A stretch of DNA of 64,000 nucleotides, taken from the NCBI GenBank assembly GCA_000146465.1, contig CP001949.1; one strand, given 5' to 3'. Made by a program: the position numbers and the translations under genes. Of the stretch, positions 1 through 64,000 are shown piece by piece (position 1 is the first letter of the stretch; the number at the start of each line of letters is the position of its first letter). The notes beneath the pieces are model-generated. The model was not told the origin of the DNA. It saw only the letters and a program-made list of their open reading frames with translations, and did not search any database.

Positions 1-75
1 GAGCTCTTCTATTATGCGTTCTTCAGGAACTTCGAAGTCTATGTTTCCAACAAAAATACTGCACCCGCTCTTCAT
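1..75 (-). CDS. 5' part of an RNA-binding (RRM) protein gene that continues beyond the window start; Rna15/CstF-64-like N-terminus
   Basis: Minus-strand ATG at about 73-75 reads MKSGCSIFVGNIDFEVPEERIIEEL. IFVGNI is an RNP2-like RRM motif. The gene is too short in the window to appear in the ORF track. Confidence 0.3.
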   Translation of the reverse strand, partial: MKSGCSIFVGNIDFEVPEERIIEEL

Positions 76-161
76 GGGCTTCCCAAAAATGGTTTATAAA
101 AACACCGGAAGTTGGGCAAAAATAGAAAATGGAGGCCTGTCCAACAAATAAAATTTAATAA

Positions 162-557
162 TCATTGCGATATCTTGAGTTTAGCCTCCTGAACTTCTTC
201 TAAATACTCATTGTCGCTGATGGGCTTTGCCTCCCAAGAAATCTTCAAACGCTCACTGGAAGAAACAAACGGAATAACGTGAAAGTGTACATGCGAGACG
301 GATTGGTGGTTTCCGTTATTTTGGAGAATATTATACTTCTCAAGCCCAAACTTTTTCACAAGATGTCCAATGACTCCAAGCACGTCGGACAATTCCTCGG
401 GGCGGCATTGGTGAAAGTACGGGTGGTGTGCCTTTGGAATCACAAGGAAATGTCCCTTTGATAAAGGATACCTGTCCATCAGTACAAAGGATGTGTCGGT
501 CTCATAAATGATGTTGGCGTCTTTCTGGTAAAGTGTGCAGAATATGCATTCTTCCAT
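162..557 (-). CDS. Histidine triad (HIT/Hint) nucleotide-binding protein
   Basis: HVHFHVIP histidine-triad motif. Internal start MEECIFC gives about 132 aa, typical of Hint. The longer upstream ORF extension is probably not translated. Confidence 0.8.
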
Positions 558-619
558 TTGGGGAGTGTTCTCAGGAACCCAAATTATCATCATTATTTTC
601 AAAGTAAAAAACACCCAGA

Positions 620-2167
620 ATGCCAAAAAGGGAGTATATGGAGTATTATAAAAGGACTCTGGGAATGGATGGAGGAGACTTTGACGAATTCCATAGGTTT
701 TCTGAAAGGGATCTTGCCTATGCATTTAGAATCACAAATACACCGCTGGCCGGCATGATAAGAAGCAAGATAGAGAAGCATCCGTTTGTTCGGAAGATAA
801 AGTATCTTGAAGATGTCTATGAGTTCCATAAAAAGAAAGAAAAAGACGATGAGTATAGGGAATTTTCAAAGTTTTTAGTTAACCAGACCAGTATAGGGCT
901 AATTCAGAGGCAAGAGATTGTTAGTATGATTCCTGTTTCGCTAATGGAGTTGAAGAAAGACTCAAAGGTCATTGACATGTGTGCAGCCCCAGGATCGAAA
1001 ACAAAACAAATTCTTGATATTGTTACCAATGGACTTGTGATAGCAAATGACTCCAACGGAAAGAGACTGAAAGTGCTTGTAAGTGAGACTTCTAAGAAGC
1101 CCAATGGATCACTAATAATTAGTAAGCATGATGCCACCATATTTCCAAACGTATATGAAGGCGGAAAGCTAGTCAGGTTTGACCGTGTATTCTGTGATGT
1201 GGTTTGCTCTAGTGATGGAACCATAAGAAAAAGCCCCGGAATTCTTGAGGGATGGAAGCTTTCTCGGACCACAGGACTGTTTAACACTCAGTTTAGGATT
1301 CTGAAGAGAGGATGTAATCTTGTTGCAGAAGGAGGCCTGGTATCTTACTCCACATGCTCTTTGAACCCGATAGAGAATGAATGTGTAGTTCAAAAGATCC
1401 TTCTTGAAGGGGAGTTTGAACTAGTTGACTTCAGAAACGACCCAAGACTCGTACCTTTTCCTACCTGTGGAGATGGAACGAGACTTGTTTTCAGAGAGGG
1501 TCTGAGGAAGTGGGGAACCGAAGATCTGATTTTCAAGAATCCAGATTATCGGCCTTCCGATGTGGACGTGGGGCTTGAGAAATGCATTAGACTGTATCCA
1601 CATGACCAGGACACAGGAGGATTTTTCATTGCAATTCTAAGGAAGAAAAGGAATTTCGGAGAAGAGATAAATACTAAGGAGGTATCAAATGCATCCTTTC
1701 ATCATTTCATGTTTCTTTCAAAGAGCGAAAAGGAAGAAATATTCAAAACTTATTCAATATACATAGACGGAGAACTGTATAAGAAAAGAAAGAGTAGTAG
1801 TACTATAAGTACTGTATCGAGCATAGCAGCAAAGGTGCTTAGTGGAAATCCGGTACTTAATGTTATAAGTGCAGGCTACCGGATTCTTGAGAAATCGGGA
1901 TTATCCAATGCAGACTTTTATCTTAAAAACCTCTTTCATCGAGGAGAAGGACTTGAATGTAGCTTGAAGATCTCTATGGACCAGTTCAAACTTCTTCTGA
2001 ACGAGACGTTTGTTAGTAATGACCTTTTAGGTTTTGAGCATATAGGACTGGCCATCGCCCGAATTGAAGTGATAGGCATCACGCTCTGTGGATACGGAAG
2101 CCACACCTCATTTACTCTCTTTATGAACAATAATCTGAGAAGAGCATTAAAAGATCTAGTTTTGTGA
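620..2167 (+). CDS. NOL1/NOP2/Sun-family RNA (cytosine-5)-methyltransferase, Trm4/NCL1-like
   Basis: SAM-binding motif [10 protein letters not shown], catalytic motifs [15 protein letters not shown] and [11 protein letters not shown]. Confidence 0.8.
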
Positions 2168-2232
2168 AGCGAACCAGTGTACAGCGTCCCCAAACCATTT
2201 ATTATTCAAGTGCTTTGCTACTAGGACAAATT

Positions 2233-2628
2233 TTATTTTCCTCGGGACTTGGCCTGGCTCTTTGAAAGAGCATTGTGAACTTCTCTTATGGCCAGCTTCC
2301 TCAACTCTCCCTTGAGCAAGATCTCAAAGGCACTTACAATGTCATCGGATCCCACGGTCTGCTTGCCAACCTTCCTTGCTAGCTCTCCTGCAAGGTCTGC
2401 AACTGTGTCAACAAAGTCAAAAGAAATCCCGCAGAGAACTTGGATTGAGTTGCTTGTCAGCATGATGTTGTTGTCCGGGCTGACCTCTCGAGAAATACGC
2501 TTGACTGCCGACTTGAACATTCCTCCAACGCACATGGAAGATGACTTCTTCTTAGACTTCTTTTTGTCGCCTCCATCCAAAGATGTTCCTGGAGCCTTAC
2601 CTGTAACATGTCTTGCGGACTTTGCCAT
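2233..2628 (-). CDS. Histone H2B (divergent)
   Basis: Lys-rich N-terminal tail followed by a histone-fold core that aligns with H2B (ISREV..IMLTSNSIQVL..DTVADLAGELARK..ILLKGELRKLAIREV). Confidence 0.7.
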   Translation of the reverse strand: MAKSARHVTGKAPGTSLDGGDKKKSKKKSSSMCVGGMFKSAVKRISREVSPDNNIMLTSNSIQVLCGISFDFVDTVADLAGELARKVGKQTVGSDDIVSAFEILLKGELRKLAIREVHNALSKSQAKSRGK

Positions 2629-2776
2629 TGTAAGGGGGATGTTTTTCTTTATTTATCCTTTTTGGCGGGTAATTGGGTGTTTTGGAGGGAAGCTGACCTA
2701 AAAGAAAGGAGACACAGATTGTTTTTGTTTATGTTTAAGGCTATGGAAAGGTTTCTTTTGAAACTTTGATGGGTAT

Positions 2777-4039
2777 ATGTTTAAACATGATTTTCATGAC
2801 CCATATAAGATGGAGGAGTATTTCCGGATATCCGATAGAACAAGGACTCTAGAGCATCAATATACAGATCTTCTTACCAGAAGACTGAGGTTTGAAACCT
2901 TGCTGGTTGAAGAGGACTACAGCAACCTTCTTGCAGCTCATGAGGAGTTTATTTCGAAGGCAAAGACCTCCGAAGACAACTATAAGGAGCAAATAGATGG
3001 CCTAAAGGCTATGGTCGACCAGCTCAACCATGATATGGCAGAAAGAGAAGACAACATAAGGAGACTTATGGAAGAAAATATTAATTTGGTAAGTATGGTT
3101 CAAAGGCTTGAGGAAAAAAGCAAGGAAGATCAAGGAGTAAGAAAGGGGCTAAACGAGCTAGTAGAAGACAGGTTGTGGGAAGCTCAAGACTTTAAAAAAA
3201 TGGATGAGATGCACAGAATTGTTAAGTCCGTCGAGGACGAGCTACGAAGCAACCTAAGCAAACTTCAGGAAGATTGTATTCGATACAGAGGGGATACAGA
3301 AAGAATGAGCTCTGAAATAGAGAAGCTGAAGCTAAAGAATGCCGAACACATAGAAAAGATGAAGGAGATCAAGGAAAGCAGGTCCGTCCTTGAAGATAAA
3401 ATGAAAAAACTAGAGGAAGAGAATAACAGACTTATGAGGGAGAACATTCATTCTGATGAGCTTCGAAGATTTATAAGTGAGAAAGATGAGATTATATCTG
3501 CATTAAAAGAAAACATGAGGCAGAAGTCAGAGGTAATTGAAATGCAGAAGAAAATGATTGCGAGTTCTCCAAAAGAGAGCAGGGTTGTTTTGAGCAATGA
3601 CGTCTACAATGTGTTTGAAGAGGACCTTAAGGCTGAGGAGAGTGACGGAGAGCTAGAACTAGGAGATGGATATGGCACTAAGGAGCAGCTTTGGAATGAC
3701 ATCTCCTCTCAGCCCAAGCCTGTAGGAAAGAGTGCTAAAAGCTTGGGATCTGGAAGAAAGAAGACGGCGGCCCCTAAAAGAGAAAAGACAAGAAAAGTTC
3801 CTCCAAAACTTACAGCAACCATAGATAGAAGTAATGCCAGAGAAAATGCAGACAATAAGATTTCTGGCAAATTACTAGACATCCAGGAAGCCCCAAAGGC
3901 TTCGGAGCCATCCAAAAAACTATTTACTCCGGGATTTTTGCTTAAGCCTGAAAACTCCTCATACTTTGCAGACTTAACATTCAACAACTCAAGTCCAATT
4001 ATAAAGAAGGACCAGCCTAATCTTCCCAAGAAGAGGTAG
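2777..4039 (+). CDS. Coiled-coil protein with basic C-terminus, function unknown
   Basis: Long uninterrupted ORF rich in heptad E/K/L repeats. No recognisable catalytic motif. Confidence 0.5.
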   Translation: MFKHDFHDPYKMEEYFRISDRTRTLEHQYTDLLTRRLRFETLLVEEDYSNLLAAHEEFISKAKTSEDNYKEQIDGLKAMVDQLNHDMAEREDNIRRLMEENINLVSMVQRLEEKSKEDQGVRKGLNELVEDRLWEAQDFKKMDEMHRIVKSVEDELRSNLSKLQEDCIRYRGDTERMSSEIEKLKLKNAEHIEKMKEIKESRSVLEDKMKKLEEENNRLMRENIHSDELRRFISEKDEIISALKENMRQKSEVIEMQKKMIASSPKESRVVLSNDVYNVFEEDLKAEESDGELELGDGYGTKEQLWNDISSQPKPVGKSAKSLGSGRKKTAAPKREKTRKVPPKLTATIDRSNARENADNKISGKLLDIQEAPKASEPSKKLFTPGFLLKPENSSYFADLTFNNSSPIIKKDQPNLPKKR

Positions 4040-4133
4040 ACATATTTATCTCTATCCACTTGAATTGTGATTAAAGGAGCCTGTTTTTCAGACTCTTTTC
4101 CCTTAAGAAATGGGAAAGTTGTTCAGATTTTTA

Positions 4134-4961
4134 TTAAAAAAGTCGAGGAATGAAAATCTTGAAAAATCCACTGGCGGTATATACTGTTGCGAGTATTCCA
4201 AGCATAAATAAACTGCAGAAGATTATAGAAAGGAGATTTATGCCTTCCTTCTCTAGAGAGACTGGCTTTCCAACATAATTTTTGAGAGCTATCAAGATAG
4301 AAATTAATGCACAAGGAATATCATATAGCATAGTCTTATTTCTCCACGAAAGGAATGCCATGAAGAACATTATAGTAAGAGCTGTTGGATAAAGAAATTG
4401 ATAAATATCATCACTTTGTAAGAAAAACGACGATTTCCATGTGCATCTAAAGAGATACACCAACGAAACCATTAGGCTATAGATCCTCGCATCTCTTTTC
4501 GAGGATTCTTCTTCTTGTATGTAGAGAAGATGGGTAGTTAAAATGATCCCAAAAGCTATTTGAAATACTGATATTAAGTTCTTGAATTCAAGAAGTTTGC
4601 GAATATCAGGGTTTCTTCTGTATGAAGCATGAAGCCTTTCAACTGCTTCAATCCATGAGAAGACTATTGCAGTCATAAGAATGCAAAAGCTAAAATACTT
4701 GCTTTCCATTTTAAAGATACCCAACATTATTGATTTAAGAATCAAAATAAAACTGAAAATGATATCATAGTCGATATCAAACTTCCAGTGTATATTAACT
4801 CTGTCGCCGATTCTACAGATGAAGAAGGAAGACTTTTCCCCATCTTCGTCAAGAAGAGTCTCCCTTACCTTTACATGGAATTCCTTTATGTTTTTCTCGT
4901 TTTTTTCATGGAGCTCTTCAATGTTCTCTTGGATTTGGCGTGCCCAGTCTAGCTCTTTCAT
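4134..4961 (-). CDS. Polytopic membrane protein, unknown family
   Basis: About 70-aa charged N-terminus followed by 5-6 hydrophobic segments. Confidence 0.5.
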   Translation of the reverse strand: MKELDWARQIQENIEELHEKNEKNIKEFHVKVRETLLDEDGEKSSFFICRIGDRVNIHWKFDIDYDIIFSFILILKSIMLGIFKMESKYFSFCILMTAIVFSWIEAVERLHASYRRNPDIRKLLEFKNLISVFQIAFGIILTTHLLYIQEEESSKRDARIYSLMVSLVYLFRCTWKSSFFLQSDDIYQFLYPTALTIMFFMAFLSWRNKTMLYDIPCALISILIALKNYVGKPVSLEKEGINLLSIIFCSLFMLGILATVYTASGFFKIFIPRLF

Positions 4962-4993
4962 TTCAATACCCTTCTAGCTATTTACAAATATAA

Positions 4994-5581
4994 TTGGAAA
5001 AGCGGAAATCGTTGTACCCAAAAAGGCCCATGAACAAGGAAGACGATAGAGACGTCACAGGAGTAGGGAAAAGTGATCCCGCAGAGAACAGAAGCAGGCA
5101 AAAGAGGGCCAGAGGAGGAGAAGGGCGGGGAGAAAAGAGGGATCAGAGCCCTGAGGAGATCTTGGAGTTATCGAGATCTTTGAGGAAAAGAATGCAGAGG
5201 ATCTTGAGGGAAGACAATGCAAACAATCAGAAAGGGCTTCCAGCAATTGGGAAGATGGAAAGCGTTGAGGAGATATCAGACATCTTAATGAATAAGGGGT
5301 TACAGGAAAGCCTTTTGGATGAGGGCATCCTTAACGAAATCAAAGGATGGCTGGAGCCTCTCCCCGACAAATCCATGCCCAACATAAAAGTTAAAAAGAG
5401 ACTTCTGGATGTACTCAAGAACATGAGGATTCATAAGGAACACTTGGTCACGAGTGGAGTGGGGAAGATTGTTTATTTCTACACCATAAACCCCAAGGAA
5501 GCAAAGGAGATAAAATCGATGGCAAAAACACTCGTACAGAAGTGGACCAGTGAGATCTTCAAGCCAGAGAATGACGATTGA
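4994..5581 (+). CDS. IWS1/Spn1-like transcription elongation factor (TFIIS N-terminal domain)
   Basis: C-terminal ..LVTSGVGKIVYFYTINPKEAKEIKSMAKTLVQKW.. matches the Iws1/TFIIS-N (LW) domain. Arg/Glu-rich N-terminus. Confidence 0.55.
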   Translation: MEKRKSLYPKRPMNKEDDRDVTGVGKSDPAENRSRQKRARGGEGRGEKRDQSPEEILELSRSLRKRMQRILREDNANNQKGLPAIGKMESVEEISDILMNKGLQESLLDEGILNEIKGWLEPLPDKSMPNIKVKKRLLDVLKNMRIHKEHLVTSGVGKIVYFYTINPKEAKEIKSMAKTLVQKWTSEIFKPENDD

Positions 5582-5644
5582 GAGATTTCGAGAAGGCATC
5601 TCTTTTGTTGTATACAATCCAGACTTCTGCCTTTATGGGTCTTC

Positions 5645-6004
5645 TCAAATAAACAGAAACTCAAACAGATTACTAACGTCATTCTTCATGCAGAACTCTT
5701 CAAGATACTTTATAAATTCATATCTGTTCATGTTCATACTCTTCCGGACTGGGAGGCCATGTATCCATGCAAAGTAATAGTCAATGAGGTTATCTACTTC
5801 TTTTCGTATCAGCTTCTCATTAAGGCGGACATCCTCTTCTGAAGACGTTCTATTAGTATGGTCTACTAGAAATGCTATGCCCTTCTCTGACACAAGGAAT
5901 TTCTTTACTATTTCCTTTTCGTTGTATCTTTTCTGCCTCTCTACTCCTTCTGTTCTTTTCCTGTTCATGCTTAAGCATGGGGATATCCTTTTAAACAAAA
6001 TCAT
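5645..6004 (-). CDS. Hypothetical protein. The track ORF starts at a TTG at 6037; the first ATG is at 6004.
   Basis: Open frame immediately downstream of, and in a different frame from, the Aos1-like gene. No motif recognised. Confidence 0.35.
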   Translation of the reverse strand: MILFKRISPCLSMNRKRTEGVERQKRYNEKEIVKKFLVSEKGIAFLVDHTNRTSSEEDVRLNEKLIRKEVDNLIDYYFAWIHGLPVRKSMNMNRYEFIKYLEEFCMKNDVSNLFEFLFI

Positions 6005-6026
6005 CGGGAATATGAAGCGACCCCAT

Positions 6027-6569
6027 TTAGATCTCAAGCCTGAATTCGTCTACAAAAGATCTCTTTTGAAGTTTCTTCACCCACTCCTGCACTATTATGG
6101 CACCAAGTAAGCAGTCGTGAGCAACAGAGACACTGTCATATTCTCTACAAACGTGTTCTTGGTCAAGAGGATGGAACGCCATACATCTGGAGCAAACATA
6201 AATGCTTGGACAATTTGTTCTCATTTTCATGTCAATGAAGATGGCCTGGGTGCACCTGGCCCAGATTTCTTCATCCTTTTCTTGATCAATGGTTGTCACT
6301 TTTACCTCCTCATTTATTTTTTCAATCTTATTAGCAAATATTTTCTTGAAGGAGACAAGGACGTCTGCATTTACCGTTATCTTCCTTACTCCAAGGAGCA
6401 CCAGATTCTTGAGTATTTCTCCCCCAACATCGTTGATCCTTTTCTCTCCAGCCATGATGTACGGAGGTCCCTGCACCACTACCACGTGTGACTCTTCTAT
6501 GGACTTCTGTGTGTCCTTTCCAAAAAGCCTTATCTGGCGGTCGTAAAGCCCATACAGCTCCTTTTCCAT
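6027..6569 (-). CDS. Minimal ThiF-fold E1 subunit, SUMO-activating enzyme Aos1/SAE1-like
   Basis: N-terminal LYDRQIRLFG (the E1 signature YDRQIRLWG). Nucleotide-binding segment GGEILKNLVLLGV. C-terminal GAIIVQEWVKKL aligns with VGGILAQEIVKAL of Aos1. Confidence 0.5.
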   Translation of the reverse strand: MEKELYGLYDRQIRLFGKDTQKSIEESHVVVVQGPPYIMAGEKRINDVGGEILKNLVLLGVRKITVNADVLVSFKKIFANKIEKINEEVKVTTIDQEKDEEIWARCTQAIFIDMKMRTNCPSIYVCSRCMAFHPLDQEHVCREYDSVSVAHDCLLGAIIVQEWVKKLQKRSFVDEFRLEI

Positions 6570-6625
6570 GAGGCCAGAAAAAATTTCTGCTCAAAACGTT
6601 TAATTTTCTTAAGCAACCATCCCCA

Positions 6626-7147
6626 ATGTCTGAGAAGAAGAAACAAGACGTTTACTTTGATGTGTATGCAAATGACGAGAGCCTTGGGAGAATTGTAATG
6701 AAGCTTGCCGATGATATTGTTCCAAAGACTGCCGAAAACTTCAGGGCACTTTGCGAGATGCCCGAGGGAAAGGGATACAAGAATTCCACCTTCCACAGAA
6801 TAATTCCTGGGTTTATGATTCAAGGGGGAGATTATACTGCACATAATGGAACCGGAGGAAAAAGCATCTACGAGACTGGGAAGTTCCCTGACGAGAACTT
6901 TGTCCTGAAGCATTCAAAGGCAGGGATTCTTTCAATGGCAAACTGTGGGCCTCACACAAATGGATCTCAGTTCTTTATAACCTTGGAGGAGACGCCATGG
7001 CTTAATGGAAAGCATGTTGTGTTTGGCGAGGTGGTTGAAGGAATGGACGTTGTGCACAAAATAGCCAAGTATGGATCCCAAACCGGCCAGGTCAGAAAAG
7101 GATATAAGATTGAGATAAGAGATTGCGGTGTTCTCAAGGAAAATTAA
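6626..7147 (+). CDS. Cyclophilin-type peptidyl-prolyl cis-trans isomerase
   Basis: [43 protein letters not shown]. Canonical CypA length. Confidence 0.95.
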
Positions 7148-7183
7148 ACATCTTATTCAAGACTTTTTACAGTTCAACTTTTC

Positions 7184-7840
7184 GTGTATGCAGAAACCCT
7201 AGCAATGGAAAAGTTCTCTAAATACAATGATCCTCTTTCTGGAATCAATCCGTTTGTTGAAATCAAGAAAAAACCTCTCTCAATCCTTGACTATCTCAAA
7301 GCAATCCTGAAGATACCTCTTGTCCCTCTTCTTTTAGGGACGAGAATAAATGTTGTTCAACTTCTTGTCAGAATCAAGTCCAACAAAATTGAACGCCCTA
7401 AGGTCCTAGCAGCCAATGCATCTTCTCTCCTTGACATCTTTGTTCTGAAATATCTTACGGGAATCAAAAACTTCTATTATGTCACCGAGTCTGGTTTTGT
7501 AGATGCTAGGACCGGCCACTTCTGTGTGAAAACCATTGAACCTTGTGTATTATTTCCCGAGGGATGTCGGACAAACAACCGGGCTGTACTCCAATTTGCC
7601 CGAGACATTAAGGTTGACCATGTCTGTGGAATAAAGTATAGCAAGGAATGCATAGACATGTACGGAAATCCCATATGGTTTATTCTCAGACTTCTTGCAT
7701 CAGGTGGAACAGTCGACATCAACTTCAGGAAAAGTAATGACTTGAGTGATATTTGCAAACTCTCTGGACTTCCACAGGTAAAGTGGGCATCCAAAGATAA
7801 GGACAGGTTTGTAGAGGAGTTTGTTAAGAAATCAGAATAA
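7184..7840 (+). CDS. Lysophospholipid/glycerol-3-phosphate acyltransferase-like protein
   Basis: FPEGCRTNN matches the FPEG(T)C(T)NN acyltransferase motif III. Hydrophobic N-terminal half. Confidence 0.45.
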   Translation: MYAETLAMEKFSKYNDPLSGINPFVEIKKKPLSILDYLKAILKIPLVPLLLGTRINVVQLLVRIKSNKIERPKVLAANASSLLDIFVLKYLTGIKNFYYVTESGFVDARTGHFCVKTIEPCVLFPEGCRTNNRAVLQFARDIKVDHVCGIKYSKECIDMYGNPIWFILRLLASGGTVDINFRKSNDLSDICKLSGLPQVKWASKDKDRFVEEFVKKSE

Positions 7841-7845
7841 AGAAT

Positions 7846-9294
7846 TTATTTCTTTCTCAGAATGGAACCTTCATTATTGTCCTCAATAATATATCCATGA
7901 TCTTTAATGCTTTCTCGTATCCAATCGCATTTTTTAAGAAAGGAAGAATAGGGTTCCTTTTGTCTTGCCATTCTTCTGATGTTTTCTCTGAAGTCTCCAA
8001 GCAACTGTGCAATCGAGTCCTCCTTGGAAGAGGTCTGGGCCTCCACTTCATTCAGCCCGAATACTTCCATGATTTCTTTGATGTAATCCTTAACAACAAG
8101 AACCGTCGATGACGATATATCTTTCATCCTTGAGTTTGTAAAGTTTATCATTTCCACAATCTTCTTCATCACTGTAGGAGTATCAATGTTATCAAGAATT
8201 GAGTTATGAATGACCTTCTGAACATTTTTAAGCTCGCCCAGAACCTCTCTGTCGGCATCCTCCAGGGTCTTGAATTCCAAAGTGTTTTTTCTCATACTTT
8301 CTGCCACAGACATAAAGTTGAATATCTTTTTCTCGATGCTTTCTGCAAACTTCAGATGTTCTCTTTCATAGTTCATATCCTTGTTCCATTGGTGGTGGAG
8401 AAACAGAATCCTTAGCTGCCGGGGAGAAATCACCTCCAAAGCTTCTTTAATTGTTGTAAAGTTCTTCAAGGATTTGGACATCTTCAGTCCATCAATGTTC
8501 AAATGCCCTGTATGAAGAAAACATTTCACCCAAGGTTCCTTCATGAAGTAGGCCTGGCACTGTGCTATTTCGTTCTCATGGTGGGGGAAGGCAAGATCAA
8601 TCCCTCCGGCATGTATGTCAAGATCTTCTCCAAGAATATCACTAGACATCACGCTGCATTCAATATGCCATCCTGGTCTTCCGTATCCCCATTTCGACTC
8701 ATACCTCGGCTCGTTTTCCTTTGACTTTTTCCATAGTACAAAGTCACATGGATTTCTTTTGTCTTTGTTTTCGTCTCCTTCGGTGTTTATCCCGTCCTTA
8801 TTCTTGAACAGTGGATAACCGTGTTTATCCTGATACTTGTTCAGGTTGAAATATACACTTCCCTCACTCTCATAAGCAAATCCATTTACCTCCAGTTTCT
8901 CGATAAATTTTATAATCTTATCAACATAAGACGTCACAAATGTAACAAACGAAGGGGGACGCACATTCAGGGCTTTCATGTCTTCAAAAAACTCCTCTGT
9001 GTATTTCCTAGTAACCTCGTCCATGGAGACCCCTGTTTCATTCGCCCTGACTATTATCTTGTCGTCGATGTCTGTTATGTTCATCACAAAATTCACATTG
9101 TATCTCAGATAATCGCTTAGGACACGCCTTATCACATCAAACATCACATAGGTTCTTGCATGTCCTATATGTGGAGAGTCGTACACCGTCGGCCCACATA
9201 TATACATCTTCACCTCATTGTCTCTTCTGGGTATAAAGACTTCGCTGGTCTTACTGATCGAATTGTAGAGCTTTAAAGTCCTATCCATGGTCAT
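7846..9294 (-). CDS. Cysteinyl-tRNA synthetase
   Basis: HIGH motif (CGPTVYDSPHIGHAR) and KMSKS motif. Its stop is 5 nt from the stop of the upstream gene. Confidence 0.95.
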   Translation of the reverse strand: MTMDRTLKLYNSISKTSEVFIPRRDNEVKMYICGPTVYDSPHIGHARTYVMFDVIRRVLSDYLRYNVNFVMNITDIDDKIIVRANETGVSMDEVTRKYTEEFFEDMKALNVRPPSFVTFVTSYVDKIIKFIEKLEVNGFAYESEGSVYFNLNKYQDKHGYPLFKNKDGINTEGDENKDKRNPCDFVLWKKSKENEPRYESKWGYGRPGWHIECSVMSSDILGEDLDIHAGGIDLAFPHHENEIAQCQAYFMKEPWVKCFLHTGHLNIDGLKMSKSLKNFTTIKEALEVISPRQLRILFLHHQWNKDMNYEREHLKFAESIEKKIFNFMSVAESMRKNTLEFKTLEDADREVLGELKNVQKVIHNSILDNIDTPTVMKKIVEMINFTNSRMKDISSSTVLVVKDYIKEIMEVFGLNEVEAQTSSKEDSIAQLLGDFRENIRRMARQKEPYSSFLKKCDWIRESIKDHGYIIEDNNEGSILRKK

Positions 9295-9562
9295 CGGGGC
9301 TTGGCCTAATTTTACATTTCAAACTTTGAAGAATTTAATTGTCTCTATTTCCAGAATATTTTCTATGAAAGATTCCTGCTATTCTTCCAATCAACATTCC
9401 TCATTTTGTTTTCCATTTCCTCTTTCACCACACACTGTTTAATTTCCTCAGCCAGCCTCTCCTTTTCATAAGTACAAAATACTCGGAAACATTTTTTTTC
9501 CGGGTTGTTCTTTGTCATCTTATGGGCTTCTTCAAACCCACGCTCTTTATTTTGCTCAGGAC

Positions 9563-10252
9563 TTAGCCTCTATAAACAATCTCGTCTTTACTCACAAGAT
9601 CTATAATATCTCCTGGCCTTGTAACATCAGCTGTGCTTGCCTTGGGATTCAGAACAACTCCGTTTCTAACCAAAAGGTCTCCTTCAAATCCCATCTCTCC
9701 AAGCCGTTCGAAAATTCCTTCAACCGAAAGCTCCTTAGAAACGCTGAGTTCAACTACTTTAGCGTAGTCAACATTTATTTTCAGCCTAATTCCTGCTTCT
9801 CTCGAAGTCTGCCCCTGCCTATGAATCATAATCCAATGGCTTTCGTCAAATCCTATCTCTTCTAGCGTTAGATGCCTTGATATAGGAACCGACTTGTACT
9901 TCATCTTTATTGGAGAATCTTCCCTATGGTAAACCTTATATATGTCCTCTAATGTATCTGTACTCTTTAGATGGAATATTCTCTCCAGGCCCTGGTCAAC
10001 AACCGTTACTCTGCACAGTCCTTTTCCTCTGTAGGAGTCATCCTTAAGCCTTTTTCTATCATCTTCATCATTCGGGTTTTCTTCTACAGCTCGCTTTCTT
10101 CCTTTCCTAGAAGATTCAGCTCTTCCAGATCCTTTTCTTCTCTCATTGGGCAATTTCCTGCCTTCTCTAACAATCTCCACTATGCTTACCTCATCGCTAT
10201 CATGATCCACTCTCTCGGCAAGAACTATTTCACTAGAAGAATCGTCTCCCAT
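9563..10252 (-). CDS. Protein with two C-terminal ubiquitin/SUMO-like domains (Rad60/Esc2/NIP45-like architecture)
   Basis: Charged K/R/D/E-rich N-terminus followed by two beta-grasp-like segments (VTVVDQGLERIFHLKSTDTLEDIYKVY.. and IRLKINVDYAKVVELSVSKELSVEGIFERL..GDIIDLV). Start taken at the MGDDSSSE methionine. Confidence 0.35.
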   Translation of the reverse strand: MGDDSSSEIVLAERVDHDSDEVSIVEIVREGRKLPNERRKGSGRAESSRKGRKRAVEENPNDEDDRKRLKDDSYRGKGLCRVTVVDQGLERIFHLKSTDTLEDIYKVYHREDSPIKMKYKSVPISRHLTLEEIGFDESHWIMIHRQGQTSREAGIRLKINVDYAKVVELSVSKELSVEGIFERLGEMGFEGDLLVRNGVVLNPKASTADVTRPGDIIDLVSKDEIVYRG

Positions 10253-10262
10253 CGACTCGAGG

Positions 10263-10646
10263 ATGACTGAAGATATGAAAAAAATCATAAGCGATGTGGA
10301 AGTAAGCTCGAACCAGCCTCAGGCATGGTGCATGTTTGACTCAAACGAAGACACATGTTGGTTTTCAGGCCATGGAGGCCAACAAGACATAAACATTTAC
10401 CTTAAGCAAGCAGTATATGTGCAAAGAGTTCGAATACTCTTTCAAAGAGGATTCCATTGCACAAAGGGAAAAGGGTGTATGATTCTGAATAACTCCCGTG
10501 ATTATAAAGAAATAGAATTTCAAGACGGAGGAAGTACAGGAAGTCTGGATATTAACCAAACTGGGGACCATATCAAGATAGTTCTGGAGAGAGGTGCAGA
10601 CATGTACGGTAGATATTGTATCTATAAACTTAGCTTTGACTTGTAG
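10263..10646 (+). CDS. Galactose-binding-like (APC10/DOC-type) domain protein
   Basis: ..AWCMFDSNEDTCWFSGHGGQQDINIYLKQAVYVQRVRILF.. resembles the DOC jelly-roll core (TYWQSDG..PH.I.I.F). Assignment tentative. Confidence 0.35.
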   Translation: MTEDMKKIISDVEVSSNQPQAWCMFDSNEDTCWFSGHGGQQDINIYLKQAVYVQRVRILFQRGFHCTKGKGCMILNNSRDYKEIEFQDGGSTGSLDINQTGDHIKIVLERGADMYGRYCIYKLSFDL

Positions 10647-10701
10647 CATTGGGATTATCTTGGGCCTGGGTATTTACATGAGAAACATCTTGCCCTTTAG
10701 A

Positions 10702-11940
10702 ATGAGAATAGTGGTTAAGAATCTTCCAGAATCCACAACTAAGGAAGAAATCGAGAAGGAGTTTTCCAAACATGGAAAGATAACGGATGTGTTTATGGTT
10801 AACAATGAACAGGGCAAGTTCCGGAGAATATGTTTTATAGGGTACATAGAGGAAAAAGATGGAATGGAGGCAATAAAGTACAGAGACGGATCCATGTTTA
10901 AGAACCACAAGATAAGATGTGAGACTACAAAAGAAGATTCCTATGAAACAAGCGAATCTGAGGAAAGAATGATTAGATATTCTAGGAAAATATTCATTAG
11001 AAACATTCCTGCAGATGCGGACGAACGGTTTATCAGTGATGTATTTAAAGAGTATGGAGAGGTTGAGGAGGTTGGATTACTGCCTCGCCATGAGGGAAAG
11101 GGAGCATATGTTAAGTTTAGTAAAGGAGAGTGTGCATTGGAGGCATACAGAAAAGTAAAGCTTATCGGAGGAGTAAAGCCAAGAATGCGCCCATGGAAAG
11201 ATAGAGGCGAAAAACGTGAGCACGAGCATTACAATACATTGTTCTTTAACTTCGAGTCGGTTGTGAAGAAGATATGCGAAAGCGAAAGGATTGGAATCAA
11301 GGATCTTGTCGATGTTAACGATAAAGATCTTGGGGCTCGGATGGCTCGTGCCGAAACACATCTGGTCCAGGAAACCAAGGAGTTTCTTGAGAACAATGGG
11401 ATCTATCTCGATCATCTTACCGGCTCTGTCGACAGGAAAAAGCTGATAGTCCGGAATATGGAACTTATGAAGTGCTTGGACCTTGTAGACAATGGTTGCA
11501 AGATTAGTATTGCACCTTCAAAGTGCCTTGCACTTCTTAAGTTTGATTCTGAGGAAGATGCCAAAAGGTGTTACAAAAAGCTGAGTCTGAGAAGGATGAG
11601 GGAGCATGTTATCTATTGCGAGTATGCACCCATATGCAATGCTCCGAGTAAAAGAGAAGAGCCACCTAAAGAACACACAGAAAAGAAGAGTAGAAAGGGC
11701 ACAAACAAGCTTCTTATCAGAAATGTTCCGTTCCAAGCCTCCAAAGAAGATGTTAGGAAGATATTTGATTCATTCCATGTGGTAAATGTCCGTATTCCTG
11801 TGAAGAGAGAAGGGACTAGCCGAGGATTTTGTTTTGTAACATTCCAGTCGCCCGAAGAAGTTTCTGCAGCCATTGAGTATTTTGGAAGCAGCACACATTT
11901 GTACGGGAGGCGTCTTGTTCTCGAAAAGGCAAAATCCTAG
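10702..11940 (+). CDS. Multi-RRM RNA-binding protein (Mrd1/RBM19-like)
   Basis: At least three RRMs: IVVKNLPES..KITDVFMV, IFIRNIPADADE..GAYVKF, LLIRNVPFQASKEDV..RGFCFVTFQ. Start placed at MRIVVKN to avoid overlap with the upstream gene. Confidence 0.7.
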   Translation: MRIVVKNLPESTTKEEIEKEFSKHGKITDVFMVNNEQGKFRRICFIGYIEEKDGMEAIKYRDGSMFKNHKIRCETTKEDSYETSESEERMIRYSRKIFIRNIPADADERFISDVFKEYGEVEEVGLLPRHEGKGAYVKFSKGECALEAYRKVKLIGGVKPRMRPWKDRGEKREHEHYNTLFFNFESVVKKICESERIGIKDLVDVNDKDLGARMARAETHLVQETKEFLENNGIYLDHLTGSVDRKKLIVRNMELMKCLDLVDNGCKISIAPSKCLALLKFDSEEDAKRCYKKLSLRRMREHVIYCEYAPICNAPSKREEPPKEHTEKKSRKGTNKLLIRNVPFQASKEDVRKIFDSFHVVNVRIPVKREGTSRGFCFVTFQSPEEVSAAIEYFGSSTHLYGRRLVLEKAKS

Positions 11941-11959
11941 TTTTGATAGAAAATTGACT

Positions 11960-13600
11960 ATGGATCCAATAAAATTTAAACCCTTAATGAAAAGTGTAAT
12001 GAAAACAGCAAAACAAAAAATACTGTCTCTGATATCCAGTAGCTTTCTCCTATTCACAATGACTTCATTAGACCTACTTTCCTTTGGAACAAAGCTTCTA
12101 AGCACAGAGAACAGCCACAACAAGAATATTGGAAATGTAAGTGCCATGATGTTCCTCTACTCAACAATAGCTTCGCAGTTTGTGTTCGGTCTGTTTAGTA
12201 AACTGGGTGGAATCGCAGCAGGAGCCATATTTGAGGCACAAAAGGACACTCGAAGAATTCACAAGGTATGTTTCAAGATGTCATCCACCTTTGGAGAAGA
12301 AATTTCCACCACCTATGCATGCATCTTTCTTAGCACCATTCTGTTTGCTTTCTTCTCCTATGTTCTCAAGACACTCAAGATTGGAAGCAATCTTAAATAC
12401 ATCCCTATACCGGCTCTGTACGGGGTTATGGTATCCATAGGGGCAATGTCCATCGAATGTGGATTTGAGGAAGTGTATTCGATTACATGGAAGTATGTTC
12501 ATGTCTGCCTCGCCGTGACCATTGTCCTTGCACTTCTTGCAGTGGTCTTGGATATTTTGTTCCCTGAATATTTCCTGATGATTCCCATGTTCTCCTTTAG
12601 CATCTTTGCAGTGTTTTATCTAGTCTTTTTAGCTGCAGGAAAGGATATCGAATGGATGAAATCTGTGGGTCTTATTCCAAAAGCCGGAGGAATTGATCTC
12701 AACCCCCTTGAAACTCTGAAGCATCTCAAGATAGAAAATATAAAAATAGAGGCAGTTAAGGCCAACTTGATGAACATCCTTGGATTATCTTTATTCAATT
12801 TAGTTCACATAGCTGTGAATGTACCGAGTTTTGCAGAGACTTTTGGTATAAATGCAGACTTGAATAAGGAGCTAGGAGTCCAGTCGATCGGGAACATTGT
12901 ATCTGCATTCTTTGGATATCCAACCTATTTTATATGCTCTACATCCATCTACTTCAACAAATCAGGAGGAAGATCCAGAATCCACTCTTTTGTGGGCGCA
13001 ATTGCCATGTCCTCCCTTCTGGTTATCGGAGGACCCATAAGAGAAAGAATTCCTACTATTCTCTCAGGAACGATCCCTATGTTCATAGGATTTGGCTTCC
13101 TGTATTCATATCTATGGACTCCTATACTCAAACTGTCCTGGGTGGATCTACTGACGCTAGTAATGTCCAGCGTTGTGTCATGGTTCTTAACACCAATATT
13201 CGGACTCGTGTTTGGAATGCTTTTTAACTCCTTCTTTGTCCTGTGGTCTCATCTATTCACAACAAAGGTCTTCCATTCGAAGCTGGGAGAGACCATAAGG
13301 ATATCAAGAGAAACAACAGAAGAAATGTACAGAGTAGTGGACCTTGGCCCTCTAACTTCTTTTGGAAATCTAAGTGAATCTGTCAAGGCAATGAAAGTCC
13401 TTTGCAAGGAAAATGTCCTTTTCGACCTCAGGTCTTGTATGTATTTCGGAGCCAATGCAAATATGGCTCTTGAAGAGGTTGCTGGAGCAATAGAAGAAAA
13501 TGGAAACCAAGTATTGATGATCGGTAGTCCACAGAATCTTTATACCCATCTGTTCTCTAAATACATGGCCGATTTGCCTGAATCGGAACTTAGCAGGTAA
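11960..13600 (+). CDS. SulP/SLC26-family anion transporter with C-terminal STAS domain
   Basis: About 10 hydrophobic helices, then VDLGPLTSFGNLSESVKAMK..LFDLRSCMYFGANANMALEEVAGAIEENG (STAS-like). Start at MDPIKF downstream of the preceding stop. Confidence 0.65.
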   Translation: MDPIKFKPLMKSVMKTAKQKILSLISSSFLLFTMTSLDLLSFGTKLLSTENSHNKNIGNVSAMMFLYSTIASQFVFGLFSKLGGIAAGAIFEAQKDTRRIHKVCFKMSSTFGEEISTTYACIFLSTILFAFFSYVLKTLKIGSNLKYIPIPALYGVMVSIGAMSIECGFEEVYSITWKYVHVCLAVTIVLALLAVVLDILFPEYFLMIPMFSFSIFAVFYLVFLAAGKDIEWMKSVGLIPKAGGIDLNPLETLKHLKIENIKIEAVKANLMNILGLSLFNLVHIAVNVPSFAETFGINADLNKELGVQSIGNIVSAFFGYPTYFICSTSIYFNKSGGRSRIHSFVGAIAMSSLLVIGGPIRERIPTILSGTIPMFIGFGFLYSYLWTPILKLSWVDLLTLVMSSVVSWFLTPIFGLVFGMLFNSFFVLWSHLFTTKVFHSKLGETIRISRETTEEMYRVVDLGPLTSFGNLSESVKAMKVLCKENVLFDLRSCMYFGANANMALEEVAGAIEENGNQVLMIGSPQNLYTHLFSKYMADLPESELSR

Positions 13601-13754
13601 ATTAGCAATACTAAATATTTCTTGAATATGCGGAAATCCCTCTTTCTTAAACTTGCATAAATTTCTTATGCTGATACTCCTACCAATGAAAAGTTATCAA
13701 TTAGCTTTCTCATTGCTGTCTTTTCCATATTAGGAAGATCCACAAATATAAATA

Positions 13755-14597
13755 ATGATTTATAACAACCCTGTATCAAAAATGATGATGAAAGAGGGAA
13801 AAAATATCACAAATCTTCTTTTAGGCTTTGATTGCATTTTTGCATTCTTATCAATTATTGGATGTACACTTGGAATACTTGGGTTATTTGTGGATAGGTT
13901 AAAAACAATATCTCAACATGGATTAATAGGAATTTTTGCTTTGGCATCCCTGGGACTTCTGTGGAGCTTTGCCAATTCTTTGCACAAGAAGATCGAAAGC
14001 CCTTTCTTTGAAAAGAAAGGAGGATTCCTCAATCCGGCCATTTTATTGTCTCTTATCGAGATGGTTGTGATGCTGCTTTGTATCAAGGCTGTGCTCTTCT
14101 ATCCCTCCAGCTGTTCTTTAACGTGTGAGGACAGTAAAGTTTGCAAATTTGGGTTTCTTGGAGCAATCTTTATGCCTTATGTCTTCAATGAGTGCATAAG
14201 GCAACTGCTAGGCTCTGGCAAAAGCCGAAAGCAAGATACAGTGATCTTGGGGATTCTAATTCTGGGATGCTTGGTAATGGCAGGACTAATTGGCCTTGAC
14301 ATTAAGATGAAGAAAAACTACACTTCGATAGGAATCTTTAGTATTGGCGTGCTGTCATTACTTGTTCGCCTTGCTTTCATTGGAGAAAATGAAAACACTG
14401 AATCTTCCGATGACTCTGAAGATGAGGGGCTCAAAGAAGATCCCAAATACATCGGAATGGTTACTACACTTATGCTGGTAACACTGATATTTGCCAGGTC
14501 TCATCGTATTCTATTTAGCAAGGATGGAACCACCCTATTTGATTCCCTCAAATCTCTTAATCTCCTAGGATTGAAGGCCGGAAGCCAGGCCAGTTGA
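13755..14597 (+). CDS. Polytopic membrane protein, unknown family
   Basis: 5-6 hydrophobic segments and an acidic loop (ENENTESSDDSEDEGLKEDP). Confidence 0.45.
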   Translation: MIYNNPVSKMMMKEGKNITNLLLGFDCIFAFLSIIGCTLGILGLFVDRLKTISQHGLIGIFALASLGLLWSFANSLHKKIESPFFEKKGGFLNPAILLSLIEMVVMLLCIKAVLFYPSSCSLTCEDSKVCKFGFLGAIFMPYVFNECIRQLLGSGKSRKQDTVILGILILGCLVMAGLIGLDIKMKKNYTSIGIFSIGVLSLLVRLAFIGENENTESSDDSEDEGLKEDPKYIGMVTTLMLVTLIFARSHRILFSKDGTTLFDSLKSLNLLGLKAGSQAS

Positions 14598-14700
14598 ACT
14601 TGATGGGAGGAGGAGAGACATTAATGGTAAAAATGAGGATGGAAGAAAGGGGTCCTTATAATTAAAAATTTAATTGAATGTCTCTTCTTTTCTCCCGAAT

Positions 14701-14973
14701 TCACAAGTTTTGCTGGAGTTCCATTTCACCTTTCTCTGGCTTACTGAGAATTTCTATATCCATAACAAAATCTCCCCTGGCCATCACCAGCCCCAAGACT
14801 CTACGTCTAGGCTCTTTGCTACCTCTTGCATTCCGGAATTCCTCGCTGTCATCAAGAACTACATTTACATCCTCGTCAACAGATAGCATGGTTCCCTCCA
14901 TCCATCTCCCATCCTTCATTTTAACCTTTACTCTATAGTTCACGTACTTTCCCAAACTCAGACCCATGGGCAA
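14701..14973 (-). CDS. Sm protein (SmB-like small nuclear ribonucleoprotein)
   Basis: Sm1/Sm2 motifs: YVNYRVKVKMKDGRWMEGTMLSVDEDVNVVLDDSEEF ... RRVLGLVMARGDFVMDI, closely matching SmB (RMRVTLQDGR..FDKHMNLILCDCDEF..RVLGLVLLRGENLVSM). Confidence 0.8.
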   Translation of the reverse strand: MPMGLSLGKYVNYRVKVKMKDGRWMEGTMLSVDEDVNVVLDDSEEFRNARGSKEPRRRVLGLVMARGDFVMDIEILSKPEKGEMELQQNL

Positions 14974-15003
14974 GAGCCTTGGCGGAGAGAAAATAGGAAG
15001 AAA

Positions 15004-16695
15004 TCACATTTTATTCAAAGGTGTAGCTCCAAGGATTTTTAGTCCGTTATGAAGAACGATCCTTGCAGAAGACAGAACAAGGAGTCGAGCTCTGGCAAGT
15101 TCCTTCTCCACACCTAGAACCTTTAGGCTATTGATTGCGACATTGACGCAGCTAGCAAGATCTTGAAGATATGTGACGATTCTCGAAGGCTCGTAGTCGT
15201 CCAGACACTTTTCAACAGCATGCTCAAACCACAGGAGCTTGTAGACAAGATTGAAAACCTCTGGAACATGAATAAGGCTAAAGTCGATCGTGTTGATATC
15301 GCTGTAGTCAACATCGCTGTTCCTGGATTCGATGCTCTTCAGTCTGCAATGAGCATACTGCAAGTACGGCCCTGTTCCAGAGGTGTTTCTTGCCCTCTTT
15401 TCAATGTCAAACTCATATCCCTTAACTCTTCTAGCAGTAAAATCCATTACTAGAAGTGTTGATATGGCAAGGACTTCGGCAGTCTGGTCAATCTCGTCCA
15501 TTGTAAACGAGTTCTTGGTACTATCCGACATCATGACCTTCTTCATGACACTTGTAGATTCTTGGATTATGTCCTCGAGGAATTGGGCCTTTCCGGCTCT
15601 TGTAGACATCCCAGCAACCAATCCGTAGCTTACATGCAAGAATTTGCTTTCGTCGTGCCCAAGAATCCCAAGAATCTTGAAGAGATCTTCAAAGTGTTTG
15701 TTCTGCTCGGTCGACACAACGTAGATGATCTTTTCAGGAGAATATTTCTCAAGTCTTTCAATTGCGGCAGCAATATCTCTTGTTATGTAGAGTGTCGTTC
15801 CATCGTTCTTCATCACAAGTACCTTTCTGTTTTTTCCAAGATCAAATACCTTGGACCCGTCCTCATCTGTCTTGACTTCCTTATACGCCTCAACTATCTC
15901 TTTCCCCTTTTTGTTGTACAGGCTTTCTCCGGAATAGACATCGAATCTCACATTCAATCTTTCATAGAGACTCTTGTATTTTTCAACACTCAGCTCCCGG
16001 AATCTTTTCCAGAGATTCATGCACCATTCGTCGTTTTCCTCCTCCATCTTCCTGAAGATCTCTCTGGCCTCCAGATCAACTTCTGGGTTTTCCTTTGCAT
16101 CGGCGCTTATCTTCACATAGACATTGAACAGATGCTTGAGAGGGTCTTTCTCCAGCTCCTCTTCACTTCCATACTTACTGTATCCAAGGAGTACAAAGCC
16201 AAATTGTTTTCCCCAATCTCCAAAGTAGTTCATACTGACTGTCTCGTATCCAGATGCCTTCAGTAAGTTTACGATAAACTGGCCTAATATTGTTGTTCTC
16301 AGATGTCCTATGTGGAAAATCTTTGCAATGTTGGGGCTACTGTATTCCACCACCATTCGTTTGCCTTTTCCAATGCTATTGTTTCCAAATGTCTCCTTGT
16401 TACTTTGGATATAACCAAGAACATCCTTGAGTATTGCCTTCTTGTTAATGTCAAAGCACACCGAAGGTCCTCTTATGGCCAGGTTTTGAATCAGCTCGAT
16501 GCTTGCCTTTTCAAGCGCTTCATGAAGCTCCTTAGCATCTTCCTGTGGAGAGGACGATATTTTAATGAGGAAAAGAGTAACATTTGGCTTCTTTGGCTGG
16601 CAGGACTTTTCCATACATCTCTCGATTTCCTCTGGACTGAACTTTGAGACATTGGATACTTGTTCCACAACTTTTTTAAAAAGCTCGTTAAACAT
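15004..16695 (-). CDS. Arginyl-tRNA synthetase
   Basis: Class I HIGH motif (SSPNIAKIFHIGHLR). Overall length and domain order match ArgRS. Confidence 0.9.
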   Translation of the reverse strand: MFNELFKKVVEQVSNVSKFSPEEIERCMEKSCQPKKPNVTLFLIKISSSPQEDAKELHEALEKASIELIQNLAIRGPSVCFDINKKAILKDVLGYIQSNKETFGNNSIGKGKRMVVEYSSPNIAKIFHIGHLRTTILGQFIVNLLKASGYETVSMNYFGDWGKQFGFVLLGYSKYGSEEELEKDPLKHLFNVYVKISADAKENPEVDLEAREIFRKMEEENDEWCMNLWKRFRELSVEKYKSLYERLNVRFDVYSGESLYNKKGKEIVEAYKEVKTDEDGSKVFDLGKNRKVLVMKNDGTTLYITRDIAAAIERLEKYSPEKIIYVVSTEQNKHFEDLFKILGILGHDESKFLHVSYGLVAGMSTRAGKAQFLEDIIQESTSVMKKVMMSDSTKNSFTMDEIDQTAEVLAISTLLVMDFTARRVKGYEFDIEKRARNTSGTGPYLQYAHCRLKSIESRNSDVDYSDINTIDFSLIHVPEVFNLVYKLLWFEHAVEKCLDDYEPSRIVTYLQDLASCVNVAINSLKVLGVEKELARARLLVLSSARIVLHNGLKILGATPLNKM

Positions 16696-16774
16696 TTTGA
16701 AGGGTATATTCCTTCTGCTGGTTTTGCAGGGATGAAAAGGCTCTCAAAGCAAAGGAAAGAAAAAAGCATTAGAA

Positions 16775-16903
16775 AAAAAAGCCGAATCTACATCCGGCAA
16801 CCTCTCAAGTTATACATGTCGTCCTTACGCAGGGGCCATGCTAATCTTCTCTGTGTTGTTCCAAATCAATGGCGGTAGAAAACTACAACCCTTCCCTGCG
16901 AGA
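16775..16903 (-). ncRNA. U6: U6 spliceosomal snRNA
   Basis: The minus strand contains ACAGAGAAGATTAGCATGGCCCCTGCGTAAGGA, identical to the universally conserved U6 ACAGAGA/AGC box and 3' ISL region. A 5' stem-loop lies upstream. The gene ends in a run of at least 8 T (plus-strand A8 at 16773-16780), typical of a Pol III terminator. A TTAATTAATA TATA-like element sits about 30 nt upstream. Ends approximate. Confidence 0.85.
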
Positions 16904-17202
16904 TTTTTTTTATCCATTCAGTTTCCTCCCGTATTAATTAAGCGGCCATGTGTTTGGTGGATTTTTGTTCGGAGGCCGAAAGCAAAAAAAGAATTGGTAT
17001 GGAAAATAGGAGACGTGGCAAATTTCATTGGTAACTAGGTCATTAAAAGTTTCGGCCTGTCACATCACAAAGGGAGAAAGATGAAACAGGAAGCAGGCGA
17101 TTTTAGATTATGGGTTGAGAATGTTGTTTCAAGAACAGTATCCAAAGCAGGTATAAACGAGGTGTCTCTTCCAGACTCTGAATCAAAGATCTATGTGTTC
17201 CG

Positions 17203-17967
17203 ATGGACGGAAGGGTTTTATTCAATGTATCGGACCTTGCAGATATATTCAGGTGTTTTGGAACTTTTGTGAGTTCTTCTCAGATACATGAGTATATGGA
17301 GTCTGCCGGATATATAGAAAGGTTGGAGCAGCTCAAAGATTTCTTTGGAAAAGACTGTCTGGAGGTGGTATGCAGCAGTGTATTGAACAGCAAGCTTCTT
17401 GAACGTATAGAGTCTTCTGCAGATGGCGGAAAAGGATCCGGGCATCTGGATGATACAAGGATAGAATTCACCGGGTCCAAGTTCTCTTTTGGAGAATACA
17501 AGTTTGAGAGCCAGAAAGAAGATCAAGATCTTGACAGATTCCGTAATGTAAACGAACTATACCCTTTTAATTGTCAATGGACCGATAACATCATGGATGG
17601 AATACTTAAGAACATATATACAAGCGACGGAAAGAAGGCTGAAGACGGCTGCATGAAGAAAGGGTCCGACGTTGTAAGAGCAGGGAGTAGAGGAAGACAT
17701 ATGAAAGTCTCGGGAAGCCTAAAGGATCGCCCGTTTGTGTGTACATACAACGATTGTAAGAGAGCCTTCAAGAGATATGAGCATTTGAAGCGCCATAACC
17801 TGATGCATACTGGAGAAAGACCTCATAAATGCAGATTCCCCGGGTGCTCCAAAGCCTTTTCCAGATCAGACAACCTGTCCCAGCACTATAAAGTTCATAC
17901 CACAACAAGTGAGATACATGCCAAGAGCTATGAATCCTATAGATACTTGAATAAAGAGTTTAACTAG
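17203..17967 (+). CDS. C2H2 zinc-finger protein
   Basis: Two consecutive classical C2H2 fingers near the C-terminus (FVCTYNDCKRAFKRYEHLKRHNLMH, HKCRFPGCSKAFSRSDNLSQHYKVH). Confidence 0.7.
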   Translation: MDGRVLFNVSDLADIFRCFGTFVSSSQIHEYMESAGYIERLEQLKDFFGKDCLEVVCSSVLNSKLLERIESSADGGKGSGHLDDTRIEFTGSKFSFGEYKFESQKEDQDLDRFRNVNELYPFNCQWTDNIMDGILKNIYTSDGKKAEDGCMKKGSDVVRAGSRGRHMKVSGSLKDRPFVCTYNDCKRAFKRYEHLKRHNLMHTGERPHKCRFPGCSKAFSRSDNLSQHYKVHTTTSEIHAKSYESYRYLNKEFN

Positions 17968-17973
17968 AGAAGA

Positions 17974-18408
17974 TTATTTTTCCAGCTTGTCTTTAGAACC
18001 AAAAGCTGAAGTCGATGAGTTGACATGGTTCGCCTGCATTCGGAGCCTATTTATTTCATCTTTCATGGCTGATTCCTTCTTTAACTTCATGGATGTATCT
18101 TCTGCTTCTTCTTGGATGCCGGGCTCCTCCTCTACTTTTACACAACCATCTTCGGTGATATACACCCCATTCTTTGGATCGGTTTTAATGCTTAATATCT
18201 TACTGCATCCAGTGCATTTTATGTGGAAGCGATGGCTTTCTACCCCCAAGTAGTCCTTTCCCAATGCTATTTCCCTTGTGGCATTGTGTCTTTTATTTTT
18301 GTATATGTAGGCACCACACGATAGACACTTGATCGTGAATGGCGTTGCCAATCTTGTGGGCAGTCCTTTTGGCTTGGAGCTTTTCTTCTTGTTTAGAGCA
18401 CTCTTCAT
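17974..18408 (-). CDS. Splicing factor YJU2/CWC16 (CCDC94 family)
   Basis: TPFTIKCLSCGAYIYKNKRHNATREIALGKDYLGVESHRFHIKCTGCSKILSIKTDPKNGVYI aligns with the YJU2 zinc-binding core ([42 protein letters not shown]). Confidence 0.75.
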   Translation of the reverse strand: MKSALNKKKSSKPKGLPTRLATPFTIKCLSCGAYIYKNKRHNATREIALGKDYLGVESHRFHIKCTGCSKILSIKTDPKNGVYITEDGCVKVEEEPGIQEEAEDTSMKLKKESAMKDEINRLRMQANHVNSSTSAFGSKDKLEK

Positions 18409-18479
18409 TAAGGCTATCCAGAGGCGAGATTTATCTTTCCACTCTCTTTCAGAGAAGGAAGCAATGGCAATAAGGGCCA

Positions 18480-18551
18480 GGGTTCGTAGCTCAGAGGTAG
18501 AGCAATTGATTGCAGATCAATCGGTCACAGGTTCGATTCCTGTCGGGCCCT
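18480..18551 (+). tRNA. tRNA-Cys (anticodon GCA)
   Basis: Hand-folded cloverleaf: acceptor GGGTTCG/CGGGCCC (two G-U pairs), D-arm GCTC-AGAGGTA-GAGC, anticodon arm ATTGA-TTGCAGA-TCAAT, T-arm ACAGG-TTCGATT-CCTGT, discriminator T. Confidence 0.8.
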
Positions 18552-18588
18552 TTCCTTTTCTCAAAACTCTTTTTTTGCTCTTATCCAT

Positions 18589-18795
18589 ATGGATGCAGTA
18601 GAGATTCTTCAAAGATTGAAGGAAGTTGCCGAACATTCCAAAGAGCTGGACTTCAAGCTCCAGGAAACACACAAGTCTCTGGAGTCCTGCGCAGATGCCA
18701 CCATCGAAATGGAGGCAATATCCGCCAAGATTTCAAAAGTCTTTGCTCTGTACAGAGACCTTGTCGATTTGTTGAATAAATACAGCACTTCTTAA
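18589..18795 (+). CDS. Small coiled-coil protein (68 aa), unknown
   Basis: Compact ORF immediately downstream of tRNA-Cys with a heptad pattern. Could be a small complex subunit. Not identifiable. Confidence 0.3.
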   Translation: MDAVEILQRLKEVAEHSKELDFKLQETHKSLESCADATIEMEAISAKISKVFALYRDLVDLLNKYSTS

Positions 18796-18801
18796 ACAGC
18801 C

Positions 18802-19341
18802 TTACTTAATGTCTTTTATTAAAAGCAGGCATATTCTTCTAAAAATCGACGGATGTCCTGTGTAGCAGACACCATTGTACCAAACTCCTTCGGAGTTTGA
18901 AATAAAGTTGATGGTTCCTGCAGGAAAGTACAGCGATCCAATAAGATACGACAGAAATATAAAGTAGAAGGGCGATTTTTCCTCGTTGTCAATGGTCTCC
19001 ACAAGGCGAATTATATATTTACTGCTCACTATCGTCTTAATCTTTGTTCCGTTGACTATCATTACAACCCGATCCCGCATGGGATTTATAAGCCTCAGTG
19101 TGAAGTAGAATCCCTCAAAGTCTTCTCTCTTTATTTTTAATTCCTCTCTCATTTCCTTGGAGGCATTGAGATACGTCCTTGTTTGGAACTCATCGTTTGG
19201 AGTCTCGATCTTGCTATTAATTTCCTTGGGCGACGGAAACATCATCATGCACATAATAATCACCATCATAATCCCTGCAATGGCCAGCAGCTTAGGAGTT
19301 AGCGAATTACTCCCAAATCTTAAGCTTTTTATTATCTTCAT
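18802..19341 (-). CDS. Signal-anchored (type II) membrane or secreted protein, unknown
   Basis: About 17-aa N-terminus then a hydrophobic stretch LLAIAGIMMVIIMCMMMF. The remainder is soluble and Cys-containing. Confidence 0.4.
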   Translation of the reverse strand: MKIIKSLRFGSNSLTPKLLAIAGIMMVIIMCMMMFPSPKEINSKIETPNDEFQTRTYLNASKEMREELKIKREDFEGFYFTLRLINPMRDRVVMIVNGTKIKTIVSSKYIIRLVETIDNEEKSPFYFIFLSYLIGSLYFPAGTINFISNSEGVWYNGVCYTGHPSIFRRICLLLIKDIK

Positions 19342-19459
19342 TATACGTTTTTTAAATCAGGGTACTTCTTAGGGCTTTGTTACGTCCTGTGCATAAAGGA
19401 GATATTCAGTCTCCATGGTTCCCGATCCAAGGAGAGGGAAAACCAGTAATATCCTTCCA

Positions 19460-21214
19460 TTATTCATACAAGCCTTGGACCATTTTGGATAGTGGCCCGT
19501 CCCCTGGCTCTCTTCCTTCAAATATATCTCTAACACATCTCAAGCCCATCTCGCTCTTCCATTCCTCTCCCTCAAACACCTCCTTCAATTTCTTTACCAT
19601 CCCAACAAGTTCAAAGTACTCAGAGCTCTCTAGCCTATGCTTCAACACTATCTCTTCAAGAACAAACCCATCTATCTTCTCTTTTACACTGTGCTTTATG
19701 GCATTGTACGACAAGCACTCTTTATAATCTTCAAGACACCTTTCAACATCAACCACTAGATTCCGGAATACCATCCCTGGATCATGAAAAAACTTCCTGA
19801 TTGGCCGGAGCCTTTCAGCTGTGTCATTCATTGCCAACGACATAATCAGCTTGAGATTCTCACTATTGAAATCAGAAATCCTCTCTAGAGATCCCGTTAC
19901 AGCCTCGTGAAGCATATCTTGAGGATTTCCTCCTTCCTCCTTCACAACCATAGTCTTATTCTCTATGCTTAATCTGCTGTCAAAGACCACCTCACTCTCT
20001 TGCTCTAGCAAAAATGTCTTCAACCTTTCAAACTCACTGTACACCCAGCAAAGAACTCTTACCTCTTGCCTGTTTATGTACCTTAGGCTTTCCAAAAACA
20101 CTCTGTTGTAGTCAACAATAATCTTAATGGCATCTTCCATCCCAAACACTGGATCCAACGTCCGGAACCTGTAGATATACAGAAGACACTCTCTTGAAAG
20201 CTCTTTGTATCCTCCAAACCATTTTACATGTCTTGCCTCGTGTATCTTCACCAGTCTTTCCCGAACATATTTCTTCTGTTCTTGGCAGAGAACACTTCCT
20301 AGAGAGGGAAATTCAAGAACAATGTTGTAGCTGTGATAAACCTCGTATCTAAACTTCATAACCTGGGTTCCAAGATGCAGTGCTAGATTTCTCTTCTGTT
20401 TACTACTACTTCCAGATATCTCTTCTATCTTCTCTTTTATTAGGTTTCCGGTCCTAACCACTAAGTCTCTAAATTCCCCATTGCCTTCGCCGTCTCTTTT
20501 GTTCTTCTTGCTTAGCTCTAGATATATGTCAAGAATCCCCCTGCTTTCACGAAGCTTCAAAAGAATGAAGTCTAGAAACCATTCAGGTTTATCCAGTCTG
20601 TTTGTATCCCTGTTGCTCATAAAGTGGTACTCAAAGCCCTTCGATATCCTTTCGTAAAGAAAGTCTATCATTGTATCTTCACAAAAATATTCCTCATATT
20701 TTCTCAGAAACTTCATATTGAACACAAACTCATGCATCTTCTGTTTGTCCTGCAACTTCTTTTCCATCTGTGACAAAATATATTCCCTTAACTTCCCCTT
20801 CTCTTCTGCATAGAACCTCTCCAGACGTCTCCCAAGGTTTCTAAATACATTCCTCTTAATCAATCCCTTAATCTTTGTAAACTCCTCAAAAGCTGCGAAT
20901 GATGTCGAAGGATGAATTCTAGAGGCCTCTTCAAATATTTCTCTGTACAGAGACTCAAATTCCCCCTTTATACTTCTCAGGACATCCTTCCTGTATTTGG
21001 AAACCTTATCTTTCAGCTCCATAAATCCTTCCTTTTTCTCAAGAAGAGCTGAAACCATTCCATTTATTTCCTTTTCCAATGCTTCTATCGCCGATCTTTC
21101 TTTCTGTGCTTGCTCGAGAAGTTGATTCCTGTACTCGATCCTGTCGTTTTCCTTTTGTTTAAATTGTTCCAGTCGGTATTCCAGATGATCCTTTTTTTTT
21201 AAAAGAACATCCAT
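19460..21214 (-). CDS. Large alpha-helical protein, possibly a tethering-complex (CATCHR/Tip20-RINT1-like) subunit
   Basis: 584-aa ORF with an N-terminal coiled coil and predicted helical-bundle remainder. Family assignment is speculative. Confidence 0.45.
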   Translation of the reverse strand: MDVLLKKKDHLEYRLEQFKQKENDRIEYRNQLLEQAQKERSAIEALEKEINGMVSALLEKKEGFMELKDKVSKYRKDVLRSIKGEFESLYREIFEEASRIHPSTSFAAFEEFTKIKGLIKRNVFRNLGRRLERFYAEEKGKLREYILSQMEKKLQDKQKMHEFVFNMKFLRKYEEYFCEDTMIDFLYERISKGFEYHFMSNRDTNRLDKPEWFLDFILLKLRESRGILDIYLELSKKNKRDGEGNGEFRDLVVRTGNLIKEKIEEISGSSSKQKRNLALHLGTQVMKFRYEVYHSYNIVLEFPSLGSVLCQEQKKYVRERLVKIHEARHVKWFGGYKELSRECLLYIYRFRTLDPVFGMEDAIKIIVDYNRVFLESLRYINRQEVRVLCWVYSEFERLKTFLLEQESEVVFDSRLSIENKTMVVKEEGGNPQDMLHEAVTGSLERISDFNSENLKLIMSLAMNDTAERLRPIRKFFHDPGMVFRNLVVDVERCLEDYKECLSYNAIKHSVKEKIDGFVLEEIVLKHRLESSEYFELVGMVKKLKEVFEGEEWKSEMGLRCVRDIFEGREPGDGPLSKMVQGLYE

Positions 21215-21383
21215 CGATGGGCCTGCTTGAAGAATTTACAAAACCCATGTCCATCACCAATATCCCAAGGTATCTTCATTCCAATCTCTCTATCAAGATC
21301 GAATCGGATATCTCATCCCTGCACGGGATTTGTGTTTGAAAAAATTTACCCCTATGAAGTCAGAGACCTCCAGGCCAACGATG

Positions 21384-21920
21384 TTCTCAAAGGTAAACAT
21401 GACAAACCCTATAACAAAGGAATACAGAATCCATGGAAGTGCAATGCCTACTGAGGACTGCCCAAGACCCCAGGTATTTGTGGCAACCATCTTTACGAAG
21501 AACCATGTGTTTGCCAAGGCAAAGTTCTTCAAGATTCTTGAGAAGAAGTACAAGATCAAAGCATCCAGAGGGTTGATTATCAACTGCGAACAGATTCCCG
21601 AGCCTTCGTTCAAGGAGGTCCAGAACTACGGGGTACGATTTGTCTACCGCAGCAGAAGTGGAATCCACAACGGATATAAGGAATGCAGAGCAATAAGCAG
21701 GTGTGGGGCTGTCGACTATGTGTTAAGGGAGCTGGCGGGCAGACACAAGCTAAAGAGATCTGCAGTGGACATAATAGGTGTGGAAGTTGTTCCTGTGGAA
21801 CAGCTGAAGAGGGCAAAAACCATGGAGTTTGCCGATGAGAATGTCGAGTTTCCTGTCTTTACCAAGATTCTCAACACCAAGAGTTTACTGATTCCTGCAG
21901 AATACAATCCCTCTGAATAA
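21384..21920 (+). CDS. 60S ribosomal protein L18a (eL20)
   Basis: KEYRIHGSAMPTE..P..FVATIF..N.V.AKAKFF..YGVRFVYRSRSGIHNGYKECRAISRCGAVD aligns with eL20 ([43 protein letters not shown]). The start could be the M at 21384 or 21405. Confidence 0.85.
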   Translation, partial: FSKVNMTNPITKEYRIHGSAMPTEDCPRPQVFVATIFTKNHVFAKAKFFKILEKKYKIKASRGLIINCEQIPEPSFKEVQNYGVRFVYRSRSGIHNGYKECRAISRCGAVDYVLRELAGRHKLKRSAVDIIGVEVVPVEQLKRAKTMEFADENVEFPVFTKILNTKSLLIPAEYNPSE

Positions 21921-22016
21921 TCCCAGGTGATCACTATTAAAGCTTATTTTATTCTTTTAGACTTCCTGTTCCAGCTTGGAGATTTGTTCTAATGTATGAG
22001 GGCCTTACCCTAAGTC

Positions 22017-24197
22017 ATGACTACAGCCGAGGCTTGTAACCTTGAGAGAATGCAACTTATATTCAACGAGATCCAGCAGTGCGATACAAAGAGATATTCG
22101 GAAACATTGAAGGAGATGGTGGAGATGTTAACTACACAGGAGCTTTTTGAGGAATTCTGCAAGGTCATAAACATTATCCTTGTATGCAAAAGGACGAGCA
22201 TCCCGTCTAGAATATCCAATTTCCTCCGAAGAACATTTGAAGATGTATCGGATGTTCCAAAGGGTGCCGAGTTTGTTCTCCAGGTGTTCTGCTACCTTTC
22301 CAAGCTTGCAGAGTCGAAGATCGCAAAGGTGAGAAAAAACTCCCTCTCTCTTCTCAGATTGTTAACAGAGACAGTGGGACCAGAGGCTATTGGAAATGGG
22401 TTTCTGGAAAGGATTTCAGAGAGGTTGTTTGATAAAGAAAAAGGAGTAAGGAAAGAAGCACTAAAAGTTCTTTCCAGTTACCAGGGAATGGAATTGAATC
22501 CAAAGGTGAGGATTGTAAACTTGTTCAAGGACATAGTCAGGCACGATCCAAGCGACGAAGTAAGAGCTCTTGCTTTGAGCCTGATCTCTATAGATCAATC
22601 GACCTATGGATGCATAACCGAAAGATGTATGGATGCAAATGAGTCAATAAGAAAGATGTTCTACGAGAATTGCCTTCTAGAAATTGATCTGAAGGGTCTT
22701 TCTCAGGATCGAAGGATCCTTTTGATGGAAAAGGCTATACTCGAAAGGGAGTTTGATGCAAAGGGACTGCTGATTGATGCCATACTTGCAGCATACAAGC
22801 TCCCTTCTGAACTCAAGGCTATGAATGAATCCTTCTATAGCAGATCTTCTCAGAGGTATCTGGAGACTTTGCTTAGGGGGATTTTTGAAAGAGTCGGGTG
22901 TGAGAAAGAGTTTGGATATCTCCTTTCGGAGCCTTCGGAAGAAAATACCTTTCTGTCAAGGGTTGAGCTCCTATACATAGAAGAATTCTTTGGAAGAGAT
23001 GACCTGCAGCTCCCAGACCTCGAGAGTTTTGTTACTGTGATGTATCAGTCGTGCCTTTCGGTTGTTGAGTCTCGAGACGCCCTGGAAAGAGAAGTAAGGG
23101 TTGAAGCAATGAAGAATCTGTTCAAGATTGCCCGATTCTACGATTTCTTTAATGAGACATCCAGAAAGTACATTCTTAGCGCTGTTTATAAGCTCCTTGG
23201 GAAGAATTCCGTAGAAGAAGTTGTGGAGGAGGCAATGCAGATAGCAAGTCTTGTCTGTGACGACGATCTGAATAGTTTCATAGGAAGTATCATAAAGAAA
23301 AATGCAAAGGCTTCTCCAAGGGTATGTCTGATGGTATGCAAGCAGGTCATGAAACACATTCATCCCTTTGGACAACTTCACGAAGCAATAATAGAAGAGA
23401 TTGTCTTGCCTAACTTAGGCTTGCAAGAAACAGTCGCAGAGATACTGGAGGTGGGGTTTTATTATGTCTTAAACAAGACTCACCATGCAATCACTCAGAG
23501 TCTTATTCACAACATAGAAGCAGATAACAAGGTGCTTAAGATGTGTGTGGATCTTGCACTCTCTCCCAATGGTGAAGAACTGCTAAGCCATGTCTTAAGA
23601 TACATAGAGAAGAAGTTGGAGGATGGGGAAAGTGAGGACATCATAATTCCAGGCTCTAAGATAGTATTATCCAAAACCAAAGCTCCAAAAGAGCTCCGAG
23701 AAAAGTTCATTGCGTTTGCACTTGAGAGATATTACCATACACAGGATGACCATCTCAAGCAGTATTGCAGCATACTGTTTTTCGAACTGTTTTCGGAAGA
23801 CAGTTCCCTTCTTACTTCCGTGTTCTGTGGTCTCCTCGAGGCCCTGGGATCCTCGTGCAAGGTATTTATCGACCAATCTCTCTATTGGATAGGAAACAGT
23901 AGGTATCCTAACGGATCACAGCTCCTCTTCTACAATATCTGTGTTTATCTTGCAGGTGGATATGGAAAGGATCAAACCAAAAAGACCCTTCTCAAGGTTC
24001 TGGAGAGAATAGAGGTCTTAAGATGCTGGGACCCAAGAATTACCAAGAAGATCCTGTTCTGCTGTCCTCTAATGGCAAAAAAGCTGGGAGGCAGGTTCAA
24101 TGTAAGCGAAGTAACAGGAAGGCTGAGAGAAATAGACGATGGTGTGCCTATTTCCCCAGAGGACTTGTGCGACGTAAGGAAGGATCTGGAGAATTGA
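22017..24197 (+). CDS. HEAT-repeat protein, condensin subunit 3 (CAP-G/Ycg1)-like
   Basis: Repeated HEAT units of the form DKEKGVRKEALKVL / RHDPSDEVRALALSLI. 726 aa. Assignment to condensin is tentative. Confidence 0.45.
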   Translation: MTTAEACNLERMQLIFNEIQQCDTKRYSETLKEMVEMLTTQELFEEFCKVINIILVCKRTSIPSRISNFLRRTFEDVSDVPKGAEFVLQVFCYLSKLAESKIAKVRKNSLSLLRLLTETVGPEAIGNGFLERISERLFDKEKGVRKEALKVLSSYQGMELNPKVRIVNLFKDIVRHDPSDEVRALALSLISIDQSTYGCITERCMDANESIRKMFYENCLLEIDLKGLSQDRRILLMEKAILEREFDAKGLLIDAILAAYKLPSELKAMNESFYSRSSQRYLETLLRGIFERVGCEKEFGYLLSEPSEENTFLSRVELLYIEEFFGRDDLQLPDLESFVTVMYQSCLSVVESRDALEREVRVEAMKNLFKIARFYDFFNETSRKYILSAVYKLLGKNSVEEVVEEAMQIASLVCDDDLNSFIGSIIKKNAKASPRVCLMVCKQVMKHIHPFGQLHEAIIEEIVLPNLGLQETVAEILEVGFYYVLNKTHHAITQSLIHNIEADNKVLKMCVDLALSPNGEELLSHVLRYIEKKLEDGESEDIIIPGSKIVLSKTKAPKELREKFIAFALERYYHTQDDHLKQYCSILFFELFSEDSSLLTSVFCGLLEALGSSCKVFIDQSLYWIGNSRYPNGSQLLFYNICVYLAGGYGKDQTKKTLLKVLERIEVLRCWDPRITKKILFCCPLMAKKLGGRFNVSEVTGRLREIDDGVPISPEDLCDVRKDLEN

Positions 24198-24209
24198 ATG
24201 CACTTTGCC

Positions 24210-26003
24210 TTACGATTCCTGGGATTCTCTCAAGCTTTTCTTCAGAAATTCCAAGAGCTTCTTTGACAATGTCTTCTCCTTGTTCTTGGCCAGATTGTAA
24301 AAAATGAACAGGCAGTAATATCTGTCGTTTCTTACGATGGACCGGATCAGGCAGCTAGTGTCAAAGATGTGAAAATAGTCTAGGGAGATCAAGAACATTT
24401 TTGAAAGAAGCTTCTTTGAGAGACTGAATCTTACTATGCTTCCAAGCAATTGGAAGAACTCATCCATTAATCTTCTCTTGGTTTCATTAAATCTTGATAT
24501 TCCATGCAAATCCACAAGGTGGAGAATAAAATTTGATTTGGAAATCCTATTCTCATAGAACATCCCTGTGCTGTCTATGATCTTCTTAAGAAAAACAGAA
24601 ACAGCCATAAGCTCTCCCTCAGCAGGGACGATGGTTAGCTCATCCCATGCAATCGCTGCAAGTACATTTACATTGTCTTCATCCACGTCTCTTGTGTCTA
24701 CCCTCTCAAAAATGTTCTCTGGAATCGAACATGTGCATTCTACATTCCATGTTTTCTGTGATTCATTCAAATGTCTGCTGTGTTCTATGGCCTTGTCTAG
24801 TAGAGAATACTGTACAAATAACTCACCAAGCACCTCGTATTTCATACACCTGACCCTATAGTCTTCGTTATCTAAATATATCAGTCCGTCAAATATCCTC
24901 CTGAGGATTGATCTTCTTAGAAAGTTCTTTTCCACAACAACTTTCAAGAAATACAAATACAGACTCAAGTCCTTTGCATCTGAACACCTACTGACAAATT
25001 CAATTGACTGGAGAATAAAGTCCTCCAGCTTTGGCCTGAACTCGATTCCTATTAGGTTGATCAGAATCCTAGGGCTTGTTTTCAGCTTGTTGAATGCATA
25101 TTCAAGAAGTTCGTCGTAATTCTCAGACACCACTTTTCGGACATTAAGTCTCTTCCAGACATCACTCCCAAGAACCTGCTTTGGAGAATCACATAACTCT
25201 AGATACTTTCCAATCACCTCGACATGAAGAGGGACATCAGTAGCATTTCGAAGAAACATTTCGATTTTTCTCAGGTCGTTTGTGTCGAGCACTGTTCTTG
25301 TAGTCTCTTTATTTACCACACATAGCTCCGGCACTCTACAGACAACCCCACATGTTTCCTGGATTCGGAGTATTATATCCGAAACATCCTCTCCTTTTTT
25401 GTACATCTGGATAAGCTTTTCAAATATCTCTTCATTGTTCCTGTACTTTTCTCTATCTAGGAGTTTTCTGATCAGTTCCAGAGAAAATATCTCCTCAATA
25501 CCCTCGTTAATGGCATCATAGTCGCTGTCCTCCAGCGGATATCCAAGAAGAAGGAGCTCGGAGATAAAAAACACTCTTCTAGATGTCTTAAACTTCTGTG
25601 CACATATTTTATAGATCTCTTCAAACATAGGACCTCGGCGAAAGTAGAAGAATTCATGTATTCGGGCCTCTGCAACGTCATTCAGCCGAGCTGCAGATTC
25701 CAGTACATGCTTTATTGAATCGATTACCATCCTTTCTGTTCTTCTGTTGGTTTTCTGGTCCTTCAAGAGGCTGAAGTAAAAGGATAGGAGGCCCGGAACA
25801 AATCTTGTGATGAGCTCCGAGGGAATTCTGTTAAGCAGGTAGTGATGGATGGAGGGATCTTCCTTAAATACATCCATGGTCTTCCTCAAGAAATACGCCA
25901 GAATCTCAGAGGAGTCCGCCAGGACTCCCATCTTCAATATCTTCTTGATTTGTTCCTCCAAACTCCCTTCCTCCTTGATTACCTCATATATTCTGCTGCT
26001 CAT
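24210..26003 (-). CDS. Hypothetical 597-aa helical protein
   Basis: Long ORF with no recognisable motif. Confidence 0.45.
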   Translation of the reverse strand: MSSRIYEVIKEEGSLEEQIKKILKMGVLADSSEILAYFLRKTMDVFKEDPSIHHYLLNRIPSELITRFVPGLLSFYFSLLKDQKTNRRTERMVIDSIKHVLESAARLNDVAEARIHEFFYFRRGPMFEEIYKICAQKFKTSRRVFFISELLLLGYPLEDSDYDAINEGIEEIFSLELIRKLLDREKYRNNEEIFEKLIQMYKKGEDVSDIILRIQETCGVVCRVPELCVVNKETTRTVLDTNDLRKIEMFLRNATDVPLHVEVIGKYLELCDSPKQVLGSDVWKRLNVRKVVSENYDELLEYAFNKLKTSPRILINLIGIEFRPKLEDFILQSIEFVSRCSDAKDLSLYLYFLKVVVEKNFLRRSILRRIFDGLIYLDNEDYRVRCMKYEVLGELFVQYSLLDKAIEHSRHLNESQKTWNVECTCSIPENIFERVDTRDVDEDNVNVLAAIAWDELTIVPAEGELMAVSVFLKKIIDSTGMFYENRISKSNFILHLVDLHGISRFNETKRRLMDEFFQLLGSIVRFSLSKKLLSKMFLISLDYFHIFDTSCLIRSIVRNDRYYCLFIFYNLAKNKEKTLSKKLLEFLKKSLRESQES

Positions 26004-26025
26004 TCAAAGGGATCCAGAATCAAGC

Positions 26026-26877
26026 TCAAGACAAGCCCCTCCATTTCTCGGCAATACCGAGATACGGCTGAAGACGCTCAGGCGATTCTAAAACATCTCC
26101 CAACCTCGGGAAATCCTCTAGTTTGACAGAATCCAAAGAGGATGGATCAATGGGGACAGAGATGATCTCTGTGGAAGGATGTACCGAAAATGGCATCTTT
26201 ATCAGATGCTTACTCTTCTGTGTTACCTCTTTATCGATTCTTATGTACATCTTCTCAAATAACTCCGACTCCTTAAACGTCTCGTCTCCAAGAAAAAAAG
26301 AATATTCTCGCAAGATCTCTTCATATTCCTTAGAGTATACTTTCTTCTTAACCACTGTGTCATAGTATCTTACTATCTCCCCTCTCTCAATATCGTTGAG
26401 CTCTAGTGCTGCCTCATCAAACACCCAACAATGCATTCCACGTCTTCCCGAAAAGACAAAGCCTACGTTCTTGAAGCCAAACTCTTTTCTCAAAGAATAA
26501 TCAAGAATCCTAACAGCCACCTTTATCAGCACCAGACACTTGTTGCATACGAGCTTTTCAGTACAGCACTCCCTAGGGTAGTCCGTCAGATCTACATCGA
26601 AAACTAGTTCCTTCCCAGCAACTTTTGGAACATTATGCTTTACAGGCCGATCCTTATAGATGGCTCCAACATCGATTCTCTCAGGGACAATTCCTAGTAG
26701 CTTCTTCCTAAATTCTTCAGCAGTCTTGAATGTAAGAAAGCGAATATATCCTCCAGACCCTAGCCCAAAAGAAATCTCCCGGTTCTCGTCGATCCGGAGA
26801 CACTTGAAAATCAGGTCCAAGGGAAACAAAGTTCTATAATATGTCTTCATCAGCCGTTCGTCAAGCCCCATTGGCAA
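26026..26877 (-). CDS. DNA primase small (catalytic) subunit PriS/Pri1
   Basis: ELVFDVDLTDY (catalytic acidic motif), zinc knuckle CCTEKLVCNKC, SGRRGMHCWV. Confidence 0.85.
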   Translation of the reverse strand: MPMGLDERLMKTYYRTLFPLDLIFKCLRIDENREISFGLGSGGYIRFLTFKTAEEFRKKLLGIVPERIDVGAIYKDRPVKHNVPKVAGKELVFDVDLTDYPRECCTEKLVCNKCLVLIKVAVRILDYSLRKEFGFKNVGFVFSGRRGMHCWVFDEAALELNDIERGEIVRYYDTVVKKKVYSKEYEEILREYSFFLGDETFKESELFEKMYIRIDKEVTQKSKHLIKMPFSVHPSTEIISVPIDPSSLDSVKLEDFPRLGDVLESPERLQPYLGIAEKWRGLS

Positions 26878-26900
26878 GGATCAAAACAATAATTTTATTT

Positions 26901-27800
26901 CTATGATGTACATGCTTGCTCAAACGGTTGAACGCTTTCCTTCCAAAAGAAATTAAATACTTGGACGCCGATCACAGTGAAGGAAAACGCCAAGAACCGT
27001 TGTACGTCTATCTCTCTGCACAGATACAAGTCGGTGACAATTGCCGAAAAGCCTGTGATCACGTTGAGAAGCGTGGACTTCTCCACTTTGTCCAGAAACA
27101 AAGAAATCTCGGATAGCAGATATGTTGTTACTATCTCCATAAGAAGCACAAGGTATATGCCTGGAGACGAGACTATCTTGACATAGGTAGATTTCTGCGA
27201 AAGCGCCTCTTCTGTCATATAGAACAAGGAAAACAGGGTGAGAAAGAACCCATATGTTGTCATATAGCACCAGAACTTCTTAAAGTCCACAAGAGTAGGC
27301 TTTATCTTGGCTTCAAACACTGCTAGGCTGACGGCTCCAAACAACCCTGATAAAGATCCAATGAACATGTGGAGTGGAATGGAGAGAGATTCTCCCGAAG
27401 ATATCTCTATAAGAAACCCTCCTAGAACCATTAGGAGCCCAATGTATTGGGTGTATGAGTACTTTGTTCCATTCCAGATTATGGCTATGAGTGCAGTAAA
27501 AAGATATTGGAGATCAGAAGAGATCACATATGATGTCGATGATGCTTTTGAATAGTACGAAAGCACCCCCAGATAACCACCAAGAAAACTTAAACTTGCA
27601 ACAATAAATGTATACTTCATCTTGAAATCAAATGATTGCATGTTTAGATATGAAATAGCCATTTTTATGAAGCTTGAGATCAACATCAGCAACCCCCCGA
27701 CTTTGTAGTTCACAAGTATCACAACTTTCAGGACAGAGAGCATCACGGCTGCAACTATGCTCATTACTACAAATATCTCTAGTTTTTTCTTGCTCCACAT
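26901..27800 (-). CDS. Polytopic membrane protein, DMT/nucleotide-sugar-transporter-like
   Basis: About 9-10 hydrophobic helices in 299 aa. Weak resemblance to SLC35/TPT carriers. Confidence 0.45.
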   Translation of the reverse strand: MWSKKKLEIFVVMSIVAAVMLSVLKVVILVNYKVGGLLMLISSFIKMAISYLNMQSFDFKMKYTFIVASLSFLGGYLGVLSYYSKASSTSYVISSDLQYLFTALIAIIWNGTKYSYTQYIGLLMVLGGFLIEISSGESLSIPLHMFIGSLSGLFGAVSLAVFEAKIKPTLVDFKKFWCYMTTYGFFLTLFSLFYMTEEALSQKSTYVKIVSSPGIYLVLLMEIVTTYLLSEISLFLDKVEKSTLLNVITGFSAIVTDLYLCREIDVQRFLAFSFTVIGVQVFNFFWKESVQPFEQACTS

Positions 27801-27984
27801 CTGCCCCTAGGGCTTTATTATTTAGATTTAAACATATCAGTAGATTAGTTTCAAAGAGTGATGAAGTAGTGTCTATTATGATAAGTCTTGAGGGAAGAGA
27901 GAGCCAAAGCATTGGAAGAAGATAAACCCGGGATGGTTGGAGATTGTAAGTTATTTCGGCTGGAGGGCTTCCCCCTCTATTTGG

Positions 27985-28518
27985 ATGTTCTACAGTGCAA
28001 AGATCGAGGACAAAATTAAAATTTCCCTAAACAGCAATGTGGAGAAAAAAAGAGAAGTCTTTGAGGAGCTTAAGAAAAAGTATGTTGGAAGAACACTAGA
28101 AAACACTAGCATGTGTGTTCTTATAGAAAGGGTTATAGATGTCTATGAATATAAAGTATATGACGAATTCCTAGTTGCCGAGGTTGAGTTTGAGGCACTT
28201 TTCTTTAGATTTTTCAAGGATGAAGTGGGATGTGGAACAATACTGGAACAGAATGAGAAGGGCATAAGGATCGGAGTATCCTTTTTCCACAATCTCTGGG
28301 CTAAGAAGGACTTCCTGCCGTCTGTGAGCGAAAAGGCATATGTGAGCGATTGTGGAGAAAAGCAATTGGCCTGGGTGTGGATTTACCGAGAGAACAAATT
28401 GTATTTTAGAAGGAAGTCCTGTATAAGATTCCGAGTTTTGCATCCCGAGGAGAAGTCTTCCCTTGTTCTCTGTGGTCTCAACGAGGCGGGATTGGGGCCA
28501 TTAGAATGGTGGGTGTAG
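27985..28518 (+). CDS. RNA polymerase Rpb7/Rpc25/Rpa43-family subunit
   Basis: N-terminal MFYSAKIEDKIKISL..VYDEFLVAEVEFEALFFRFFKDEV matches the Rpb7 tip domain (..G.AEF.V.F.A.VFRPFKGEV), followed by an S1-like region. Start at the internal Met. Confidence 0.55.
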   Translation: MFYSAKIEDKIKISLNSNVEKKREVFEELKKKYVGRTLENTSMCVLIERVIDVYEYKVYDEFLVAEVEFEALFFRFFKDEVGCGTILEQNEKGIRIGVSFFHNLWAKKDFLPSVSEKAYVSDCGEKQLAWVWIYRENKLYFRRKSCIRFRVLHPEEKSSLVLCGLNEAGLGPLEWWV

Positions 28519-28776
28519 GAAGTACAGGGCTTGGATGGTGTAAACAGGGTTTGTGTGGCCCCTATGGAGAAAATGGGTTGCGAGGAGGAAAGGTTAGATA
28601 TGATTATAAGAAGCTTACGTGAAATGTCCGCAGATCTGGACCATCTCCTCCTTCTTGGATCAGATGTTAAGGACTTGAGCCGAAATCTTGATAAGTTTCT
28701 GTGATGTTTCTTTTCTGGATGCTGTTTCCGAGAATAAAGAGTTTTCCTAAAATTGTCTAAATCCCTTGAATCTACC

Positions 28777-29646
28777 ATGAAAGTACAAAAAATTATAGAG
28801 TTGATCAAGCGGTCCTATGACCAGCCAATATTGTTCCATAGGCTCCACTGTCACTTGGCCTACATTCTGGAAAAAGGCAATCTGTTGTATGAAATATCTG
28901 ATGAGTGGTCAAGAATACTAGTTCTCAGTGCAACCCAGAGCAAGGACCCGAACCAAGGCCTCGAAAGAAAGATTCTGTCGTTTCTAAAGGAAATAAGACC
29001 TCCAGTGAGTAGCAAGGAATCAAGATTGAAGCTGTGGATAATTTTGTACTATCTTAGCAGCAGATCTCCAACCCAGGTGAATCATTTGGTGCTTTTTGAA
29101 CTTGTTTCCAACTTCATAGGTACCTCGCCTTTTGTGGATGGGCTCATCTTGTCAATATTCAGCAGAGCTGTTACCTGCACCAGCTTTGGCCTTGAAAGTA
29201 ACAAGAAGTTGGGAAATGAGAGTATTGGGCATCTGCTTGAAATAATAAAGAAGAAGTCCTTAGGAGTTCTGTGCAGGGCCTTGGCTCTTCCATGTTATAT
29301 AAATCACAAGGTCGAGCCGCCATCCCTCCTAGACCTAGTTGTTGAAAACGATGCACAGACCCTCATAGTTCTGGAAAGAGTATTCTTCTATGCGAAGTAT
29401 TCCAAGCATGTTGAGTTTGTGAAAAAAATAGTTCCAGACGATGCAGTCTTTGTTAGTAGCTTGAAAGAGTTTATCTCTAAGTCCTTTCGTGTAAGTACCA
29501 AAGATGGTGGGGGATGTCAGGTTGCAGATAGTGTTGTTGATAATCTCGGCATATTGAACGAAATAAAGAGGGCATATGAAGAGGCACGGGACAAAAAAAG
29601 ATTTGTATCGAGGATCACAGAGTTTGTGATGGAGTTGGATAAGTAG
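28777..29646 (+). CDS. Hypothetical protein
   Basis: ORF of about 290 aa with no recognised motifs. Confidence 0.4.
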   Translation: MKVQKIIELIKRSYDQPILFHRLHCHLAYILEKGNLLYEISDEWSRILVLSATQSKDPNQGLERKILSFLKEIRPPVSSKESRLKLWIILYYLSSRSPTQVNHLVLFELVSNFIGTSPFVDGLILSIFSRAVTCTSFGLESNKKLGNESIGHLLEIIKKKSLGVLCRALALPCYINHKVEPPSLLDLVVENDAQTLIVLERVFFYAKYSKHVEFVKKIVPDDAVFVSSLKEFISKSFRVSTKDGGGCQVADSVVDNLGILNEIKRAYEEARDKKRFVSRITEFVMELDK

Positions 29647-29674
29647 TTATGAGTCCGGAACAGGAAAAGAGCAA

Positions 29675-29747
29675 CACCCTGAGCGGGACTCGAACCCGCA
29701 ATCTTCTGCTTAGAAGGCAGACGCGTTAGCCATTACGCCATCAGGGC
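29675..29747 (-). tRNA. tRNA-Arg (anticodon TCT)
   Basis: Reverse complement folds as GCCCTGA-TG-GCGT-AATGGCTA-ACGC-G-TCTGC-CTTCTAA-GCAGA-AGATT-GCGGG-TTCGAGT-CCCGC-TCAGGGT-G, a classic tRNA-Arg(UCU). Confidence 0.9.
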
Positions 29748-29817
29748 TCGATCCCACGCCTACCAATCCCCAATACCTCTGGAATCCAAACAACTTGCGA
29801 AACCTTGCGAAGCCCTC

Positions 29818-31122
29818 ATGCGTGAAGTGATAACACTACAGGTTGGTCAGTGCGGAAATCAAATGGGTGCCGAGTTCTGGAAGACATTGTGCAAGGAACA
29901 CGGAATATCCAACTGTGGGACTTTACAAGACAACAGAGACCTTGGAGACAGGAAAGATGTCTTCTTTTACCAATCAGACGATAATGTGTTTGTTCCCAGA
30001 GCAATGCTTGTGGATTTGGAGCCCCGGGTTATATCCCAAGCACCATCATTTTTCAATCAGGAGAATATTTTTCTATCCAACGAAGGAGGTGGAGCAGGAA
30101 ATAACTGGGGACATGGATACTATATGGGCAAGACCATGGGAGACGACGTGGTAGAAGTGATCCAAAGGGAAGCAGAGGGCTGCGATTCTCTCGAGACCTT
30201 CTTCTTGCTCCACTCCATAGCAGGAGGAACAGGATCAGGATTTGGGTCTTTACTTTTGGAAAGAATAAGAGAGGAGTTTCCCAAGAAGATTGTCCAGACA
30301 TACTCTATATTCCCTAACAACGATGAATCCAGCGACGTTGTTGTCCAGCCATACAACTCCATGCTGACGCTTCAAAGACTCATAGAAAACTCGGACTGCA
30401 TTGTCGTGATGGACAACTCATCGCTTGGAAGATATACCTTGGACTCTCTGAGGATCGGCACCCCAACATTCGACCATATAAATCACCTTATATCAACAGT
30501 GATGGCTGCATCCACATCTACAATTAGATTTCCGGGATATATGTATTGCACACATCAGTCCATAAATAGCTGTCTTATTCCTGTTGATCCACTCAAATTC
30601 GTTGCACCATCATACACTCCTTTTGCATGCGATGAAATGTCTAGGATCGTCAGGAAGACAACATGTTCCGACGTCATGAGAAGACTTCTCCTACCAAAGA
30701 CCAGGCTTGCAAGCTATGAGCAAACGAAGGTCCAGTCTGTAGTGTCGATGCTGAATATCTTGCACGGTATCGAAGATCCCGGAGAGGTGTCCAGGACAGT
30801 TATGCGGTTTCTTGACAAGGGAATAGTCAACTTTGTCCCCTGGATGCCTCCCTCATTCAATGTTGCATTGGGAAAGAACATTGCCAACAACATAATGCCA
30901 AGCAGGATTTCCGGTCTAAGCCTCACTAACTCGACAGGAATCTCTTCGGTCCTGTCGAAGATATCTGGACAGTTTGACAAACTCAAGAAGCAGCGTGCAT
31001 TCCTGGATATTTACAAGAGATTTGGGGTTGAACCTGAAATGTTTGACCATGCAAAAGAGATTGTCCAGAAGACTCTTGAGGAATACCGCATGGCCGAAAT
31101 GTCGACATATTTAAGCCACTAG
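29818..31122 (+). CDS. TUBG: Gamma-tubulin
   Basis: [30 protein letters not shown].., [15 protein letters not shown], tubulin GTPase signature. N-terminus matches gamma- rather than alpha/beta-tubulin. Confidence 0.95.
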
Positions 31123-31157
31123 GCATGCTAACCGAAGTAAACTCAACCATGTCCACC

Positions 31158-31658
31158 TTATTTATTGTTATTTCCTATGTTAAGAGATCGAGACGCCCTA
31201 TGGAGAAAGGAAGCAAATCCTTTTGGAACCTTTATTCCGTCCACTCCCTCGAAGTTCCTCTTTGGTAGCTTACTAAGCATCTCGTCACTCTTCCCAAGCA
31301 TAATAACACCCTCGTAGAGAAATCCCGCTACAAGCAGGACAATCTGGTCGTATTTTTTCCATACTCTTTCTTGTGTTGGTGTCTTGACAACATCGACAAA
31401 TGCAGCTGCGAATTCATCAAAGGCCTGCCCTACAAATGCCTCATTCACCTCCATCGGCGAATATATGATCAAAAGTATCTCGTCCAGCCTCTTACACATG
31501 ACAATTCTGTCACGGAACACTGCTATACTCTCTCTATCTCTTACAGTCTTTTCCACAATCTTCTCCACAACTCCCTCATCCTTTGTAAAGACTTTCTTAT
31601 AGAGAATCTCCCCTTGGCTACTTGCCACAACCAACCCTTCAACATCAAAGAGGCTCAT
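31158..31658 (-). CDS. Longin-fold small subunit, coatomer zeta (or AP-complex sigma)-like
   Basis: ..NEAFVGQAFDEFAAAFVDVV..KKYDQIVLLVAGFLYEGVIMLGKSD parallels zeta-COP ..[34 protein letters not shown]. 166 aa. Confidence 0.5.
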   Translation of the reverse strand: MSLFDVEGLVVASSQGEILYKKVFTKDEGVVEKIVEKTVRDRESIAVFRDRIVMCKRLDEILLIIYSPMEVNEAFVGQAFDEFAAAFVDVVKTPTQERVWKKYDQIVLLVAGFLYEGVIMLGKSDEMLSKLPKRNFEGVDGIKVPKGFASFLHRASRSLNIGNNNK

Positions 31659-31717
31659 CCAGGGTTCGTCCTGCTAGTCATTTTGGCCTTTGTTTATCTA
31701 TCTCCACATCCCTTGAG

Positions 31718-32581
31718 ATGATGCATGAATTGAACTGTGTCCCACAAGAGACAATAACAAGTGTTTCATACAACAAGGATATACTTATTTCCCTGTGGAG
31801 TGGAGAGCTTATGCTGTATTCTGGAGTCACCTTTGGATGTAAGGGATCGGTAGAAGCGGAGATTCCTGTTACCAGGGCTATTCTTACGTCGGACGTGGTG
31901 GCTGGAGATATAGAGGGAAGTGTTCGGATATATGACATGTCTTTGAACGAAAAGGCAAAGATCTCAAGCGGGGTTGGTGGAATACAACTCCTGCATGAGT
32001 ACAAAGGAAGTGTAGTGGCTGGAGGATGGAACAAGAAAATTGTGTTTGTTAACGGATGTGTGGAAAATGTGATAAATACAGAGAAGAAGGTGTACTGTTC
32101 GGATATTTTGAATGATGTTCTTCTAGTAGGCCAGCAAGAATATGTTGTGGCATATGACCTCCGCACAAATTCATTCTTCTTTAGAAGACAGTTCAACACA
32201 GTTGTTAGATCACTAGCCTTGGGCCCAGGAGGTTTCTTTGCAGGTACAACCGATGGCCGGATATACTACGAGGACTTTGAGGACAAGTCCAGATCCTATG
32301 TGTTCAATGCACATTACTCCATATCGGGAGACTCGAAAATCTTTTATCCTGTAAACTCGATAGTGGTGGGAAAATATCTTCTTTCAGGGGGATCTGACGG
32401 AAGAGTACTCAGGTGGAAGCTTGAGGCAAAGAAAACTTACAAAGAAATTGCCTGTGACAAAGTGGGGGTGAGTGGTCTTTGCACAGCAGAGGAAAAAGTG
32501 GCCATAGGCTTTTCTTACTCACATGATAGAGGAGAGAAAGAAGAGATGAGTTGCAGCAGAGTAGTGCTGGTTGATTTATAG
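31718..32581 (+). CDS. WD40-repeat protein (Bub3/Rae1 family-like)
   Basis: Several WD-like blades, including ..LLSGGSDGRVLRWKL. Start at the internal MMHELN to clear the upstream gene. Confidence 0.55.
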   Translation: MMHELNCVPQETITSVSYNKDILISLWSGELMLYSGVTFGCKGSVEAEIPVTRAILTSDVVAGDIEGSVRIYDMSLNEKAKISSGVGGIQLLHEYKGSVVAGGWNKKIVFVNGCVENVINTEKKVYCSDILNDVLLVGQQEYVVAYDLRTNSFFFRRQFNTVVRSLALGPGGFFAGTTDGRIYYEDFEDKSRSYVFNAHYSISGDSKIFYPVNSIVVGKYLLSGGSDGRVLRWKLEAKKTYKEIACDKVGVSGLCTAEEKVAIGFSYSHDRGEKEEMSCSRVVLVDL

Positions 32582-32652
32582 GCGGCTTAGGAGTAAAAGA
32601 TCTAAAGATAAGTTTCCTAAGGGGTTTATGAGCTCATTGCAAAACCCCCCAA

Positions 32653-33153
32653 ATGGACTTGAAAACATTAAAGCAAATCTACTTAGATAGACTTGCGCCA
32701 AGGCCAGATGTAAGATGGGGAATAACAGGAGTGGCGTTTGTCCTGTACTGCATTCGTATATGGACAACAGGAGCTTTCTACCTAATAACATACTGTCTAG
32801 GGATCTATCTTCTCCATGCTCTAATCCTTTTCCTCACGCCAAAGGGAGAGATGATTCCAGATCCTTTCGAGAATATCGAGGATGATGACTATGTTCCAGA
32901 GGCAATAGACAACGAGTTCAAGCCCTTCATCCGGAATCTTCCTGAGTTTGACTTTTGGATGTTTGTCACAAAGACAGTCGGGGTAGCACTTGTGGGGACG
33001 TACTTTGACATATTGGACATTCCGGTGTACACACCGATTCTTGTGTTCTATTTTATTTTCATGGTTGGATATACCACAAAGCGCCTAGTTGCACACATGA
33101 AGAAGTACAACTACAATCCGTTTCTCCAAAGTAAGGAGTACTATAAGAAATAA
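32653..33153 (+). CDS. RER1: Rer1 (retrieval receptor for ER membrane proteins)
   Basis: YLDRLAPRPDVRWG..FYLITYCLGIYLLHALILFLTPK matches the Rer1 signature (WY.VTYALGIY.LNLFIAFLSPK). Four TM segments. Confidence 0.8.
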   Translation: MDLKTLKQIYLDRLAPRPDVRWGITGVAFVLYCIRIWTTGAFYLITYCLGIYLLHALILFLTPKGEMIPDPFENIEDDDYVPEAIDNEFKPFIRNLPEFDFWMFVTKTVGVALVGTYFDILDIPVYTPILVFYFIFMVGYTTKRLVAHMKKYNYNPFLQSKEYYKK

Positions 33154-33240
33154 AGCACGGTAATTTCTGCATGTTGTCCTGGTTCTAAGCACCGTTGGTG
33201 CAAAAATACACCTGGGATCCACCCTAGGGAATCTTGAGCA

Positions 33241-35628
33241 ATGGAACGGATTAGACTACCACTGAAGCGGCACAAGATCGAGCAAGAGGGAAAAGGCTGG
33301 AGAGGCAGAGAGCAGAAGAAGGTGGATCTGAAACGATTTGTGGAAATGTTTGTCAACCAAGCCTTGAAGGAGATGAAGGAAGCACTTGGGAAATTCCATT
33401 CTATTTCCGAAATAGTGTGCAGAAGGGAATTGAGCGTGTTTTTCAAACAGAAGGCTGCAGACTTTGAATGTTTGTTTCTACTTATAAGTGGAGTTGAGTA
33501 CCTGAAAGAGGCAAATTCAAACAGACATAGGATGGAGAAGATCAAAGATGTAGATGGGGAATATGTGATGATGGCGGATCGACTTGCACATCTGTTTGGA
33601 TCCTTCAAGTCGATGATTGTACCCAAGAGTGATGTCTTTACCTCACTCCAGACGGTTTACAACAGCAGCTATCTTCTTCCAAGTCTTGTTGGAGATAGTA
33701 CTGAGCATGAGGTGGCAAGCTTCGAAGAAATCAATAGAATCACCCGAATGTACTTGGACAAGGAGGATCTGTCTGTTTATGACAGTGTTGTGATTGATCG
33801 AGGTATTACAGTTCTGTCGACCAGATTTTTTTCGTTTAGCCTTGCATTATGTGGAGAGATATCCAGGCCTGAATGGAAACTGATCAATGTCAGGGGAGAT
33901 AACGAGGTCTTCAACCGCCACCTTCTGTTTGGTATGCCCCATCAAATAGACAAGATATCGAGGTTTCTGAGGGTCTATGAGGCACACACGAAGGCCCGGG
34001 ATATATTTCTGATGGTGAAAAGATCTTCCGAGCGCATAGAACTGAGTATAAAGGGCCACTACAAGAGATTTGAGGTTTCTTTTCACGTGTTCAAGATGGC
34101 AGTGCATGTCGAATGCAGCGATATTAACGGGAAGTTGTTTATAGAAGAAGATGTGTTTCCTTCTGGAAAGAATGTGGTAGAGTCGTTTGAAAGTAGAGTT
34201 TCGGAGTATCTCTGCAGGGACGGAAGGAATGCTTCTTTTAGTTTTGAAAAGGGATTTGTAGCTCTTGGAGATGAAGAGATCCAAACCTTCAGAAGTTTTA
34301 CAGACCTAGATGTCTTCTTGGAAAGAAAGAAAGAAAATTCCAGCTTTTATAGCTTTTTTGAGGAAAGATTTCCCTGCTACAGAAACCATAGGACAAACAT
34401 GTTTGGGGATAGAAATGTCTTCATTATAGAAAACGGGCTTTTTGTGTGCATCCGTCTGGTGAGATTTGTAGATAGCCACATGGAGATAAAGGTAATAGTT
34501 GGGAGCTGTGAACTGGTAGACTTTCCGAGTTATACAGAAGTCATCATGGAAGAGGACGATAGAGGAGAGATAGTGGGGATTATAAACGGAGGAAAGGTAA
34601 AGCAATCGACGATCAAGACCGAATCATTGTGCAAATACTTTGAAAAAGGCATGGAGCTTTTGTTTCTTTCCTATAGGCTTCTCCCGATGATCAACGGAAA
34701 GATTAGTGTTGGAGAACAAATCTTGCTGAACCATAGAGTCAAGAATACACAAATTGATATTTATATAGAGAAGAGGGAGGAGAAGTTTATTGTTACAACA
34801 AGCAGATTTGGGGCAAGGACAGCCACAACCTCAGGGGATGTTCATAACTGTGTTGCTTTTGCGTTGCTTCTAATGGATATCTTTACAAGCTCAAAGGATT
34901 CGGAGCTATTGAATGTTATCTCGATTGACCTTTTCAAAGGAACGACGTTGAGAATTTCGGGTCTTCCCGTGTCTCTTAAGCTGGACTGTTCAAAATCCCT
35001 CAAGGCAAGTCCACTGGCTGTGAATTGTGGACTAAGAAACAGTTCTATCCTTGGGGCCCTGGGCCTTCTATACTGTTTCCATGGGTTCTTTTCCAATGGG
35101 CTTGTACCTACAGCTTCCACACCCACAAGTCTGATATTTGTGTTTAGACACCTGTTCAAAGGGCATGTGAAGGTAAAGATGGTTGATAGAACTAAGTACA
35201 TGGTTTCTCTGAATGGAGGTAGAATTAAGGACGCTCTTGGAGGCTTTGGACGTGAGATATCTAGCATGGACACGTCTTTTCCTCGAAAGCTATCTTCCTT
35301 CTACTTCAAGGAAAAGATTGGATTAATATCCGATGTGGCAAGGAAGAGTTATAAAATAACTGCCAGTGAAAGCGAGGTGAGCATTTCAACAGCCTGTGGA
35401 AACTTCAAGATCTATATCGAAGATTGCAGATGTAAATTTCAGATCTGCTCCATCAACACAGTCGAACCAAGCGATCAGTTCATAGAAGCCATCAGCGAGT
35501 ATTTTGGAGAGGCTATGAGTGAAGGAAGAGATATTCCTAGTTGTATAAAGCTTTTAGACAGTTCAGAAGAACTTAAGAGACTGTTTGAAAACATTGAGTC
35601 GAAGAGAAAAGGGAATTACAGTAACTAG
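33241..35628 (+). CDS. Hypothetical 795-aa protein
   Basis: Long ORF with no recognised motif. Confidence 0.45.
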   Translation: MERIRLPLKRHKIEQEGKGWRGREQKKVDLKRFVEMFVNQALKEMKEALGKFHSISEIVCRRELSVFFKQKAADFECLFLLISGVEYLKEANSNRHRMEKIKDVDGEYVMMADRLAHLFGSFKSMIVPKSDVFTSLQTVYNSSYLLPSLVGDSTEHEVASFEEINRITRMYLDKEDLSVYDSVVIDRGITVLSTRFFSFSLALCGEISRPEWKLINVRGDNEVFNRHLLFGMPHQIDKISRFLRVYEAHTKARDIFLMVKRSSERIELSIKGHYKRFEVSFHVFKMAVHVECSDINGKLFIEEDVFPSGKNVVESFESRVSEYLCRDGRNASFSFEKGFVALGDEEIQTFRSFTDLDVFLERKKENSSFYSFFEERFPCYRNHRTNMFGDRNVFIIENGLFVCIRLVRFVDSHMEIKVIVGSCELVDFPSYTEVIMEEDDRGEIVGIINGGKVKQSTIKTESLCKYFEKGMELLFLSYRLLPMINGKISVGEQILLNHRVKNTQIDIYIEKREEKFIVTTSRFGARTATTSGDVHNCVAFALLLMDIFTSSKDSELLNVISIDLFKGTTLRISGLPVSLKLDCSKSLKASPLAVNCGLRNSSILGALGLLYCFHGFFSNGLVPTASTPTSLIFVFRHLFKGHVKVKMVDRTKYMVSLNGGRIKDALGGFGREISSMDTSFPRKLSSFYFKEKIGLISDVARKSYKITASESEVSISTACGNFKIYIEDCRCKFQICSINTVEPSDQFIEAISEYFGEAMSEGRDIPSCIKLLDSSEELKRLFENIESKRKGNYSN

Positions 35629-35715
35629 GTTTATTAAACAGCCCTTCCTAGGAGAAATTCGGCCTGTTTTTTTCCTGTTTGTGGACACGAAGCTGTGATA
35701 TCTAAACTTATTTAT

Positions 35716-36822
35716 TTACACTTCCTCGATGCTGTTGACTGCCAGGGTATCGAATGTATTTCTTCTGCAGAATAGAATATAAAAAATCGAGCCAATGAAC
35801 GAGAAGATAAGGACAACAGCCAACGGGAGAGCAACAAGGACCATCTGGGGCCCAACCCCAAGAACAAGACATACAGTCAAGAGGGTCACAAGCATGCTGA
35901 TGTGTGCAGTAAGAACTCTTTTCCATCCAAGAACCTCTTCGTTTTCATCTTCCGAGGCCGTTTCAAGGAGCGCAAAGAAGTCATTCTGTGTTCTGTCTAT
36001 TTCAAAAAGAAAGTCGTCGTCTGCATCCAGGGTGTTCCTCCGGAAGTACTCTCTGATCTCCGGCTGCATCAGAAAGTCGTCGTCCGAAGCGAAATAGTTG
36101 GCACTGTACATCACGCTTCTTTCTGGAGGAATTGACTTAGGCATAGCTATTGTGCCTTTCTGAATCTTTTCTATGATCTCTCTGGGATTTTCCTCCATGC
36201 TACTTATCTTCAAGGATCGGTCGCTAGCATCGAGACTGTCTCTTGACTTATGACATCTCTTGTTGTCCTCCGATGCCTCTTCTACCTTGTGTCTGAACAC
36301 CTGTGAAAACGCCTTTTTTGTTGTTTTGCCTTCCACCTTGGTTTCTATGAAGAAATACTCAACAAGTGCTCTGTCGACTTCTTGGGGCGGGACTTTGTAA
36401 TAGTAAACCTGCCCTAGTATATACATGTTGTTAAGGGGGTTTCGAACCTTCATTCTGTGCAACAATCTTCTGTCAGACTCAAACCTGAATAGTATCCTAT
36501 TCAATTCTGATGCAGCGTAGTAGAAGTTGTATATGACGCTCTGGTCATCTGGATCTGGAGTTGTGACTCTTGCAAGTATGAAGTCCTTATTCTTCGACCT
36601 GCAGTCCAATACTATTGTTTTGAACTCTTCTAAAGTGAAAGTTTCAACAGTGTTTGCATCCAGTACGTCCAATTCATCGCCTTCTCCATATGCCAGGTTG
36701 TTTGGACCCCCGACTATCCTGATTTTGGATGGCATTCCCTTGGATTTCTCATACAGATCTAGTGTCTCTTTTGCCATCCGGCTTGAACTTGTTTGTAAAC
36801 AAATAAAAATATATTTGGCCAT
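35716..36822 (-). CDS. Tail-anchored membrane protein, paralogue A of a two-member family in this window
   Basis: N-terminal domain ..IRIVGGPNNLAYGEGDELDVLDANTVETFTLEEFK..ILARVTTPDPDDQSVIYNFYYAASELNRILF..RNPLNNMYILGQVYYYKV and ANYFASDDDFLMQPEIREYF are conserved with 43402-44232. Acidic linker. Single C-terminal TM of about 45 residues. Confidence 0.6.
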   Translation of the reverse strand: MAKYIFICLQTSSSRMAKETLDLYEKSKGMPSKIRIVGGPNNLAYGEGDELDVLDANTVETFTLEEFKTIVLDCRSKNKDFILARVTTPDPDDQSVIYNFYYAASELNRILFRFESDRRLLHRMKVRNPLNNMYILGQVYYYKVPPQEVDRALVEYFFIETKVEGKTTKKAFSQVFRHKVEEASEDNKRCHKSRDSLDASDRSLKISSMEENPREIIEKIQKGTIAMPKSIPPERSVMYSANYFASDDDFLMQPEIREYFRRNTLDADDDFLFEIDRTQNDFFALLETASEDENEEVLGWKRVLTAHISMLVTLLTVCLVLGVGPQMVLVALPLAVVLIFSFIGSIFYILFCRRNTFDTLAVNSIEEV

Positions 36823-36978
36823 GTGATTAAATTAAAAACAATGGCCTTCCTTCCCTTGCTTGGCGATCCATGCTTCTTTCCTGGAAATACTGTCCATTCG
36901 TGTTCTGGGGAGTTGTAAACCTTTTATTTGCTAATCTGAAACAGACAGTAATAAAAGAAGCTTGACAGTAAACAAAAA

Positions 36979-37572
36979 ATGCCTGGCATCAAGGAGGATA
37001 TGAAGACCTATACATTCAAGATGGTGGTTCTTGGATACTATTCGGTGGGTAAGAGCAGCTTGGTGCTCAAGTATGTCAAGGGGGAGTTCAATCCAAATGA
37101 GGAGAGTACCATAGGTGCATCGTTCTTAACAAAAACTGTTTTTACTCCTGAAGGAAGCATCAAGTTCGAAATATGGGACACTGCAGGCCAGGAAAGATAC
37201 AACAGCCTGATTCCGATGTATTACCGTGGGGCGCAGGTGGCCCTGATAGTTTATGATATAACTTCTGTGGAAAGCTTCGAAACTGCAAAGAGATGGGTTG
37301 AAGAGCTTAGCTTTGAGAAGCCAAGGGAGTTCATCAAGGTTCTGATTGGAAATAAGTCCGATCTAGAGGAAGACCGAAAAGTAGAGTTCCAGCAGGGAAA
37401 GGAATATGCAGATAGTCAAAACCTTCTATTCTTCGAGTCGAGTGCAAAGACAGGAAAAAACATAGCCGAGATATTTAATGCAATTGCAGAGAAAGTTCCA
37501 AAAGAGGAGGTCAAGAAAAACACAAAAGGATTTAGGCTGAGAGATGATTACATAAAATACCTTTGCTGCTGA
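36979..37572 (+). CDS. Rab5-type small GTPase
   Basis: GYYSVGKSSL (P-loop), WDTAGQERY, GNKSDL, SAK, C-terminal CC prenylation motif. YYRGAQVALIVYDIT is Rab5/Ypt5-like. Confidence 0.9.
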   Translation: MPGIKEDMKTYTFKMVVLGYYSVGKSSLVLKYVKGEFNPNEESTIGASFLTKTVFTPEGSIKFEIWDTAGQERYNSLIPMYYRGAQVALIVYDITSVESFETAKRWVEELSFEKPREFIKVLIGNKSDLEEDRKVEFQQGKEYADSQNLLFFESSAKTGKNIAEIFNAIAEKVPKEEVKKNTKGFRLRDDYIKYLCC

Positions 37573-37584
37573 TCTTTATTTACT

Positions 37585-38304
37585 TTAAATGTTTGTAATC
37601 TCGAGGACAGATCTTCTGAGTCTTATGTAAGACTCGATCGATCCACATTTCTCGAGGAACTTCCCTTCATCTAGTGCTTCGCAGAGCAGAGGATCGATTT
37701 TCAGCTCGCATATAAAGCGAACACCCATCTCCATTGCAAGTCTTTCTCCTCCTCTTGCCCCAAATATGTTGGTGGGGTTTCCACAGGACTCGCAGCAGTA
37801 TCCACTCATATTCTCCACAAGCCCGAGAATCTGGATTCCATTAGAAATGCAAAAGTCAATTGCTCTCGAAGAATCTCCTAGGGAGATGTTCTGCGGAGTA
37901 GTGGCAATCAAAACACTAATGTCCTTTCCAACCAGAAATCCATGTTCCTCAGATATTCCTGGAGGCATATCAATCACTACGTTATCAAAGCCATCGGCCG
38001 ATTCATAGAACATCGATAATACAGACATCTTCTTTGGACCTCTCCATATCACAGAGTCACTTTCCTTCATAAGCAAAGCCATCGAAAGTATGTACAAGTT
38101 CTCAGATGCTTTGGCCGGAATCAATCCCTTCTCTCCTTTGTATATCTTTTCCTTAATCCCAAGTCCACTAGCCACACTTGGCCCACACAGATCAAAGTCC
38201 AACAGCAGTGTCTTTCCTCTTTCGGACATCGCCGTGCTCAGCATGATAGAGATCGAGCTTTTTCCAACTCCTCCCTTACCACTCATAACAGCCACCATGA
38301 CCAT
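37585..38304 (-). CDS. Cytosolic Fe-S cluster assembly P-loop NTPase (Cfd1/NUBP2-like, Mrp/NBP35 family)
   Basis: SGKGGVGKSS Walker A motif, CESCGNPTNIF (CxxC). No N-terminal ferredoxin-like Cys cluster. Confidence 0.85.
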   Translation of the reverse strand: MVMVAVMSGKGGVGKSSISIMLSTAMSERGKTLLLDFDLCGPSVASGLGIKEKIYKGEKGLIPAKASENLYILSMALLMKESDSVIWRGPKKMSVLSMFYESADGFDNVVIDMPPGISEEHGFLVGKDISVLIATTPQNISLGDSSRAIDFCISNGIQILGLVENMSGYCCESCGNPTNIFGARGGERLAMEMGVRFICELKIDPLLCEALDEGKFLEKCGSIESYIRLRRSVLEITNI

Positions 38305-38328
38305 ACAAGGGGTGCCCCAATCAGTCTA

Positions 38329-38937
38329 TCATTCAATTTCTTCCGACTCATTTACAGACGCCAGTTTCTTCACAAATACTCTTTCCTTCCTTTTCACTAC
38401 AGGCAATCTTCTTGGCTTGGCTGTTGGAAGTAGTATAGAGGGAAACTCCTTGATGTTATGCACCTTTGCATTAGGCCTGTCTTGGAATTTTATCTTTCTT
38501 TTCCGTCTTCTACTTATGTGCTCTGGACATCTGCTTTCTCCATCAAACACAAGAACAACATATCTGTATCCAGAATTCTTGAGAGTATTCTTTTCAACAA
38601 TTTCCTTCATACATTTTTTTTTTGTTCCCTTTGCATGACCATTCGAGTCCTTCTTGGCTAACGGATCTTTCCCCTTCCTCATTTGGTATCCAACAGACAC
38701 TTTTCTTTTCCTAATCGTCCCATCTTCTACAAGCTTTGCTTCCTTTTTCTTTCTAGGCTTCCTTCTTTTAAAAGCCCCGAAGCCCAACTCAGTCTTATTT
38801 TCTTCGAGCCTCTTCGCCATTCCCCTTTTCAATATCTCACTTCGGAGTCCGATGTTGTTTAGTAGTGAGTATTCCCTATTTAGAAGATACATATCTATCT
38901 CCCTCTTAGAAGGCCTTCCTATAAATATTTCATCCAT
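38329..38937 (-). CDS. Basic (Lys/Arg-rich) protein, possibly nucleolar
   Basis: ORF 38329-39030 trimmed to an internal Met so that it overlaps the XPF stop by only a few nt. Confidence 0.4.
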   Translation of the reverse strand: MDEIFIGRPSKREIDMYLLNREYSLLNNIGLRSEILKRGMAKRLEENKTELGFGAFKRRKPRKKKEAKLVEDGTIRKRKVSVGYQMRKGKDPLAKKDSNGHAKGTKKKCMKEIVEKNTLKNSGYRYVVLVFDGESRCPEHISRRRKRKIKFQDRPNAKVHNIKEFPSILLPTAKPRRLPVVKRKERVFVKKLASVNESEEIE

Positions 38938-41137
38938 CAATTTCCTCCCCTGCTTTGGCTTTTGTTTTATTCTCTCCTCCGCCCTCCTGCCTGAAGAAGT
39001 TGTATATAAGAACACCATTCTCTCTCCCAAGAGTCAACTCAAGGCGATCCATGCTGGAGAATATGAGGTCCTTCAGGCTCTTGAAACATTTTCGAACCTT
39101 TAGGATGTTGAACTGTGTTATTCCAGGAATACTCAGAAGTATCTCATGGAGGACGGGGTCCATCTTATGCCTTTCAGAAACACTTGGTACATCTTCCTTC
39201 CTCTGAAGATCTCTTATCACCTTTGTGGAAAATAGTCTTGACTCAGACCAGATAACCCTCAGCATTCCGAAGTTAAACAGAAGCAAGGCAAACTTTGCTG
39301 CAATGCTGTTTTTGAATGTGTCCTGGTCATAGCGGTAGTGGTCAGACAGACATGGCCTTCCATCAAACTCAAGGAGGAGAACAGGGCTTGGATACCTGTG
39401 GCATAGCATGCTCATCTGAGAATAAAGCCTTCCTGTCCCTAGAGATGATATAAAGTCGGAGATCGATTTTCTTTCGATGCAGATTGTGGGCCCTATTAGG
39501 TAATCTCCAGTGGGAAGAGTGGAAATGCATATCTTGTTTCTTGCCCTGAACAGAAAGAAGGGAAGTTCGGCTCTTAGCTCCCTGGAGTCAACCACAACCG
39601 TGTAGTCCTTCTCTCCCGACTCATGCTCCTCTAGATCAATCACATCCTCCCCATCCAATTGCAAAGGAAGTCTTGATCTCTCTTCTATGAGCTTTTCAAA
39701 CGATGTCTTTTCTCTTCTTATCTCATTCAAGTATCTTTGTTCCTCTAGAGACGAGGAGTGCATAAGGAAAAACACTTTAACAGGATGCATCACCCTGTAT
39801 CTTTCTATCTTCCTAACGCTGTCCTGCCCAGATTCTACAAAAATCACATTCTCATAACTGCTCTCGTAATACTTGAACTCGTAGTGGGTCAAGATCTTTA
39901 CTGTGTTCTCCTTCTTTTCAATACTCTCGACAGAGACTAGACCAAACACAACAAAAACATTTAAGATCATGTTCCTGACTGCACGGTTGGAAACTAATAC
40001 TATCGACGATGCCTCTCCTAACTCCTGCAGAATCTCTATCAATTTCTTGATCTTTGGATTCAAGGTATAGAAGGCTCTTAACTTGGAATCGGAAAGTCCC
40101 AAGAGAGATTCCAGTTCATTCTTCTCATTTCTCTTTTCCTTCTGCTCCCTAATATCTTCTATTTTTTGGATTGCTTCTTCAAACTGTTCTCTGGCTCCAT
40201 CAATTAGTACATGAGATATTGGTAGATTGATCCATGTGCTATCCTTTCCAAGTTCTACTTGCTTCTTTACAATTTCCTTGACATATCCATAGAACGATCC
40301 TGGATCGCAAGAAAACAGCAGAAAAATCAATCCACGTATGTCATACAGATCCTCCATTATCCTGCTGTTCAAAACGTTCATCTGCTTGAATGTCTTGCGG
40401 ATACTTCCAAATATTATGGCCTCTGCATCCACCTCCTCTCGATCAGGACCTCTGAAGGCCATTTTCAGAAGCCCGTTGATGATCTCCAAAAGAATCACTT
40501 GGAGATGACTGCGGCTCTCCGACATTTTGAACTTGATCTCAACAACATCTGCATCCCCTTTCAAGGACTTCTCGACCGAGGAATGGAATCGTGGGAAAAA
40601 AACAACCTTGTTCATCTTCAGGCTTTTCATCTTCCTGGCTAGCGGAGAGAACCCAAGAGAAAGAGGCACAGGCGACTCCGAAAACCCGTTTATGAATCCT
40701 GTTTTATTCTTTGATCTGAAGACATGGCTGATGAAGGACTCCAGCGATGTCTCTGTTACTGTCTCTGCATGGTTGACAAGAATGCAATCTATTTTCTCAA
40801 CATCCACTGTGCCGTCAATCATGTCTGCAAGAAATACACGGCTACTTGCAATAAACACTCCTCCATTGAGATACTTTTCTCTCCTTCTTGTCCTTGGCAA
40901 AGTTCTTACATCATGAAGGAAAGGAGACTCCATCCTCAGAAGCATCGATTCGTCCTCTGTATTGAAATTCACCAGAAGCACAAGATAGGTCTTCTCCAGA
41001 TACTTCTTTACCACCTCCAAAATTATCCCTTGGATGTTAAGGCCTCCCCCCATTACAAGAAGGCTGTTTTGTCCGTCGCATGTTTGAAGTGCTTCTTTCT
41101 CGTACTCCAAGAGCATTTTGGGATTAGAAGATGACAT
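38930..41137 (-). CDS. XPF/Rad1-family structure-specific DNA repair endonuclease (ERCC4 domain)
   Basis: ERCC4 nuclease motif ICIERKSISDFISSLGTGRLYSQMSMLCHRYPSPVLLLEFD. N-terminal MLLEYEKEALQ..LLVMGGGLN matches the XPF start. C-terminal HhH region. Confidence 0.85.
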   Translation of the reverse strand: MSSSNPKMLLEYEKEALQTCDGQNSLLVMGGGLNIQGIILEVVKKYLEKTYLVLLVNFNTEDESMLLRMESPFLHDVRTLPRTRRREKYLNGGVFIASSRVFLADMIDGTVDVEKIDCILVNHAETVTETSLESFISHVFRSKNKTGFINGFSESPVPLSLGFSPLARKMKSLKMNKVVFFPRFHSSVEKSLKGDADVVEIKFKMSESRSHLQVILLEIINGLLKMAFRGPDREEVDAEAIIFGSIRKTFKQMNVLNSRIMEDLYDIRGLIFLLFSCDPGSFYGYVKEIVKKQVELGKDSTWINLPISHVLIDGAREQFEEAIQKIEDIREQKEKRNEKNELESLLGLSDSKLRAFYTLNPKIKKLIEILQELGEASSIVLVSNRAVRNMILNVFVVFGLVSVESIEKKENTVKILTHYEFKYYESSYENVIFVESGQDSVRKIERYRVMHPVKVFFLMHSSSLEEQRYLNEIRREKTSFEKLIEERSRLPLQLDGEDVIDLEEHESGEKDYTVVVDSRELRAELPFFLFRARNKICISTLPTGDYLIGPTICIERKSISDFISSLGTGRLYSQMSMLCHRYPSPVLLLEFDGRPCLSDHYRYDQDTFKNSIAAKFALLLFNFGMLRVIWSESRLFSTKVIRDLQRKEDVPSVSERHKMDPVLHEILLSIPGITQFNILKVRKCFKSLKDLIFSSMDRLELTLGRENGVLIYNFFRQEGGGENKTKAKAGEEIDG

Positions 41138-41171
41138 GCTCAAGTGAGAGATATTTTCAAGCCCTAAATCG

Positions 41172-41534
41172 ATGGAAATCGATGAGTGTGCTGAGGATAT
41201 AAAAGACTCCCATCCAGTTATGCTTGCCGAGGCAAGATATTTGCTTGAAGGACAGAAAGAAAGATTCCGAGCAGATTTTAGATCGAATGCATCGAAGATA
41301 TTTAGATCAACATTAGGATATTTGGACGAGTTCTGCAGGATTAAAGACAAGTCGGTTGCAGAAGACCTCCGAACAACCTTTTCTGGATTAGGGTTCAGCG
41401 AGGTTGAGATAGCCTTGCTTGGATCCCTATTCCCCCAGTCTGTTGAGGAGGCCAAGTCACTCATTCCATCTCTGGCGTCTAAGGATGATGACACAATCAG
41501 CCATGCTGTTGAGAAGATACAGCAGCTTATGTGA
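41172..41534 (+). CDS. RNA polymerase II subunit Rpb4
   Basis: ..MLAEARYLLE..FRSTLGYLDEFCRIKDKSVAEDLRTTF..FSEVEIALLGSLFPQSVEEAKSLIPSL..ISHAVEKIQQL parallels Rpb4 (..[51 protein letters not shown]). Confidence 0.75.
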   Translation: MEIDECAEDIKDSHPVMLAEARYLLEGQKERFRADFRSNASKIFRSTLGYLDEFCRIKDKSVAEDLRTTFSGLGFSEVEIALLGSLFPQSVEEAKSLIPSLASKDDDTISHAVEKIQQLM

Positions 41535-41610
41535 TGAGCTTTGGAAGGAAGGAAAGACACTATTAAATTCTTAAGACCCAAATACCATGTAAATTCTTGA
41601 AGTACAACCC

Positions 41611-42519
41611 ATGGAAGGAAAGTGTTGGATATCTCTTCGTACGGAAGAAGCCATTGACCTGGAGCTGACCTTGTTCAGTGGACAAGTGTTTTCATTCAAG
41701 AGGACGGGAGAGAAGGAATATACTGGGGTGCTGGGAGAATGTCTGGTGAGTTTTTTGCAAGATGGAAGTAGGGTCCTCTACAAGGTGCTCAGCGGAAAAA
41801 GGTCTCCAAAGGAAGTTGAGGAGGATATTTTTTATTTCTTTACATTAGATATAAAGCTCAAGCCTCTTCTGGAGAAATGGAAGGTTGATTCTGACGGCCT
41901 CCTAAACGGCTTAAGGGCTCTCCGATACGATCTAATTCCAACGATATTTTCGTTTATCTGCTCGTCCAACAACAACATTTCCAGAATAACAAGGATGGTC
42001 GAGTTTCTTTATTCAAAGGGAGAGTTTATCATGAAGTATAAGGGGATTGACTTCCATCGCTTTCCAAGCCTGGAGGAGTTGGTAAGCATTGAAGGAGAAC
42101 TCAAAGCTAAAGGGTTTGGGTACAGATCTTCATACATCTGCAATGCAGCAACATATCTACAAGAGAACTATTCCAAGCTACAGCAAAGGTCTAGAATCAG
42201 GGAGGCATTGGTTTCGATCAAGGGCGTTGGAGAGAAGATAGCCGATTGCATTTTGTTGATAGGTGTTGGCGAGCTGAGTGCTGTTCCTATTGACACACAT
42301 ATTTTCAAGCATTCTAAGAAGATGTTTAGAATCCATGGAAAGACATTGACTCGGAGGGCATATGGAGCTGTGCAGGAACTGTATAAAGAGAAGTTTGGGG
42401 AATATGCAGGGATAGCACAGCTCTATATATTTAAGAGGATGGTCGACCAGGCAAAGAAGAGGCAAAGAGGCATCGATAGGTTTGGACATCTTGGAATGTT
42501 GGATGAAAAGAAGAAGTAA
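41611..42519 (+). CDS. OGG1: 8-oxoguanine DNA glycosylase (OGG1)
   Basis: OGG1 N-domain (WISLRTEEAIDLELTLFSGQVFSF). HhH-GPD with KGVGEKIADCILLIGVG..AVPIDTHI and catalytic Lys/Asp positions. Confidence 0.85.
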   Translation: MEGKCWISLRTEEAIDLELTLFSGQVFSFKRTGEKEYTGVLGECLVSFLQDGSRVLYKVLSGKRSPKEVEEDIFYFFTLDIKLKPLLEKWKVDSDGLLNGLRALRYDLIPTIFSFICSSNNNISRITRMVEFLYSKGEFIMKYKGIDFHRFPSLEELVSIEGELKAKGFGYRSSYICNAATYLQENYSKLQQRSRIREALVSIKGVGEKIADCILLIGVGELSAVPIDTHIFKHSKKMFRIHGKTLTRRAYGAVQELYKEKFGEYAGIAQLYIFKRMVDQAKKRQRGIDRFGHLGMLDEKKK

Positions 42520-42530
42520 AAGGACTCCCC

Positions 42531-43301
42531 TTGATGAAATGGGATGTGGACAAAGAGTATTCGACTAACGAACCTCAAGAAGAGGTAAAGAGAGTCAAGA
42601 GGGCTATTGAGGGCATGGATGTCAAACCTATGGAGTCTGGTAGGGTCTCCTTAACAGCAGAAGAAAATGGGGTTGAAGGCCATGATCTGAACTTCAAGAG
42701 GCAGGTTAAGAAGAAGGTGAACGATTACAAGTACAAGACCCTTTACAACGTTGGGAAAACAAAGAATCCATATGCTCTCACACGTAATAGTGTGGTGATA
42801 GCCATGGAAGAGGAGCTAGGGGTGGAGATCCTTGTCAAGGGAAGTTACAAGCCAGAAGAGCTGAATGGAGACACAGACGATTCGGATGGGCTGGTGTATG
42901 AGATCTCGGCCCCGACGCCCGAGATCCTCCAGGAAGCAATGTTCAAAATTCCATCTATGGTCAAGACTGTGCCTGTGCTCCCATGGACCTCGTCCAGTAT
43001 CTTGGGAAGATATGTCTGGAAAAACGGCACCCGGTACCATTCGTACAGGATTTTTGTAGATCCTGACGATTTATCGGGGAAGATGAATGAGTTCCGCAAG
43101 GACATAGAAGCGGTTGCAGCCGATAAATCGGTAGACATTGCCATTAGAGGAAAGTTTTCTGGGCATGTGGAGCCATGCTTTGGTCAGGAGGCGAATGAGC
43201 CTCCATATATTCAAATACTAACAAAAACCAAGAAGGAAATAAGAGAAGTAAGAAAGGCATGCAGGGAAGTGATCTCCAAGCACAGCGAAATTTCTGGATA
43301 G
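42531..43301 (+). CDS. Hypothetical protein (possible KH-like RNA-binding folds)
   Basis: 256-aa ORF. Weak KH-like segments. Not assignable. Confidence 0.4.
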   Translation: MMKWDVDKEYSTNEPQEEVKRVKRAIEGMDVKPMESGRVSLTAEENGVEGHDLNFKRQVKKKVNDYKYKTLYNVGKTKNPYALTRNSVVIAMEEELGVEILVKGSYKPEELNGDTDDSDGLVYEISAPTPEILQEAMFKIPSMVKTVPVLPWTSSSILGRYVWKNGTRYHSYRIFVDPDDLSGKMNEFRKDIEAVAADKSVDIAIRGKFSGHVEPCFGQEANEPPYIQILTKTKKEIREVRKACREVISKHSEISG

Positions 43302-43401
43302 ATTTCTGGACTTTTGGAAGGGATTACTTCTCCCGAAGATGATTTGATATCTCAATTGGAATTCTGAAACACGATTGCTATAAAGGTAATTTGTTTATGA
43401 A

Positions 43402-44232
43402 GTGAATCCAATGGACAGCAACGTGGCGGAAGTAGTTCTGAAAGGCCGATCCAGGATCGTATTTGGCGGGGAAGATTCCGGCCTACCGCTCTACACTCTT
43501 GATACGGAGGTTGTAGAGGCCTTTACTCTGGAAAGGTTTAAGGAGCTGATTGCCTCCAATGTTAAGGAAGGAAAGGACTTTGTAGTTGGGGAGGTGACTA
43601 CAAGGGATCCTCCAACGGGTTCAATCTTTAAGAACTACTATGCTGCAGTTGAACTGAACAGAATCCTCTTTTGTGTAGAGGGCCGTAACAACCTTTTGTA
43701 CAGGGTAATAGCTAGGAATCCAATAAACAACCTTGAGATTGAAGGAAAAGTCTTGTATTACAAGATAACATGGAAAGCTCTGTCCAGCGCCGTGGAGAAA
43801 AGGCATTCTTCCAAGGACGAGTTTCTGATAAAAGCAGACTACTTTGCTAATGATGAGGATCTGCTTTTTGATCCATCGGTTAGAAGATACTTTGCCAAGA
43901 ACTTTGCAGATGAAGAGTATTTCGTGCATCGACTCGAGAATATGGAAAGCCCAATGGTGATCTCGGAGGATCCGTTAGAAGGCTACCGCGATGACAAATT
44001 CGGGCTTAAGATCATACTCTACACAAACATAGGGACTATATTGGTTGTATTTGGAATGTGTATCCTCCTTGGGTCCAGAGAGGCTTTTTTTGTTGCAATT
44101 GCCCCTCTTTCAATGACACTCCTCTTTTCAATCCTCTTCCTTGTCCTCTACGCCTTGCTTTTCGAGGCTCCAGAGGGCCTTTCTTCGATATTCAACTTCC
44201 GAAAAACTAGATTTAGATACGAAAGCAGTTAA
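43402..44232 (+). CDS. Tail-anchored membrane protein, paralogue B (homologue of 35716-36822)
   Basis: SRIVFGGEDSGLPLYTLDTEVVEAFTLERFK..VVGEVTTRDPPTGSIFKNYYAAVELNRILF..RNPINNLEIEGKVLYYKI and ADYFANDEDLLFDPSVRRYF conserved with paralogue A. C-terminal TM. Confidence 0.6.
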   Translation: MNPMDSNVAEVVLKGRSRIVFGGEDSGLPLYTLDTEVVEAFTLERFKELIASNVKEGKDFVVGEVTTRDPPTGSIFKNYYAAVELNRILFCVEGRNNLLYRVIARNPINNLEIEGKVLYYKITWKALSSAVEKRHSSKDEFLIKADYFANDEDLLFDPSVRRYFAKNFADEEYFVHRLENMESPMVISEDPLEGYRDDKFGLKIILYTNIGTILVVFGMCILLGSREAFFVAIAPLSMTLLFSILFLVLYALLFEAPEGLSSIFNFRKTRFRYESS

Positions 44233-44294
44233 TTAAAGCCATGTTGATCGAAAGGAGTTAAAGGCCTAAGGCCCATGGATTTCCAATAATGCAT

Positions 44295-44711
44295 TTATTT
44301 TTTCTTCTTTGTCTTTTTCTTCCTAACAAGATTAAGCTTATTCTCAACATACACGCCCTTCTGAACAACTCCATGCACCACCTTTCCATGGGCCTGCTTT
44401 CCTGAAGAAACACTGCCCCCACTTCTTGCAGAGGATCTCATCTCTGCAATCGTTTGGCTTACTCCCTCTACAACAAACAGTTTTCCATACTCCTTTTTAA
44501 TCCGGAACCTTCCATTGTTGAAGAAGTCTCGAGGATGCTTCTTCAAAGGCTCTTCGACACATTCGATTTCAAGTTTTTCCAAGGCATTTTTGATTTCATG
44601 GTATCGAGGCTTCTCAATGCAAATCTCTTTTCTATACTTCCTTCCCTCCGAAAGCGCCCTGGATGAATCCATGTAGGCAGGATACAAGCAGAAGTACTTG
44701 TTCTCCATCAA
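44295..44711 (-). CDS. SRP19: Signal recognition particle subunit SRP19
   Basis: MENKYFCLYPAYMDSSRALSEGRKYRKE matches the SRP19 core (RFICIYPAYLNNKKTIAEGRRIPIS). Lys-rich tail. Start at the internal Met. Confidence 0.7.
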   Translation of the reverse strand: MMENKYFCLYPAYMDSSRALSEGRKYRKEICIEKPRYHEIKNALEKLEIECVEEPLKKHPRDFFNNGRFRIKKEYGKLFVVEGVSQTIAEMRSSARSGGSVSSGKQAHGKVVHGVVQKGVYVENKLNLVRKKKTKKKK

Positions 44712-44912
44712 GGGGAAGTTTTCTGGAAAATTATAATTGAGGTTTCTCTGCAAAATCCTTTCCAAGCTTCCTATCTAGCCTACCATTTTCAATCCTGGTC
44801 CATAAATCGACTTTGTTTACACCCTTTAATGTTGTCAAAGTCATTAGAGCCTTTCTTTGAAATGCCATCAGCATCAGGTACGGCAATATACATTGCCTGC
44901 TGATTTGTTGTC

Positions 44913-46130
44913 TTGGCATTTCTTAATATCTTCTATGCACACGAGTATCATTCCAAGGTTACAAAGCATATCACAAAGAAAATAGAAAACATCTTTATCC
45001 AAGCTCTTGTGTTATGCTTTTTAAACGGCATTCCAAAGATGATTCTGATGGTAAATTTGTATAGAACCTTCCCCATACAGGTGTTTGCGTCGGCCATTTC
45101 AGGTACCACTCAAATCTCCATTGCAATATCTCTCGCTCTTGTTTTGATATTTGCCAAGACAAATTGTTTTGTCCACCATATAAGCTTCTATAAGGATGTC
45201 CTCTTTCTTGAAGCCTCCCATCTGCTTCTACTGATAATGTTCTCGAACACGGCAGATACTCTAACAATTCCAATTATGACCTTGAGTGTGTTCTTTGCCT
45301 TTCTGTTCAACACTTTCTCTCTGCCTGCATATATCTCGCAGGTACCGGCAGAAGCCCAGGACACCGTCTCTTCCCATCCTCAAGCTCCGCATCCATCCCT
45401 TGGCCTATACCCCATCCGATTCATATTCAACACCATCTTTCTGGACCCAGACCAGCTGTCTTCGTCCTCAAAGAAAACATCATATACAATCATGCTTTCT
45501 CCGGCGATCAGCCTTCTAGTAGGCATGGTACACTTTCGCATAGACATCGGACGCCTTGAATTCCTTCTTTCTCTTATCTGCTCCTTCTTTGCAGGCTTGC
45601 TTTTATACATGATGATAAGAAAAAGGATCTTCTCCACAATTTCATGTCTCTACACCTTGGCTGTTTCCATGCTCTTTTTCTCGATAATAATGGAAAATCT
45701 TGTGGATCTTACCGTTCGCATCAGCAATGCAACAGGATTAGGAATTCAGCTTCTTTCCGGTACGTTTCTTTCACTCCAATCAAATCTTACGGAAATAGTA
45801 ACATGTCTTAAATACAAGGGAAATGAGATGTTGACTGTGTCGTCTTGCTCCATCCTCTACACGCACATATTCAATGCTCTTCTCTTCTTTCCTACCATCC
45901 GGTTGCTACTGACCAAAGACGGGATCCTCCCTCATTCACAAAACATCTCCAATGCTCCCTTTGTATACTTTTCATATGTCTTTATCCTTGCTGAAATCAA
46001 AGTAATCTTTGTAAACTACCTCCTCAGACACCACAAGCTGACAAAGGACCTTGGGTACACACTCATAGCAATATATGCATTATTCATCATCGGATTTGCC
46101 ATAGAAGGTAAGGAGCATCTTTGTAAATAA
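44913..46130 (+). CDS. Polytopic membrane protein, unknown family
   Basis: About 10 hydrophobic segments. Confidence 0.4.
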   Translation: MAFLNIFYAHEYHSKVTKHITKKIENIFIQALVLCFLNGIPKMILMVNLYRTFPIQVFASAISGTTQISIAISLALVLIFAKTNCFVHHISFYKDVLFLEASHLLLLIMFSNTADTLTIPIMTLSVFFAFLFNTFSLPAYISQVPAEAQDTVSSHPQAPHPSLGLYPIRFIFNTIFLDPDQLSSSSKKTSYTIMLSPAISLLVGMVHFRIDIGRLEFLLSLICSFFAGLLLYMMIRKRIFSTISCLYTLAVSMLFFSIIMENLVDLTVRISNATGLGIQLLSGTFLSLQSNLTEIVTCLKYKGNEMLTVSSCSILYTHIFNALLFFPTIRLLLTKDGILPHSQNISNAPFVYFSYVFILAEIKVIFVNYLLRHHKLTKDLGYTLIAIYALFIIGFAIEGKEHLCK

Positions 46131-46187
46131 ACATATTCCTACCGCCATTCTTTGGAGATATTAGCCTTGAAGATAAAAAAGATCGGT

Positions 46188-47195
46188 TTAATTAGTGGAT
46201 CTTATTGCAGATGGATCAAGCTTCTTAACAAACCTCAGCCTTTCCTTCATCTCTTCATCACTCAGCTTGAGCTCTGTCCTTCCCACAAACAGAGGCTCGT
46301 CGAGAATGGCCTGCACTGCATCACTGTAGAACAGCTCTTCAAGATCGTCATGGGCCACAATCCTGTCGGGAAGCTTGAATCCAGGAGTAAGCTCGGCCTC
46401 TCTCTCAACTCCTCCAAAGATCTTGTCCAGCTTCTCAAAGGCACTTTCGGTCCATATGATCAGCCTTCCTGGCAGTCCTCCCGGCGCAAGCTCAAGGAGA
46501 TCCAAGCTGTCAATGCTCATCTGATCTACTCCCCGAATGTTTCTGAACCCAAGAAGCTCAGAGGACTCTCCGTGCACAATAAGGATCCCTTTTCTTTGTG
46601 TATATCTTCTGTTCCTCATCTTCCCCTTACCACATCGCACTCCTCGGCTCTTTTCAATCCTCTTCAATTCCTCCTTCATGTTTAAGTCCTTGAGAATCTG
46701 TAGTGCATCCTTGGTCTTCTTGGCCTTTGAAATGTCGTCAGAGACAATGATGGGAAGCATCTTCACATTCGATACCCTGTGCCCCCGAGCTTCCACAAGT
46801 GATGTTTGTGCAGATGCTGCAACTGCCATGGCCTCGGCTATCTTCTTGGTGTTCTCCACAACCTTTCTAGCCCATCTCCTATGCGTCTTGGTTGGGTGTG
46901 CCATCCTACCCTTTCGGCAGAAGTTTGCAAATGCACCCTGTCCTGCCCTTCTTGTTCCTCCTCCCTTCACTCTCGGCACACGTGCAATCGCCCTCCCGGT
47001 TCCCCAGGACTCTGCAGAATGCTGCATACCTGCATACTTCGATACTGCATATGGCTGCCTGGTCTTCATCCTGTATATCGAGTACGTCTTCAGCACAAGA
47101 TCCTGTCTGATAGGTGTGGAAAACACCTCTGGAAGATCCAAGGTCTTCTTCACCGTCACCCCATCAACCTCATAACAGTTGATCTGTTGCTTCAT
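46188..47195 (-). CDS. 60S ribosomal protein L4 (uL4)
   Basis: ..YAVSKYAGMQHSAESWGTGRAIARVPRVKGGGTRRAGQGAFANFCRKGRMAHP.. canonical uL4 core. Confidence 0.95.
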   Translation of the reverse strand: MKQQINCYEVDGVTVKKTLDLPEVFSTPIRQDLVLKTYSIYRMKTRQPYAVSKYAGMQHSAESWGTGRAIARVPRVKGGGTRRAGQGAFANFCRKGRMAHPTKTHRRWARKVVENTKKIAEAMAVAASAQTSLVEARGHRVSNVKMLPIIVSDDISKAKKTKDALQILKDLNMKEELKRIEKSRGVRCGKGKMRNRRYTQRKGILIVHGESSELLGFRNIRGVDQMSIDSLDLLELAPGGLPGRLIIWTESAFEKLDKIFGGVEREAELTPGFKLPDRIVAHDDLEELFYSDAVQAILDEPLFVGRTELKLSDEEMKERLRFVKKLDPSAIRSTN

Positions 47196-47364
47196 TTCAA
47201 GCCCTCAGAGCAAATTTTTTTTAAATTCTGGGATTTTCAACCTAGCTGTCTTCTGTCCCAATTCCAAACTACTTGACGAGTCTTTCACCGTCTCCACTGC
47301 CAACTCCTTCTTCTTGCTTCCATTCCGTTTGGATTTAATACCTTTGCAACAATCCCCCAAGCTC

Positions 47365-49743
47365 ATGACTTATGTGAGATGGCTGAATGGAGAAGAGGAA
47401 TGGCTTATAAGAAGATCCCGCAAAAGATCTTCATCGAGAGGCTCACAAAGAACAATGAAGGCAAAGAGCTTGATAACAGTTGCAAACAATTTGTATGTCC
47501 GAAACGAGCTTGGAAAGTGTGTGGAAGTCCTCAAGGAAACAATATGTCTTGTGCCAAGAAATCCGCATCCATACTTCACTCTTGGGCTCATTTTTGAGGA
47601 GAGAGGAGAGATACCAAAGGCATATTACTGCTTTTTTGTTGCTGCACACCTTCAAAGAAACAACTACGGACTTTGGAGGAAGCTCTACGATTACTCACGG
47701 CAACTTGGTTACAACCGAGAAAGGATATACTTCATCGAGGTTCTGCAGAGGAAGGGGAACAAGAGAGAGATGGTTGTGGAGAAGATGGGCCTGTATTCTG
47801 GAGACAAGGTCAAGGAGCTGAGCTGCAAGATAGAGCTGTTTGAGTTTGATGGGGTGGATGATGGGATCTTTGATGCTATTCGTGGGGCGATAACACACAA
47901 GGCTCGGCTTGCACGGCTGGCAAAGAGGCTTCTAAATCATCTTACAAAGGACGAAAGCTCGTGCTCGGACTATTATGTTAAGCAGCTTGTCATTCTGAAG
48001 TACGAAGCTTCCGACTTCATTGGGATGAAGACAATGTTCGACAAGTATCTCTTTAAGAGACGTGTTGAACTCTGCACAAAGCTCAGAGTGATATACATAA
48101 TGGCATGTCTCCAAGATGGAGGAGGAAGCGGCACCGAGGAATGTATTGGCCTCTTCCTGGAAGATGATAGGCTGTGGTCAGAGATTGGAGAGATAGATCT
48201 TTTGAAGCATCTTGCCGATATACTCATAGAGCATGGAAAGACTGACGAAGTGATAAAGTTACTTGGGAGGATAAGAAACAAATTCAACGACCAGAAGGAA
48301 TTTGTATATTGGAAGCTGGGAAGGATGCTCCATGACAAAGAGAATTATGACGAAGCTCTGCTGTACTACAGGCTGGTGCTTGAAATTAATCCTATCAACG
48401 ACGATGTTAAGTCACGGATGCATTCTATCTACACAAAGCAAGGAAACCACGAAATGGCCAAGAAATATGAAACGATTGCCCAGCTGATTGGGATTGTTGA
48501 TGAAAGAAATAAGAAAGGATGTGCATATTCACCTGAAATGTGCATGAGCATAAGGGCTCTCTACGAGGAAGCCAGGACTATTGGGGATGACTGCAGGAAA
48601 TTTATTGAATCGAATGGGGTTCTGGTGGATGACTTTCTGAAAAACAGATTTATCTTTGAGAAGAGAAAGAAAAGACCCTCTGGATCCATAAAGTTATATA
48701 GACAAAGATATATTGGGAATGGCATCTCTTCCGAGGGGAGAGGGGAGGACAGGATCATGAAGGAAGGATGCAGAGAGGGATTCCGATTTGGGGATCTTCA
48801 TGGGCTGAGTGTTGATGAATGGTTCAATGTTGTTTTGAGCCAGATTGTTGGCCTACTTTCTGTCTCCCGCAATGAGGAGGCTATGTCTCTAGTGTTTCGA
48901 TCCCTGGAGGCATATATCTTCCGTCACCGGAGTGACATCATATGTAAGCTTGTGTTTGTTGGGCTGAAGGCATCACTGATGTTTGGAGATTTTGGAGACT
49001 TTGTCACCTTGGTGAGAAGTGTGATCTGCCATACAGGAAATTATTCCTATGCTTATCTACTGTTTTACTTCAGCAACTTCTTTATGTGCTTCCAAAGGAA
49101 CAACGACTTTTCCTACTTCCAGAAGTACCTTCAGAGAGTGTGCAGAAGGAGGCTTAGAATCCTTCCAAATCTCGGAGAAGACCTGTCTTCGGAATCTTGT
49201 GGAGACTCTTCCGAATCCAGAAGCATAAACGACGAAGGCCATAAGGAGGAGACTTGCGAAAATGCTCATAAGGAAGACGCTACAAGAAGAAGAGCCATAG
49301 GGGTGTCCCACTTCCTGTTCTTGAACTCGCACATTCCAAATCTCCTGCAGTCGAAAACTGTGGAGATGATGTCGTCTCTCCAAATGGAACGGAACACATC
49401 TGAAAGTATAATTCTTGCGTCGATGTTCCTCATCCACTCGAAGTCGAGAAGAGTGAGCGATAGGAATATGTTTATAAGAAAGGGAATATCCATCCTCAAG
49501 AGTCTAAAAGAGAAGACTCAAGGAGAAGATGGATGTGTAGTTTCCTACAACATTGGAAAAGCCTATCAGTTCTTTGGGTTTCCGGGGCTTGCAGAAAGCT
49601 TCTACATGGAAGCGTTGGGCACATCGGATGTTGAACTTCGAAGGCTTGTACAATTCAACTTGTATCTTATATACAAAAAGAATAACACAATGGAGCTATT
49701 TAAAGACATTCTCAAAAGCAAAGAGCCCTCATTCGCGGAGTAA
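47365..49743 (+). CDS. TPR-repeat protein, TFIIIC subunit Tfc4/GTF3C3-like
   Basis: N-terminal TPR block ..ANNLYVRNELGKCVEVL..YFTLGLIFEERGEIPKAYYCFFVAAHLQRNNYGLWRKL parallels Tfc4 (..GDIYQLQGRLNDCCNSWFLAAHLNASDWEFWKIV). Start at MTYVRW to clear the L4 gene. Confidence 0.55.
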   Translation: MTYVRWLNGEEEWLIRRSRKRSSSRGSQRTMKAKSLITVANNLYVRNELGKCVEVLKETICLVPRNPHPYFTLGLIFEERGEIPKAYYCFFVAAHLQRNNYGLWRKLYDYSRQLGYNRERIYFIEVLQRKGNKREMVVEKMGLYSGDKVKELSCKIELFEFDGVDDGIFDAIRGAITHKARLARLAKRLLNHLTKDESSCSDYYVKQLVILKYEASDFIGMKTMFDKYLFKRRVELCTKLRVIYIMACLQDGGGSGTEECIGLFLEDDRLWSEIGEIDLLKHLADILIEHGKTDEVIKLLGRIRNKFNDQKEFVYWKLGRMLHDKENYDEALLYYRLVLEINPINDDVKSRMHSIYTKQGNHEMAKKYETIAQLIGIVDERNKKGCAYSPEMCMSIRALYEEARTIGDDCRKFIESNGVLVDDFLKNRFIFEKRKKRPSGSIKLYRQRYIGNGISSEGRGEDRIMKEGCREGFRFGDLHGLSVDEWFNVVLSQIVGLLSVSRNEEAMSLVFRSLEAYIFRHRSDIICKLVFVGLKASLMFGDFGDFVTLVRSVICHTGNYSYAYLLFYFSNFFMCFQRNNDFSYFQKYLQRVCRRRLRILPNLGEDLSSESCGDSSESRSINDEGHKEETCENAHKEDATRRRAIGVSHFLFLNSHIPNLLQSKTVEMMSSLQMERNTSESIILASMFLIHSKSRRVSDRNMFIRKGISILKSLKEKTQGEDGCVVSYNIGKAYQFFGFPGLAESFYMEALGTSDVELRRLVQFNLYLIYKKNNTMELFKDILKSKEPSFAE

Positions 49744-49769
49744 CTCATTATTTTGTTTATGCCCCTGGG

Positions 49770-50558
49770 ATGAGCGAAGGCCAGATACTTAATGTGTGGA
49801 AGGACAACCTCCATGGAGAAATGAAAAAGATATCCCAGCTTATAAGCAGATACAACTACATAAGCATGGACACGGAGTTTCCAGGGGTTGTAGCGAAGCC
49901 TGTTGGAAGCTTCAAGTCGCCCTCCTCGTTTGCGTACCAGCAGCTGAGATGTAATGTGGACATATTGAATATCATCCAGCTTGGGATATCTCTGAGCGAT
50001 GGGGAAGGAAACCGGCCATGCCCCATAAGTACGTGGCAGTTCAACTTTGCATTCAGCCTGGAAACAGACATGTATGCACAGGAGTCGATTGATTTGCTGA
50101 TCCAAGCCAAAATAGACTTTAAGGAGCACGAGAGGAGAGGAATCAGAGTGGAAGAGTTTGGAGAGGTTCTAATGACCTCGGGATTGGTGATGTCTTCAGA
50201 CGTTGTATGGGTTTCGTTCCACTCCGCCTATGACTTTGGATATCTTATCAAGATCCTGACATGCAACCCTCTTCCGGAAAGAGAAGAGGACTTTTACAGG
50301 TTCCTCGCAGCTCTGTTCCCAGATTTCTACGATATAAAGTTTCTTGTACAGAACAGCAGATATCTGAAGAAGGGACTTCAGGAGATATCCAACGACCTCG
50401 GGCTTGTGCGAGATGGAATTCAGCACCAGGCGGGGAGTGATGCACTTCTGACATCCCACGCGTTCTTCAAGACCAAGGAGGTTCTTTTCAACCGAAGCAT
50501 CGGAAAGGATCTCATGTGTAAGTTGTTTGGAATTGAGGTCAAAGACCCCCTACAGTAA
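49770..50558 (+). CDS. CCR4-NOT deadenylase subunit CAF1/Pop2 (DEDD nuclease)
   Basis: ISMDTEFPGVV (first DEDD motif) and overall CAF1 architecture. Confidence 0.9.
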   Translation: MSEGQILNVWKDNLHGEMKKISQLISRYNYISMDTEFPGVVAKPVGSFKSPSSFAYQQLRCNVDILNIIQLGISLSDGEGNRPCPISTWQFNFAFSLETDMYAQESIDLLIQAKIDFKEHERRGIRVEEFGEVLMTSGLVMSSDVVWVSFHSAYDFGYLIKILTCNPLPEREEDFYRFLAALFPDFYDIKFLVQNSRYLKKGLQEISNDLGLVRDGIQHQAGSDALLTSHAFFKTKEVLFNRSIGKDLMCKLFGIEVKDPLQ

Positions 50559-50581
50559 AGATCTTCTAGAGAACTGCTTTA

Positions 50582-51097
50582 TTAAAAGCCTAAGCTTTCC
50601 TCGTCACTTAGACTGTTGTTTGTTTCTACATCTATCTTCTCTTTGGTTATGGGAATGGCATACTTCTTGACATAGCTTCGAACAACTTCGTTGTACTTTT
50701 CTCTGTTATTGAGATACATCGAGCCGGCCTCGCAATTGAGAGGATCTGCAGCATTTGGGTAGGATAGAAGCTGGGGAAGAAGAATGTCGACGATGTTTAG
50801 GAGGTCGTATATGGGAGACCATATCTGGTTGAGAACGTCGAGGCATATCGAGCCGCTTGTTTCATCGACATTTGGATGAAATATCCTGGTTGTGAATCCT
50901 ATCGAAGGACTTTTGAATGGATAGTTATCTGGAAGAAGTATGTTAACGATGTACTTTGCACCGTAGTACGGAGAGTCTTCGGGGCCATTTATCAGGACCT
51001 CCATCTGCGTATGCTTCCCCTCAAGCATCCGGACCTCGTAGTTTGCCCTGTAGAGTTTCTGGATCTCGTTCTTAACCCGTGGATTGAGCTTGACCAT
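50582..51097 (-). CDS. Ubiquitin-conjugating enzyme E2
   Basis: UBC fold with HPN motif and catalytic Cys (FHPNVDETSGSICLDVL). Confidence 0.9.
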   Translation of the reverse strand: MVKLNPRVKNEIQKLYRANYEVRMLEGKHTQMEVLINGPEDSPYYGAKYIVNILLPDNYPFKSPSIGFTTRIFHPNVDETSGSICLDVLNQIWSPIYDLLNIVDILLPQLLSYPNAADPLNCEAGSMYLNNREKYNEVVRSYVKKYAIPITKEKIDVETNNSLSDEESLGF

Positions 51098-51313
51098 GTC
51101 CTTTCCTTGTGTAAATTTATTGTGTCTTCATTACGTTTTTATGTGACAGGTTTCAGAAACTTCTGCGAATCGATTTGGCTCCTGGAAATCAAATCTGGAC
51201 GGCAAATTTCTTTGTGCATGAAACATTTAGCTTTTTTGAAGAAATGGGATTGGGCTGTGGGCTCCACCAGCCAATAAGCTGAGTTTTGATGGCGAAAAAA
51301 ATTTGCCCTAAAA

Positions 51314-52120
51314 ATGCCGACTGGACACCGCGACCATCTGAAGCGAAAGACTGCACCGAAGTCATGGATGCTGAACAAACAAGGAGGAACGTTTGCAATG
51401 ATGCCGGCCAGCGGGCCTCACAGGAAGACGGAGTGCATTCCGCTTGGATACTTGATCTCAAGGTTTCTCAAGTATTCTAGTAACTCCAAGGAGCTTAGAA
51501 TAATCCTGGATGGAAAGAACGTTAAGGTGAATGGAAAGGTACGCACAAACTCGCACTTTCCTGTTGGTCTGTTTGATGTGGTATCTATCGAGAAGACTGG
51601 AGAACATTTCAGAGTTCTATACAATGTGCACAAGAAGTTCCATCTTCACAGGATCAATTCATCGGAGGCTAGCTACCGCCTTGCAAAGGTCACAAAGAAA
51701 TACGAGTCACAGAATGTGCCATATGTTGTTTCGAGCTGTGGACTAAGCATCCGTTTCTGCGACCCGGCGATCGACGTTGGATACACAATCAAGATCTCTA
51801 ACGAGACGTCCAAGGTGATTGAATATATTGAGCCGGGGGTGGATAAGGTTGTATTTGTGTCTAGTGGAAAAGCTAGAGGACGAATTGGAGTCATAAATAC
51901 CATCAGCATCCAAGGAAAGGAAGTTGTCTACGGCATGACCGACTTTGCAGGCCATACCTTCTCTTGTACAAGCAAGAGTTGCATACTGATTGGAGAATCG
52001 GAGGAGAATATCCTGATCACGCTTCCGAAGGAGCGGGGGATACGACTTTCCAGTCTTGAGAGGATCAATGCTCAGCTGGGGGAAATGGTCGATATAGGAG
52101 TAGTTGAGGTCTGCGAATAA
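51314..52120 (+). CDS. 40S ribosomal protein S4 (eS4)
   Basis: [27 protein letters not shown]....R..LKY..N..E...I......VKV.GKVRT...FP.G..DV.S matches the eS4 N-terminus and KOW region. Confidence 0.95.
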
Positions 52121-52159
52121 AATATTTCTTCTTTAATGTTATATTCACTTCTGAGAGAG

Positions 52160-52876
52160 TCAAAAAAAGCTACTAGGACATTTGCTTCTGATACAACACT
52201 CTTCACATTTTGGCCTTCTTGCAACACAGACTGTTTGGCCGTATCCTACCAGAACTCTATTAATTGTCTCCCACTCTCTCTTTGGAACGATCTTCTCCAG
52301 CTCCCTTCGAGTGCTTTCGGCATCCTTAGTCTTGACCAGCCCTATTCTATTGGAGATTCTGTGTACATGTGTATCCACACTTATTCCAACCACACTGCCG
52401 CATGCATGGTTCATGTACAGAATGGCCATCTTGTTTCCAATTCCAGGAAGAGACACAAGATCCTTCATTTCTTCTGGAAGTCCCTTTTCTCTGAGAATTT
52501 CTGTAATCCTCTTCAAGTTTTCGGCCTTTTTGGTATGGAACCCAACTCTCTTGATGCAGGAGTCGATGTATCCAACACTCGAACTCGTTACATTCTCCAT
52601 GGTCAGGCCACAGTCTCTGCCATCTGCAGCACCACCTTCTGGAAGAAGAGTCCTCAGCCTCTCCATGGCCTCATATGTTATCTCGTCTTTTGTCTGCGAA
52701 GAAAGAAGAAGAGAAACCAGGATATGAAATCTCCTTTCTTCTTCCGTCTTATATGACGGGGTAACAAAGCACCCCATGGTATCCACAGGAGATACAATGT
52801 TCTCCCTCTGTTTTTTGATTTCTAAGTAAAGTTCTAGAGACTCTTTTTTCCTTTCTTTAGAGGAGGTGTCTTTCAT
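52160..52876 (-). CDS. Endonuclease III (Nth) base-excision DNA glycosylase
   Basis: HhH-GPD (LVSLPGIGNKMAILYMNHA..GISVDTHVHRISNRI) and C-terminal 4Fe-4S cluster Cys ligands (C..RRPKCEECCIRSKC). Confidence 0.85.
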   Translation of the reverse strand: MKDTSSKERKKESLELYLEIKKQRENIVSPVDTMGCFVTPSYKTEEERRFHILVSLLLSSQTKDEITYEAMERLRTLLPEGGAADGRDCGLTMENVTSSSVGYIDSCIKRVGFHTKKAENLKRITEILREKGLPEEMKDLVSLPGIGNKMAILYMNHACGSVVGISVDTHVHRISNRIGLVKTKDAESTRRELEKIVPKREWETINRVLVGYGQTVCVARRPKCEECCIRSKCPSSFF

Positions 52877-52891
52877 AGTCCACTGTATAAG

Positions 52892-54247
52892 ATGGGAATG
52901 GGCCCTCCTATTGTATTTTGCGATAAAACACCAAAATCAAAGCTTCCCATCTGGAAAGCAATGCTCAACAACGTCAGGACATACCTTCGGATCAAGCCAC
53001 AGGAAATCCCAGAAGACATTGCAGTCAGCAAGGACTCGATGGTTATAGATGGAAGCAAGTTCTGCTTCGATAGGATCTTTAGAGGCTCCACCCAGCAAGA
53101 AATCTTCCAAGAGATATCAAGGAGTCTTTTGGTGGAGTGTATGCAGGGATACAACTGCACTCTCTTTGCCTATGGGCAGACAGGAAGTGGGAAGACCTAC
53201 ACCATACAAGGAAATGAACACAACATTGGGATTGTCCAAAGGTCTCTGAGTCTTCTGCACAGAAACACAGACCTAAAGATCTCTCTCTCCTTTGTTGAGA
53301 TATACAACGAGACAATGCTGGATCTGTTTGATCCCGAGGCCAATCTGTCCATACGCGAAGATCCTCTTTACGGGGTAGTTGTCGACAACCTAACGACAGT
53401 GGAATCAGACAGCTACGAGAAGAGCATGGAAATGTACACGAAGGGAATAAGAATAAGAAGAACATCGTCGACGTCAATGAACAAGGAAAGCAGTCGGAGC
53501 CATTCGATATTCACTGTGTATCTTAAGAGCAATGGAGAAGTGATGAAAAGGTCATCAAGGCTGTGCTTTGTAGATCTTGCAGGGTCGGAGAGGCTTAGAG
53601 AGCGAGGAGTGGAAGAGATGAAGATGAAGGAGGCAGCTAACATAAACAAGTCTCTTTTATGTCTTGGAAAAGTGATCAATAAACTTAGCAACGGCGAGGA
53701 CGGGCATATAGGGTATAGGGAGTCCAAGCTTACTTTTTTACTAAAAGACTCTCTTGGAGGAAATTGCAAGTTGACGGTCATTGGAAATGTCTCTCTTGAG
53801 AGCAGAGGTGACAGCATAAACACAATGAACTTCCTCCAGAGGTCCAAGATGATAAGAAACCTTGCTGTTGTGAATTCAGACGTAAGCGGGGAGTTGGAAG
53901 AGGTGAAGAACAAGCTGAAGATTCTAGACTGTGAGAACCAAAGCCTGAAGGCCAGGATTGCTCTGATGGACTCGCAGATCCAAGAGGAGTCTGGGATTCT
54001 CCCCTCCTACCACTACGACATTGCAAGGGTGAGAAGTGCAGTTGACGAGATCATGAACACGGTTCTGGAACTGGAAGCCATTGCCAAGAAAATCCCTGGA
54101 GTTGAATTTGGCAAGAACAGGAATCTTCTTCTTGGAATCCACGAATGCTTCATGGCTCTGCATGGAAAGGAGCAGAAAGACACAGACACGATGAAAAGAA
54201 AGCGAATGGGCGAAAGAGAGCAAACAAATAAAGAAGCTATGTTCTGA
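52892..54247 (+). CDS. Kinesin-like motor protein
   Basis: FAYGQTGSGKTYT (P-loop), SSRSHSIFTV (switch I), VDLAGSER (switch II), then a coiled coil. Confidence 0.9.
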   Translation: MGMGPPIVFCDKTPKSKLPIWKAMLNNVRTYLRIKPQEIPEDIAVSKDSMVIDGSKFCFDRIFRGSTQQEIFQEISRSLLVECMQGYNCTLFAYGQTGSGKTYTIQGNEHNIGIVQRSLSLLHRNTDLKISLSFVEIYNETMLDLFDPEANLSIREDPLYGVVVDNLTTVESDSYEKSMEMYTKGIRIRRTSSTSMNKESSRSHSIFTVYLKSNGEVMKRSSRLCFVDLAGSERLRERGVEEMKMKEAANINKSLLCLGKVINKLSNGEDGHIGYRESKLTFLLKDSLGGNCKLTVIGNVSLESRGDSINTMNFLQRSKMIRNLAVVNSDVSGELEEVKNKLKILDCENQSLKARIALMDSQIQEESGILPSYHYDIARVRSAVDEIMNTVLELEAIAKKIPGVEFGKNRNLLLGIHECFMALHGKEQKDTDTMKRKRMGEREQTNKEAMF

Positions 54248-54317
54248 GGTGGATGCTGTAATACAGTCCTTAGGCTTATGGGCTGTAAATTTGGATATTT
54301 TGGATCCCTGATTTACT

Positions 54318-54839
54318 ATGAACTTGGCGTCGCAGTGGGTTCTTTGGCAGAACAACAACGACGAGTCGAATGCCAAGAGCTGGGGAGACGACCTCATGGT
54401 TGTTGGGGAGGTGTCGACGATACCGGAGTTCCTGTATCTCTGTGACGAGATATCGAATGTCGGGGTTGGAAAGCTGTGCACAATGAATCTGTTTAAGAAA
54501 GGAATCAAGCCGATGTGGGAGGATGAGGGAAACATAGAAGGAGGAAGAATTATAATGGATGTTCCTGTGGTGGGCAAGGACAGTATTGATGAGCTGTGGA
54601 AAAGAACCATGGCGTTCTGTGTCTCGAATACCGTCGATAACATATGCGGGTGTGTACTCAGTGAAAAACAGTCGTTTTACAAGGTGGCAATCTGGTTTGG
54701 GAAAGATTATAACCAGGATTCGATTAAGGACATGTGGCAAGAAGCCCTTGGAGGGGGAAAGCTATCCATCTACTCTTTCTTGCACAAGAAGTCGTTGGAC
54801 AGCAACAAAGGAAAAAAAAAGTGGGGAGGAAGAAGGTAG
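54318..54839 (+). CDS. Translation initiation factor eIF4E (cap-binding)
   Basis: W..LW..., KGIKPMWEDEGNIEGGR, conserved cap-stacking Trp positions. Confidence 0.85.
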   Translation: MNLASQWVLWQNNNDESNAKSWGDDLMVVGEVSTIPEFLYLCDEISNVGVGKLCTMNLFKKGIKPMWEDEGNIEGGRIIMDVPVVGKDSIDELWKRTMAFCVSNTVDNICGCVLSEKQSFYKVAIWFGKDYNQDSIKDMWQEALGGGKLSIYSFLHKKSLDSNKGKKKWGGRR

Positions 54840-54899
54840 AGCACGGAGAAGTTTCAATAAAGTTATCTTTGTTTAATTGTCTGAGAGACAACCCTAGGC

Positions 54900-55778
54900 C
54901 TATTTCCTTCTGGACCCTTTTCTTGTTACAGGTGTGACCTTTACAAAGCCATCTGGGCAAATATCCGAGAGGATCGACAGCTTCGACTCATCAAGAAATA
55001 GGTTAAGAAACTCCTCGCATTCGGTCTTGCTGAGCCCCGAGGCATGGGAGATGATCTTAACGGCTTCAGAAAAAGACTTCCCCGAAATCCTCCTTTCCAT
55101 GGAGCCAAGGGTCACCGACGGGTTTCTGGAATGTAAGAAGTTCTTTGATTTGACACAGGCTTCAAGGATCTTTGAGCGGTCAAGATCCTTCTTTGGATGC
55201 TTCTTTAGAGACAAAGAAGAAAGATCCTCAAAGAACTCCTGAGGCTTTTCAAGAGGCTTCTTAACGGCAGCATGGCTTTCAAAGTACTCGTCTAGCTTCT
55301 CTGAAGAAAGGAAATCTCCAAGATCTGCTGCAAGGCTATCGTAGGATACAAATCCCTTGTCTATATCTCTTCTGACCTGTGTATTTTTTAGTTCTTGGGT
55401 GTTTATCTTCTCTCTCATTTCCCGGTCAGTGAATGGTCCTTGGATGTCTTCTCCCCTTCTCACCAGCCACATAAAGGAAAGGCTCGGAGCAGCTCCGAGA
55501 ACAAAGTTTCCTCTTTGGTCGAAATGCCCTTGGTCCGACCTTGTTAGATCTACATCCCACATTGATTCAGACTCTCTTTTCAATGCCTTCTTCTGGGGCC
55601 ATCCTCCCTTCCGGCTTGCAAGTGCCAGTATCCGCCTTCGAAGGACGCACGCCTTTTCTTCCTTTGAATATTCCTGAAGAATCCTTGGTGTTCTACTCTC
55701 CTTAGTGCATATTGTCTTGTCAAAAACAAAGTCATTTGGCTTCGTCGAGCAGATCTCCATAAAGTTTATTGGCAGCAT
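54900..55778 (-). CDS. GYF-domain protein
   Basis: ..SFMWLVRRGEDIQGPFTDREMREKI.. fits the GYF consensus (W.Y.D..G..QGPF....M..W). Confidence 0.5.
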   Translation of the reverse strand: MLPINFMEICSTKPNDFVFDKTICTKESRTPRILQEYSKEEKACVLRRRILALASRKGGWPQKKALKRESESMWDVDLTRSDQGHFDQRGNFVLGAAPSLSFMWLVRRGEDIQGPFTDREMREKINTQELKNTQVRRDIDKGFVSYDSLAADLGDFLSSEKLDEYFESHAAVKKPLEKPQEFFEDLSSLSLKKHPKKDLDRSKILEACVKSKNFLHSRNPSVTLGSMERRISGKSFSEAVKIISHASGLSKTECEEFLNLFLDESKLSILSDICPDGFVKVTPVTRKGSRRK

Positions 55779-55858
55779 GGGTGCCCTGATCCCACAACTA
55801 AAGTAAATTTAATCTGGAGTGTCTTAAGATTACTCCAAAAGACATTTGGATTACACGT

Positions 55859-56299
55859 TTAATAAGGAGGAAACCGGGAGTTCTTGTCTGGCTTGTAGTG
55901 GTCGGGGTCTGGCTCAAAACTGTCCTTCCTGTTTCTTGAGGGTGTTATAGGATCTATGTTGATCAACGGGTCTGTATCCTCGTCCTCAGAAGGTCGTCCA
56001 GAAGGCAAGCGAAAGATGCTTGGGTCCGCCAGAGATCCTCTTGGATGTTTTCTGACTGTTCTGAGAACACTAATTTCCTCGGTGTCTGGAAACAGATCAT
56101 CTCTCCCGACGTTTCTGAAGCCGGCCAAAGGGGAGCCCAACAAATCGAAGATCCTGTTTATGCAGAGCTGGTCGCATAGCTCGGACTCATGGATTTTCAC
56201 ACGTCTATCTCCATTTGAGACAACGTATGTACCGTCTGGGATTCTCTCGACATTGTATTTTGCTTTTAGTGTGTCCAGGAACTTATTAGGTTTCATGGT
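55859..56299 (-). CDS. Hypothetical protein
   Basis: ORF trimmed to the internal Met MKPNKF. Pro/Asp-rich C-terminus. No motif recognised. Confidence 0.35.
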   Translation of the reverse strand, partial: TMKPNKFLDTLKAKYNVERIPDGTYVVSNGDRRVKIHESELCDQLCINRIFDLLGSPLAGFRNVGRDDLFPDTEEISVLRTVRKHPRGSLADPSIFRLPSGRPSEDEDTDPLINIDPITPSRNRKDSFEPDPDHYKPDKNSRFPPY

Positions 56300-56334
56300 G
56301 GGATTATTCGCAGACGGAATATAATACTTGGGCT

Positions 56335-57357
56335 TTGGATGAAGAAGGCCAGATAAGAGAAGAAAAATCCCTCCCTTCAATGAGTAGAGACGAGAAGCTT
56401 TTTGAGGAAATTGGAAACAAGATCAAGGACCTGAAGTTTCGAGTCAACGAAGATGTTGTTCAGACGATTTATGAGATGGTTGTGAAGGAAAAGGGTGCAA
56501 CCGATGATCTGGGTGGATTTGTGAAGAGGCTAGAGGAAGACGGGACGCTGATGAATCTGCAACTGAACTCGAAAGGAAGAGACAAAGAAAGCCTTGGAGG
56601 AAAATGGAGGGCATTGAGGAGAAGTGGAGTTTACTCGGAAAGAATTACACCCGAGACGTTTCAGCTGAGCTACTACCCGAAGGATGAAGAAACAATGAAG
56701 TTTCTTAGTTCGATTCTTGTTAGTGACATTCCATTTGGATTTCTGAATCCCGAGCAAAAGATAAGACTAATTGAGTCGATGGAGCCGGTGGAGATTCCAT
56801 GTGGGACATTTGTAATCCGTGAAGAGGACGTTGGATCGCAGATGTACATTGTGGACCACGGGGAGTTTGAGGTTTCGAAGAGAGGACAGTTTCTTAGGAA
56901 GCTGTCAAGAGGGAACTTCTTTGGAGAGATAGCTCTTCTGCACAACATCCCCAGGACGGCCTCTGTCAAGGCAGTTAGTGATGGAAAGGTATGGGTTGTG
57001 GAGCAGACGTCGTTTTCTGGAATAAGGATGATGGACCGGATTTCCAACAAGAGAATCATCATGGAAGGTCTGAAGGAACACAAGGTTTTCCCGTCATTTG
57101 GAGACGAGGACTATGAGCATATTCTGAACTCATTAAGTTTTGAGTACTACAAGAAGGGAAGCAGAGTTGAGGTGAAGGATAGCGAGTTTTTGATGAGTTT
57201 ATTTGAGGGGGAGATTGACGATGGAGAGCGAAGGAAGATCCAGGCAAAGGAGATGATTGGAAAGAGCTTTATGGCGATAAGTGAGATCCAGGGAGCACAT
57301 ATATGTAGGGAGTATGAGAGACCTAGGTGTTATGATTCTGGGGGGTCTGGAAGATAA
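56335..57357 (+). CDS. cAMP-dependent protein kinase regulatory subunit
   Basis: Two tandem cNMP-binding domains (..FGEIALLHNIPRTASVKAVS.. and a second CNB). Inhibitor-site-like region at the N-terminus. Confidence 0.8.
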   Translation: MDEEGQIREEKSLPSMSRDEKLFEEIGNKIKDLKFRVNEDVVQTIYEMVVKEKGATDDLGGFVKRLEEDGTLMNLQLNSKGRDKESLGGKWRALRRSGVYSERITPETFQLSYYPKDEETMKFLSSILVSDIPFGFLNPEQKIRLIESMEPVEIPCGTFVIREEDVGSQMYIVDHGEFEVSKRGQFLRKLSRGNFFGEIALLHNIPRTASVKAVSDGKVWVVEQTSFSGIRMMDRISNKRIIMEGLKEHKVFPSFGDEDYEHILNSLSFEYYKKGSRVEVKDSEFLMSLFEGEIDDGERRKIQAKEMIGKSFMAISEIQGAHICREYERPRCYDSGGSGR

Positions 57358-57435
57358 GGAGTGGATTGAGCAATAAAGTCCTATTGGGCGCCTGGGGGCC
57401 TTATGGTGAGATCGGGGGTTGTGGGGGGTATGGCA

Positions 57436-57508
57436 AGTGACCTTAGTGTAGTGGTTATCACGTTCGTCTAACACGCGGAAGGTCCCCAGTTCGAGCCTGG
57501 GAGGTCGC
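57436..57508 (+). tRNA. tRNA-Val (anticodon AAC)
   Basis: GTGACCT-TA-GTGTAGTGGTTATCAC-G-TTCGT-CTAACAC-GCGGA-AGGTC-CCCAG-TTCGAGC-CTGGG-AGGTCGC-A. Near-identical to canonical eukaryotic tRNA-Val(AAC). Confidence 0.9.
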
Positions 57509-57557
57509 ATTATTTTTGCATTGGGTTTTGGGCCAAAAGGATTGTCTGAAAAAAGAC

Positions 57558-57641
57558 TCTCCCAAGCTGGAGTCGAACCAGCGGCCATTCGATAACGGCA
57601 TACTTCTACAGTCGAATGCTCTACCACTGAGCTATTGGGAG
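57558..57641 (-). tRNA. tRNA-Tyr (anticodon GTA) with a 12-nt intron
   Basis: Reverse complement: CTCCCAA-TA-GCTC-AGTGGTA-GAGC-A-TTCGA-CTGTAG[AAGTATGCCGTT]A-TCGAA-TGGCC-GCTGG-TTCGACT-CCAGC-TTGGGAG-A. The intron lies after anticodon-loop position 37, at plus coordinates 57594-57605. Confidence 0.85.
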
Positions 57642-57742
57642 TTGCCATGCTCAGCCCTTCCAGACTTCACAAAACAAGAACCTAAAAACATAAGATATTT
57701 AATGAAAAGACCCAGATCCTAACACGAACTAGAGGCACATCC

Positions 57743-58117
57743 TCACAGCTCTCGAATGTTCTTCGACTTGAATGGCGATCGAGGAAATGAGGAAAATAAA
57801 AGATCCATCTCGGTTTCATCCTCTTGGGATGCTCTGTTCATTTCTTGTGCCGGAGGCTTTGTCTTCTCTGTGATCTCTCTCAGCGCTGTGTATCTCTTCC
57901 TCTGCTTTACCTTGGTAGGTGTAAACTCCTTGATGTGTGGATTGTAGTTCTCCTTCTCAGGTAGGTTGTCAAACCCTGCACCATCTGGTCTTTCACATCT
58001 CATGTTAGGGATTCCTCCTATTGTCCAATAAGTCCATTTTGGAGGGAAGATTCCAAGACCTTGCAAAATAACAGCATTCAAAGCCCTAAGAAGAGTACAG
58101 AATTTATTGTTACACAT
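57743..58117 (-). CDS. Hypothetical 124-aa ORF, possibly a fourth exon of the upstream membrane-protein gene
   Basis: Starts 8 nt inside the end of the 58110-58301 ORF in the +1 frame. A 28-nt GTAACA..CTTCTTAG segment would join it in frame (see findings). No motif recognised. Confidence 0.4.
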   Translation of the reverse strand: MCNNKFCTLLRALNAVILQGLGIFPPKWTYWTIGGIPNMRCERPDGAGFDNLPEKENYNPHIKEFTPTKVKQRKRYTALREITEKTKPPAQEMNRASQEDETEMDLLFSSFPRSPFKSKNIREL

Positions 58118-59087
58118 CCGGAATGCCCTTGTCCCTCTTTACCTTCAGTACATTCCGCTCTTTCCCTGCGGGGTAAAACAACTCCTTTAGCCCAGATCCG
58201 AAGTACCTGTAGTCCAAGACCGAGTAATACAGAAAAATCAGGTTTATAACTGCCTCGAAGTTATTCCTTATGATGAAGAGCCTAAAATTAAAAATGCTCA
58301 CTTACCTCCTCAGATGCCAATCCAGAGCGTCACTGTTCCTATGTCTCGAAACCTGGGATGTACAGTACGAAAGATTCAAGGCTGTTGCCATGATTAGAGA
58401 CATCCTTTGGCCCTCATTTTCTTCATTAGGCCTCATGAACATTAAGAAAAAGGTGATAACCTCGAGAATATGGTCAAGCACCATCAAGAAAGCCTCTAAA
58501 GAGTTTACAGTGTAGTATTTGATCCCCTCGATCTGAAGATATATCCCCTGGATGGCTGCTAGGATCATTAGAAACTTCGATGCATCGTACCGGGCCCTTG
58601 CTTTGTATGCAGCTTAAAATTATATGTGTCACTTACCTTTCAGCTTGCTGCTAACACCCCCCTGCTTAAAATAGTACCATTCAAACATGTCTCCATATTC
58701 CTTGCATACGAAGTACATCCTAATAAACTCTCCAACGCATAGTCCTAAATACAAAAGGGAAAAAGCCACAACTCCCAGGTTGTGATTGGTAAACTTGAAA
58801 ACGCTTTCCACAATCACAGATGCCTCCAGAGAAGCTATGAGAATGATAACCCAGTATGCCTTGCACTGCTCAAGGTTTTTTCTCGACATTGCATTTTCAA
58901 GATAGATAAACATGTAGACGTTTGTAACACATATGGACAGACACATCGATCGGATTATGACCATTTGCTTACCGATAATGTTTTTCCGGTAAAATCCAAT
59001 TCCGATGACTAATATCCTCAAAAGCAAGTACATAAACGAAACCTTCCTCCCTTTGTTCAACAGTTCGTCCTTCCCCAACAAGTCCAT
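58110..59087 (-). CDS. Spliced gene for a polytopic membrane protein: three exons (about 59087-58637, 58612-58306, 58281-58110) separated by two 24-nt introns
   Basis: Track ORFs 58629-59087, 58302-58568 and 58110-58301 are all in the same frame. Each separating stop (TGA at 58629-31, TAA at 58302-04) lies inside a minus-strand GGTAAGTGA motif. Introns GTAAGTGACACATATAATTTTAAG (58636-58613) and GTAAGTGAGCATTTTTAATTTTAG (58305-58282) are both 24 nt, so removing them fuses a continuous ORF of about 317 aa with 6-7 TM helices. Confidence 0.65.
58282..58305 (-). other. Spliceosomal intron 2 (24 nt, GTAAGT...TTAATTTTAG) carrying the in-frame TAA
   Basis: Minus strand GGAG|GTAAGTGAGCATTTTTAATTTTAG|GCTCTT. 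Canonical 5' splice site, TTAAT branch-like element, TAG 3' splice site. Confidence 0.7.
58613..58636 (-). other. Spliceosomal intron 1 (24 nt, GTAAGT...TTTTAAG) carrying the in-frame TGA
   Basis: Minus strand AAAG|GTAAGTGACACATATAATTTTAAG|CTGCAT. The 5' splice site matches the consensus. Length and A/T-rich 3' end fit the constrained Encephalitozoon-type intron. Confidence 0.6.
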
Positions 59088-59266
59088 TCAATGGGTCTGT
59101 GCCATTTCAAAAAAAATATCATTTATCACAGGTTTAGATCCACTGATCTACTTAAATTATAAAATTTCAGAAGGCAATCTATCTCTAATTAGTTGGAATT
59201 CCCTGCTAATGCAATTCTGATAAATTAAATCATGCCTGTGTTATTGATCCGATCCGAGATAGCATC

Positions 59267-59692
59267 CTAGAACCCGTTCCTTGTGAAGACAATTTGGCCA
59301 TATGCTTTCTTCTGCACAGGTATAATGTCCCCTCTTGAGCTCATCAAAAGAATGGAATAGAATGTCCTTGCTCTTGTCCTTCTGCTTGTGCCAGCATACT
59401 CGTCGAAGTCTCCATTGCTCAGCAGGATGCTTGCCATGTCTTCGCTGGAAGTGCTGTTTGAAAAGTCCTCTCTACTCGAATGCCTAGACCAATTACGTGC
59501 TTTTTCTACAGAGTCAAAGGAAGACATCCCGGCATACAACATCCCAGTCCCCTGGATTGGAGGTCTTATCTTCTTAACTTCCCTGGTGATAAAGGCTTCT
59601 TCTTCAAACACCCGGGTTTCAGCCCTCTCTTCATGCTTGGATGTTCTTGAAGCTCCTGCTTTATTGATATTCAGTACTGTTGTGCTGTCCAC
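59267..59692 (-). CDS. Hypothetical Ser/Arg-rich ORF, same frame as 59699-60151
   Basis: Track start is a GTG. The first ATG is about 50 codons in. Low complexity. Coding status uncertain. Confidence 0.25.
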   Translation of the reverse strand: MDSTTVLNINKAGASRTSKHEERAETRVFEEEAFITREVKKIRPPIQGTGMLYAGMSSFDSVEKARNWSRHSSREDFSNSTSSEDMASILLSNGDFDEYAGTSRRTRARTFYSILLMSSRGDIIPVQKKAYGQIVFTRNGF

Positions 59693-59698
59693 TACATT

Positions 59699-60151
59699 CT
59701 AAAGACGCTTTCTGGATATATGTTCCGGCCCGTCCACAACTCCAAATGTTTCGCTGTAGCTAAACATTATACTATCCATACAATCGACCCCATCCAGTTC
59801 GGAGCTACAGACACTTGCCACATATCCTGTTTCAATCGAAAGCATGTTCTTCTTTTTTCTTTCCACCGTCCTTCTCCTCTTTTTTCTTCTATCTAGTATC
59901 CCAGCTAGCGATCTAATTTCAAGCAGCTGAATCCTAACTTTGGCTTTATAGATTCTTATCAGCATTTGAAGAAATACCGAGGCTCCTCTTAACGCATACA
60001 CCGGAAAGATGTCCACCACAGCCTTCACAACCCCTGGAATCCAGATCTTTTCCACAGCCTTTCTTCCAATTCGGACTTTCCTCCCCCTCTTCCCAAGTAT
60101 TCGGAGAAAGGTCAATGCTTCTTGATTCCTAAGGAGATTTTGGAAAGCCAT
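59699..60151 (-). CDS. Hypothetical basic protein (150 aa)
   Basis: ORF with a KR-rich centre. Followed by a single in-frame TAG, after which the frame stays open into 59267-59692. Confidence 0.4.
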   Translation of the reverse strand: MAFQNLLRNQEALTFLRILGKRGRKVRIGRKAVEKIWIPGVVKAVVDIFPVYALRGASVFLQMLIRIYKAKVRIQLLEIRSLAGILDRRKKRRRTVERKKKNMLSIETGYVASVCSSELDGVDCMDSIMFSYSETFGVVDGPEHISRKRL

Positions 60152-60212
60152 AAATATTCATCTCATACACCATTTAATTATTTTAAGATATATACTAAAT
60201 AAAAAGCACTGC

Positions 60213-61079
60213 TTAACCCCCCTCCAGGCCTCTTCGACTCCTATGCTTGTTAACAACATCCACCAAGTCTCCCGGCTCAAGGGGCATCAAGAGAGTCTCT
60301 GTCACCCTTATCCCCAAAATACTCATATATTCGCTTTTGAATCCTTCGTCTACAACCAAAACAATAGGAACATCCTCGTCCTCGCTTCTTATTCGGCTCA
60401 CAACCTTGCTGCACTCAGGCGCATCCGCATATAATACAACTACATCATACTTCCATTTCATCACATTCTTCATGTCTGTACTTTCTTCTACTATTGTCAA
60501 AGAGTAATTGGGAATCTTTAGAGCACTGTATATCCACTCAGACCCAGGAACATCCTTCTTGACAAACAGCACATTTGTCTTGGAAGCAATCCTCATCCTC
60601 TCGTGATAAATGTATTTCTTTATCTCGTTGATGTCCTCGACAACAGTCTGAAGATACTTCGAAATACTCCGGATGGCATTCAGCACATGCGACTGGTAGA
60701 CTATGCCGCTTTCAATCTGCTTTGGATTCGAGCCTCCAGACACCCCGCACTCGCTCGGTGCTTTCTTCCTACGGATCTTGTCCAGAAGCTCCGGCCTTCC
60801 TCTTTGGAAATATTTGTTTCGGTATTCCCATTGTGCCCTCTCCCCATCCCTCCGTACCTTGTAAAAATCATATTTGTTGAGCTGTCTAACAAAGGAGCTC
60901 CAGTTCTTGTGTCTAAAATGCCTTTCGAGAACAAACTCAGAGAATCCCTGAATATCAGATATGACAAAGCTTCTTCCGTCGGGACTCCATGATATGTATG
61001 GATAATTCTCAGGCTCCTCCAACATCTGAAAAAGCTTCACTACAAACTCAGACCCCATGGTCAACCTCATGGACTCCAT
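60213..61079 (-). CDS. HSF-type DNA-binding domain transcription factor with C-terminal receiver-like domain (Skn7-like)
   Basis: FVVKLFQMLEEP..YISWSPDGRSFVISD...FVLERHFRHKNWSSFVRQLNKYDFYKV is the HSF winged-helix signature. The C-terminus (..YDVVVLYADAPE..VPIVLVVDEG..) resembles a CheY-like receiver. Confidence 0.65.
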   Translation of the reverse strand: MESMRLTMGSEFVVKLFQMLEEPENYPYISWSPDGRSFVISDIQGFSEFVLERHFRHKNWSSFVRQLNKYDFYKVRRDGERAQWEYRNKYFQRGRPELLDKIRRKKAPSECGVSGGSNPKQIESGIVYQSHVLNAIRSISKYLQTVVEDINEIKKYIYHERMRIASKTNVLFVKKDVPGSEWIYSALKIPNYSLTIVEESTDMKNVMKWKYDVVVLYADAPECSKVVSRIRSEDEDVPIVLVVDEGFKSEYMSILGIRVTETLLMPLEPGDLVDVVNKHRSRRGLEGG

Positions 61080-61201
61080 CCGACCTAAGGCCTTAACTAA
61101 TCAATAATTCCCATATCAATTAAGCCATATTAAAAGATAATCCCCTTCCATATCCGGAAGCATCCAAAAAAGAATAAACATTTATTTCTACCCCAAACAC
61201 A

Positions 61202-61930
61202 TTATCCCCTACTTTTCTTGAAGTACAGCTTTCCGTTTCTTATATCAACATCGTTTCCTTTCTGTGGCCTGAGCCCTATTTTCAGTCTAAATATGGTGTT
61301 TCTCTTACTCAGCTGTTGTCTGTATCTTTTCTGAGCTCTTTGTTTTCTTCCGTCCCCATAGACAGAATTTATGTATCTTTGCTGATAATACAAAAGCAGC
61401 TCGCAAACCAGTGTATCCTCAGTTGCTAGGGGCCTGTTCTCAAGAACTGTTATCTCCTTGAGTAGTCCCATCATCTCGTCTATCTCCATCGAGATTCCAT
61501 CCACCTCTTTGCTATTCATAAACAGCATGTCTTCATACAGGTCAAACCCAAATATATGATATGGAAGAAGACACTCGTAAGCATGGTTGAGATTCATGAA
61601 TCTCCTCAGATCAGGCCTCCCAATCTGGAACAGATCCTTCTGCAGGAACCCAAGAACCTTCTGTCTCCGTGCCTGTGCCTGTTCATACAGATTGCCGTAC
61701 AAGTGTCCATATCCTCCCCCGTCAATCCCCCGTGTCTTTCGGTAAGGCCCACGAACTCCTTTTGTCCTTTCCATACTCTGGCCCTCAAGGGACTTCTTCA
61801 CTGGCGAGGACCCTTTGCTCTCCAATCCAACCAATTCCCCCTTTTCCAGGGCCCCGCCTCCATTCAACCCTCCCATTCCACAATCAGCCCCTTCAGGCTT
61901 ATCCGACGGCCTCTCCATTTTTAGGCCCAA
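61202..61930 (-). CDS. Hypothetical protein with Gly-rich N-terminus
   Basis: 242-aa ORF. No recognised motif. Confidence 0.4.
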   Translation of the reverse strand: MGLKMERPSDKPEGADCGMGGLNGGGALEKGELVGLESKGSSPVKKSLEGQSMERTKGVRGPYRKTRGIDGGGYGHLYGNLYEQAQARRQKVLGFLQKDLFQIGRPDLRRFMNLNHAYECLLPYHIFGFDLYEDMLFMNSKEVDGISMEIDEMMGLLKEITVLENRPLATEDTLVCELLLYYQQRYINSVYGDGRKQRAQKRYRQQLSKRNTIFRLKIGLRPQKGNDVDIRNGKLYFKKSRG

Positions 61931-61984
61931 AAAATTTCAAGAATTTACACCAAATGGCTCATCCTCGGAAACATGTATCTCCAC

Positions 61985-62242
61985 ATGAAGCTAAGATGCG
62001 GCAAGATCTCAACAGGAAACACTGCAATGATGTGCGATAAATGCTCGGGAAAATGCTATGCATGCGGCCTGGACACCAGAGAGTCCGTGGAAAAGGTCTA
62101 CATTTGCACCCCGTGCTTCCATTCCACGTACAAAGACAGATGCATCGTTTGCAAGCTTAAGGACCCGAGAAACAATGCATACTATTGCAGGGAATGCAAG
62201 CTCCAGAAAAACCACGACAGATGCCCTGTCCTCGCCCAATAA
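61985..62242 (+). CDS. PHF5A/Rds3 (SF3b complex) splicing factor
   Basis: Cys spacing CGK..MMCDKCSGKCYAC..ICTPCF....RCIVCK.....AYYCRECKLQ....RCP matches PHF5A (CRK..LCEKCDGKCVIC..ICDECN....RCVICG.....AYYCKECTIQ....GCP). Confidence 0.75.
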   Translation: MKLRCGKISTGNTAMMCDKCSGKCYACGLDTRESVEKVYICTPCFHSTYKDRCIVCKLKDPRNNAYYCRECKLQKNHDRCPVLAQ

Positions 62243-62276
62243 ATCATAGACATGTTTAATAAAGTAGGTGTGTATC

Positions 62277-62786
62277 TCATCCCCCACCACTATTTGTTGG
62301 CCACTTGTTGGGACTGTTGTTTGAAACATTCTTCACATGAGGAAATAGTTGCTCCACGTCAATCTCGTGCCCACTAGAGAAGTATTTCTCAAGAGCCCTG
62401 TGGTCCTGCATCTTCACCTTGAAGTTTATTGCCGGGTCTTTCGCAAAGTCCGGAACAACAAAGTCTGGGTCCAAGATGGCATCATTTTCGTCTACTTGCG
62501 GTATCTTTGTCTTTGGCCTGTAAATATGCTGTGGGACCCTTCCTGTCGATCTGAGGAGTTGATAATCAATGGCTTGTTTGTAGAGATTCCCTCCGTTGAA
62601 CCTCTTGCCTGTCTCTGTCTCTTTTCCTCTCACTCCAAGAGAATCCAAATCTGCTTGGTGCAGAGGCATCATCTCAGGCTTGCTTATCTCCTTCTCTAGT
62701 AAGCTTTCCTGCCCTTTCTTGCCATACTCAGATTCATTTGCCTTCTCCATACATCTTTTCTTCAGCTGTTGCAAGGCTGCATTCAA
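62277..62786 (-). CDS. Hypothetical protein (169 aa)
   Basis: Starts with an ATG that overlaps the stop of 62783-63385 (ATGA). Different frame. Confidence 0.35.
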   Translation of the reverse strand: MNAALQQLKKRCMEKANESEYGKKGQESLLEKEISKPEMMPLHQADLDSLGVRGKETETGKRFNGGNLYKQAIDYQLLRSTGRVPQHIYRPKTKIPQVDENDAILDPDFVVPDFAKDPAINFKVKMQDHRALEKYFSSGHEIDVEQLFPHVKNVSNNSPNKWPTNSGGG

Positions 62787-63385
62787 TTTGGAATTTGCAT
62801 TAAGGTTCCTGATGCCCTTTGCTGCAGTTCAAGTAGTCTCCTTCCAATCCCATTTTCCAATTCTGCATCATTGCATTGTGCTTCCCCCATCTCTCTTTTC
62901 TTCAATAAGCTGGGAAAATCCCCGATTACAGAAGGCTTCTTGAGTCTTGTTCCCTTGTAGATCTCTCTAGAATCCATGTCTATTATCCGAGGACTTTCTC
63001 TCATGGAAATCTCCTTGTAGCCACCCTTGCATCCTTGGCTTACTTTCTTACAAGAAACCGAAGGATGTCCATTCATTCCATTCCTTTCACTCTCCTCAGA
63101 GGTCCTTTTGCCCAGGCCTCCATCCTTGCTCTTTATGACTGGAATGTGCCCTGGAATCAGGCTTTCCTGATCAAATGCACTTCCATCAAAGTCTCCATCA
63201 TACAAAAATTCCTCATTCTCCTTGTCCCTCTCATAACCATCTCTTCCCTTTCCCCCATTCGATATATTCTTCAAATCCTTCATCTCGTATCCACTCTCCA
63301 CATTCATTTTCTCACACATCACACGGTCCTTCACACCTGCAATTGCATTTTTCCATTCCTCAAGAAATTCCTTCAGAAACTCCAT
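62783..63385 (-). CDS. Hypothetical acidic/Gly-rich protein (200 aa)
   Basis: ORF only. No motif recognised. Confidence 0.35.
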   Translation of the reverse strand: MEFLKEFLEEWKNAIAGVKDRVMCEKMNVESGYEMKDLKNISNGGKGRDGYERDKENEEFLYDGDFDGSAFDQESLIPGHIPVIKSKDGGLGKRTSEESERNGMNGHPSVSCKKVSQGCKGGYKEISMRESPRIIDMDSREIYKGTRLKKPSVIGDFPSLLKKREMGEAQCNDAELENGIGRRLLELQQRASGTLMQIPN

Positions 63386-63419
63386 AAGGGATTAAAAACC
63401 CTTGGTTACATACACACAC

Positions 63420-63941
63420 TCATACAGTCTTGTCCAAAAAATCAAAATTCATCATCCTCCATCCTGCTTCAAGCTTGCTTCCAACATCCACTCTGTTCCT
63501 GACTCTAGGCCAGTAACTTCCTCCTCGAGGATCAAAAAACTCAACCATCCTCACGAGCTCTCCATCAACCCCTCCGCCCACGCAATAGTACAAGATGTAA
63601 TTGTCTCCGTTGTCCTGGTCTTTCATTATCTTTTCTCTATAATACTCCTTCATCCTCCCTACACAGTCTAGGCACATCCCGCCAATGTTACACTCCTTGA
63701 TCCTTGCTCTCCTGTATGCATAGAACCCAGAATACTTGCTTTCCTCAGATATTTCCTTGTTCTCATAATACTTTATCTCCGACTCAATCAGTTCCGATCT
63801 CACATGCCTCCGGGAGTTGTAGAGAACAGACAGCGATATCTTTCCCAGCTTCCTGAATATTACAAATCTCTCAAACCACATCCATTCCTCAGACATAAAT
63901 CTCTTTGCAAGCTTGTCACTCATCTCCAAGGCCTTTTTCAT
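63420..63941 (-). CDS. Hypothetical protein (173 aa)
   Basis: ORF near the window end. Cys-containing (..GGMCLDCVG..). Unassigned. Confidence 0.35.
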   Translation of the reverse strand: MKKALEMSDKLAKRFMSEEWMWFERFVIFRKLGKISLSVLYNSRRHVRSELIESEIKYYENKEISEESKYSGFYAYRRARIKECNIGGMCLDCVGRMKEYYREKIMKDQDNGDNYILYYCVGGGVDGELVRMVEFFDPRGGSYWPRVRNRVDVGSKLEAGWRMMNFDFLDKTV

Positions 63942-64000
63942 GTCCTTTCTCTTCAGATACCTCAGATACCCAATTCCAACCTTGAAGTTCTCGGGATATC

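Follow-up and report, generated by a model that had tools for sequence, protein, structure and literature searches.

A U6 small nuclear RNA (snRNA) gene lies on the minus strand of the sequence analysed here, which belongs to the microsporidian parasite Encephalitozoon intestinalis (a stretch of 64 kb, hereafter the window), between a zinc-finger gene and the gene coding for arginyl-tRNA synthetase (ArgRS). The window is gene-dense, essentially intron-free and has a G+C content of about 42%, which fits the genome of E. intestinalis. ArgRS is encoded by a 563-aa ORF (15004..16695, minus strand) whose product shares 100% identity with the ArgRS of E. intestinalis ATCC 50506 and 82-86% with its counterparts in E. 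hellem, E. romaleae and E. cuniculi.

The first-pass annotation had called attention to this intergenic region as being unusually long, i.e., about 500 bp. The statement holds as far as the distance between ORFs is concerned, since 507 bp separate the ArgRS start (16695) from the ATG at 17203, which makes this gap the third longest of the 61 existing between long ORFs (ATG-started ORFs of at least 110 aa), whose median is 70 bp. The real spacer, however, is shorter. The conserved N-terminus of the zinc-finger protein (MKQ...KIYVF, 41 residues) is encoded from position 17081 on the plus strand, in a frame other than that of the ATG at 17203, where the rest of the protein (MDGRVLFNV...) starts; the two frames meet at about 17195-17203, and the orthologous proteins are 281-299 aa long versus 254 aa for the ORF beginning at 17203. 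The figure of 507 bp is thus inflated, the evolutionarily non-coding spacer being about 385 bp long; the annotated spacers span 369-382 bp in the sister Encephalitozoon-type loci and 443 bp in two Ordospora species. The one-base frame disruption might correspond either to a true 5' truncation or frameshift in this strain, or to a one-base sequence or assembly error. The length of the spacer between the ArgRS and the zinc-finger genes is accounted for by the U6 gene.

The scan of the window with Rfam release 15 retrieved one match to the U6 family (RF00026), located at 16890..16775 on the minus strand and spanning the full model (positions 1-105 of 105), with a score of 66.5 bits (E = 1.4e-14) against a gathering score of 44. 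The first-pass annotation had proposed a U6 gene on this strand and had indicated an Infernal search with this family as the way to check it; the outcome of the search is clearly positive, and the full-length match is joined by the synteny and by the near-invariance of the RNA body (see below), so that the identity of the gene as U6 is demonstrated. Also the "perfect U6 core" described there was recovered, the 26-mer ACAGAGAAGATTAGCATGGCCCCTGC being found once in the window, at 16854..16829 on the minus strand. The gene follows the Rfam consensus base for base through ACAGAGAAGAUUAGCAUGGCCCCUGCG, and the sole notable insertion in the alignment to the model is one of 12 nt near the 3' end. When the whole window was scanned at permissive thresholds, the only matches besides U6 were four tRNAs and three sub-threshold matches to vertebrate lncRNAs, the latter being chance matches; no U4 or U2 gene was retrieved from the 64-kb window by the Rfam scans, the permissive one included. 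The features recognized in the U6 gene and upstream of it are reported in Table 1.

Table 1. Position of the U6 snRNA gene of E. intestinalis and of its elements in the window.
Feature	Position	Strand	Description or basis
TTAATTAATA	16932..16941	-	-50 to -41 from the conserved 5' end
TATA-like box ATAAAAAAAA	16904..16913	-	-22 to -13 from the first conserved G (16891)
U6 snRNA gene	16773..16891	-	RF00026 match and conserved 111-nt body
Conserved U6 RNA body	16891..16781 (111 nt), then T8 at 16780..16773	-	Nine-taxon alignment
GGG motif at the inferred transcription start	16889..16891	-	GGG/GGGG over the first three conserved positions in 9/9 taxa
5' stem-loop	16871..16890	-	7 pairs around one U.C mismatch, 4-nt loop
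ACAGAGA box	16848..16854	-	Exact match; invariant in nine Encephalitozoon/Ordospora-clade sequences
AGC catalytic triad	16840..16842	-	Alignment columns 52-54 invariant; aligns to the Rfam consensus AGC
Internal stem-loop (ISL)	16814..16841	-	C.A apposition and bulged C at 16821
Single-stranded CUUGAGAGG	16801..16809	-	Invariant in nine close taxa
Lineage-specific 3' stem-loop	16781..16798	-	6-7 pairs, GUAG-containing loop, directly before the U-tract
T8 run	16773..16780	-	Putative RNA polymerase III terminator, from which the 3' oligo-U tail would derive

The conservation of the locus was analysed by comparing the ArgRS loci of E. hellem, E. romaleae, E. cuniculi, Ordospora colligata, O. pajunii and three relatives represented by assemblies of sequencing runs. 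In all eight loci, a U6 match (62.5-66.1 bits) is located just upstream of ArgRS and on the same strand. The RNA body, which extends from the first conserved G to the last base of the 3' stem, has a length of 111 nt in all nine taxa, and the mean column identity over the gene is 94%, with columns 7-80 almost all invariant. The alignment of the whole spacer witnesses a conservation that jumps at an A-rich box, stays near-unchanged over the RNA body and drops after a short T-run. The same alignment, together with that obtained from Rfam, places the 5' end of the RNA at about 16891/16890; the start at 16903 given in the first-pass annotation is therefore about 12 nt too far upstream, and the transcript of about 125 nt that it expected is too long, the RNA being probably about 115-119 nt in length.

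The relative order of the genes (Yju2-like, zinc finger, U6, ArgRS and LSM) is maintained in five Encephalitozoon/Ordospora genomes and in one of the three relatives known from sequencing runs (L006); the other two are rearranged outside the U6-ArgRS pair. Outside this clade, a U6 match is found in Nosema granulosis, where the order zinc finger-U6-ArgRS is retained, and in Vairimorpha necatrix, where it is located about 3.6 kb upstream of ArgRS (L010 277-387, 52.8 bits). No U6 was found within the flanks examined of the ArgRS locus of Glugoides intestinalis; the absence of a match at the ArgRS locus of Vittaforma corneae is uninformative, the contig ending 98 bp upstream of ArgRS. The copy of V. 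necatrix reads ACUGAGA, versus ACAGAGA in all the other sequences, in the normally invariant box of the catalytic centre; it might be the functional gene, a second copy or the product of an error in the assembly.

Two of the neighbours of U6 carry Pfam domains linked to splicing: an LSM-domain gene (14701-14973, minus strand; Pfam E = 3.3e-15) and a Saf4/Yju2-domain gene (17974-18408, minus strand; Pfam E = 1.2e-29), both within about 2 kb of it. This arrangement is conserved across Encephalitozoon and Ordospora; their proximity to U6 may be the chance outcome of conserved synteny rather than a functional cluster.

The structure of the RNA was evaluated on the nine-sequence alignment, using as a control the same helices with their 3' partners slid by 1-3 columns. 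In the designated structure, 99% of the cells form standard pairs and the three helices are paired in 97-100% of the cells; when the partners are slid, the pairing falls to 29-47%. The 5' stem-loop, which is present both in the MFE fold and in the alifold consensus, has 96.8% of its cells paired and exhibits one-sided changes that retain the pairing (U-G to C-G and U-A to U-G). The 3' stem is paired in 100% of the cells, and three of its six pairs are changed on both sides, that is, by compensatory substitutions. All the nine designated pairs of the ISL can be formed in 100% of the cells of the nine sequences; these pairs never vary, so that they yield no covariation evidence for the ISL, and the invariance of the ISL and of most of the 5' stem neither supports nor contradicts the structure. 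The single-sequence fold is no stabler than that of the shuffled sequence (z = -0.42). Such a low single-sequence stability is common in U6, an RNA that acts while paired to U4 and U2. The hairpin upstream of the core and the T8 run downstream of it, both mentioned in the first-pass annotation, were found on the minus strand at 16890..16871 and 16780..16773, respectively.

The ACAGAGA box of U6 is responsible for the recognition of the 5' splice site and is part of the catalytic centre, and the AGC triad is catalytic. The segment running from the former to the latter (ACAGAGAAGAUUAGC, 16854..16840, minus strand) is equal to the Rfam consensus, has the canonical spacing and is invariant in the nine taxa. 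The bulged base of the ISL is C in all the 11 microsporidian sequences examined, versus a conserved U in the Rfam consensus; we take its position to be equivalent to U80 of yeast and U74 of human U6, the phosphate of which coordinates a catalytic metal. A review consulted on the significance of the bulged base contained nothing relevant. Downstream of the ISL, the UUGAGAG of the CUUGAGAGG region is retained in Nosema and Vairimorpha; on the basis of its position with respect to yeast and human U6, CUUGAGAGG might be the partner of U2 in the U2/U6 helix II.

Concerning the promoter, an A/T-rich box beginning at -20 to -24 is present in all nine taxa, with invariant columns in the spacer alignment, and in E. 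intestinalis it corresponds to ATAAAAAAAA at about -22. The first-pass annotation had proposed a different TATA-like box, TTAATTAATA, about 30 nt upstream of the RNA. This sequence does exist at 16941..16932, and the distance is right if counted from the start assumed there; however, it is 41-50 nt away from the real 5' end, and the promoter role is not confirmed, ATAAAAAAAA being the conserved box. The sequence TTAATTAATA is specific to E. intestinalis, being absent from all eight orthologous spacers, whose aligned positions are G/C-rich or unrelated; it is probably not the promoter element.

The internal and downstream elements of the yeast-type (SNR6) promoter were also searched for. None of the nine taxa has an A box (TRGYNNANNNG) within the gene body, and no B box (GWTCRANNC) was found between -300 and +400 in E. 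intestinalis and in seven other taxa; in Logan7 there are two matches to the B-box consensus, both of them upstream of U6. Hence the combination of an intragenic A box and a downstream B box was not observed, and an upstream TATA-like box is present. The absence of A and B boxes agrees with the description given for Encephalitozoon (PMC5499648).

At the 3' end, a T-run is present in every ortholog, its length being T3-T5 in all of them and T8 in E. intestinalis only, which suggests that the conserved terminator consists of about four Ts placed directly after the 3' stem. A scan for promoters and terminators of bacterial type yielded only a terminator-like site made up of the 3' stem and the T-run. 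Past the T-run, 77 bp remain before the start codon of ArgRS, so that the ArgRS promoter must be confined to these 77 bp between the U6 terminator and the ATG. In all nine taxa, this start codon is preceded, at a distance of about 8-12 nt, by a conserved CCC motif (CACCC or ACCC; window positions 16696-16712, minus strand in E. intestinalis), which matches the CCC/GGG-like motif reported near microsporidian transcription starts.

On the whole, the region 16773..16891 on the minus strand can be considered, with a probability of roughly 0.96, as the U6 spliceosomal RNA gene of E. intestinalis, and a probably functional one. What holds for the family, together with the RACE data published for E. 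cuniculi, suggests that the gene is transcribed by RNA polymerase III and acts in the spliceosome, and also where exactly the RNA would begin and end. According to this model, polymerase III would be recruited via the conserved upstream ATAAAAAAAA, in a gene in which neither an internal A box nor a downstream B box can be recognised; the transcription would be initiated at the conserved GGG near 16891 and would terminate in the T-run past the 3' stem, giving an oligo-U-tailed RNA of the length proposed above. The ACAGAGA box and the AGC triad, together with the ISL, would then form the catalytic core of the spliceosome, which excises the few introns that this reduced genome has retained.

The same sequence might in principle be a U6 pseudogene, i.e., a decaying relic neither expressed nor used. 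The departure of the ISL bulge from the consensus base would be in agreement with this idea. Nevertheless, the C bulge is common to all 11 microsporidian copies examined, and is thus a trait of the lineage and not a sign of decay. Moreover, the RNA body is almost invariant in nine taxa while the flanking spacer has freely diverged, the positions of the promoter box and of the terminator are conserved, and the compensatory changes keep the 3' stem paired, which points to a selection acting on the RNA. In addition, this is the sole U6 match in the window, and the E. cuniculi ortholog at the same locus has been validated by RACE (PMC5499648). For these reasons, a relic appears very improbable.

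Since the conserved block lies between two divergently transcribed genes, and the ArgRS start codon follows so closely, it might also be supposed that it consists mainly of cis-regulatory DNA serving ArgRS and the zinc-finger gene, and that its likeness to U6 is incidental. A full-length match to the covariance model with the E value reported above is not incidental, though, and the conservation coincides exactly with the RNA body, ending at its ends; in V. necatrix, the distance separating U6 from ArgRS indicates that the sequence is independent of this neighbour. A purely regulatory block is hence extremely unlikely, and hardly any weight can be given to the assignment of the RNA to U6atac, the counterpart of U6 in the minor spliceosome. 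U6atac belongs to the same Rfam clan and has the AGC and the ISL architecture in common with U6; nevertheless, the clan competition, which keeps the best of the overlapping matches, returns U6, well above the threshold, and the sequence matches exactly the U6 consensus from ACAGAGA to CCCCUGCG. Furthermore, the components of the minor spliceosome appear to be absent from microsporidia (PMC2396436).

The comparison of the U6 gene with better-known ones reveals different degrees of similarity. The E. cuniculi U6 (L003 2812-2916) is a syntenic ortholog, located upstream of ArgRS and on the same strand; its body is likewise 111 nt long, and no base differs between the two species in the region that runs from the 5' stem to the end of the ISL. 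The extra 3' stem-loop is also common to both genes, as are a TATA-like box at -22 and the GGG of the start. The two genes differ in the 5' end (AAGGG in E. intestinalis versus AGGGG in E. cuniculi), in a few substitutions of the 3' stem, which are compensatory or lead to wobble pairs, and in the terminator (T8 versus T4); the upstream TTAATTAATA is also lacking in E. cuniculi. The U6 genes of Nosema and Vairimorpha share the core, the C bulge and a TATAAAT at the equivalent upstream place, as well as the 3' stem-loop, which in N. granulosis and V. necatrix is kept with other base pairs and a conserved GUAG-containing loop; the sequence of their 5' stem-loop has diverged.

With yeast SNR6 and human RNU6, the E. 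intestinalis U6 has in common the 5' stem-loop, ACAGAGA, AGC and an ISL with the C.A apposition and a one-nucleotide bulge. A terminal U-tract and an upstream TATA element are likewise shared with the yeast and human genes. In contrast to them, the E. intestinalis RNA has an additional stem-loop just before the U-tract and a C instead of a U at the ISL bulge, and the gene lacks the A/B box consensus. In yeast and human U6 genes, the TATA element is typically located at roughly -30, whereas the E. intestinalis box, at about -22, is nearer to the putative start.

Although the first-pass annotation implied a novel gene, the U6 of Encephalitozoon was already known from Rfam and from published work (PMC2396436, PMC5499648). 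Davila Lopez et al. (2008) listed the U2 and U6 orthologues of E. cuniculi as already included in Rfam (PMC2396436), and, according to Belkorchia et al. (2017), U6 belongs to the ncRNAs that were already known in the four Encephalitozoon species; their 5'/3' RACE validated all 18 ncRNAs of E. cuniculi, U6 included (PMC5499648). The same authors reported that U4 and U6 exceed the length of their yeast and human counterparts through additional stems near the 3' end, described TATA-like boxes and, close to the start sites, a CCC/GGG motif, found no A/B boxes for U6, and proposed a TATA-only, TFIIIC-independent recruitment of polymerase III (PMC5499648). The E. intestinalis 3' stem-loop matches the "additional stem" and the GGG matches the CCC/GGG motif of that study, and all the observations made here on the E. 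intestinalis U6 agree with its description.

The U6 of Encephalitozoon is, therefore, an already known gene that belongs to a familiar kind, and it is no novelty. Its placement is useful for the annotation of a very small eukaryotic genome; the understanding of the system is unchanged, since all five major spliceosomal snRNAs, U6 among them, had previously been documented for Encephalitozoon. The modest additions are the fixed 111-nt body, the TATA-like box at about -22, the linkage of U6 and ArgRS across the clade and a covarying 3' stem reaching Nosema and Vairimorpha.

A more speculative reading, possible but rather doubtful, is that the stem-loop with the GUAG loop and the C bulge of the ISL, both found in all 11 copies examined, represent adaptations to a stripped-down microsporidian spliceosome; the gene might also be transcribed from a TATA-only, TFIIIC-independent polymerase III promoter. 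One option under this adaptation reading is that the 3' stem-loop could act as a binding platform replacing lost U6 snRNP assembly factors. Both ideas, i.e., the adaptation of U6 and the TATA-only promoter, have already been outlined by Belkorchia et al. (2017; PMC5499648), so that, if true, they would build on existing work without opening up a new field.

Other loci of the window deserve a brief mention. The tRNA at 57558-57641 (minus strand) is called Leu(tag) by ARAGORN; the Rfam alignment puts a 15-nt insertion in its anticodon loop, and the sequence reads ...UUCGA CU GUA G[AAGUAUGCCGUU]A UCGAA..., so that a tRNA-Tyr(GUA) with an intron of about 12-14 nt would fit better than a Leu tRNA. 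Two further long gaps were disclosed by the gap survey, at 58118-58628 (511 bp) and 59088-59698 (611 bp), neither of which gives a Rfam match, even at permissive thresholds. The former contains only ORFs of at most 88 aa, and the latter harbors a GTG-start ORF of 141 aa (59267..59692, minus strand); these gaps could host a small gene or a divergent snoRNA of the kind described for the genus.

Follow-up and report, generated by a model that had tools for sequence, protein, structure and literature searches.

Organization of the Locus

The DNA that was analyzed, hereafter the window, is a stretch of 64,000 nucleotides from chromosome VIII of Encephalitozoon intestinalis ATCC 50506 (NC_014422), to which it corresponds at an offset of 32000. 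This placement is supported by four coordinate coincidences with Table S2 of MicroAnnot 2024 (PMC10815200), and the HSF gene that neighbors the gene described below is 100% identical to the HSF of E. intestinalis. A preliminary description, made from the letters of the window, had reported three open reading frames in a common frame on the minus strand, and these were found again in the list of open reading frames (59087..58629, 58568..58302, and 58301..58110). The three were taken to be a single gene, and the excision of two 24-nt segments with GT-AG ends does produce one uninterrupted open reading frame across 59087..58110, a locus of 978 nt. The intron coordinates that had been given, 58636..58613 and 58305..58282 (24 nt each), could be read directly from the sequence, as could the context common to intron 1 and intron 2, GGTAAGTGA. 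The features of the gene are as follows:

59093..59095, minus strand: putative CCC-like transcription signal just 5' of the start codon (ACCCATTGA ATG)
58637..59087, minus strand: exon 1, 451 nt, with the ATG at 59087; codons 1-150 and the first base of codon 151
58613..58636, minus strand: intron 1, 24 nt, phase 1, GTAAGTGACACATATAATTTTAAG; in-frame TGA, TAA, and TAA if retained
58306..58612, minus strand: exon 2, 307 nt
58282..58305, minus strand: intron 2, 24 nt, phase 2, GTAAGTGAGCATTTTTAATTTTAG; the in-frame TAA is that of the splice site itself (G/TAAGT)
58110..58281, minus strand: exon 3, 172 nt including the TAA stop at 58112..58110, with the conserved motif FIIRN...DYRYFGSGLKE

The 930 nt that are left after the excision encode a protein of 309 amino acids with no internal stop, which replaces the earlier estimate of ~317 aa. 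Only two interrupting stops (TGA and TAA) had been mentioned; four were counted in frame, three of them in intron 1 and one in intron 2. The predicted junction of exons 1 and 2, after removal of 58636..58613, is GCAAGCTGAAAG joined to CTGCATACAAAG (shorter form, GCAGCAAGCTGAAAG to CTGCATACAAAGCAAG), and that of exons 2 and 3, after removal of 58305..58282, is GCATCTGAGGAG joined to GCTCTTCATCAT (shorter form, TTGGCATCTGAGGAG to GCTCTTCATCATAAGG). The residues at the two junctions are predicted to be KLK-A-AYK and LRR-LFI, respectively. The region from 58000 to 59200 is identical in three further E. intestinalis assemblies (the T2T assembly CP075165.1 and two isolate assemblies), and in a Logan contig that ends within the gene, the exon 1 open reading frame is closed by the same stop. 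The stops are thus not sequencing errors.

The upstream neighbor is a Rad21/Rec8-like gene (59267..60151, minus strand) with a single in-frame TAG at 59701..59699. The orthologues from E. cuniculi (301 aa), E. hellem (299 aa), and Ordospora pajunii (304 aa) are intact, with Arg, Lys, or Ile at the site of the TAG. Both halves of the gene can still be aligned, including the C-terminal block SRRxRARxFY...PVQKxAYGxIV, and the TAG was found in all four of the other E. intestinalis assemblies or contigs examined. The pair of open reading frames is placed with the "falsely predicted genes" in MicroAnnot Table S2 (PMC10815200), and in one isolate record the two are joined into a protein of 289 aa. 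The gene may be a pseudogene, a split gene, or an instance of stop read-through.

Several other features of this part of the window were recorded. Relative to the T2T assembly, one A is missing near 62829, which splits a 369-aa gene into the open reading frames 62783..63385 and 62277..62786; MicroAnnot Table S2 (PMC10815200) has this gene, as 94277-95385, in its category "FS, SE & pseudogene". Three nucleotides (GGA) are also missing near 62204, inside the span of the PHF5 gene by coordinate conversion. Each of the two differences probably reflects an error in, or a variant of, the 2010 assembly. Genes for tRNA-Val(AAC) (57437..57509, plus strand) and tRNA-Leu(TAG) (57558..57641, minus strand) lie between a cNMP-binding gene and an 86-aa gene, and several spurious listed open reading frames overlap them. 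The tRNA-Val was called by ARAGORN and is not among the Rfam matches at the gathering threshold. An open reading frame of 124 aa (57743..58117, minus strand) overlaps the 3' end of the intron-containing gene by 8 nt. It is probably over-extended; from the orthologous loci and the curated table, the start is at 58003, which gives the 86-aa gene (NC_014422 89743-90003).

Conservation of the Gene and Its Introns

A homology search with the spliced product and a comparison with related microsporidia had been proposed in the preliminary description, and both bear out the single gene. The search matched two protein clusters, represented by ECU08_0950 from E. cuniculi GB-M1 (CAD26401.2 / NP_001402252.1, 311 aa) and by the orthologue from E. 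hellem (KMI_01g01590 / EHEL_080930, 302 aa). These are full-length orthologues: the former is 59% identical end to end with a coverage of 98%, the latter is 58% identical, and the coverage of the orthologues is 97-98%. The alignment crosses both junctions uninterrupted. Each orthologue is deposited as a single spliced protein with introns at the same codons, and the gene span exceeds the coding sequence by 49 nt for ECU08_0950 and by 47 nt for the E. hellem gene. When segments were excised from both orthologous loci on the basis of the splice motifs, the deposited proteins were reproduced exactly. A literature search for ECU08_0950, Eint_080920 (the E. intestinalis locus tag), and EHEL_080930 found no mention of them in the main texts of the papers available.

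Five taxa were compared: E. intestinalis, E. cuniculi, E. hellem, and two further relatives, L008 and L010. L008 is a Logan contig and is nearest to E. hellem; L010 is richer in GC and more distant, with a protein identity of ~40-47%. Both introns were found at identical positions, in phases 1 and 2, in all five. Exon 1 is 451 nt in every taxon. Exon 2 is 304 nt in L010, whereas the other four loci, which are of the Encephalitozoon type, all have 307 nt. For introns 1 and 2, respectively, the lengths are 25 and 24 nt in E. cuniculi, 23 and 24 nt in both E. hellem and L010, and 24 and 25 nt in L008. Since several of these lengths are not multiples of three, unspliced read-through cannot yield the conserved protein; only removal of the introns does so. 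The order PHF5 - HSF - Rad21/Rec8-like - intron-containing gene - 86-aa gene - cNMP-binding gene is shared. By full-length similarity, synteny, and exon-intron structure, the gene belongs to the ECU08_0950 orthologous group. The CCC just upstream of the ATG is also found in the other four taxa. Signals of this class have been described (PMC2803860), and the CCC at 59093..59095 would be the transcription signal of the intron-containing gene.

Purifying selection acts on each of the three exons: pN is ~0.1-0.3 against a pS of ~0.55-0.94, which is close to saturation, and dN/dS is ~0.1. Expression of the E. cuniculi orthologue has been measured at an FPKM of 82/189/151. These results bear on whether the locus could be a decaying pseudogene, in which the frame has been broken by nonsense mutations. 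There are four in-frame stops within 978 nt, and the adjacent Rad21/Rec8-like gene carries a lone in-frame TAG of its own. However, every stop at the locus is confined to the two 24-nt segments, whose splice signals are perfect, and the same two segments occur in five taxa and in a paralogue. Together with the low dN/dS and the expression of the orthologue, this leaves decay of the gene hardly credible.

Splice Signals

Both introns start with GTAAGTG and end with AG. Fourteen introns are available from this gene family; all 14 start with GTAAGT, and in all 14 a TAAY motif, the putative branch point, precedes the 3' G by 6-7 nt. Apart from GTAAGT(G) and TAAY(6-7 nt)G, the intron sequences are not conserved.

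The pattern GTAAGT..TAAYTT..AG has two matches on the two strands of the 64-kb window, both of them inside the intron-containing gene. The number of matches expected by chance was determined to be ~0.16 from 300 first-order Markov simulations, and a looser pattern gave a similar result. The two-intron pattern is well above chance. Thirteen GTAAGT sites in the window were inspected, and a TAAY..AG tail was found at none of the other eleven. A 40-nt match to GTAAGT...TTTTAG at 3774..3813 (minus strand) has no TAAY branch-like motif and is absent from the curated intron list. It falls inside the span of a listed coding sequence (NC_014422 34810-36039; window 2810-4039) and is probably a chance match.

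Components of the splicing machinery had also been reported from the window. The U6 snRNA gene was located at 16775..16890 on the minus strand (Rfam RF00026, 66.5 bits), and PHF5A was confirmed as the PHF5 gene; a crude motif (regex) search of the window for SmB and YJU2 gave nothing.

Annotation of the Gene in Public Records

The GenBank entry for strain ATCC 50506, Eint_080920, is the 152-aa open reading frame of exon 1, to which the T2T record adds an 88-aa piece, GPK93_08g13910. One isolate record contains a 249-aa model with a non-canonical gap of 36 nt. For exon 3, no gene is called in the T2T record of E. intestinalis; of three other assemblies or contigs of this species, two lack a call as well. 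The exact 309-aa product was not found in a collection of 15 billion proteins.

Read literally, the ATCC 50506 and T2T records describe independent small genes of 152 aa (Eint_080920) and 88 aa (GPK93_08g13910), with exon 3 as non-coding DNA, and an ATG is indeed present at 58568. However, the conservation of the protein spans both junctions and the region 5' of this internal ATG, and because the upstream residues AYKxRARYDAxKFL are conserved, the ATG at 58568 is not a start codon. The GTG start of the exon 3 open reading frame is part of the GTAAGTG splice site, and exon 3 is under purifying selection. In the orthologues, spacers of 23 and 25 nt shift the reading frames, yet their excision restores a single open reading frame. 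The annotation itself has a simple explanation: the GenBank pipelines begin with Prodigal calls and introns are added by hand, and thus the missed introns are an annotation artefact. It is extremely improbable that the locus consists of independent genes.

We conclude that 59087..58110 (minus strand) is very probably the E. intestinalis orthologue of ECU08_0950, which encodes a multi-pass membrane protein of 309 aa and contains two 24-nt miniature spliceosomal introns. The reading as one gene with two introns is supported by the anatomy of the sequence, the conservation of intron position and phase, the constraint on the exons, and the identity with the deposited spliced orthologues.

This gene structure is not new. 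The "intron prediction" category in Table S2 of MicroAnnot (PMC10815200) lists a coding sequence at NC_014422 90110-91087, which is equal to 58110-59087 plus 32000 and is the same 978-nt span; three other entries fit the same offset. MicroAnnot takes its reference annotation from Peyretaillade et al. 2012 (Nat Commun 3:1137), as cited in PMC10815200. The two-intron model was therefore known before, both in the curated re-annotation of E. intestinalis and in the records of the E. cuniculi and E. hellem orthologues, and the present finding is a correct re-discovery of a known structure that is still wrong in the public records of E. intestinalis. Its practical value is one of annotation hygiene, since the GenBank/RefSeq records, that of the T2T assembly included, still split the gene into fragments of 152 and 88 aa. 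The correct 309-aa model will be of use in cataloguing introns, tabulating orthologues, and searching proteomics data for E. intestinalis, which is a human pathogen.

Paralogues and the Age of the Introns

A paralogue from E. hellem, KMI_01g01690 (P0045), is located ~9 kb from the orthologue (L012, 1501..2441) and has introns of 25 and 23 nt. The paralogue from L010 (6445..5505, minus strand) has introns of 23 and 24 nt. In both, the introns are at homologous codon positions and in the same phases as in the orthologues, and the paralogues share ~21-27% identity. The occurrence of the same sites and phases in both paralogues implies that the two introns predate the duplication within the lineage. 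The deposited model of KMI_01g01690 seems to take the acceptor of intron 2 from a position 2 nt too far downstream (25 vs 23 nt), which would shift the frame of the C-terminus, with the loss of the conserved DYxxFGxGLK motif.

In the MicroAnnot list, the entry that follows, NC_014422 99912-100876, is where the E. intestinalis paralogue is expected; this would be 67912..68876 in window coordinates and is outside the window. In L010, both paralogues flank the HSF and cNMP-binding genes, and the Rad21/Rec8-like gene is absent there. In Ordospora pajunii (L009, 5882..7236), there is no copy between the Rad21/Rec8-like gene and an 84-aa gene, and tblastn found none in the 10.9-kb locus. A distant homologue (P0044, in L011) is an uninterrupted open reading frame without introns, and the homologues P0042 and P0046 are likewise intronless. 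A membrane protein family that is restricted to the microsporidia, and that has two miniature introns in both paralogues, is a clean case for intron survival under extreme genome reduction.

Properties of the Encoded Protein

The profile search and the structure prediction were run from the exon-wise sequence rows. The protein had at first been credited with 6-7 transmembrane helices; two AlphaFold models instead agree on eight long helices, with a pLDDT of 63 for the first model and 74 for the second, which was made with a slightly deeper alignment. Intron 1 interrupts the conserved loop motif F-E-W-x-Y-F-K-x-G-A...K/A-Y-K-x-R, and intron 2 lies where the last helix begins, with the D-Y-R-x-F-G-x-G-L motif following 23 residues later.

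Pfam contained no match above threshold for the spliced protein, the E. cuniculi orthologue, or four homologues. In a sequence profile search of the PDB, the best match had an E value of 2.1, and Foldseek with the pLDDT 74 model gave no match in the PDB at E <= 0.001 (TM ~0.2). The label "Protein RFT1 homolog" is attached in UniRef to a 152-aa fragment from E. hellem (WEL39249.1). The Rft-1 family of Pfam was not matched by the spliced protein at E <= 10, or by the E. cuniculi orthologue and the four homologues at E <= 1, and the label is an unsupported automatic one. RFT1 is far longer than 309 aa.

Predicted Splicing and Consequences of Intron Retention

The pre-mRNA is predicted to contain two introns of the Encephalitozoon type, each with GUAAGU at the 5' splice site and, 6-7 nt before the 3' AG, a branch-like UAAY motif. 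The reduced Encephalitozoon spliceosome would remove both, and splicing would join the two parts of codon 151 (G/CT) and of codon 253 (AG/G). If intron 1 were kept, translation would terminate after 152 codons, the first stop being codon 153; if only intron 2 were kept, it would terminate after 253 codons, the first stop being codon 254. The sequence facts are consistent with ordinary splicing by this spliceosome.

In the available text of Grisdale et al. 2013 (PMC3629993), all of the annotated introns of E. cuniculi are confirmed as spliced by RNA-seq, and the short introns are mostly spliced at under 20-50%, from which it follows that unspliced transcripts may be in the majority. If E. cuniculi is a guide, introns as short as those found here are probably spliced inefficiently, and a sizeable share of the transcripts may be unproductive.

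It might be asked whether retention is put to use, in which case the transcripts would remain mostly unspliced and give a truncated 152-aa product of ~4 helices or be degraded, and the level of splicing would tune the dose of the full-length protein. This proposal is compatible with a single gene with two introns. For E. cuniculi, 30 of 37 introns are spliced in <50% of transcripts, and one gene with two introns had the largest time-dependent change in splicing, of 30% (PMC3629993, available text). Both introns have also been kept across species and in the paralogue despite the loss of most introns in the lineage. However, Grisdale et al. judged most of the changes too small to serve as evidence of regulation (PMC3629993, available text), a functional truncated product has no support here, and the conservation of intron position is expected from simple inheritance as well. 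The use of retention is accordingly considered unlikely. It is similarly doubtful, though conceivable, that the introns persist because inefficient splicing around premature stops sets the dose of the membrane protein or yields a truncated four-helix product during the infection cycle.

The preliminary description regarded the immediate termination of an unspliced transcript as a built-in check on splicing. This is a general property, however, in that all introns of E. cuniculi carry a stop or a frameshift according to the available text of Grisdale et al. (PMC3629993). A phase-2 intron that starts with GTAAGT necessarily has an in-frame TAA. The immediate TGA in intron 1 is found only in E. 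intestinalis, the letters at this point being TGC in E. cuniculi and TGG TAG in E. hellem. An in-frame stop is present in all eight of the family introns that have a length of 3n. The in-frame stops thus follow from the intron consensus and the phase, and there is no dedicated checking device. The supposed rarity of introns outside ribosomal-protein genes is likewise overstated: many E. cuniculi introns are in non-ribosomal genes, and two introns occur together in a few genes (PMC3629993, available text).

Comparison with Known Systems

The closest comparison is with ECU08_0950 and EHEL_080930, in which the intron positions and phases, the splice motifs, and the exon lengths of 451 and 307 nt are as in E. 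intestinalis. The differences are in the length of intron 1 (25 and 23 nt, respectively, against 24 nt in E. intestinalis) and in the lengths of the C-terminal tails. With an intron 1 of 25 or 23 nt, retention in the orthologues causes a frameshift and not a clean in-frame insertion with stops. The orthologous proteins are deposited in spliced form, whereas that of E. intestinalis is not. The curated re-annotation of E. intestinalis gives the outer boundaries of the coding sequence without intron coordinates, and its correction is absent from the GenBank records.

The miniature spliceosomal introns of Encephalitozoon have reportedly been the subject of a study by Lee et al. in 2010. Those of E. 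cuniculi are 22-76 nt in length and have GT-AG ends and strict motifs, according to the available text of Grisdale et al. 2013 (PMC3629993). The introns described here are 24 nt, and those of the orthologues and paralogues 23-25 nt, which is within this range. The E. intestinalis pair also has in common with the miniature introns described in that text the GT-AG ends, the strict GTAAGT and branch motifs, the stop or frameshift upon retention, and a non-ribosomal host gene (PMC3629993). By the GT-AG/GTAAGT signals, the branch-like motif, the length, and the stop or frameshift, the two introns very probably belong to the short spliceosomal introns of the Encephalitozoon type, and there is no difference in kind.

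The tiny introns of Paramecium are said to be under translational surveillance, with stop-less introns of length 3n being avoided, in work attributed to Jaillon et al. (Nature, 2008). The introns of the present family are like them in being very short and in having stops in all eight of the 3n members. They differ in that the 14 introns of the family are too few for a test of depletion, and in that the phase-2 stop is imposed by the splice site. The machinery for nonsense-mediated decay (NMD) is, moreover, reduced in Encephalitozoon, according to the available text of Grisdale et al. (PMC3629993).
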